A DNA stretch of 24,194 nt from an uncultured Gammaproteobacteria bacterium. GTDB lineage: Bacteria; Patescibacteriota; Patescibacteriia; Magasanikbacterales; GWA2-37-8. The stretch is taken from assembly GCA_964359335.1 (NCBI GenBank), contig CAYHSR010000001.1, forward strand, positions 1 to 24,194. The letters are read 5' to 3'. This document shows positions 1-24,194 of the stretch, one piece after another. How positions within the stretch are numbered: the stretch's first letter is position 1; every line of letters starts with the position of its first letter. The notes under the pieces are model-generated. The model was not told where the DNA came from. It did not search any database and worked only from the letters and a program-made list of their open reading frames with translations. Made by a program: the position numbers and the translations under genes.

Positions 1-1
1 A

Positions 2-55
2 ACAGATAATTCCGCTTATTCGCCGGAGGTGAAGAGTGTGAGTGTGGGGAATTAA
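2..55 (+). CDS. Probable 3' end of an upstream gene (partial)
   Basis: Open frame from the window edge (TDNSAYSPEVKSVSVGN) ending in TAA at 53-55, 9 nt before the next ATG. Too short to identify. Confidence 0.35.
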   Translation, partial: TDNSAYSPEVKSVSVGN

Positions 56-64
56 TCTTGATCA

Positions 65-1501
65 ATGTCCATTTTATATAGACTTACGGTTTTTAGAGTA
101 TTATTGATTTACGCGCTCATCCGTTTGCTTTCTTTTTTGACTTGGAATCACGCGTACGCGAATCAAACGATTGCCGCCATGCTCATCTTGGCTTTTGTTT
201 ATATTTCCATAAAAAAACTTTCTTTCGCATGGATGATATTAATAGCGGAATTTTTTCTCAATGGAGCTGGACATTTTTTTGAATTTTTTGATTTGCTTTT
301 ACGAACTTGGTTTTTAGGAATTTTTGGCATCATCTGGCTGGCGCAAAAAGTAAAACAAAAAAATATTTGCGCTCATCCACAACTTTTTCTAAGCGCCAGT
401 ATTAGCTTGATTGTAGCTGGAGTGTTTCTTTTACTTTCCATCGTGAATGGGTATCTGCGCCAGCACACTATAATGTTTATCGCCCAAGACGCGATTCTGT
501 ATCTATTTTTTCTTTTATTATTCCCAGCGTTGGAAATGTTGAAATATCCAGATGCGACACTTGCTAAAATTGCGTATGGATATATTTTAGGATCAGCAAT
601 TTTTTCTTTTGTAACCGTTTATATTTACGCGAGCGGGATCGGAACTCTGCCGGACGCGTATTATCATTGGTTTCGCAATATCGCTGCTGGCAAAATTACC
701 GATATAGGAAATAATTTTTTTCGGATTGTTTTGCCTGAGCATTTGCTTATGGTTCCGGCAATTCTCATCATCGCGTCATATCTCATGAAAGATCCAAAAA
801 ATAAAAAACTCTGGTTATATATTATTTGCGCGTCATTTGTTCTTATGTTAAATTTTTCCAGAATATATTTTATTGGATTGATCGCGGGTTTTGTTATATT
901 AAAATTCAAGCAAAGTTTGAAAAATTGGTTCTTAATCTCTGCCACGGTTCTGATGTCAATTTTTTTGATGTTTATAGCCACTAACCTTATCGTGAGTCGT
1001 GGACAATCATTTGGTATTGAATTGTTGGGTGTTCGGATGGGAGGAATGACAGCACCTAAAACTGAGCTGAGCGGCGCCATCCGTTTGGCGTTGCTTCCGG
1101 ATATTTTTCGTACGATTAAACTTCATCCTTGGTTTGGTTCTGGTTTAGGAACAACCGTGTCATTTGTTCATCCAGTGACTAAAGAGTTAGAAATAAGGAC
1201 TCAATTTGATTGGGGATATCTGGAACTTCTGGCAGAGTTGGGGATTTTTGGAATGTTGGCGTATCTTATTTTTTTGCTGATTATTATATATATACTGGTT
1301 CGCCGCACTTGTTCCACCAATGGTCTGGCCAACAAGCACGGCTCTTTGTTCAACGGGCTTTTTGCCGGCGGGATAGCGCTTTTCATTATAAATATAACAA
1401 CTCCGGCGTTGTTTCAGGGTTTTGGAGTACTTTATTTTGTTTTTCTTTTAGTTCTTACAGTCGTAATTAAGCGTGAGGAACAGGCAATACATAATAAGTG
1501 A
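65..1501 (+). CDS. O-antigen ligase/polymerase (Wzy_C/WaaL-like) family membrane protein
   Basis: 478 aa, multiple TM segments; NFSRIYFIG loop, a conserved Arg in SGAIRLALL, HPWFGSGLG, and FDWGYLELLAELGIFG, matching the O-antigen ligase periplasmic loop pattern. Confidence 0.8.
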   Translation: MSILYRLTVFRVLLIYALIRLLSFLTWNHAYANQTIAAMLILAFVYISIKKLSFAWMILIAEFFLNGAGHFFEFFDLLLRTWFLGIFGIIWLAQKVKQKNICAHPQLFLSASISLIVAGVFLLLSIVNGYLRQHTIMFIAQDAILYLFFLLLFPALEMLKYPDATLAKIAYGYILGSAIFSFVTVYIYASGIGTLPDAYYHWFRNIAAGKITDIGNNFFRIVLPEHLLMVPAILIIASYLMKDPKNKKLWLYIICASFVLMLNFSRIYFIGLIAGFVILKFKQSLKNWFLISATVLMSIFLMFIATNLIVSRGQSFGIELLGVRMGGMTAPKTELSGAIRLALLPDIFRTIKLHPWFGSGLGTTVSFVHPVTKELEIRTQFDWGYLELLAELGIFGMLAYLIFLLIIIYILVRRTCSTNGLANKHGSLFNGLFAGGIALFIINITTPALFQGFGVLYFVFLLVLTVVIKREEQAIHNK

Positions 1502-1506
1502 TATAT

Positions 1507-1535
1507 TTGACTGTATCTATGTTTATTGTTATAAT
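1507..1535 (+). promoter_or_regulatory. Sigma70 promoter (extended -10) for the glycoside hydrolase gene
   Basis: TTGACT (1507-1512), 17-nt spacer, TGn plus TATAAT (1530-1535). Confidence 0.8.
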
Positions 1536-1566
1536 ATATTTATTATTTATTTAATGAAGAAAATTT

Positions 1567-3816
1567 ATGAGAAAATCATTGTTTTTCGTTGGCGCGTTTC
1601 TTTTATTAATTTTCACCGCTGGTTGCCAGGTTGATTTAGCCAATCTTGATCTATCCAAATTTAATATCGCGCAAGTTAAACAGGATCTTGTTAAATTACA
1701 AAAAAATGGCGGCGGCGTCAAGTTAGTCATTAAAAATGGAAAAACCGATACTTACAAAACCGCTCAAATATACCAACAGCTTACAAAGCCAGTACCGAAG
1801 CCAACACCAGTTCCAAATCCGAAGCCTACTCCTACACCAACTCCAACTCCGACACCCACGCCACAGCCGACTGACAAATGGAGCTTGTGGTCAAATGGCA
1901 CAAAATTGCGCGGCGCTAATATCTATCAAAGACGTGTTTATAAAGACTTAGATGGGGATACATTAGGTTCTGGTCCTGTTGGCCCGGTATTTACGCAACA
2001 AGATTTTGATGATCTGGCTAAATTAGGCGCTAATTGGGTGCAAATTGAACACCCAGGTTTTTACAGTGAAAAATCGCCATACATACTTGACATCAGCGTA
2101 CAGACCAATTTAGACAATCTAATCAGTATGGCCAAAAAAGCTAACTTGTTTGTTACTATTGCTTTTCGTACCGGTCCGGGCCGATCGGAATTTACTTTTT
2201 ATGATGAAGATGACGCAGATTGGTTCCCTGCTAGTTATAGAAATGATAATGTTTGGAAGGAAAAGGCTGCTCAGGACGCGTGGGCTGCTATGTGGAAATA
2301 TGTTGCCAATAGATATAAAGATGATCCAAAAATAGTTGGTTATAATTTAATGGTTGAACCAAATGGCGAATCTAGAGCTTTTACAACCGAACTGTGGGAA
2401 CCAGAAGAATTTTATCCAAAATACGCCAACACTTTAGCTGATTGGAACCAGATGTATCCAAAATTAGTTAGCGCGATCCGCCAATCAGATAGTAAAACCC
2501 CAATTATGGTTGGCTCGATGGGCTATAGTTCAGTGAATTGGTTACCATATATAAAGAAAATCAATGATTCCTATATAGTATATAGCGCTCATCAATATGA
2601 TCCATATGCTTATACGCATGACAGTGTGGCCAATTCCGTTTATCCCGGTAGTTTCAGTGTAGATGGCGAAAAAATTAATTTAAATAAAAGTTATTTAGAA
2701 AATGTCTATGCAAAGGCTATAAATGCCACCAAAAGTCATGGACGGCCATTAGTAATAGATGAATTTGGCGCGAATCGTTGGAAAATAGGTGTTGATAAGT
2801 TTATAGACGATAGTATGAGTATAATGGAAAAGAATGGAATAAATTACGCTATTTGGGTTTGGGATTCAGCTCAATGGATGAAAAATTTTTCAACCGATGA
2901 CAATTTTAACTTTACTCATGGGCCGAGTAAAAGTAATCACAAATATACAGAAAATAATCTGCTCAGTGTCGTAAAAAAGTATTTGGCAAAAAATACGACC
3001 CAAATTAAACCCGCTCCAACTCCAACACCGATTCCAACACCGACACCAATACCAACACCAATTCCCACTCCAACCACAACTCCAACTCCAACGTCTTCCG
3101 CTATTTGGATGCCAAAACCGCTAACAACATTTCAATGGCAGATTAGTGGAGATTCTATCGATTACAATATTGACGCTCAGGCCTATGATGTTGACGCGTT
3201 TGATGCAAGCAAAGACACGATAGATATTTTACACAAAAAAGGCAAGAAGGTAATTTGTTATGTTAATGTTGGTTCTTACGAAGATTGGCGTTCAGATAAA
3301 AATTCTTTTCCAGCTTCAATTTTGGGGAAAGATTATTCCGGTTGGCCTGGTGAAAAATGGTTAGACACGAGGAAATTAAATTTGCTTGGCCCGATAATGA
3401 AAAAACGTTTTGACATGGCCAAACAAAAAGGGTGTGATTCAATAGAGCCGGACAATATGGATAATCATGAAGCAAATTCTGGTTTCGCGATTACTTACCA
3501 AGACCAATTAAAATATAATATTTGGATAGCCAACGAAGTGCATAGCCGTGGCATGTCTGTCGGACTTAAAAATAACAGCGGCCAATTAAAAGATTTGTTG
3601 AGTTATTATGACTGGGCTTTGACGGAAAGTTGTTATGACCAAGGATGGTGTGATGATATGTTGCCGTTTACCAAATCCAATAAAGCTGTTTTTCAAGTTG
3701 AATATACTGAGAATGGAACGACTTTAAATCAATTTTGTCCACAAGCCAAAAAGAATCAGTTTACCGGAATACTTAAACACAGAATTCTAGACGCTTGGGT
3801 GCAGGTGTGTAAGTAA
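1567..3816 (+). CDS. Secreted or lipid-anchored modular glycoside hydrolase: signal peptide, PT linker, GH5-like TIM barrel, PT linker, GH114 (endo-alpha-1,4-polygalactosaminidase-like) domain
   Basis: N-terminal MRK plus hydrophobic stretch ending TAGC. GH5-like motifs GYNLMVEP, YSAHQYDP and VIDEFG. C-terminal domain has FQWQI, DVDAFD, VICYVNVGSYEDWR, WPGEKWLD, GCDSIEPDNMD, GLKN, LTESC and VFQVEY, typical of Glyco_hydro_114. Confidence 0.85.
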   Translation: MRKSLFFVGAFLLLIFTAGCQVDLANLDLSKFNIAQVKQDLVKLQKNGGGVKLVIKNGKTDTYKTAQIYQQLTKPVPKPTPVPNPKPTPTPTPTPTPTPQPTDKWSLWSNGTKLRGANIYQRRVYKDLDGDTLGSGPVGPVFTQQDFDDLAKLGANWVQIEHPGFYSEKSPYILDISVQTNLDNLISMAKKANLFVTIAFRTGPGRSEFTFYDEDDADWFPASYRNDNVWKEKAAQDAWAAMWKYVANRYKDDPKIVGYNLMVEPNGESRAFTTELWEPEEFYPKYANTLADWNQMYPKLVSAIRQSDSKTPIMVGSMGYSSVNWLPYIKKINDSYIVYSAHQYDPYAYTHDSVANSVYPGSFSVDGEKINLNKSYLENVYAKAINATKSHGRPLVIDEFGANRWKIGVDKFIDDSMSIMEKNGINYAIWVWDSAQWMKNFSTDDNFNFTHGPSKSNHKYTENNLLSVVKKYLAKNTTQIKPAPTPTPIPTPTPIPTPIPTPTTTPTPTSSAIWMPKPLTTFQWQISGDSIDYNIDAQAYDVDAFDASKDTIDILHKKGKKVICYVNVGSYEDWRSDKNSFPASILGKDYSGWPGEKWLDTRKLNLLGPIMKKRFDMAKQKGCDSIEPDNMDNHEANSGFAITYQDQLKYNIWIANEVHSRGMSVGLKNNSGQLKDLLSYYDWALTESCYDQGWCDDMLPFTKSNKAVFQVEYTENGTTLNQFCPQAKKNQFTGILKHRILDAWVQVCK
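1789..1872 (+). repeat. Pro/Thr-rich coding linker 1
   Basis: Degenerate CCNACN hexamer repeats encoding PVPKPTPVPNPKPTPTPTPTPTPTPQPT. Confidence 0.9.
3010..3093 (+). repeat. Pro/Thr-rich coding linker 2
   Basis: Degenerate CCNACN/CCNATN repeats encoding PAPTPTPIPTPTPIPTPIPTPTTTPTPT between the two catalytic domains. Confidence 0.9.
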
Positions 3817-3829
3817 TGTCTTATTCTTC

Positions 3830-3858
3830 TTGAATAAAAAATCAATTTATGCTAAACT
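3830..3858 (+). promoter_or_regulatory. Sigma70 promoter (extended -10) for secA
   Basis: TTGAAT (3830-3835), 17 nt, TGc plus TAAACT (3853-3858). Confidence 0.65.
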
Positions 3859-3890
3859 AAACAGGCCTAAAAATGGTCTGTTTTTATTTA
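3859..3890 (+). terminator. Intrinsic terminator-like hairpin between the GH gene and secA
   Basis: AAACAGGCC-TAAAAAT-GGTCTGTTT (one G-U pair) followed by a T-rich tail. Confidence 0.55.
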
Positions 3891-3895
3891 TCTTT

Positions 3896-6682
3896 ATGTC
3901 TTTTTTAACCAAACTTCTTGGTGATCCAAATAAAAAAATTATCGCCGGTATTCAACCGATAGTTGATAAAATAAACGCTCTTGAACCGGCAATGGCTGTT
4001 TTAAGTTTGGAACAATTAAAACAAAAAACTTTTGAATTTAAGGTAAGATTAAATCCGCCGACCGGCGGAGATGGCGAGACCTTAGATGATATTTTACCCG
4101 AGGCGTTTGCCGTGGCGCGGGAAGCGTCCAAACGTACGACTGGCATGCGCCATTATGATGTCCAATTAGTTGGCGGGGTGGTTTTGCATCGCGGTCAGAT
4201 CGCGGAAATGAAAACCGGTGAAGGAAAAACTTTAGTTGCAACTTTGTCAATATATTTAAATGCTTTAGCCTGCAAAGGCGTTCATTTAGTAACGGTCAAT
4301 GATTACTTAGCTAAACGTGACGCGATTTGGATGGGAAAGATTTATGACGCGTTGGGTTTGAGTGTCGGTGTGATACAGAATATGTTGGTGAGTTATCGGT
4401 ATGACGCGAAATTAAAAATGAAAAATGAAGAATTAAAAATAGATAATAAAGTTGAGGACGAGAAAGAGGCGGTGTTTAAAGTGGAAAATGAATATTTGGA
4501 ATCATGTTCGCGATCAGAGGCCTATAAATGCGATATTGTGTATGGCACCAATAACGAATTCGGGTTTGATTATTTACGCGACAACATGGCGCAAAATTGG
4601 GAAGACAAATCACAGCGGGAATTCAGTTTCGCAATCGTCGACGAGGTGGATTCTATTTTGATTGATGAAGCCCGAACGCCGTTAATCATATCAGCGCCAA
4701 CCGAAGATGCCAGTCAGATGTATTACAAATTTGCCGATTTAGTTAAGCGATTGAAAGAAAATGAAGATTATAATGTGGACGAAAAAATGCGCGCCGCTAC
4801 TTTAAGCGAAGCTGGTATAACCAAAATGGAACAATGGTTGAATATTGACAATATTTACGCCGAGGGAGGAATCAAGACCGTTCATCACGTTGAACAGGTC
4901 CTGCGCGCCCAAACATTATTTCAGAAGGACCGAGATTATATTATTGAAAACGATGAGGTCTTAATTGTTGATGAATTTACCGGCCGTAAGATGCCGGGTC
5001 GGCGTTATAGCGAGGGTTTGCATCAAGCAATTGAGGCCAAAGAGCGGGTGGTGATTCAACAAGAATCGCAAACCATGGCCACGATTACTTTTCAAAATTT
5101 TTTTCGGATGTATGACAAACTATCCGGTATGACTGGAACGGCCGTGACTGAAGCCGAGGAATTTGGCAAGATATATAATTTAGAAGTTGTCTCTATTCCC
5201 ACTCACAAACCAAACCAAAGAATCGATCAGCCGGATAAAATTTACAAAACCGAGGATCATAAATTTAAAGCGATTGCCAAATTAGTATGTGAACGGCAGA
5301 AAATTGGCCAGCCAATCTTAATCGGTACAGCGTCAGTGGAAAAAAACGAATTATTGTCAAAATATTTGGCCGACGAGGGTGTGGTTTTTGAGACCTTAAA
5401 CGCAAAAAACCACGAACGGGAGGGACAAACCATCGCTCAAGCGGGCCAATCAGGCAAGGTAACATTAGCGACCAATATGGCCGGACGCGGTGTGGATATT
5501 ATTTTGGGCGGTAATCCGATTGATATTGAAATGCAAAGCAAAGTTAAAGAATTGGGCGGGTTGTTGGTGATTGGCACAGAACGGCACGAAGCGCGTCGGA
5601 TTGACAATCAGTTGCGCGGACGCGCCGGACGCCAGGGCGATCAGGGTATGACGCAGTTTTATTTATCTACTCAAGACGATCTAATGCGGATTTTTGCCGG
5701 CGATCGTATTCGCTCGGTTATGAATACCTTGCGTGTGCCGGATGATCTACCGATTGAACAGAAATCAATTTCAAGAATTATTGAATCCGCGCAAAAAAAA
5801 GTGGAAGGGATTCATTTTGATACTCGTAAACATTTATTGGAATATGATGATGTGCTCAATCGCCATCGCGAGGTCGTGTACGGCAAGCGTGATGAAATAT
5901 TAAAAACTTTTTCCAAACAGAAAAAAGGCGAGGAAGTATCAATTAAACAAACTTTACGCGCCAAAATTTTACAAATGGTTGAGCAAGAAATAGAAAATTT
6001 AATTTCTTTTCATACTAATTCTGAAGAAAAGCGTGATTGGAACATTCAAGAAATTAATGAATCCATTCAGACCATTTTTCCTTTACAGCCAATCGAAAAA
6101 GATAAAATCATGGAATTTGCTAAAGTTGATGGAGTAGGGAAGTTAGGCGAAGTGGAAGCGCGCACGGCAATTATTGAATATGCGGTTGAATTGGCTAAAC
6201 AAAATTATGATAATTTGTTAGTCAAGCCAATGCCTGATTCGAATTTATTAATTGAGATTGAAAAACAGGTGCTGTTGCGCGGGATTGATAATTTATGGGT
6301 AGATCATTTGGTCGCCATTGATTATTTACGCACAGGTATCGGCCTGCGCGGTTATGGTCAGCGCGATCCGTTGGTTGAGTATAAAAAAGAAACCTATCGG
6401 ATGTTTCATGAATTGTTGGACGCGATAAACAAAGAAGTCGTGTATTTGATTTATAAAATTAATATTGGTATTCAATTAGCCCCTTCGGTAATGGCCAAAG
6501 GAAATTTACAGCTGTCCGGAGCGTCCAAAACATCCGGCAGTAACGGTCTTGCTCTTTTGTCGGTCGGTAATAAACAAAAAAATTCAGATGGTTCTAAAGT
6601 CGGACGCAACGATCCTTGCGTTTGCGGAGCGACCAATAGTGACGGCACGCCAAAAAAATATAAAAAGTGTTGCGGAAAATAA
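3896..6682 (+). CDS. secA: Preprotein translocase ATPase SecA (928 aa; start moved from track TTG 3830 to ATG 3896)
   Basis: MKTGEGKT Walker A, DEVDSILIDEARTPLIIS, QLRGRAGRQGD, and C-terminal GRNDPC zinc-binding motif. The upstream TTG is the promoter -35. Confidence 0.98.
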   Translation: MSFLTKLLGDPNKKIIAGIQPIVDKINALEPAMAVLSLEQLKQKTFEFKVRLNPPTGGDGETLDDILPEAFAVAREASKRTTGMRHYDVQLVGGVVLHRGQIAEMKTGEGKTLVATLSIYLNALACKGVHLVTVNDYLAKRDAIWMGKIYDALGLSVGVIQNMLVSYRYDAKLKMKNEELKIDNKVEDEKEAVFKVENEYLESCSRSEAYKCDIVYGTNNEFGFDYLRDNMAQNWEDKSQREFSFAIVDEVDSILIDEARTPLIISAPTEDASQMYYKFADLVKRLKENEDYNVDEKMRAATLSEAGITKMEQWLNIDNIYAEGGIKTVHHVEQVLRAQTLFQKDRDYIIENDEVLIVDEFTGRKMPGRRYSEGLHQAIEAKERVVIQQESQTMATITFQNFFRMYDKLSGMTGTAVTEAEEFGKIYNLEVVSIPTHKPNQRIDQPDKIYKTEDHKFKAIAKLVCERQKIGQPILIGTASVEKNELLSKYLADEGVVFETLNAKNHEREGQTIAQAGQSGKVTLATNMAGRGVDIILGGNPIDIEMQSKVKELGGLLVIGTERHEARRIDNQLRGRAGRQGDQGMTQFYLSTQDDLMRIFAGDRIRSVMNTLRVPDDLPIEQKSISRIIESAQKKVEGIHFDTRKHLLEYDDVLNRHREVVYGKRDEILKTFSKQKKGEEVSIKQTLRAKILQMVEQEIENLISFHTNSEEKRDWNIQEINESIQTIFPLQPIEKDKIMEFAKVDGVGKLGEVEARTAIIEYAVELAKQNYDNLLVKPMPDSNLLIEIEKQVLLRGIDNLWVDHLVAIDYLRTGIGLRGYGQRDPLVEYKKETYRMFHELLDAINKEVVYLIYKINIGIQLAPSVMAKGNLQLSGASKTSGSNGLALLSVGNKQKNSDGSKVGRNDPCVCGATNSDGTPKKYKKCCGK
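4054..4069. repeat. Short GC-rich palindrome in frame in secA
   Basis: TCCGCC-GACC-GGCGGA, encoding PPTGG. Confidence 0.7.
4408..4449 (+). repeat. Degenerate heptamer tandem array (6 x 7 nt) in frame in secA
   Basis: GAAATTA AAAATGA AAAATGA AGAATTA AAAATAG ATAATAA; encodes KLKMKNEELKIDNK. Confidence 0.65.
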
Positions 6683-6686
6683 CCCC

Positions 6687-6715
6687 TTGCCTTTTTTTCA
6701 TAAATGGTTTAAAAT
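6687..6715 (+). promoter_or_regulatory. Sigma70 promoter for secD-secF
   Basis: TTGCCT (6687-6692), 17 nt, TAAAAT (6710-6715). Confidence 0.6.
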
Positions 6716-6744
6716 CAAAGAAAAGTTTTTATCAAATTTATTTT

Positions 6745-8802
6745 ATGAATCCTATCCAAAAAAAGACCAAATCCCTGACTCGTTCAAAATTACGAACTCA
6801 TATTATCGCGATTATCGCGCTGATAGTTTTATGTTTAGTATTCGTCTTACCTGGCAAAATCAATCAAGGTATTGATTGGGTTAATGCTAAGGCCAATATT
6901 GGCGTGCCTAAATTACCGGCCGCCGATTTCAATTTAGGTTTGGATTTGCAGGGTGGCGCGCACTTAATTTATCAAGCTGATATAAGTACGATTAAAGACA
7001 GTGATCGGGTGGATTCAGTTGAAGGTGTGCGGGATGTAATTGAAAGAAGAGTCCGAGGTGGATTGGGAGTGGGCGAACCGGTTGTACAGACCACTAAGGT
7101 TGGTAAGGATTATCGAGTCATAGTGGAATTGCCAGGAATTAAAGATACAAACAAAGCAATTAAGATGATCGGCGAAACGCCGACTTTAGAATTTAAAGAA
7201 GAAAGTAAAGAACCTGCCCGCGCTTTGACTTCAGTCGAGACAAAAGAGATGAATGATTTTAATAATAAAGCCAAAGATAAAGCCCAGAAGGCCTTGGATG
7301 AAATTAAAAAGGGATCGGATTTTGCTTCGGTCGTAAAAAATTTCACTGAGGACGGTGAAACGATCAAAAACAACAGCGGTTCATTAGGTTATATTGATGA
7401 TTCAGTCTATCCCGAAATTTATAACTGGGCCAGTAAGGCCAAAGATGGCGAAATTAGCAAGGATTTAGTCAAATCTACTACCGGTTATAATGTTTTAAAA
7501 AGAGCGGCGATTAAAGACAGTGGCATAGAAGTTAAGGCCAGTCATATTTTAATCTGTTATGCTGGCGCGCAACGATGCGATGCCGCTATTTATAAAACCA
7601 AAGAAGAAGCCAAAAAGAAAATTGAGGAAATTAAAAAAGAAGTGACCGTGAAAAATTTTGTCACTTTAGCCAAAAAATATTCCACTGAACCGTCAGCCGC
7701 GCAAACCGGTGGAGAATTAGGTTGGTTTAGTAAAGGGCAAATGGTCGTTGAATTTGAGAATGCCGCTTTTTCTATAGCAACTGGCACAATTTCCAATGTG
7801 GTAGAAACCTCTTTTGGCTATCATATAATTTTAAAAGAAGATCAACGATCTAAAAAGGAGTATCAAGTGGCCAGGGTGTTTACGGCCACTAAATCAGCGA
7901 CAGATATTGTGCCGGCGTCGGAACAATGGAAATCCACCGGTTTGTCCGGCAAACAGTTAAAGCGGGCGGAAGTGACTCAAGACAACCAAACAGGACAGGT
8001 TCAGGTTAGTTTAAATTTTGATGCTGAGGGTACGAAATTATTTGCCGATATTACGACTAAAAACAAAGGTAAGTTAGTCGCGATATTTTTAGATGGCCAG
8101 TCAATTAGTATTCCTCGAGTTAATGAAGCAATTTTGAGCGGTCAAGCGGTGATTAGCGGCGGTTTTACGATTAGCGAGGCGCAATTATTGGCTAGACGGC
8201 TTAATTCCGGCGCTTTACCGGTGGCCATTAAATTAATTAGCCAACAAACAGTTGACGCGACATTAGGCGCCGATTCATTACAAAAAAGTTCTTATGCCGC
8301 GTTGATTGGTTTATTGTTGGTAATTTTATTCATGATTATTTATTATCGTTTGCCCGGTGTGATTTCGGCTTTGGCCTTAGGCATTTACGCTGTATTATCG
8401 TTAGCGATTTTCAAATTAGCCGGCGTTACCTTAACACTTTCGGGCATCGCTGGATTCATCCTGTCTTTGGGTATGGCTGTTGATGCCAATGTTTTGATTT
8501 TTGAACGGCTTAAAGAAGAATTACAAGCCAAACGCAATTTACGACCTGCCATTGAAGATGCGTTTGTGCGCGCTTGGCCGTCTATTCGCGATGGTAACAT
8601 TACCACTCTTTTGAGTTGTGTCTTCTTAATTTGGTTTGGCAGTGGTTTTGTGCAGGGTTTTGCTGTCACTTTGGCGATTGGTGTTTTGGCCAGTATGTTT
8701 ACCGCGATTATCATCAGTAAAGCCATTATCCGTTTAATTAGTTATTGGACCAAAGAAGAAGGGAATTGGACGTTTTTAGGATATAAGAAAAGAATTATAT
8801 GA
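6745..8802 (+). CDS. secD: Protein translocase subunit SecD with inserted parvulin-type PPIase domains (685 aa; start moved to ATG 6745)
   Basis: LGLDLQGG, DVIERRV, VIVELPG, LARRLNSGALP, GMAVDANVLIFER and SIRDGNITT SecD motifs. The insert contains VKASHIL, GGELGWF and FGYHII parvulin motifs. Confidence 0.97.
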   Translation: MNPIQKKTKSLTRSKLRTHIIAIIALIVLCLVFVLPGKINQGIDWVNAKANIGVPKLPAADFNLGLDLQGGAHLIYQADISTIKDSDRVDSVEGVRDVIERRVRGGLGVGEPVVQTTKVGKDYRVIVELPGIKDTNKAIKMIGETPTLEFKEESKEPARALTSVETKEMNDFNNKAKDKAQKALDEIKKGSDFASVVKNFTEDGETIKNNSGSLGYIDDSVYPEIYNWASKAKDGEISKDLVKSTTGYNVLKRAAIKDSGIEVKASHILICYAGAQRCDAAIYKTKEEAKKKIEEIKKEVTVKNFVTLAKKYSTEPSAAQTGGELGWFSKGQMVVEFENAAFSIATGTISNVVETSFGYHIILKEDQRSKKEYQVARVFTATKSATDIVPASEQWKSTGLSGKQLKRAEVTQDNQTGQVQVSLNFDAEGTKLFADITTKNKGKLVAIFLDGQSISIPRVNEAILSGQAVISGGFTISEAQLLARRLNSGALPVAIKLISQQTVDATLGADSLQKSSYAALIGLLLVILFMIIYYRLPGVISALALGIYAVLSLAIFKLAGVTLTLSGIAGFILSLGMAVDANVLIFERLKEELQAKRNLRPAIEDAFVRAWPSIRDGNITTLLSCVFLIWFGSGFVQGFAVTLAIGVLASMFTAIIISKAIIRLISYWTKEEGNWTFLGYKKRII

Positions 8803-9707
8803 AACAAATTGACTTCATAAAATATAATAAAATTTGGGTAGCCTGGACTATTCTTATAACTGTTGGCGGATTAATTTTGATTTTTACTCTTGGTTTAAAG
8901 CCAGGCATCGATTTTACCGGTGGGTCATTGTTGGAATTAAGCTTTAGTCAAAGTCGTCCGGATAATAATGCCATCAATCAAATTTTGGTAAAAAATAATT
9001 TAAAAGAAAACACAATTCAAAAAAGCGGTGATAATGATATTATCGTTCGCACTAATTTTTTGAGTGAAGTTCAGCACCAAAAGGTTTTGGGAGATTTTAA
9101 AAAAGAATTTACCAAAAATAACAACAAGATTACTGAAAGCCGTTTTGAAACCATTGGCGCGGCAGTGAGCCAGCAGTTAAGGAACCGAGCAATCTGGGCG
9201 ATTGTGTTTGTGGTTTTGTCTATTGTTATTTATGTCGCCTATGCTTTTCGCAAGGTATCTCGGCCGGTTGCCAGTTGGAAATATGGCGTGATATCAATAG
9301 TGGCCGTATTACATGATATTTTATTGGTTTTAGGCGTGTTCGCGATTTTGGGAAAATTTGGCGGTGTGGAAGTAAGTATCGCAATTGTTGTGGCATTGCT
9401 AACCATTTTAGGTTATTCTATCAATGACACTATTGTCGTTTTTGATCGCATTAGGGAAAATTTACTTAAAACTCGCTGGGATAATTTTGGCGAAGTAGTT
9501 AATAATGGCTTAAATCAGACTTTAATGCGTTCTTTAAATACTACTTTAACTACCTTATTGCCGCTATTTGCTTTATATTTTGCCGGCGGAGCGACTATTC
9601 ATTATTTCAGTTTGGCTTTGCTGATTGGTATTGCCAGCGGCGCTTATTCTTCTATTTTTATTGCCAGTCCGTTATTGGTTATAGTGGAGAAGTGGGGTAG
9701 TAGATAA
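8799..9707 (+). CDS. secF: Protein translocase subunit SecF
   Basis: GIDFTGGSLLE, HDILL, GYSINDTIVVFDRIRE, RSLNTTLTT and YSSIFIASPLL; ATGA overlap with the secD stop. Confidence 0.98.
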   Translation: MKQIDFIKYNKIWVAWTILITVGGLILIFTLGLKPGIDFTGGSLLELSFSQSRPDNNAINQILVKNNLKENTIQKSGDNDIIVRTNFLSEVQHQKVLGDFKKEFTKNNNKITESRFETIGAAVSQQLRNRAIWAIVFVVLSIVIYVAYAFRKVSRPVASWKYGVISIVAVLHDILLVLGVFAILGKFGGVEVSIAIVVALLTILGYSINDTIVVFDRIRENLLKTRWDNFGEVVNNGLNQTLMRSLNTTLTTLLPLFALYFAGGATIHYFSLALLIGIASGAYSSIFIASPLLVIVEKWGSR

Positions 9708-9724
9708 ATTAATTAAAAATAAAG

Positions 9725-9761
9725 AAATCCCGCTACATATTTTGTCGAGCTGGATTTTTTT
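9725..9761 (+). terminator. Imperfect intrinsic terminator after secF
   Basis: AAATCC...GGATTT outer stem with an imperfect inner stem, then a T7 tract. Confidence 0.45.
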
Positions 9762-9794
9762 GTAACATTTTATCTCTTTTTACGTCTACTATAG

Positions 9795-9800
9795 TATAAT
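9795..9800 (+). promoter_or_regulatory. -10 element upstream of the ABC transporter (no clear -35)
   Basis: Perfect TATAAT 40 nt before ATG 9841. Confidence 0.4.
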
Positions 9801-9819
9801 TTTGGATTTTCGTGAGTCC

Positions 9820-9840
9820 AAAACCCTTTTTGGGTTTTTT
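9820..9840 (+). other. Hairpin with T tail abutting the ABC transporter start codon
   Basis: AAAACCC-TTTTT-GGGTTTT then TT then ATG. Confidence 0.55.
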
Positions 9841-11601
9841 ATGAAATATAGAGCTAATGACACCATTAAGATTTATTGGCAACACCTTAAAAAATATAAG
9901 GTGATGTTTTTTGCGTGTTTAATCGCCATAACCGGCGCTGCCGTTACCAGTTTAATAATTCCTCTTTATTTTAAAAAGTTTTTTGATTTATTAACTCAAA
10001 CTTTATATTCCGGCGATATTTTTTCCGCTCTCTTTGGTATTTTGTTGATTATATTAGTGTTGTGGATTATTGAATGGGCTTTTTGGCGTATCGCTATTTT
10101 CTCCGCGGTAGATTATGAGGCCGAAATGATGGCTGATTTAGACAACACTTGTTTTAGATACTTGCATAAACATTCCATTTCTTATTTTGATAATAATTTT
10201 GTCGGGTCATTGGTCAAAAGAATCAATCGTTTTGTTAACGCTTTTTCCAACATTGCCGATACCATTACTTGGAATTTATGGAATTTGATTATCCACATAA
10301 TTTTTATCAGCGTTGTATTATTTACAAAAAATATTGTTTTAGGCGTGGCCGTGTTGATTTGGACAGGATTATTTTTGTTGGTCAATGGCATTTTCACAAA
10401 ATATAAATTAAAGTACGATGTAAAACGCAGCGAAGCCGATACAAAAATCAGTCAGCTTTTAGCCGATACGATTACAAATCACAACAACGTTAAATTGTTT
10501 AACGGTTTTCGACGCGAGGTAAAATTTTTTTCCGAGGTGGTATTTAATGCCAAGCGATTGCGTAAATTTACTTGGACGTTGGATAATATTTTTGAAGCGG
10601 TTCAGGGTCTATTGACCACCGGTTTGGAGTTTGGAATAATTTACATCGGGCTTATTTTGTGGAAAAAAGGGTTATTTACCGTCGGTGATTTTGTCTTATT
10701 ACAGGCGTATGCCTTAACTTTAGTGATGAAGGTTTGGGATTTTGGCCGGGTGATTCGTAATATTTACGAGAATTTGGCTGATGCCGAAGAAATGACGGAA
10801 ATTTTAATGACTCCGCACGAAATCGTTGATAAAAAGAACGCCAAAGAATTGTTAGTGTTAAGAGGCGAGGTTAAGTTTGATGGGGTGACATTTTGTTACC
10901 AGCAGACCCGCTGTGTTTTGAAGAAATTTAATTTGCAAATTAAATCCGGCGAAAAAGTGGCTTTAGTTGGACCGTCCGGCGCAGGTAAGACGACGATTGT
11001 TAAATTGCTTTTGCGAATGTATGATGTTACCGGTGGAAAAATTTTAATTGATGGACAAAAAATAAAAGATATGACTCAAGAATCGCTTTGGAAAAGCATT
11101 TCTATGGTACCGCAAGATCCGATTTTATTTCACCGCAGTTTGTTGGATAATATTCGGTATGGCAGATCCGAGGCCACGGACGAAGAAGTGTTTGCGGCCG
11201 CTAAATTAGCCCATTGTCACGAATTTATTAATGATTTTCCGGAAAAATACGAGACCAAAGTTGGTGAGCGTGGAGTAAAATTATCCGGCGGGGAACGGCA
11301 GCGTGTAGCCATCGCGCGGGCAATCTTGCGCGGCGCGCCGATTTTGGTGTTGGATGAAGCCACCTCCAGTTTGGATTCGGAATCGGAAATGCTAATTCAA
11401 CAGGCCATGGATAACTTAATGAAAAATAAAACCGTAATCATCGTCGCTCATCGTTTATCAACTGTTATGAAGGTTGATCGGATTTTAGTGATTGATCAAG
11501 GCGGAATTGTGGAAGAAGGGACACATCAACAATTACTGAAAAAGCGTTTAGGAATTTATCGCAAGTTATGGCAGATTCAAGCGGGTGGGTTTATCCAGTA
11601 A
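9841..11601 (+). CDS. ABC exporter, fused TMD-NBD half transporter (MsbA/MdlB-like type IV; 586 aa; start moved to ATG 9841)
   Basis: Hydrophobic TMD, GPSGAGKT Walker A, Q-loop VPQD, LSGGERQR signature, ILVLDEATSSLD Walker B, and VAHRLST H-loop. Confidence 0.95.
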   Translation: MKYRANDTIKIYWQHLKKYKVMFFACLIAITGAAVTSLIIPLYFKKFFDLLTQTLYSGDIFSALFGILLIILVLWIIEWAFWRIAIFSAVDYEAEMMADLDNTCFRYLHKHSISYFDNNFVGSLVKRINRFVNAFSNIADTITWNLWNLIIHIIFISVVLFTKNIVLGVAVLIWTGLFLLVNGIFTKYKLKYDVKRSEADTKISQLLADTITNHNNVKLFNGFRREVKFFSEVVFNAKRLRKFTWTLDNIFEAVQGLLTTGLEFGIIYIGLILWKKGLFTVGDFVLLQAYALTLVMKVWDFGRVIRNIYENLADAEEMTEILMTPHEIVDKKNAKELLVLRGEVKFDGVTFCYQQTRCVLKKFNLQIKSGEKVALVGPSGAGKTTIVKLLLRMYDVTGGKILIDGQKIKDMTQESLWKSISMVPQDPILFHRSLLDNIRYGRSEATDEEVFAAAKLAHCHEFINDFPEKYETKVGERGVKLSGGERQRVAIARAILRGAPILVLDEATSSLDSESEMLIQQAMDNLMKNKTVIIVAHRLSTVMKVDRILVIDQGGIVEEGTHQQLLKKRLGIYRKLWQIQAGGFIQ

Positions 11602-11612
11602 TAAAATCGGAT

Positions 11613-11641
11613 TTGATATTAAAATATATTTGGGTTATAAT
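11613..11641 (+). promoter_or_regulatory. Sigma70 promoter for the helicase-nuclease gene
   Basis: TTGATA (11613-11618), 17 nt, TATAAT (11636-11641). Confidence 0.75.
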
Positions 11642-11642
11642 T

Positions 11643-11670
11643 AAAGCACTCCACCTTAAGGAGTGTTTTT
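11643..11670 (+). terminator. Intrinsic terminator-like hairpin between the ABC and helicase genes
   Basis: AAAGCACTCC-ACCTTAA-GGAGTGTTTT (one G-U pair) ending in a T run. Confidence 0.6.
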
Positions 11671-11680
11671 GGTTAAAATT

Positions 11681-14647
11681 ATGTACAAACTCAACGCCCA
11701 ACAAAAACAAGCCGTAGAATACATTGCTGGACCATTGATTATTGTGGCTGGAGCCGGAACTGGCAAAACAACTGTGATTACCCGTAAAATCGCTTATTTG
11801 TTAGAAAAGAAATTGGCCTTACCGGAAAATATTTTGGCTTTGGCTTTTAACGATAAGGCCGCGCAAGAGATTCAAGAGCGAGTTGATGAACTGGCTGAAA
11901 TTGGTTACGCGGAGACGCAAATTTCCACTTTTCATGGTTTTTGCCAGCGCTTGCTGGAAGATTACGGATTGGATATTGGCTTGCCTAATAGTTTTAAACT
12001 TCTCACCCCAACCGATGCCTGGTTATTGATTAGAAAACATTTAGCTGAATTTAATTTGGATTATTATCATCCATTAGGTAATCCGACCAAGCATATTCAC
12101 CAACTGATCAGTCATTTTTCCAAATGCAAAGACGAAATGATCTCGCCGGAAGAATATTTAGAATACGCGATAAATCTTAAATTAGATAAAGACGACACTA
12201 ATATAGACGAAAAAAGCCGTTTAACTGAAGTAGCTAACGCTTATCACACCTACAACCAACTTTTATTGGCTAATAATTCTTTGGATTTTTGCGATTTGAT
12301 TTATTACACTGTTAAATTGTTGAAAAAAAGACCAAAAATTTTGGATGAATTACAAAAGAAATTTAAATATATTTTAGTGGATGAATTTCAGGATGTTAAT
12401 TACGCGCAATATGAACTGGTGCGGTTGTTAGCCTGTAATGTACAATTAACGGTGGTGGGGGATGATGATCAAAGTATTTACGCTTTTCGCGGGGCATCGG
12501 TGTCTAATATTATGCGATTTAAAGATGATTATTCTCAGGCCAAAGAAATCGTCTTGAATCAAAATTACCGTTCCGGTCAAAAAATATTGGATACCGCTTA
12601 TAGTTCCATTAGAAATAACAACCCGGATCGTTTGGAAGAAAAATTGAAAATAGATAAAAAATTAAAATCAAATTTTGAATCTTCCGGAGTAGTGATTCAT
12701 ATTCATAAACCCACGTTAGATTTGGAAGCGCAGGCTGTTATTGAGGAAATCGTTCGACTGAAAAATGAGGATAAAACGGCGGTTTGGGATGATTTCGTTA
12801 TCTTAGTGCGAGCTAATAATCATGCCGGGCCATTTATCAACTATTTGGAAAATTATAAAATTCCCTATGAATTTTTGGCTTCCGCCGGTCTATATCGCCA
12901 GCCAATTGTTTTGGATTGTTTGAATTTTTTTAAGATTTTAGACGCTCACCATGAATCAGCCGCCATTTATCGCCTGCTAAAATTACCTTTTTTAAATTTT
13001 ACGGACAGTGATTCGCAAAAATTCATTTATAACTGCAAACGGCGAGCAATTTTTTATTATGACGGCTTGAAACGTTATCAAGAATTTGGTCTAAGCGAGA
13101 AAGGCGCGGTAGTGTGCAATAAGTTATTATCCCTAATTCACGATGGAATGAAACAGGCCAAAGACGAAAAACCCAGCCGAATTTTATATGATTTTTTGGT
13201 TGCGAGCGGTTATTTAAAATACTTAACTCACGAGGAAGATGTCGGCAATAGATTAGTGATCAGACAGATTTATCAGCTGAACCAATTTTTTAATTTAATA
13301 AAAAAATATGAAGAGAATATCGCCGATGCCAAAGTCACTGACTTTATAGAACAATTTACCTATTTAATTGAGTCCGGCGATGAAGGCGCTCTATTCCAAC
13401 TAACTGATACTCCGGACTCGGTTAATATTATCACTGTTCACAAAGCCAAAGGTTTGGAATATAAATATGTTTTTGTGGTTAATTTAGTTGAAGAGCGGTT
13501 CCCGACCCGTCGACGGTCTGAAGGGATTGCCATACCTAATGAATTAATTAGAGAACAATTACCGGCAGGAGACAGTCATATTCAAGAAGAACGACGGTTA
13601 TTTTATGTGGCCGCGACTAGAGCCAAAGAACGCTTATATTTGACTTCGGCCGCGAATTATGGCGGAAGCCGATCAAAAAAAATCAGTAGATTTTTAGACG
13701 AATTGGGTTTTGCGGTCAGCGCAACCCAGTCTGTCATTCCCGCGCATCCGCCTCTGGCGGAGGGAATCCAGTCATTATCGGTTAATGGGAATTTAAATAA
13801 TCATAAAGGAATTCTTGATGACAATAAGAGTAAATTTATTTATAAAATTCCGGCCTCATTTTCTTTCTCGCAAATAAAATCTTACAACACCTGTCCTTAT
13901 CAATACAAATTAGCCAATATTATAAAACTACCGCCCAAACAGTCGCGCCATTTTAGTTTTGGCAATAGTATACACCATACTTTGCAGGAATTTTATCGGC
14001 GGCTACAGGAATTAAATATGGTCAAACAGGGTGATTTATTTGGCATTCATGAAAATAATGATTTGAAAAAAATGGCAATTAAGACGCCTGATTTGGACGA
14101 ACTGTTAAGAATATACGAGAAAAAATGGATCGGGGATTGGTATATATCCAAAATACAGCGAGAAGAATATTTTGCGCAGGGTAAAAAGATGTTGAAAATA
14201 TTTTACGAAACAAATCAAGACAACTGGACCATTCCGGTGGCTTTAGAAAGTGGTTTTAAAATAAAGATCGGGGAGCATTATCTAACTGGCAGGTTTGATC
14301 GAGTTGACAAGCTACCGGACGGGACTATTGAAATTATTGATTATAAAACCGGCCGTGGCCAAGAGAAAGCGCAAGGCGAAGAAAAAGAACAGCTTACATT
14401 GTATCAGATTGCCGCCGGAAAATTGCCAACCTATACTAATTTTGGTTCTGTCTCCAAACTTACTTTGTATTATGTTAAAGATGATTTAAAGACCTCGTTT
14501 TTAGCGAAGGAAAAAGACTTAATCAGAGTGGAAAATAAAATCATTAAAATCATCGACAAAATTAAAACCGGAAATTTTACAGCCACGCCAGAGAAGCATA
14601 CATGCCAAAATTGTCAGTTTAGAGATGTTTGCGAATACCGAGAATAA
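11681..14647 (+). CDS. UvrD/PcrA-family SF1A helicase fused to a C-terminal PD-(D/E)XK nuclease with a 4-Cys Fe-S staple (AdnA/B- or AddA/B-like; 988 aa; start moved to ATG 11681)
   Basis: AGAGTGKT, DEFQD, VGDDDQSIYAFRG, NYRS, TVHKAKGLEY and EERRLFYVAATRAK helicase motifs. Nuclease GRFDRVD...IIDYKTG; Cys in TCPYQY plus CQNCQFRDVC. Confidence 0.93.
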   Translation: MYKLNAQQKQAVEYIAGPLIIVAGAGTGKTTVITRKIAYLLEKKLALPENILALAFNDKAAQEIQERVDELAEIGYAETQISTFHGFCQRLLEDYGLDIGLPNSFKLLTPTDAWLLIRKHLAEFNLDYYHPLGNPTKHIHQLISHFSKCKDEMISPEEYLEYAINLKLDKDDTNIDEKSRLTEVANAYHTYNQLLLANNSLDFCDLIYYTVKLLKKRPKILDELQKKFKYILVDEFQDVNYAQYELVRLLACNVQLTVVGDDDQSIYAFRGASVSNIMRFKDDYSQAKEIVLNQNYRSGQKILDTAYSSIRNNNPDRLEEKLKIDKKLKSNFESSGVVIHIHKPTLDLEAQAVIEEIVRLKNEDKTAVWDDFVILVRANNHAGPFINYLENYKIPYEFLASAGLYRQPIVLDCLNFFKILDAHHESAAIYRLLKLPFLNFTDSDSQKFIYNCKRRAIFYYDGLKRYQEFGLSEKGAVVCNKLLSLIHDGMKQAKDEKPSRILYDFLVASGYLKYLTHEEDVGNRLVIRQIYQLNQFFNLIKKYEENIADAKVTDFIEQFTYLIESGDEGALFQLTDTPDSVNIITVHKAKGLEYKYVFVVNLVEERFPTRRRSEGIAIPNELIREQLPAGDSHIQEERRLFYVAATRAKERLYLTSAANYGGSRSKKISRFLDELGFAVSATQSVIPAHPPLAEGIQSLSVNGNLNNHKGILDDNKSKFIYKIPASFSFSQIKSYNTCPYQYKLANIIKLPPKQSRHFSFGNSIHHTLQEFYRRLQELNMVKQGDLFGIHENNDLKKMAIKTPDLDELLRIYEKKWIGDWYISKIQREEYFAQGKKMLKIFYETNQDNWTIPVALESGFKIKIGEHYLTGRFDRVDKLPDGTIEIIDYKTGRGQEKAQGEEKEQLTLYQIAAGKLPTYTNFGSVSKLTLYYVKDDLKTSFLAKEKDLIRVENKIIKIIDKIKTGNFTATPEKHTCQNCQFRDVCEYRE
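13733..13771. repeat. Nested palindromic (REP/dRS3-like) element in frame in the helicase-nuclease linker
   Basis: GTCATTCCCGCGC-ATCCGCCTCTGGCGGA-GGGAATCCAG; outer stem ATTCCC/GGGAAT, inner stem TCCGCC/GGCGGA; encodes VIPAHPPLAEGIQ. Confidence 0.75.
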
Positions 14648-14652
14648 ATTAT

Positions 14653-14943
14653 ATGCAAAGTATATCCGCTTTAATTCAAAAGAAACAAAATCTTTCGCCA
14701 TTATGGAAAGGCGTGGAAGCGTCTTTGATCGTGGAAAAAGCCAATGAAATCTTAATTGATTTTTTAGGCGCCGAAGCCCAAAATCAAGCGCGGGCGGTTT
14801 ATTATAAAAATAAAGTTTTAACATTGGCTTGCCTAAGTTCCGTGTGCGCGCAAGAAATTCGGTTGTCAGAGAAGCAGATTAGAGAAAAGATTAATCAAAT
14901 TTTTGGCTCAGATACAGTGGAAAAATTAAGATATTTGGATTAA
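14653..14943 (+). CDS. DUF721/DciA-like small protein (96 aa; start moved to ATG 14653)
   Basis: Size and the pattern YKNKVLTLACLSSVCAQEIRLSEKQIREKIN...TVEKLRY resemble the DUF721 KH-like domain; recognised by pattern only. Confidence 0.7.
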   Translation: MQSISALIQKKQNLSPLWKGVEASLIVEKANEILIDFLGAEAQNQARAVYYKNKVLTLACLSSVCAQEIRLSEKQIREKINQIFGSDTVEKLRYLD

Positions 14944-14951
14944 ATTTTAGG

Positions 14952-14980
14952 TTGCAAAAAAAGGGAAAAAGTGCTAATCT
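14952..14980 (+). promoter_or_regulatory. Sigma70 promoter (extended -10), probably leaderless, for the membrane protein-mreBCD-mrdA operon
   Basis: TTGCAA (14952-14957), 17 nt, TGc plus TAATCT (14975-14980); the ATG begins 7 nt after the -10. Confidence 0.65.
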
Positions 14981-14986
14981 TACTTT

Positions 14987-15412
14987 ATGAACTTAAAGCA
15001 GTATCTCATTTTGATGTCTTTAGGGACCATAGTTTGTTGGTCTGTTTGGTTTATTGTTTTAGGCAATGTTGATCCTACTGATTCCGGTTGGTTGGGATTC
15101 GCATTCTTTTATCTTAGTTTATTTTTGTCTTTAGCCGGCACTTTTTCGGTAATTGGTTTTTTTGTTAAACAAAAATTTTCCAAAAACGACACCGTAATTT
15201 TTAAACACGTTCGCCATGCTTTTCGTCAGGGAATATTGTTGTCTATTTTATTAATTATTTCATTGCTGCTGCTGCAATTAGAGTTGCTTAATTGGTTAAC
15301 CGGGATTTTGTTGGTCGTTTTATTTTTAATATTGGAGAGTATTTTGTTGTCAGCGAGAAAGTTTAGAAATAAGGATCGCTTGCGCGGGGATGACAGAAAT
15401 AATTATGTTTAA
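14987..15412 (+). CDS. Hypothetical small integral membrane protein (about 4 TM)
   Basis: 141 aa with four hydrophobic stretches and a basic cytoplasmic RHAFRQG motif; stop overlaps the mreB start by 8 nt. Confidence 0.8.
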   Translation: MNLKQYLILMSLGTIVCWSVWFIVLGNVDPTDSGWLGFAFFYLSLFLSLAGTFSVIGFFVKQKFSKNDTVIFKHVRHAFRQGILLSILLIISLLLLQLELLNWLTGILLVVLFLILESILLSARKFRNKDRLRGDDRNNYV

Positions 15413-16442
15413 TAACTTATTTAAAAAATTCAGTAAAAATTTAGGGATTGATTTAGGTACTGCCAATACCTTGGTTTATGTTGATGGCAGAGGAGTGGTT
15501 ATCAATGAACCAAGCGTGGTGGCTGTTAATACCAGAACTGAACAAATTTTAGCGGTTGGCGCTGAAGCCAAAGAAATGTTAGGCAAGACCCCGCCTCACA
15601 TTATTACCACTAGGCCATTGATTAATGGAATTATTTCTGATTTTGAAGTGACAGAAAAAATGCTCAGATATTTTTTTGATAAAGTTTATGATGGCCGATC
15701 TAATTTTCTAACTCGGCCTAAAGTTATTATCGGCGCGCCGTTAGATATTACGGAAGTTGAGAAAAAAGCCATTCGGGACGCGGCGATTAGCGCCGGCGCC
15801 AAAGAGGTTTGGATAGTCGAGGAACCAATGGCCGCGGCCATTGGCAGCCGCATGCCGGTGCGTGAACCTGTTGGTAATTTAATCGTGGAGATCGGCGGCG
15901 GAACCTGTGAAATCGCCGTCATTTCTTTGGGCGGCATAGTCCATTGGAAATCCATGCATATTGCCGGCGATGAATTTAATCGTAATATTATCAGCTATAC
16001 GCGGGATAATTTCAGTTTGTTATTGGGCGAGAAGCAAGCCGAAGAGATAAAGATTAAAATCGGTTCAGCCATTGAGATGGGGGATCATATTCAATTTCCG
16101 ATGCGCGGTCGCGATTTGATTACCGGATTACCAAAAGAAATTATGATTAGCGACGATCAGGTGAGAGAAGCCATAAGCAAATCACTCAAAACGATAGTTG
16201 ACGGCATCAAAGAAACTTTGGAAATTACGCCGCCTGAATTGGTGGCTGATATTCACGAACGTGGTATTTTAATTTCCGGCGGCGGCGCTTTATTGCGTGG
16301 CATTGATAAACTGATTAGTCGCGCGACCAATATTCCGGTTAGGATCGCCGATGATCCTCTTACATCAGTCGTTCGTGGAACCGGGATTCTCTTAGATGAA
16401 CCGGAATTATTGCGGGAAGTATCAATTGGACCGGAATCATAA
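15405..16442 (+). CDS. mreB: Rod shape-determining actin homologue MreB (345 aa; start moved to ATG 15405)
   Basis: GIDLGTANT, EEPMAAAIG, VEIGGGT, AEEIKIKIG and SGGGALL. Confidence 0.98.
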   Translation: MFNNLFKKFSKNLGIDLGTANTLVYVDGRGVVINEPSVVAVNTRTEQILAVGAEAKEMLGKTPPHIITTRPLINGIISDFEVTEKMLRYFFDKVYDGRSNFLTRPKVIIGAPLDITEVEKKAIRDAAISAGAKEVWIVEEPMAAAIGSRMPVREPVGNLIVEIGGGTCEIAVISLGGIVHWKSMHIAGDEFNRNIISYTRDNFSLLLGEKQAEEIKIKIGSAIEMGDHIQFPMRGRDLITGLPKEIMISDDQVREAISKSLKTIVDGIKETLEITPPELVADIHERGILISGGGALLRGIDKLISRATNIPVRIADDPLTSVVRGTGILLDEPELLREVSIGPES

Positions 16443-16478
16443 TTTTTGATTTTAAAATTATTGGTTGGTTCGATATTT

Positions 16479-17285
16479 ATGTTAAGAAACCACAAACTAA
16501 AAAGATTAATACCGGCATCAATAGCAATTTTATTGCTAATTTTTTTTCATTATGTTGGTTGGTTGGGGTTGGTGGAACGAGGATTTCGCGTCGGAATTAA
16601 GCCCGTCTATTCATTTTTTTATTCCGCCAAGATAGGTTTGGATGATAAATATACGGCCTTTAAAAATCGCGGTCGGCAGGAAGAAATTTACAAAAAATAT
16701 TCTGATTTGGAATTAAAATTCAAGCAGTCGCGAACCGAAAATTATAATTTAAAATTTGAAAATAGCCTATTAAAGGCAAAGGTCAATTTTATTGAAAACA
16801 ATAAATATAGGTTAGTCAGCACCAGAGTCATCGGTAAAAATTCTGACGCGACCGACCAATCGTTGATTATTGACATTGGCAGCAAAAACGGGATCAAGGA
16901 AAATCAGCCAGTAGTAATAATGGATGGCATTATTATTGGAATAGTAAAAAAAGCAAATCCAGACACTTCTTTAGTGCGGTTATTAAATGATAATAATTTA
17001 AAAATTGCCGCCACGATTATTAATAATAAAAATAGTTTGGGAGTGGTAGAGGGCGGTTATGGATTAAGCATCCGTATGAAATTAATTCCACGCAACGAAG
17101 TGGTTATGGTTGGCGATCAAGTGATTACTTCCGGTTTAGAAAAAGACATTCCACGCGGGTTATTAATCGGCGAGGTGGAGATTACCGAAAATGAACCTTA
17201 CCAACCGTTTCAAACCGCCGTGATAAAACCGGCAGCGGATTTGTCTCAGATAAGCTTGGTTTCTGTGCTTACGTCGGTGAAATAA
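16479..17285 (+). CDS. mreC: Rod shape-determining protein MreC (268 aa; start moved to ATG 16479)
   Basis: N-terminal TM, coiled coil (LKFENSLLK), IDIGSKNGIKENQPV, VITSGL...IPRGLLIG; follows mreB. Confidence 0.93.
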   Translation: MLRNHKLKRLIPASIAILLLIFFHYVGWLGLVERGFRVGIKPVYSFFYSAKIGLDDKYTAFKNRGRQEEIYKKYSDLELKFKQSRTENYNLKFENSLLKAKVNFIENNKYRLVSTRVIGKNSDATDQSLIIDIGSKNGIKENQPVVIMDGIIIGIVKKANPDTSLVRLLNDNNLKIAATIINNKNSLGVVEGGYGLSIRMKLIPRNEVVMVGDQVITSGLEKDIPRGLLIGEVEITENEPYQPFQTAVIKPAADLSQISLVSVLTSVK

Positions 17286-17289
17286 AAAT

Positions 17290-17808
17290 ATGAAATTTAT
17301 TAGGCCTTTTATCATTCTAATTCTGTTTGTCGTTATTCATTCCTTGGTGGCGAATTTTTTGCCCTATCCGTTTAATCTAATCAATATTTTCGTTGTTCTT
17401 TTCATGGCAGAGGTTTATTTACGCCGTGATTCACAGGTCGGTGTTTTTTTGGCCATGGGTTTCTTGTTGGATATTTTTAGCGTCAATTTGTTTGGCGTAA
17501 ATATCATATCAATTTTTTTTGCTTATATTATGATGGAATGGCTGCTGAAAAATTTCTTATCCAATTCTCATTTTTACACGGTTTTTTTAGCCGCTGGTTT
17601 ATCCGTTTTTTGGTTTAGATTGGTTTATTTGTTGATTATTTTTTCTTATAATTTTTTTACAGCCGCGGCGAATTTTTTCAACGTTCAATTATTAATTGAT
17701 TGGCTCTGGGAGGGGTTGATGACAGCCTTATTCAGCACTTTAATCTACCTGCTTTTTTTTAGACTATCGCGAGTCGTCAATCCAGCTTATATATTTTTTA
17801 AAAGATAA
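17290..17808 (+). CDS. mreD: Rod shape-determining protein MreD
   Basis: 172 aa, highly hydrophobic, GFLLDIFS...FG motif; located between mreC and PBP2. Confidence 0.8.
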   Translation: MKFIRPFIILILFVVIHSLVANFLPYPFNLINIFVVLFMAEVYLRRDSQVGVFLAMGFLLDIFSVNLFGVNIISIFFAYIMMEWLLKNFLSNSHFYTVFLAAGLSVFWFRLVYLLIIFSYNFFTAAANFFNVQLLIDWLWEGLMTALFSTLIYLLFFRLSRVVNPAYIFFKR

Positions 17809-17817
17809 CGCCTGCCA

Positions 17818-19806
17818 ATGTCAAAACCAATTTTTATCAGCCCGATTGCCGCGTCAAAAACGTCCAACCTTAAAGGAAAGTATCTTTATGGTTGGACAGA
17901 AGAATCATTAGAAATAGTTAGGAGTGAAAGCAACGAAGGACAGCGAGAGTTTTTGGGAGTCAGTATTTCCTCGCGCCATCTCCGCTGGCTATTGTTTGTC
18001 TGCGTCTTTATTTTTGGACTGATATTTTTTAGAACAGCTTATTTACAAATTTTTAAAGGCAATGAATATTTGGTGTTAGCGGAAGCAAATCGCATTAGAA
18101 TTAAAGATATTGTTTCCGAACGCGGAATAATTTATGATCGCGATAAAAAAGCGTTATTAGAGAATGTCCCAAACTTTGCTTTAACAATTATTCCACAAGA
18201 TTTGCCGGTCATTCACACTTTGGAAGGTCAATTGGCCAGAAAAAAAGTGATTAAAAAAGTCGTTGAGCTGGCTGGGATTGATGAGATACAAATCAATAAT
18301 TTACTGGAAAAATATAGTTCTTACAGCTATGCGTCATTAGTTATCAAAGAAGATGTTGATTATCAAGTCGCTCTTAAAATTTATTTAGCCGGCAATGATT
18401 TGCCCGGTATCTATATTGAAAAAAACAATAAACGAAAATATTTTAACACCATTGATAGCGCGACTCAACCAATCCAAAATGTTTTGAGTTTGTCTCATAT
18501 TGTTGGCTATTTAAGCAAACTATCGGAAGAAGAATATAAAAATTTTAAAAATAGCGGTTATCTTTTATTTGATTCCATTGGAAAATTGGGTTTGGAAAAA
18601 GTTTACGAGTCGGTTTTAAGAGGGCAATATGGCAAAAAAAAGGTAGAAGTGGATTCTAATGGGCGTGAAAAAAGAGTGTTAACCGAAGATTCGCCGAAGC
18701 CGGGCGATAATTTAATTTTGGGCATTGATTTCGTCGCCCAGCAAAAATTACAAGCTGAATTGCAAAAGATTTTGGATAAATATCATAAAAATAAAGCAGC
18801 CGCGATCGCTTTCAATCCTAATACCGGTTCGGTCTTGGCTTTAGTCAGTTTGCCAGCCTTTGATAATAATGATTTTTCCGGTGGAATTAAAACGAGCAAG
18901 TATCAAGAATATTTAACAAACAAAAATAATCCACTGTTTAATCGAACGGCCAGTGGCGCCTATCCATCCGGTTCAACCATCAAAATGGTCGTGGCCGCCG
19001 GCGCTTTGCAAGAGGGTATTATTAATTACAACACCACTTTTTTGAGTAAAGGCGGACTGACGATAGATCGCTGGTTTTTTCCGGATTGGCTATCTGGCGG
19101 ACATGGCGTTACCAACGTAACCAAAGCCATTGCCTGGTCGGTGAACACATTTTTTTATTATATTGGCGGTGGTTATGGAGAGTTTAACGGTTTGGGAGTG
19201 GAAAAAATGAAAAAATATATGGAGATGTTTGGGCTGGGCTATCCGACCGGCATTGACTTGTCTTCGGAAGAGAGCGGGTTTATTCCGGATAAAAATTGGA
19301 AATTAAGAACAAAAAAAGAACCATGGTATATTGGAGATACCTATAATTTATCCATCGGCCAAGGAGATCTGTTGGTGACGCCGCTACAAGTGGCGATTTG
19401 GACCGCGGCCGTAGCCAACGGAGGAAAGTTAGTTAGACCGCATTTGGTTGATTATATTGAAGACGCGCAAACTAAAAATAAGACAGAAATTAAATCACAA
19501 ATTAAGAATATTGGTATTTCATCAGCCAACATGAAAATTATCAAGCAGGGCATGGGGGAGTGTGTGAATTATGGCAGTTGCGGAATGTTAAAATATTTAA
19601 GTTTCAGTTCCGGCGGCAAGACCGGTACCGCGCAATGGACCGACAATAACAAACAGAATCACGCATGGTTTACCAGTTTTGCTCCTTACGACAATCCGCA
19701 AATCGTGGTGACGGTTTTAATTGAAGAGGGCGAAGAGGGAGCGGCTACCGCTTTGCCGGTCGCCTATGAATTTCTAAAATGGTGGGGGAGTAAATATCTA
19801 CGATAG
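17818..19806 (+). CDS. mrdA: Penicillin-binding protein 2 (class B transpeptidase)
   Basis: TM anchor, RGIIYDR, SxxK (GSTIK), SxN (SVN) and KTG (GKTGTAQ) motifs; in the mre operon. Confidence 0.95.
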   Translation: MSKPIFISPIAASKTSNLKGKYLYGWTEESLEIVRSESNEGQREFLGVSISSRHLRWLLFVCVFIFGLIFFRTAYLQIFKGNEYLVLAEANRIRIKDIVSERGIIYDRDKKALLENVPNFALTIIPQDLPVIHTLEGQLARKKVIKKVVELAGIDEIQINNLLEKYSSYSYASLVIKEDVDYQVALKIYLAGNDLPGIYIEKNNKRKYFNTIDSATQPIQNVLSLSHIVGYLSKLSEEEYKNFKNSGYLLFDSIGKLGLEKVYESVLRGQYGKKKVEVDSNGREKRVLTEDSPKPGDNLILGIDFVAQQKLQAELQKILDKYHKNKAAAIAFNPNTGSVLALVSLPAFDNNDFSGGIKTSKYQEYLTNKNNPLFNRTASGAYPSGSTIKMVVAAGALQEGIINYNTTFLSKGGLTIDRWFFPDWLSGGHGVTNVTKAIAWSVNTFFYYIGGGYGEFNGLGVEKMKKYMEMFGLGYPTGIDLSSEESGFIPDKNWKLRTKKEPWYIGDTYNLSIGQGDLLVTPLQVAIWTAAVANGGKLVRPHLVDYIEDAQTKNKTEIKSQIKNIGISSANMKIIKQGMGECVNYGSCGMLKYLSFSSGGKTGTAQWTDNNKQNHAWFTSFAPYDNPQIVVTVLIEEGEEGAATALPVAYEFLKWWGSKYLR

Positions 19807-19828
19807 GAAGATTTGTTGTAAATGTCAT

Positions 19829-19856
19829 TTGACTACTTTGTAGTTTGTGTTATAAT
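19829..19856 (+). promoter_or_regulatory. Sigma70 promoter (extended -10) for greA-lysS-ribL-like-serS
   Basis: TTGACT (19829-19834), 16 nt, TGt plus TATAAT (19851-19856). Confidence 0.75.
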
Positions 19857-19892
19857 TTGAGTATAAATAACTCTTATTTTGACAATAATACT

Positions 19893-19913
19893 AGATGAAT
19901 TAATAATTCATCT
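19893..19913. other. Perfect 9-bp inverted repeat in the greA leader
   Basis: AGATGAATT-AAT-AATTCATCT, ending 6 nt before the ATG. Confidence 0.6.
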
Positions 19914-19919
19914 CTGACT

Positions 19920-20390
19920 ATGTTTTATAATAATATTCAATATTTAACCCAACAAGGATATAATGATTTAGAGGCTGAACTTAAGAGGTTGAAAGATGTT
20001 AAAATTCCTGAAACAGCCAAGCGGATTGATGAGGCCAAACAGCAAGGCGACTTATCCGAAAACGCGGAATATCATCATGCCCGCGAGGAAATGGATGAAT
20101 TTCACGCTCGCTTGGCTCAAATTAATTATATTTTAGATAATGCCGAGATTTTGTCTAAAAGTGACGGCCATAACGCGGTTAATCTTGGATCAATAGTTCG
20201 TTTTGAAGATCCAAAAGGCAATGAAAAAGAATATGTGATTGTCGGCCCGCAAGAGGCCGATCCAATCGCCGGTAAAATTTCCAATGAATCACCGATTGGC
20301 AGGGCTTTTTTAGGCGCCAAAGTGGATGATAAAATCAAAGTACACACACCGGCCGGGGTAAATGAATATAAAATTTTACAGATTTCTTAA
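19920..20390 (+). CDS. greA: Transcription elongation factor GreA
   Basis: YLTQQG, QGDLSENAEY acidic tip and ISNESPIGRAFLG. Confidence 0.97.
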   Translation: MFYNNIQYLTQQGYNDLEAELKRLKDVKIPETAKRIDEAKQQGDLSENAEYHHAREEMDEFHARLAQINYILDNAEILSKSDGHNAVNLGSIVRFEDPKGNEKEYVIVGPQEADPIAGKISNESPIGRAFLGAKVDDKIKVHTPAGVNEYKILQIS

Positions 20391-20396
20391 TTAAAT

Positions 20397-21860
20397 ATGG
20401 AACAACAATCTTTAGAAGAAAAAGATCGTTTGATTAAATTGGCTGTATTTAAAGAAAGCGATCAAAATCCTTATCCAACTAAAGTGTTGGAGGCGATTTC
20501 TGTCGCCCAAGCGTTGGAAAAAAAGGAAAAAAATAATGTGGTTGTACACGGTCGATTAGTATCCAAACGACTGATGGGCAAATTATGTTTTTTGCGCGTT
20601 AAAGACGCGACTGGTGTCATGCAGTTGGCAGTTTCCGAAGAAACGTTCGGCAAAGAACGGTTTAAATTTTTTGTAAAAAATTATGATATGGGTGATTTCG
20701 TGGAAGTTAAGGGCGAGACATTCATCACCCATAAAGGCGAAAAAACAATTTTAGTTAAAGAATATAATCTTTTGAGCAAAGCACTTTTGCCGTTGCCGGA
20801 AAAATTTCACGGTTTGACTGATATTGAGGCGCGCTATCGCCAACGTTATCTGGATTTGTTAGCCAATCCGGAATCAACGCGAATCGCTCAAGTTCGCAGT
20901 AAAATTGTACAAGAAATTAGAAATTATTTTGATGCTTTGGGATTTTACGAGGTGGAAACACCGATTTTACAATCTTTATACGGCGGCGCTTTGGCCAAGC
21001 CGTTTACCACCCACCACAACGCGTTGGATGTGGATTTGTATTTGCGCGTCGCGCCGGAGTTGTATTTAAAACGTCTGATTGTCGGCGGGTTTGAAAAAGT
21101 CTATGAAATTGCTCGTTGTTTTAGAAATGAAGGTATTGACAATAATCATAATCCGGAATTTACGCAGATTGAATTTTATTGGGCATATGCCAACTATAAC
21201 GACTTAATGGATCTGATGGAAGATTTATTGCCAAAAATTATTAAAGTCGCTGGTTTGAATTTAAAATTTATCGTAGGGGACAAAGAAATTGATTTTACAC
21301 CGCCTTATCCGCGTTGTACCATGCGCCAATTGATTTTGGATTATGTCAATCTGGATATTGAAGATTATCCGGATCAAGCGTCAATTTATAAAAAAGCCCA
21401 ATCGTTAAAAATTAATGATATAGATAAAAAATACGGACGAGGCAAGATTATTGATGAAATTTATAAGGTTCATGTTCGCCCCCATATCATCAATCCATTG
21501 TTTATGATCGATCATCCGGTAGAACTTTCTCCGTTGGCTAAACAGAAAGAGAGCGACGCGAGATATGTGGAACGGACGCAGCTTTTGTGCGTTGGGGGAA
21601 ATGAATTGTGTAATGGATTTTCGGAGTTAAATGATCCGCTTGAACAAGAACAACGTTTTAAAGAACAAGAACGGTTGTCAGAGGCCGGCGATGACGAAAG
21701 CATGCCGTATGACGCGGATTTTGTAACGGCTCTCAAACATGGTATGCCGCCTACGGCTGGTTTAGGTATGGGCATTGATCGATTAATTAAATTATTGACC
21801 AATTCTAAAAATCTAAAAGAAGTTATTTTGTTTCCAACTCTAAAAAATCAATCATTATGA
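20397..21860 (+). CDS. lysS: Lysyl-tRNA synthetase, class II
   Basis: OB fold (GRLVSKRLMGK), RYRQRYLDL, YLRVAPELYLKRL, FRNEGID..HNPEFT and GMPPTAGLGMGIDRL. Confidence 0.98.
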   Translation: MEQQSLEEKDRLIKLAVFKESDQNPYPTKVLEAISVAQALEKKEKNNVVVHGRLVSKRLMGKLCFLRVKDATGVMQLAVSEETFGKERFKFFVKNYDMGDFVEVKGETFITHKGEKTILVKEYNLLSKALLPLPEKFHGLTDIEARYRQRYLDLLANPESTRIAQVRSKIVQEIRNYFDALGFYEVETPILQSLYGGALAKPFTTHHNALDVDLYLRVAPELYLKRLIVGGFEKVYEIARCFRNEGIDNNHNPEFTQIEFYWAYANYNDLMDLMEDLLPKIIKVAGLNLKFIVGDKEIDFTPPYPRCTMRQLILDYVNLDIEDYPDQASIYKKAQSLKINDIDKKYGRGKIIDEIYKVHVRPHIINPLFMIDHPVELSPLAKQKESDARYVERTQLLCVGGNELCNGFSELNDPLEQEQRFKEQERLSEAGDDESMPYDADFVTALKHGMPPTAGLGMGIDRLIKLLTNSKNLKEVILFPTLKNQSL

Positions 21861-22258
21861 CCAAAGTCATGGTATTTGGCACGTTTGATATTTTGCATCC
21901 TGGACACAATCACATGCTTAAAGAAGCCAAACAATACGGCGAGGAATTGATAGTGGTAATTGCCAGAGATGATAATGTAAAAAAAGCAAAAGGAAGATTG
22001 CCAAAAAACAACGAGAAACAACGTTTAACCAATTTAAAAAAATTAAAGTTGACTGATAAAATTTGCTTGGGCAATTTACATAATAAATATAAAATCATTG
22101 ATGAAGAAAAACCAGATATTATCGCCTTGGGTTATGATCAGAAAACCTATGTGGATGATTTAACTGATCACATTGATAACAATGTGCAGATTGTCCGTTT
22201 AGCGCCGTACAAACCGGAAATTTATAAGAGTTCTAAATTACGATACGAAGTATTATAA
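21857..22258 (+). CDS. Cytidylyltransferase-family nucleotidyltransferase (archaeal-type FAD synthase RibL-like)
   Basis: VFGTFDILHPGH (HxGH), VVIARD, PDIIALGYDQ and C-terminal KSSK; ATGA overlap with lysS. Confidence 0.8.
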   Translation: MTKVMVFGTFDILHPGHNHMLKEAKQYGEELIVVIARDDNVKKAKGRLPKNNEKQRLTNLKKLKLTDKICLGNLHNKYKIIDEEKPDIIALGYDQKTYVDDLTDHIDNNVQIVRLAPYKPEIYKSSKLRYEVL

Positions 22259-22265
22259 TTTTTTT

Positions 22266-23537
22266 ATGTTAGATATAAAATTTATTCGCGAAAACAAGGA
22301 GTCGGTGTTGATCAACTGTAAAAATCGTCGTATAAATTGCAATTTGGAAGAATTGTTCGTTTTGGATGATGAACGGAAAGGTCTGCTGAAAAAGATTGAG
22401 GATTTACGCGGTAAACGAAACCTGATGTCTAAAGAAAAACCAAATGAAGAAGGGATTTTTTTGTCGCGTAAATTGGGCATGGAAATAAAACAGTTGGAAG
22501 ACATTCTTAAAAATATTGAGAGTAAATTAAGAGATGTATTGTATACAGTGCCTAATATGACGCATCCGGATAGCCCAATAGGCGAGGAGGCGGATTATAA
22601 AGTACTATATCTTAATAAGCCGGCGGTTAAATTTGATTTTATTCCGAAAGATCACGAAGAATTATTGATCAATTTAGATCAGATAGATTTTGAACGTGGC
22701 GCTAAAGTGGCCGGCTCTAAATTTTATTTTTGGAAAAATCAGCTAGTGCGTTTAAATTTAGCTTTAATCAACTATGGTTTGGATATTGTATCTCAACATG
22801 GCTATAAACTATTGGAAACTCCGGATGTGGCTAATGCCAAAATTATGGAAGGCAGCGGATTTAATCCGCGTGGTTCAGAAAGTCAAATTTATGGAATTAA
22901 GGATACTGATTTAAGTTTGGTAGGCACAGCTGAAATAACCGTTTTAGGATATCATGCCGACGAGATTCTAAATTTAACGGACGGCCCATTAAAATACGCC
23001 GCTCTATCGCATTGTTTTAGAACAGAGGCTGGCACTTATGGTAAATCCAGCAAGGGTTTGTATCGCGTTCATCAATTTACCAAATTGGAGATGTTTGTAT
23101 TTTGCCGGCCTGAGGAAAGTGAAAAAATGCATCAGGAATTATTGAAAATTGAGAAAGAAATAGTTAATGGGCTGGGTTTACCTTTTCGTGTAATTGATAT
23201 TCCAACCGGCGATTTGGGAGGCCCGGCTTACCGCAAATATGATTTGGAGGCCTATATGATTATGAAAGCCAGCGAAAAATCTAAGACACAAGGTGACTAT
23301 GGTGAAATTACCAGTACCAGCAATTGTACCGATTATCAGGCTCGACGTTTAAATATAAAATATAAAGACGATATTGGGAACACTAAATTTGTTCATACTT
23401 TAAATGGGACCGCAGTTGTGTTAAGCCGCTTTCCTTTGGCAATTGTGGAAAATTATCAGCAAGCTGACGGTAGTATAATAGTGCCGGAGGTTTTGAGAAA
23501 ATATTGCGGATTTGAACGGATAAGCCATCATTTCTAA
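22266..23537 (+). CDS. serS: Seryl-tRNA synthetase
   Basis: MLDIKFIREN, LVGTAE, CFRTEAG...GLYRVHQFTKLE, EITSTSNCTDYQARR and HTLNGTA. Confidence 0.98.
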   Translation: MLDIKFIRENKESVLINCKNRRINCNLEELFVLDDERKGLLKKIEDLRGKRNLMSKEKPNEEGIFLSRKLGMEIKQLEDILKNIESKLRDVLYTVPNMTHPDSPIGEEADYKVLYLNKPAVKFDFIPKDHEELLINLDQIDFERGAKVAGSKFYFWKNQLVRLNLALINYGLDIVSQHGYKLLETPDVANAKIMEGSGFNPRGSESQIYGIKDTDLSLVGTAEITVLGYHADEILNLTDGPLKYAALSHCFRTEAGTYGKSSKGLYRVHQFTKLEMFVFCRPEESEKMHQELLKIEKEIVNGLGLPFRVIDIPTGDLGGPAYRKYDLEAYMIMKASEKSKTQGDYGEITSTSNCTDYQARRLNIKYKDDIGNTKFVHTLNGTAVVLSRFPLAIVENYQQADGSIIVPEVLRKYCGFERISHHF

Positions 23538-23544
23538 ATTTTAA

Positions 23545-23560
23545 TTCGCCAGCCGGCGAA
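23545..23560. repeat. Short GC-rich palindrome in the serS-alr spacer
   Basis: TTCGCC-AGCC-GGCGAA; same core as the secA and helicase palindromes; no U-tract. Confidence 0.6.
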
Positions 23561-23569
23561 CTAAGTTTC

Positions 23570-24194
23570 ATGCATACTTGGGTGGAAATTAGTAAAAAGG
23601 CGATTGAATATAATATTAAACAAATCCGCCAACTTATTGGGCCGGATGTTTTATTGATGCCGGTGATCAAAGCAAATGCTTATGGGCATGGGTTTTTAGA
23701 GATTGCCAAGATTTGTCAGCAGAATCGAGAAGTGAATAGGATATGTGTAGTTAATTCCGATGAGGCCTTACAGTTAATAAATCATGGCATCAACAAACCA
23801 ATTCAAATTCTTTCCTTCTATGATTTTGATGAGAATATTTTGCTAAAATTAGCTAATTTACTATACGCCTTTGGCGACGGTGGACAAATAATTTTTCCGC
23901 TCTATACTTTAGAACAAGCCAAAATTTTAAACAAAATAGGGGATAAGGCAAAAATCAATGTCAAAGTACATCTTAAAATTGACATTGGCGCTTCTCGGAT
24001 TGGAATTTTACCATCTGATTTAAAAGATTTTATCAGGCGAATAAAAAAATATAAATATTTGGAAATAGAAGGTGTATTTGGGCATTATTCTTCCAGTGAG
24101 GAAAACAAAAGAGTTACTTTGCGGCAATTAAAAATATTTAAGACCGCCTTAGCCGTTTTGAATGACTTAGGCATAAATCCGTCAATTAAACATT
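23570..24194 (+). CDS. alr: Alanine racemase (5' part; runs off the window end; not in the ORF track)
   Basis: Manual translation: MHTWVEISKKAIEYN...PVIKANAYGHG (PLP lysine motif)...VHLKIDIGASRIGI...EGVFGHYSSSE; open to the window end. Confidence 0.93.
   Translation, partial: MHTWVEISKKAIEYNIKQIRQLIGPDVLLMPVIKANAYGHGFLEIAKICQQNREVNRICVVNSDEALQLINHGINKPIQILSFYDFDENILLKLANLLYAFGDGGQIIFPLYTLEQAKILNKIGDKAKINVKVHLKIDIGASRIGILPSDLKDFIRRIKKYKYLEIEGVFGHYSSSEENKRVTLRQLKIFKTALAVLNDLGINPSIKH

Follow-up and report, generated by a model that had tools for sequence, protein, structure and literature searches.

A predicted surface lipoprotein from a Patescibacteria genome that joins a GH5-like and a GH114 glycosidase domain

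What does a surface protein that carries two different glycosidase domains cut, and which organism makes the polysaccharide? The question is raised by a gene in the window, as we call the whole stretch of 24,194 nucleotides analysed here, which is an entire contig of a genome (855 kb, 91% complete, 169 contigs) that fits the Patescibacteria and whose nearest relatives are titled Patescibacteria. The encoded protein belongs, as an uncharacterised variant, to enzyme families already known and does not represent a new kind of system; it most likely cuts the galactosamine-rich slime of other microbes. Enzymes that cut Pel or galactosaminogalactan are wanted as anti-biofilm tools, and for the biology of the candidate phyla radiation the protein represents one more surface-displayed glycan-degrading enzyme, with a duplicated promoter-and-anchor cassette that it has in common with a second lipoprotein, encoded on contig C76 of the same genome. 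Such equipment is expected in a cell living on or from other cells.

Architecture and predicted expression of the hydrolase gene

A single plus-strand open reading frame, uninterrupted by stops and given below with its stop codon, encodes a protein of 749 residues that is the sole match in the genome both to PF00150 and to PF03537. The presence of these two Pfam domains in one reading frame agrees with the preliminary description, which had reported two different catalytic glycosidase domains on one polypeptide, and the composition of the two linkers bears out the extended Pro/Thr stalks described there. A lipobox signal peptide is followed, in this order, by a 53-residue module, a linker, the GH5-like domain, a second linker and the GH114 domain:

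65–1501, + strand: gene of a Wzy_C (O-antigen ligase/polymerase-like) membrane protein, given for context only (PF04932, 49 bits)
1507–1535, + strand: sigma-70-type promoter with TTGACT (1507), a 17-nt spacer and a TG-extended TATAAT (ends 1535) (promoter scan)
1567–3816, + strand: coding sequence of the predicted 749-residue lipoprotein, P0001 (ORF call, Pfam)
1567–1626, + strand: signal peptide with lipobox, residues 1–20, Cys20 (sequence pattern)
1627–1785, + strand: 53-residue N-terminal module, basic (pI 9.6) (comparison with the C76 lipoprotein)
1786–1875, + strand: Pro/Thr/Lys linker 1, residues 74–103, 73% Pro+Thr (composition)
1876–3006, + strand: GH5-like catalytic domain, residues 104–480 (Pfam, AF2 model, Foldseek, profile alignment)
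3007–3090, + strand: Pro/Thr/Ile linker 2, residues 481–508, 82% Pro+Thr (composition)
3091–3813, + strand: GH114 catalytic domain, residues 509–749 (Pfam, Ega3 match, AF2 model, Foldseek)
3859–3893, + strand: terminator-like hairpin with a 9-bp stem, a 7-nt loop and a T-rich tail (terminator scan)

The N-terminus, MRKSLFFVGAFLLLIFTAGC, runs from M-R-K to L-L-L-I-F-T-A-G-C20, a pattern that we read as a basic n-region, a hydrophobic core and the A-G-C of a lipobox. By our own reading it fits the PROSITE-type lipobox rule, in keeping with the signal or lipobox-like start noted earlier, and the genome encodes both Lgt (PF01790, 138 bits) and signal peptidase II LspA (PF01252, 87 bits), each above the cut-off. 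The enzyme is probably extracellular and lipid-anchored at Cys20.

The second lipoprotein gene, on contig C76, has the same lipobox and encodes a right-handed beta-helix region. The -10 region, the 5' UTR and the first ~300 coding bases of the hydrolase gene show DNA-level homology to the 5' end of the C76 gene; the 53-residue module is ~79% identical to its C76 counterpart and had no other homologue among 5.8 billion proteins (412–1310 aa range searched). The beta-helix region of the C76 protein resembles, if weakly (E about 1e-6), those of GH5-like fusions from Chloroflexota, and together the two lipoproteins would fit a small surface toolkit for the degradation of glycans. Neither the module nor the terminator-like hairpin had figured in the preliminary description.

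The promoter is located in the 65-nt gap that separates the Wzy_C gene from the start codon. It matches 11 of the 12 consensus positions, has an extended -10 and is the top-scoring site in positions 1–8000, so the near-consensus promoter that the gene had been credited with stands. Promoter-like sites are no more numerous in this interval than expected by chance (21 observed, 23 expected), which leaves only the quality and the intergenic position of this one to carry weight. The hairpin lies 43 nt beyond the stop codon, and the segment 3817–3900 folds with -15.1 kcal/mol (z -3.9), a stability reached by none of 200 shuffles. The hydrolase gene, flanked by the Wzy_C gene and secA, is predicted to be transcribed as a unit by itself, from a strong promoter to a terminator of its own. 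SecA models align from residue 26–27 of the long secA reading frame, whose start is probably the ATG at 3897 rather than the TTG at 3830.

The two catalytic domains

The GH5-like domain matches PF00150 over residues 143–435 (90.6 bits, cut-off 23.5). With its AF2 model (pLDDT 89.7) as the query, all 50 of the Foldseek matches listed are GH5 enzymes, the best being TtEnd5A (TM 0.72/0.81), and a profile built from 51 relatives also matches TtEnd5A, at an E-value of 1e-27. Glu264 (codon 2356–2358) aligns with the Glu of the TtEnd5A NEP motif, a position that is Ala in the 8anx chain, whose entry names it as the E329A mutant, while Glu399 (codon 2761–2763) is found in the motif IDEFG. Both residues are invariant in 75 family members, the sequences of alignments A1 and A2 taken together, on which all motif counts for this family are based. 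Sequence and model alike point to a GH5-fold retaining hydrolase with both catalytic Glu intact.

In canonical GH5 enzymes, the Asn just before the acid/base Glu (the N of NEP) binds the 2-OH of the substrate. The corresponding position is Val263 in the window's protein, and across the family it is occupied by Val (62 sequences), Cys (11) or Ile (2), and in none by Asn; for this reason we refer to the domain as GH5-like and treat it as an atypical, uncharacterised subfamily. The earlier GH5 assignment thus holds for the fold and for both catalytic Glu, but not in the sense of a standard beta-glucanase. The accompanying statement that the domain cuts beta-glycans is reduced to a family-level guess, since the NEP Asn is missing and the nearest solved relative is only ~20% identical.

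The C-terminal domain matches PF03537 over residues 521–744 and the entire profile (positions 1–231 of 231; 260 bits, cut-off 27), with sequence E-values of 9e-51 to Ega3, 5e-21 to FsGH114 and 6.5e-7 to Env-GH191. Its AF2 model (pLDDT 95.8) is placed by Foldseek closest to Ega3 (TM 0.92), followed by FsGH114 (0.82), GH191 (0.79) and the PelA hydrolase (0.76), and comparison with 6OJ1 reveals the modified (beta/alpha)8 barrel and the beta3 insertion with a mobile Trp loop that characterise the family. Asp629 (codon 3451–3453), Glu687 (codon 3625–3627) and Trp593 align with Asp189, Glu247 and Trp154 of Ega3, which are the nucleophile, the acid/base and the loop Trp of that enzyme (PMC12054363). 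Trp593, the equivalent of the mobile-loop Trp, is part of the motif GWPGEKW; all six Cys of the Ega3 disulfide pattern are kept, and among 45 GH114 relatives the columns of Asp629 and Glu687 are invariant, and that of Trp593 is invariant or nearly so. The earlier GH114 call is therefore upheld, catalytic Asp and Glu included, and both sequence and predicted fold indicate an intact GH114 proper rather than a GH191 or GH166 domain. By homology to Ega3, it would act as a retaining endo-alpha-1,4-galactosaminidase with Asp629 as the nucleophile and Glu687 as the acid/base. Bacterial GH114 enzymes have so far been resistant to soluble expression and one alone has been partly characterised (PMC12054363), so this specificity is an extrapolation from the fungal Ega3 at 36–45% identity.

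Distribution and origin of the fusion

The GH5-like family, with 280 loci in species-representative genomes, occurs mainly in Chloroflexota and is rare in Patescibacteria. Both PF00150 and PF03537 are present in 28 of the 120 best database matches, most of them from Chloroflexota, and in a GH5 tree of 180 rows, 41 have a GH114 or GH191-like domain attached, at the N- or the C-terminal side and in many clades; a GH191-like domain is the commonest fusion partner of the family. Other partners within the best 120 matches are beta-helix regions, CBM11, CAP, propellers and a GDSL esterase, and a different, more canonical GH5 (P0141) is likewise joined to GH114. As to whether such fusions are common and already characterised, a point on which the preliminary description had made its reading depend, the architecture is not unique, but none of its bearers is characterised in the PDB or the literature searched. 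The literature on GH114 in Patescibacteria or Chloroflexi and on the TtEnd5A subfamily yielded nothing usable, and the genes next to two Chloroflexota fusions (L008 and L013), which encode an M81 peptidase, acyl-CoA dehydrogenase, NAD synthase, DegV and PAP2, gave no functional hint. A survey of about 440 related genomes did not turn up the window's own fusion.

The GH5-like domain of the window belongs to a clade of seven rows (support 100), the others of which are without GH114; two of its members are named, under the titles 'Patescibacteria group bacterium' and 'bacterium'. An AU test rejects the grouping of this domain with the Chloroflexota GH5+GH114 clade (p 1e-6), and the GH5 tree says that the fusion in the window arose separately from those of Chloroflexota. 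The GH114 tree is poorly resolved and compatible with one origin for all GH5-linked GH114 domains. The window's GH114 domain is 49–60% identical to many GH114s that stand alone, in Parcubacteria, Micrarchaeota and Chloroflexota as well as among unnamed metagenome proteins. No donor can be named. The domain-by-domain phylogeny that had been suggested as a check on horizontal origin thus returns a separate fusion event from one tree and no donor from the other. The enzyme was probably acquired rather than inherited.

Two further ideas about the locus were examined and rejected. The GC content of positions 1–4000 (0.36–0.40) resembles that of the remaining contig, so these positions do not form a compositional island and give no signal of recent transfer. 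In the same-genus genome G002, inverted arms of 77, 34 and 31 nt bracket a GH5/GT2 gene pair, and a single 32-nt fragment of this inverted repeat, no more, is present elsewhere in the window's genome; the hydrolase gene is without comparable flanking inverted repeats and is not a MITE-bounded cassette.

Likely target and relation to known systems

On balance, we think it somewhat more probable than not that the protein is anchored at the cell surface and uses its two domains to degrade a cationic GalN/GalNAc exopolysaccharide of foreign origin. Its catalytic domains would be displayed on flexible Pro/Thr linkers from the lipid anchor at Cys20, and would share one target: a cationic exopolysaccharide that contains GalN/GalNAc, or a matrix in which such a polymer occurs. 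The polymer could resemble Pel or galactosaminogalactan, or be a heteropolymer with equatorial linkages as well. It would come from other organisms, whether a host or the members of a biofilm around the cell, and cutting it may serve host access, nutrition or both. That the two domains most likely act together follows from the many fusions, with either domain first, of the GH5-like family to GH114 or GH191; the window's protein and roughly 40 related fusions suggest the idea that this family cooperates with galactosaminidases on the same matrix. Fusion of domains indicates functional coupling, and not by itself a common substrate. As for the source of the polymer, the known pathways to a cationic GalN polymer need PelG and a CE4 deacetylase, and neither PelG (PF16933) nor the deacetylase (PF01522) has a match in the 91%-complete genome, so the target is probably a product of other organisms; with the assembly in 169 contigs, the absence of the two genes is to be taken as probable rather than proven. 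For the earlier picture of a putative reduced episymbiont that might tunnel through host EPS, the failure to find these genes is the one point in favour, and an indirect one. A bolder proposal, which we regard as rather doubtful, is that the family with the motif LM[V/C/I]EPN constitutes an unrecognised class of cationic GalN/GalNAc exopolysaccharide hydrolases, a companion to GH114, GH191, GH135 and GH166, in which the Asn that binds the 2-OH would have been lost to accommodate a sugar with a 2-amino or 2-acetamido group. Under this proposal, the window's protein would by itself carry out both steps of depolymerisation, and a Patescibacteria cell would display it to breach or feed on the matrix of a host.

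The chemistry of the GH5-like domain leaves room for a different division of tasks. Clan GH-A enzymes cleave equatorial bonds (beta-D or alpha-L) and the linkages described for Pel and galactosaminogalactan are alpha-1,4, so this domain may cut a polymer other than that attacked by its partner. GH114 would then attack an alpha-1,4-GalN polymer, and the GH5-like domain would be directed at an unrelated beta-linked glycan of the biofilm or the cell envelope (for example cellulose, mannan, mixed-linkage glucan or a polymer of the wall), the two being fused for joint display. The nearest solved structures (TtEnd5A, CelC, TM1752 and Cel5A) are all beta-glycanases, as would suit the clan, and the family is joined to many other partners as well. 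We consider this arrangement possible but distinctly less probable than action on one matrix, since the consistent lack of the Asn that would bind the 2-OH of gluco- or manno-substrates argues against a standard beta-glucanase, and a most recurrent partner of galactosaminidase type, drawn from two families and attached in both orders, is hard to explain without a common substrate or matrix.

The Wzy_C gene directly upstream, on the same strand, had led to the earlier suggestion that the enzyme remodels the polysaccharide of its own neighbour. Many exopolysaccharide systems have a dedicated hydrolase, and here the enzyme would trim or release the cell's own surface polysaccharide, built with the Wzy_C protein, in the manner of PelA, PslG or BcsZ; the fold matches include CcsZ, a GH5 encoded in a cellulose synthase operon, and the GH5 homologue in G002 adjoins a GT2 glycosyltransferase gene. 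This suggestion is not borne out, and we judge it quite unlikely. The hydrolase gene has its own promoter and terminator, and the pair is not conserved: in two same-genus genomes an MscS channel gene stands upstream of secA in place of Wzy_C and hydrolase, and the best matches to the window's Wzy_C protein there are only 34–35% identical to it. The failure to find PelG and the CE4 deacetylase speaks against it too, and no biosynthetic cluster is visible, the contig beginning 64 nt before the Wzy_C gene. With Wzy_C and secA as its neighbours and no match to PelG or CE4 in the 91%-complete genome, the gene does not look like part of a Pel-type biosynthetic system of the kind to which PelA belongs.

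The continuity of the GH5–GH114 fusion, like the expression of the gene, rests on the assembly. That separate GH5 and GH114 genes were misjoined within the low-complexity Pro/Thr linker is nonetheless highly improbable, even for a fragmented assembly in which such linkers occur in at least three genes and with relatives that have both domains as separate genes, because the reading frame is unbroken, equivalent fusions are present in many independent assemblies, the stand-alone G002 homologue ends exactly where the window's linker starts (a chimera would require the linker to have been there already), and the DNA of linker 2 recurs nowhere else in the assembly as an exact match of more than 15 nt, which makes a repeat-mediated join unlikely.

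Read as a degrader of a foreign galactosamine polymer, the protein can be compared with several known systems. The closest solved relative of its GH5-like domain is TtEnd5A, a GH5 endoglucanase of Thermogutta terrifontis (PDB 8AG9, 8ANX, 8B3Y), with which it shares the (beta/alpha)8 GH5 fold, similar motifs at both catalytic Glu and an H-x-Y...THQ stretch; where the window's family reads V/C/I-E-P-N, TtEnd5A shows the canonical N-E-P, and identity over the structural alignment is ~20%. The GH114 domain has the same fold class and Asp/Glu pair as Env-GH191, TmGH191 (TM1410) and the PelA hydrolase (GH166), all of which act, or are proposed to act, on Pel or galactosaminogalactan, and which rank below GH114 by fold (TM 0.76–0.79). 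Its nearest characterised counterpart is Ega3 of Aspergillus fumigatus (GH114, PDB 6OJ1/6OJB), an endo-alpha-1,4-galactosaminidase that breaks up biofilms of GAG and of Pel: the two align over their full length with about 45% identity by eye (HMMER) or 36% (Foldseek), and superpose with a TM of 0.92 and an rmsd of 2.0 Å. Ega3 is a fungal, single-domain, membrane-tethered enzyme, whereas the window's GH114 is bacterial and forms the C-terminal part of a lipoprotein that also has a GH5-like domain. That combination recurs in fusions from Chloroflexota MAGs (such as P0002–P0009, P0017 and P0120; L007–L010 and L013), which join a GH5-like domain to GH114 or GH191 (TM1410/TIGR01370), mostly have lipobox-like N-termini and have the motifs RTGPGRSEF, LM[V/C/I]EPN, DWNQ and HQY.P..YTH in common with the window's protein, overall identity to the GH114-type fusions being 46–47%. 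The window's protein differs from them in the separate clade of its GH5-like domain, in its long PT-repeat linkers and in the extra N-terminal module, which is absent from theirs.

Domain organization and catalytic residues of the hydrolase

The open reading frame at 1567..3816 (+) encodes 749 residues with no internal stops and, as the preliminary description had proposed, carries two different glycosidase domains in one polypeptide: Pfam places PF00150 (GH5, 90.6 bits) at residues 143-435 and PF03537 (GH114, 260 bits, with the entire profile length covered) at residues 521-744. Alignments delimit the following layout of the protein (encoded on the + strand):

Residues 1-20, signal peptide with lipobox, last residues L-I-F-T-A-G-C
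Residues 21-73, basic module
Residues 74-103, Pro/Thr/Lys linker (linker 1; Pro+Thr = 73%)
Residues 104-480, GH5-like domain
Residues 481-508, Pro/Thr/Ile linker (linker 2; Pro+Thr = 82%)
Residues 509-749, GH114 domain

The source genome (G000) is an 855-kb metagenome-assembled genome of 169 contigs, 91% complete with 2.9% contamination, and its contig C1 is covered in full by the window. Since it encodes both Lgt and signal peptidase II, lipoprotein processing would be possible. The union of the two domains probably does not result from misassembly, because no stretch of linker 2 DNA longer than 15 nt is repeated exactly anywhere else in the assembly.

Every feature examined (sequence, catalytic residues, cysteines and modelled fold) assigns the C-terminal domain to GH114, in agreement with the earlier proposal. 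The domain matches Ega3, the endo-alpha-1,4-galactosaminidase of Aspergillus fumigatus (6OJ1), over its full extent with an E-value of 9e-51, a second fungal GH114 (9EP6) with 5e-21 and Env-GH191 (9EP5) with 6.5e-7. The verified catalytic pair of Ega3 is Asp189 and Glu247, Trp154 forms the tip of a mobile loop, and the disulfide pattern of fungal GH114 enzymes is conserved (2025 GH114/GH191 paper, PMC12054363). HMMER aligns these three residues with Asp629, Glu687 and Trp593 of our protein, respectively, and all six cysteines of the domain with Ega3 cysteines; among 45 GH114 relatives, Asp629 and Glu687 are invariant and Trp593 nearly so. The AlphaFold model of the domain (pLDDT 95.8) superposes on Ega3 with a TM-score of 0.92 and an rmsd of 2.0 Å, followed by FsGH114 (0.82), GH191 enzymes (0.79) and the PelA hydrolase domain (0.76). 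Tandem GH114 arrays also exist, as a 1579-aa metagenome protein (P0122) holds five GH114-like stretches in a single chain and four further proteins (P0123-P0125 and P0146) hold two to four each.

The 50 matches listed for the model of the GH5-like domain (pLDDT 89.7) in a PDB fold search are all GH5 enzymes, the best match being TtEnd5A, an endoglucanase from Thermogutta terrifontis (TM 0.72/0.81, identity ~20%), which is also matched by a profile built from 51 relatives (E 1e-27). In the profile alignment, Glu264 falls on the glutamate of the TtEnd5A N-E-P motif (alanine in the chain of 8ANX, an entry described as the E329A mutant), while Glu399 sits within the usual E-F-G nucleophile motif. 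However, where TtEnd5A and GH5 enzymes in general have N-E-P, our protein reads V-E-P-N. Across 75 sequences of two family alignments, Glu264, Pro265, Asn266, Glu399 and many further columns are invariant, and the residue before Glu264 is valine in 62, cysteine in 11, isoleucine in 2 and asparagine in none. In canonical GH5 enzymes, the asparagine of this motif binds the subsite -1 sugar at its 2-hydroxyl. That this asparagine is absent throughout the family suggests that the substrate may differ at C2.

Distribution and recurrent fusion of the two domains

The GH5-like domain has relatives at 280 loci in species-representative genomes. The best 80 of these are mostly titled Chloroflexota (Anaerolineae, Dehalococcoidia, Ardenticatenia, Caldilineae and others), with a few titled Acidobacteria, KSB1, Acetothermia, Thermotogae, Theseobacter, 'uncultured bacterium' or 'Patescibacteria group bacterium'. 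Only one of 40 close relatives carries the gene, a same-genus genome whose 449-aa lipoprotein (66% identical) stops where linker 2 starts in our protein; a stand-alone GH114 (464 aa, 49% identical) occurs in one genome of another genus of the same family. Among 400 genomes sampled evenly across the phylum, one had the GH5-like domain (60% identical, likewise a lipoprotein) and eleven had GH114, all stand-alone in open frames of 172-404 aa. The fusion of the two was not found in these ~440 genomes. Where stand-alone GH114 relatives are named (53-60% identical), they belong to Parcubacteria, Micrarchaeota and Chloroflexota.

The nearest Patescibacteria homologues of both domains lie in one distant genus (g168 of family f67), with a GH5-like domain in G173 (60%) and stand-alone GH114 in G273 (57%) and G302 (55%), never together in one genome within this sample. 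On contig C6 of G002, the same-genus genome with the GH5-like gene, the stand-alone lipoprotein gene and a GT2 glycosyltransferase gene divergent from it (locus L003) are located between inverted repeats (arms ~1008-1308 and 3541-3766; 77 nt at 94%, 34 nt at 91% and 31 nt at 97%); the window contains no such pair.

The architecture search upheld the combination of GH5 and GH114 but not its uniqueness: PF00150 and PF03537 occur together in 28 of the best 120 database matches to the whole protein. Alignments distinguish two types of partner. Ega3-like GH114 is C-terminal in P0002-4 and P0007-9 and N-terminal in P0005 and P0006, and the TM1410/TIGR01370 type, which now defines GH191, is C-terminal in many proteins and N-terminal in P0109. 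A different, more canonical GH5 is fused to GH114 in P0141. When 180 GH5-like domains are placed in one tree, the 41 rows with fusions are scattered over it. Starred branches by themselves require no fewer than 4 changes for C-terminal GH114 and no fewer than 12 for C-terminal GH191, counts that are inflated by truncated proteins. Our domain falls in a seven-row clade (support 100 with FastTree and IQ-TREE) in which every other row is without GH114. The record titles of its two named members read 'Patescibacteria group bacterium' and 'bacterium'. Chloroflexota GH5+GH114 fusions group in a clade of their own (support 100), and an AU test, for a group chosen after inspection of the tree, rejects placing our protein with them (lnL difference 279, p 1e-6). 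The tree of GH114 domains has too little resolution to contribute.

The simplest reading is that the fusion arose within the lineage of G000, where a GH114 domain would have been added, via a PT linker, to a GH5-like lipoprotein gene already present, and that selection has repeatedly favoured the same pairing elsewhere. Such independent recurrence is good evidence for cooperation between the two activities; it does not imply a common substrate.

Transcription signals and a duplicated anchor unit

The near-consensus promoter noted earlier holds as a sequence: the site at 1507-1535 (TTGACT, 17 nt, TG-n-TATAAT) matches 11 of 12 positions and is the best within 1..8000, a stretch where the total count of promoter-like sites is no higher than chance. 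Downstream, 43 bases past the stop codon, a 9-bp hairpin with a T-rich tail occupies 3859-3893 (3817-3900 folds at -15.1 kcal/mol, z -3.9 vs shuffles). The annotated start of the following gene, secA, is probably placed too far upstream, since the match of SecA family models to the long ORF begins only at residue 26-27 and ATG 3897 yields a typical SecA N-terminus. Read from TTG 3830, the long ORF runs across the terminator-like hairpin (region 3830-3897). With its own terminator-like hairpin and secA probably starting at ATG 3897, the hydrolase gene looks monocistronic. Elsewhere in the window, the SecD protein (6667-8802) contains inserted parvulin-type PPIase (rotamase) domains at residues ~277-400 (PF13616 and PF00639, E 1e-36).

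Contig C76 of the same genome encodes, at 2128-4293, a complete 721-aa lipoprotein (locus L002, 1501-3336, covers its first 612 aa) that begins with the same lipobox, a 53-aa module (~79% identical) and a PT linker similar to those of the hydrolase. Similarity at the DNA level reaches back through the 5' UTR to the -10 region, and the promoter of the C76 gene reads TTGACA, ~16 nt, TG-n-TACAAT. Because the likeness extends from the -10 region through 5' UTR, lipobox, module and linker, the strong promoter is part of a duplicated promoter/leader/anchor unit, which the lineage has used for at least two predicted glycan-active surface proteins. After this cassette, the C76 protein has another domain and then, behind a second PT linker, a right-handed beta-helix region (PF13229 at E 1e-4, under its cut-off) that terminates in a DIGAYE-type motif and is weakly similar (E ~1e-6) to beta-helix parts of Chloroflexota proteins containing the GH5-like domain. 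No further homologue of the 53-aa module turned up in a large collection of proteins, searched over a restricted length range. A third open frame with two long Pro/Thr/Lys linkers (276 aa) runs from near 7962 on the + strand of contig C21.

Genomic context, proposed function and relation to known enzymes

The leftmost 3.8 kb of the contig are a variable region, as the Wzy_C protein encoded upstream of the hydrolase shows no more than 34-35% identity to its best matches in same-genus genomes, where an MscS channel gene, and neither Wzy_C nor a hydrolase, precedes secA. GC content gives no signal of recent import. A Pel-type polymer made by the cell itself is unlikely, because neither PelG nor CE4 deacetylases were found in this 91%-complete genome. 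Our preferred reading is therefore that the protein is anchored at the surface and degrades a foreign cationic GalN/GalNAc exopolysaccharide, or a matrix containing one. GH114 would cleave deacetylated stretches of alpha-1,4-GalN, and the GH5-like domain a second bond type in the same material. Such a degrader might serve host access, detachment or feeding.

Undescribed in the PDB and literature searched, as far as shown, are a GH5-like family without the NEP asparagine that is recurrently united with galactosaminidase domains and, likewise, its Patescibacteria version with a duplicated anchor cassette. Neither GH114 enzymes nor multi-domain CAZymes on PT linkers nor lipoprotein anchoring is new, and public records already annotate GH114 genes in CPR genomes.

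Follow-up and report, generated by a model that had tools for sequence, protein, structure and literature searches.

A SecD protein with two parvulin domains inserted in its P1 region

How polypeptide chains leaving SecYEG are handed over to folding helpers is an open question, and what bears on it so far are cross-links together with low-resolution or predicted models of PpiD, SurA and Mpn444 near SecDF. The stretch of DNA analysed here (the window, 24,194 nucleotides) contains a secD gene with parvulin sequences inside its reading frame. An initial annotation, made from the letters of the sequence, had read the gene as a translocase-foldase fusion.

The secD gene and the position of the insert

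The secD gene occupies positions 6745..8802 of the + strand and encodes 685 amino acids. The mechanical start of the open reading frame is a GTG at 6667, whereas alignment with all homologues places the start at the ATG at 6745. An open reading frame for secA (3830..6682, + strand) lies directly upstream, and the ATG of secF (8799..9707, + strand) overlaps the secD stop codon in the sequence ATGA at 8799-8802, giving a secA-secD-secF cluster. Among 80 related secD loci, secF follows secD in 74, and a match to the C-terminal part of SecA lies upstream in 39.

The protein is a member of the SecD family. It matched the NCBIfam secD model TIGR01129 with 365.8 bits against a cut-off of 244.4, and the three Pfam modules of SecD are present in order (PF21760, residues 93-153; PF22599, 397-493; PF02355, 495-665). 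Its predicted structure matched SecDF 5YHF with a Z score of 24.9 (Foldseek/VIA), and model residues 71-503 matched the isolated Thermus P1 domain 3AQO_A with a Z score of 18.7 (VIA). It is thus like the SecDF proteins of Thermus thermophilus and Deinococcus radiodurans (3AQP, 3AQO, 5YHF, 5XAN, 5XAP) in fold, and has in common with them the GG motif, the P1 base, the P1 head and an RND-type transmembrane domain; secF lies directly downstream here. On the + strand, the N-terminal part of the P1 base (SecD_1st, PF21760) is encoded by 7021..7203 (residues 93-153) and ends in the strand TLEFKE, which is strand 148-153 of the model. The P1 head subdomain is encoded by 7927..8223 (residues 395-493; PF22599, E 2.4e-28), and the C-terminal transmembrane domain by 8227..8739 (residues 495-665; PF02355, with helices at 509-668 in the model). 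SecD and SecF are separate chains in the window genome, in which respect they differ from the Thermus and Deinococcus SecDF.

Relative to these proteins, the window SecD has 242 extra residues, comprising two parvulins, between the P1 base and the P1 head. They lie between TPTLEFKE (residues 145-152, nucleotides 7177-7200) and WKSTGLSGKQLKRAEV (residues 395-410, nucleotides 7927-7974), exactly at the boundary of the Pfam families SecD_1st and SecDF_P1_head. A plain SecD of the same phylum (L010) has about 25 linker residues at this site. The initial annotation had placed an insert of about 235 residues between the same two segments; its position is as described, and its length is 242. The Rotamase family (PF00639) matched the protein in two stretches, with an E value of 9e-37 for the whole protein. 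The best stretch, at residues 267-365, covers profile positions 1-96 of 97 with 126.4 bits, the gathering score being 21.7. The weaker first stretch, at nucleotides 7237-7503, scored 50 bits taken alone (E 3.5e-13). No Pfam match to a SurA_N domain was obtained in the SecD protein.

The MAG from which the window comes is fragmented (169 contigs totalling 855 kb, 91% complete), and a mis-joined contig could in principle have placed a foldase gene within secD; nothing else speaks for such a chimera. The reading frame is continuous and uninterrupted, and 80 independent species genomes show the same junctions; among them are a 1.08 Mb chromosome and contigs of up to 1.24 Mb. Over 100 protein clusters, drawn from several sources, have the same architecture. 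This recurrence refutes an assembly chimera, the probability of which we regard as negligible.

Arrangement of the two parvulin domains

The structure was predicted with AlphaFold2 for the whole SecD, using an alignment of 40 sequences, and for the P1 domain alone, using 53 sequences. The whole-protein model had a mean pLDDT of 84, with 87-95 over the insert and a pTM of 0.51; the P1 model had a pLDDT of 91.7, with 95-98 over the insert and a pTM of 0.67. With these pTM values, the placement of the domains relative to each other is uncertain. Residues 258-366 superposed on residues 50-163 of the human Pin1 PPIase domain with a Z score of 17.7 and an rmsd of 1.9 Å over 105 aligned residues, 36% of them identical (VIA). 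Together with a pLDDT of 87-98 over the insert in the two models, this agrees with the parvulin fold that the initial annotation had expected. The pairing of strands in the first parvulin and the placing of the module with respect to the P1 head and base were derived from DSSP strings, from the Pin1 range 258-366 given by VIA and from sequence alignments.

The second parvulin, which we call the inner domain, is encoded by 7516..7848 of the + strand (residues 258-368). Its elements are in canonical order, as judged by the Pfam profile, the Pin1 superposition and alignments with PrsA (4WO7, 2JZV). The outer domain precedes it, with helix 1 to strand 4 encoded by 7222..7515 on the same strand (residues 160-257). 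This part is degenerate, and has N249 at the position of the strand-4 histidine. Alignment and strand register place the first strand of the outer domain after the inner one, at 7849..7896 on the + strand (residues 369-384, EYQVARVFTATKS), where R377 stands at the position of the strand-1 histidine. The inner parvulin (258-368) is thus nested inside the final hairpin of the outer one, which is degenerate and circularly permuted and is made up of residues 160-257 and the strand 369-384.

Single-parvulin SecDs of the same class illustrate the permutation. In two of these (L007 and L013) the order of elements is helix 1, GGDLGWF, FGYHIIKK, a loop and KASHILIKTKS, followed by the P1 head. The first parvulin strand, which bears a histidine, therefore comes last, and Pfam covers only profile positions 9-96 of the L007 parvulin. 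When the window SecD was aligned with these proteins, a block of about 107 additional residues fell inside the final hairpin, and residues 369-384 were matched to ASHILIKTKS, the strand after strand 4 of the single-parvulin forms. In both AlphaFold2 models, residues 247-270 and 358-381 form unbroken strands of 24 residues, and their positions are in antiparallel register (247 + 381 equals 270 + 358). The modelled strands are what one would expect if an antiparallel ribbon of two strands ran through both domains. Since Pin1 superposes on 258-366 as a complete domain, the strand carrying H267 belongs to the inner domain, and the outer domain (160-257) must then, we infer, take its first strand from 369-384. 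The order of helices and strands in the outer parvulin equals that of the inner domain, with pLDDT values above 90 in the models.

The initial annotation had described two parvulin units, a degenerate one followed by a complete one. Both are present, but their order is nested and strand-exchanged and not simply tandem. A simple tandem reading was ruled out because in the Pin1 superposition the histidine strand 262-270 goes with the inner domain, and also by the position of the corresponding strand after strand 4 in the single-parvulin SecDs. At the level of sequence, the two domains look as if a permuted unit had been duplicated in tandem. The inner core is 47-48% identical to the parvulins of single-parvulin SecDs and the outer core only 30-35%; the N-terminal helix and the C-terminal boundary of the single-parvulin form recur in the outer domain. 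A stand-alone foldase of the window genome is colinear with the outer domain from helix 1 to strand 4, followed by EVKASHILI.

Distribution and conservation of the active site

The distribution of the insert was examined in 71 genomes of the class to which the window belongs, approximately one per family. A parvulin is present in SecD in 68 of the 71. Two parvulins were found in 23 (proteins of 668-741 residues, one of them probable) and one recognised parvulin in the SecD reading frame of 45 (548-690 residues, three of them cut by contig ends). The remaining three genomes have a SecD with the degenerate outer domain only, a plain SecD and, at 88% completeness, no SecD match. With Rotamase matched twice by Pfam within SecD and a parvulin there in 68 of 71 genomes, the fusion claimed for this locus is real and conserved. 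The occurrence of a natural covalent fusion in almost every sampled family of a class is evidence from evolution, independent of other lines, that the place of a parvulin is next to the P1 head of SecD.

Across 401 Patescibacteria genomes, most SecDs are plain (430-560 residues, with a match to the head only). A few other families of this phylum have the insert, in some cases in a single-chain SecDF of 1031-1089 residues. The double form occurs in records labelled Magasanikbacteria, Falkowbacteria, Uhrbacteria, Buchananbacteria or Parcubacteria group. SecDs of 581-591 residues that keep only the degenerate outer domain occur in four genomes from the family to which the window belongs (G018, G071, G158 and G192), so that the catalytic domain is dispensable there. 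Over the outer parvulin core, the G018 protein is 53% identical to the window SecD, and comparison of these sequences points to a secondary loss of the catalytic inner domain in the four genomes. Natural variants with one active domain, with a dead and an active domain or with a dead domain only offer ready-made controls for structure-function studies.

Conservation was assessed in an alignment of 79 two-domain SecDs, 78 of them from species-representative genomes, with overall identities of 42-70%. The conserved residues of the inner domain are H267, S313, E315, T355 and H360, together with the pair Cys271/Cys278. H267 and H360 are present in all 79 sequences, as are G323, F337 and a threonine or serine at 355. 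Position 315, which aligns with the aspartate of the PrsA STD motif, is acidic in 78 (glutamate in 50, aspartate in 28). We take E315, H267, H360 and T355 to be equivalent to C113, H59, H157 and T152 of the Pin1 catalytic network. The parvulin catalytic set (Cys/Asp, His, His, Thr/Ser) is thus complete in the inner domain, in the same columns as in the PrsA alignment. This intact set and the near-complete Pfam profile confirm that the second domain is a complete parvulin, as had been annotated, and the parvulin motifs quoted in that annotation all lie where it had placed them.

The outer domain has N249 and R377 in place of the catalytic His-His pair. Both histidines are kept in only three of the 79 sequences, and the residues most often found at the two positions are asparagine and arginine; at residue 249, asparagine occurs in 29 sequences, glutamate in 15 and histidine in only four. 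Its earlier description as degenerate is borne out by these replacements and by its lower Rotamase score.

Cys271 and Cys278 lie in the loop between strand 1 and helix 1. They are both present in 64 of the 79 sequences and both missing in 15, and neither occurs without the other, a pattern that fits a disulfide. No VKOR gene (PF07884) scored above the cut-off in the window genome, which has at least four DsbA-like genes (PF13462).

A proposed foldase at the P1 head

Among proteins of solved structure, those closest in sequence to the inner parvulin are PrsA proteins of Bacillus subtilis and Staphylococcus aureus (4WO7, 2JZV and 1ZK6, with E values of 1e-17 to 7e-17). In the best match, B. subtilis PrsA 4WO7 (E 1e-17), STEP...GGELGWF of one protein corresponds to STDSSA.KGGDLGWF of the other, and FGYHII to YGYHII. 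PrsA and the inner parvulin have a common set of non-phospho-specific motifs, namely ASHIL, S-T-acid, GG-acid-LGWF and F/YGYHII. PrsA acts outside the membrane of a cell that has no outer membrane. It is, however, a separate lipoprotein dimer with its parvulin inserted in a SurA_N-like chaperone domain, whereas the window SecD has no SurA_N match.

SurA of Escherichia coli (1M5Y) carries two parvulins in succession, of which the second is active and the first is not. Its NCBIfam model spans both domains of the window protein (residues 170-372 to profile positions 189-388), and phmmer aligned insert residues 15-218 with SurA 168-368. SurA differs in that it is soluble, has an N-terminal chaperone domain, carries its parvulins as separate beads and not nested, and serves outer-membrane proteins. 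PpiD has a single inactive parvulin, and the E. coli PpiD-YfgM system (8ZHT) differs in being associated non-covalently. The window SecD scored 77 bits with the NCBIfam PrsA model (cut-off 361), 77.2 bits with that for SurA (cut-off 394) and 76.8 bits with the PpiD-type model PRK10788 (cut-off 493). With these cut-offs missed by far and no SurA_N domain, it would resemble PrsA, SurA and PpiD in its working, yet is a member of none of these families.

Contacts between separate parvulin proteins and SecD have been described in other bacteria. PpiD touches the periplasmic domain of SecD (PMC9643414), and in AlphaFold models both parvulins of SurA sit on the P1 head of SecDF (PMC9987972). In the minimal cell of Mycoplasma pneumoniae, the surface parvulin PPIases Mpn444 and Mpn436 are separate trimeric lipoproteins outside the SecD chain; Mpn444 cross-links to SecD, and both have been proposed to fold chains leaving SecYEG (bioRxiv 10.1101/2024.09.05.611430). 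In the literature searched, which covered few subscription journals, no paper was found on a SecD- or SecDF-parvulin fusion or on a circularly permuted parvulin, in agreement with the initial view that the fusion is undescribed, and databases name the double-parvulin proteins 'SecD' only. The protein joins two well-known families in an unusual nested and permuted topology.

We propose that the parvulin module is a co-translocational foldase. Situated on the extracytoplasmic P1 domain, at the joint of the P1 base and the swinging P1 head, it would meet unfolded chains at once as they leave SecYEG and are captured by P1. The inner domain would catalyse prolyl isomerisation on these chains, and the outer parvulin, having lost both histidines, would probably serve as a scaffold or substrate-binding surface. 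E. coli may reach the same end by non-covalent contacts of PpiD and SurA with SecD, and the module would suit a cell without an outer membrane. Taken as a whole, including a working SecDF subunit and an inner parvulin that, to judge from its residues, would be a catalytically competent, non-phospho-specific prolyl isomerase of the PrsA/Par10 type, we consider this reading probable and hold it with moderate confidence; any coupling to the movement of the head, on which the initial annotation had the foldase ride, would be a further supposition. The fusion bears on the folding of surface proteins in ultra-small cells without an outer membrane, and offers a single-chain object for cryo-EM and biochemistry. 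A link between the module and the neighbouring hydrolase with a Pro/Thr linker, suggested in the initial annotation, is pure speculation.

The invariance of H267, H360, F337 and T/S355, with an acid at 315 in 78 of 79 proteins, at overall identities of 42-70%, speaks for catalysis over a non-catalytic holdase, that is, a substrate-capture surface that enlarges the binding area of P1 and for which isomerisation is irrelevant. Mere binding would not require such strict keeping of exactly the catalytic set. The outer domain is nevertheless retained although its histidines are lost in 76 of the 79 sequences, and the four genomes of the window's family that keep only this dead domain are also as a holdase would predict. 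There is precedent in the first parvulin domain (P1) of SurA and the parvulin of PpiD, which have no known PPIase activity and yet a role in chaperoning. Neither the PPIase activity of SurA nor the parvulin domain of PpiD is required in vivo, and the conservation of catalytic residues therefore does not by itself show that they were selected for catalysis. On balance we think a pure holdase unlikely, while giving it some weight.

The location of the insert, exactly at the boundary between SecD_1st and SecDF_P1_head, would also suit a part in the mechanics or regulation of the P1 hinge. The module would then be a rigid body of two domains, joined by a long two-stranded ribbon and set between base and head, that tunes or limits the PMF-driven swing of the head or touches the cell wall or other partners and does not act on substrates. 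The long continuous strands 247-270 and 358-381 of the models would imply the stiff connection that this requires. Such a role leaves the use of a parvulin with a conserved active site unexplained, the single-parvulin forms lack the ribbon and there is no positive evidence for any partner; we consider it very improbable. When the P1 head (395-495) and the module (155-394) were docked computationally, the prediction scored 0.00, which counts neither way.

A stronger version of the co-translocational foldase, in which the proton-driven swing of the P1 head is transmitted mechanically to the module, would make SecDF an energy-coupled foldase. Each PMF-powered stroke would present, strain or release substrate at the prolyl-isomerase cleft, and the permuted attachment point, which corresponds to the loop between strand 1 and helix 1 beside the active site, would aim the cleft at the hinge. 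If true, this would provide a powered chaperone cycle for the ATP-free extracytoplasmic space. We regard this version as distinctly doubtful.

The SecD parvulin had further been suggested to replace PrsA or PpiD in a streamlined cell. Among 66 genomes of the class with an intact parvulin-bearing SecD, an open reading frame of stand-alone size with a PF00639 match was present in 33 and not found in 33. Replacement may therefore have occurred in some lineages, and genome incompleteness or divergence could also explain the missing reading frames. The suggestion fails for the window genome itself. Contig 82 encodes a stand-alone PrsA/PpiD-like protein of 348 residues with an N-terminal hydrophobic membrane anchor, a SurA_N_3 domain (25-151) and a parvulin (198-282), so the SecD fusion is not the sole foldase of this cell. 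The parvulin of this membrane-anchored protein is followed by EFRASHIIF, and thus has the same permuted order.

Organisation of the sec genes and a paired cysteine motif

In the window, secA lies directly upstream of secD within a sec cluster spanning 3830-9707, and the stop codon of secD overlaps the start codon of secF in the sequence ATGA at 8799-8802. This overlap suggests that secD and secF are translationally coupled. Among 80 related loci, secF was found downstream of secD in 74 and secA upstream in 39.

The inner parvulin of the window's SecD carries two cysteines, Cys271 and Cys278, in the loop between strand 1 and helix 1 (window 7555-7578). Across 79 aligned two-domain homologues, both residues were present in 64 and neither in 15, and no protein had only one of them. 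Because the pair is kept or lost together, a disulfide between Cys271 and Cys278 is likely. The window's genome contains at least four DsbA-like genes (PF13462), and a search of it for VKOR gave no match above the cut-off.

Outer-domain-only SecDs and a separate foldase

Two genomes of the window's family, G018 and G192, encode shorter SecDs of 580-584 amino acids (L008:656-2407, minus strand, and L014:437-2176, plus strand, respectively). Both lack the catalytically intact inner parvulin and keep only the degenerate, permuted outer one, recognisable by the motifs GLNIIK/GLNIVK and IARIFIKTK/IARVFIRTK. G018 also retains a separate parvulin ORF of 362 amino acids.

The window's own genome encodes a stand-alone foldase of 348 amino acids on contig 82 (L001:1300-2346, minus strand), with an N-terminal membrane anchor, a SurA_N_3 domain and a parvulin. 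The parvulin is circularly permuted in the same way as in the window's SecD. Its strand 4 is followed by the histidine-bearing first strand, EFRASHIIF. Adjacent to the foldase gene are a gene resembling those of ABC ATPases and one for a predicted membrane protein.

Insertions in other SecD frameworks

Parvulin inserts were also found in different SecD frameworks in other Patescibacteria families: a single-chain SecDF of 1021 amino acids (L009:465-3527, minus strand), a SecD of 788 amino acids (L011:411-2774, plus strand), and a SecD of 705 amino acids with a long, hardly recognisable first part (L012:198-2312, plus strand). The L011 protein also has a hydrophobic, transmembrane-like stretch within the P1 head region. 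Two aligned SecD homologues, P0121 and P0102 (735 and 743 amino acids), are longer by a hydrophobic segment of some 45 residues, inserted where the first helices of SecD's C-terminal membrane domain adjoin one another (alignment A1, columns ~637-684).

Numerous public entries carrying a SecD of this Patescibacteria type (L015, L018, L020, L024 and many others) bear the title 'uncultured Gammaproteobacteria bacterium', and titles with Hyphomicrobiales or Binatia also occur. These titles look like placeholder or erroneous taxonomic labels on third-party assemblies.
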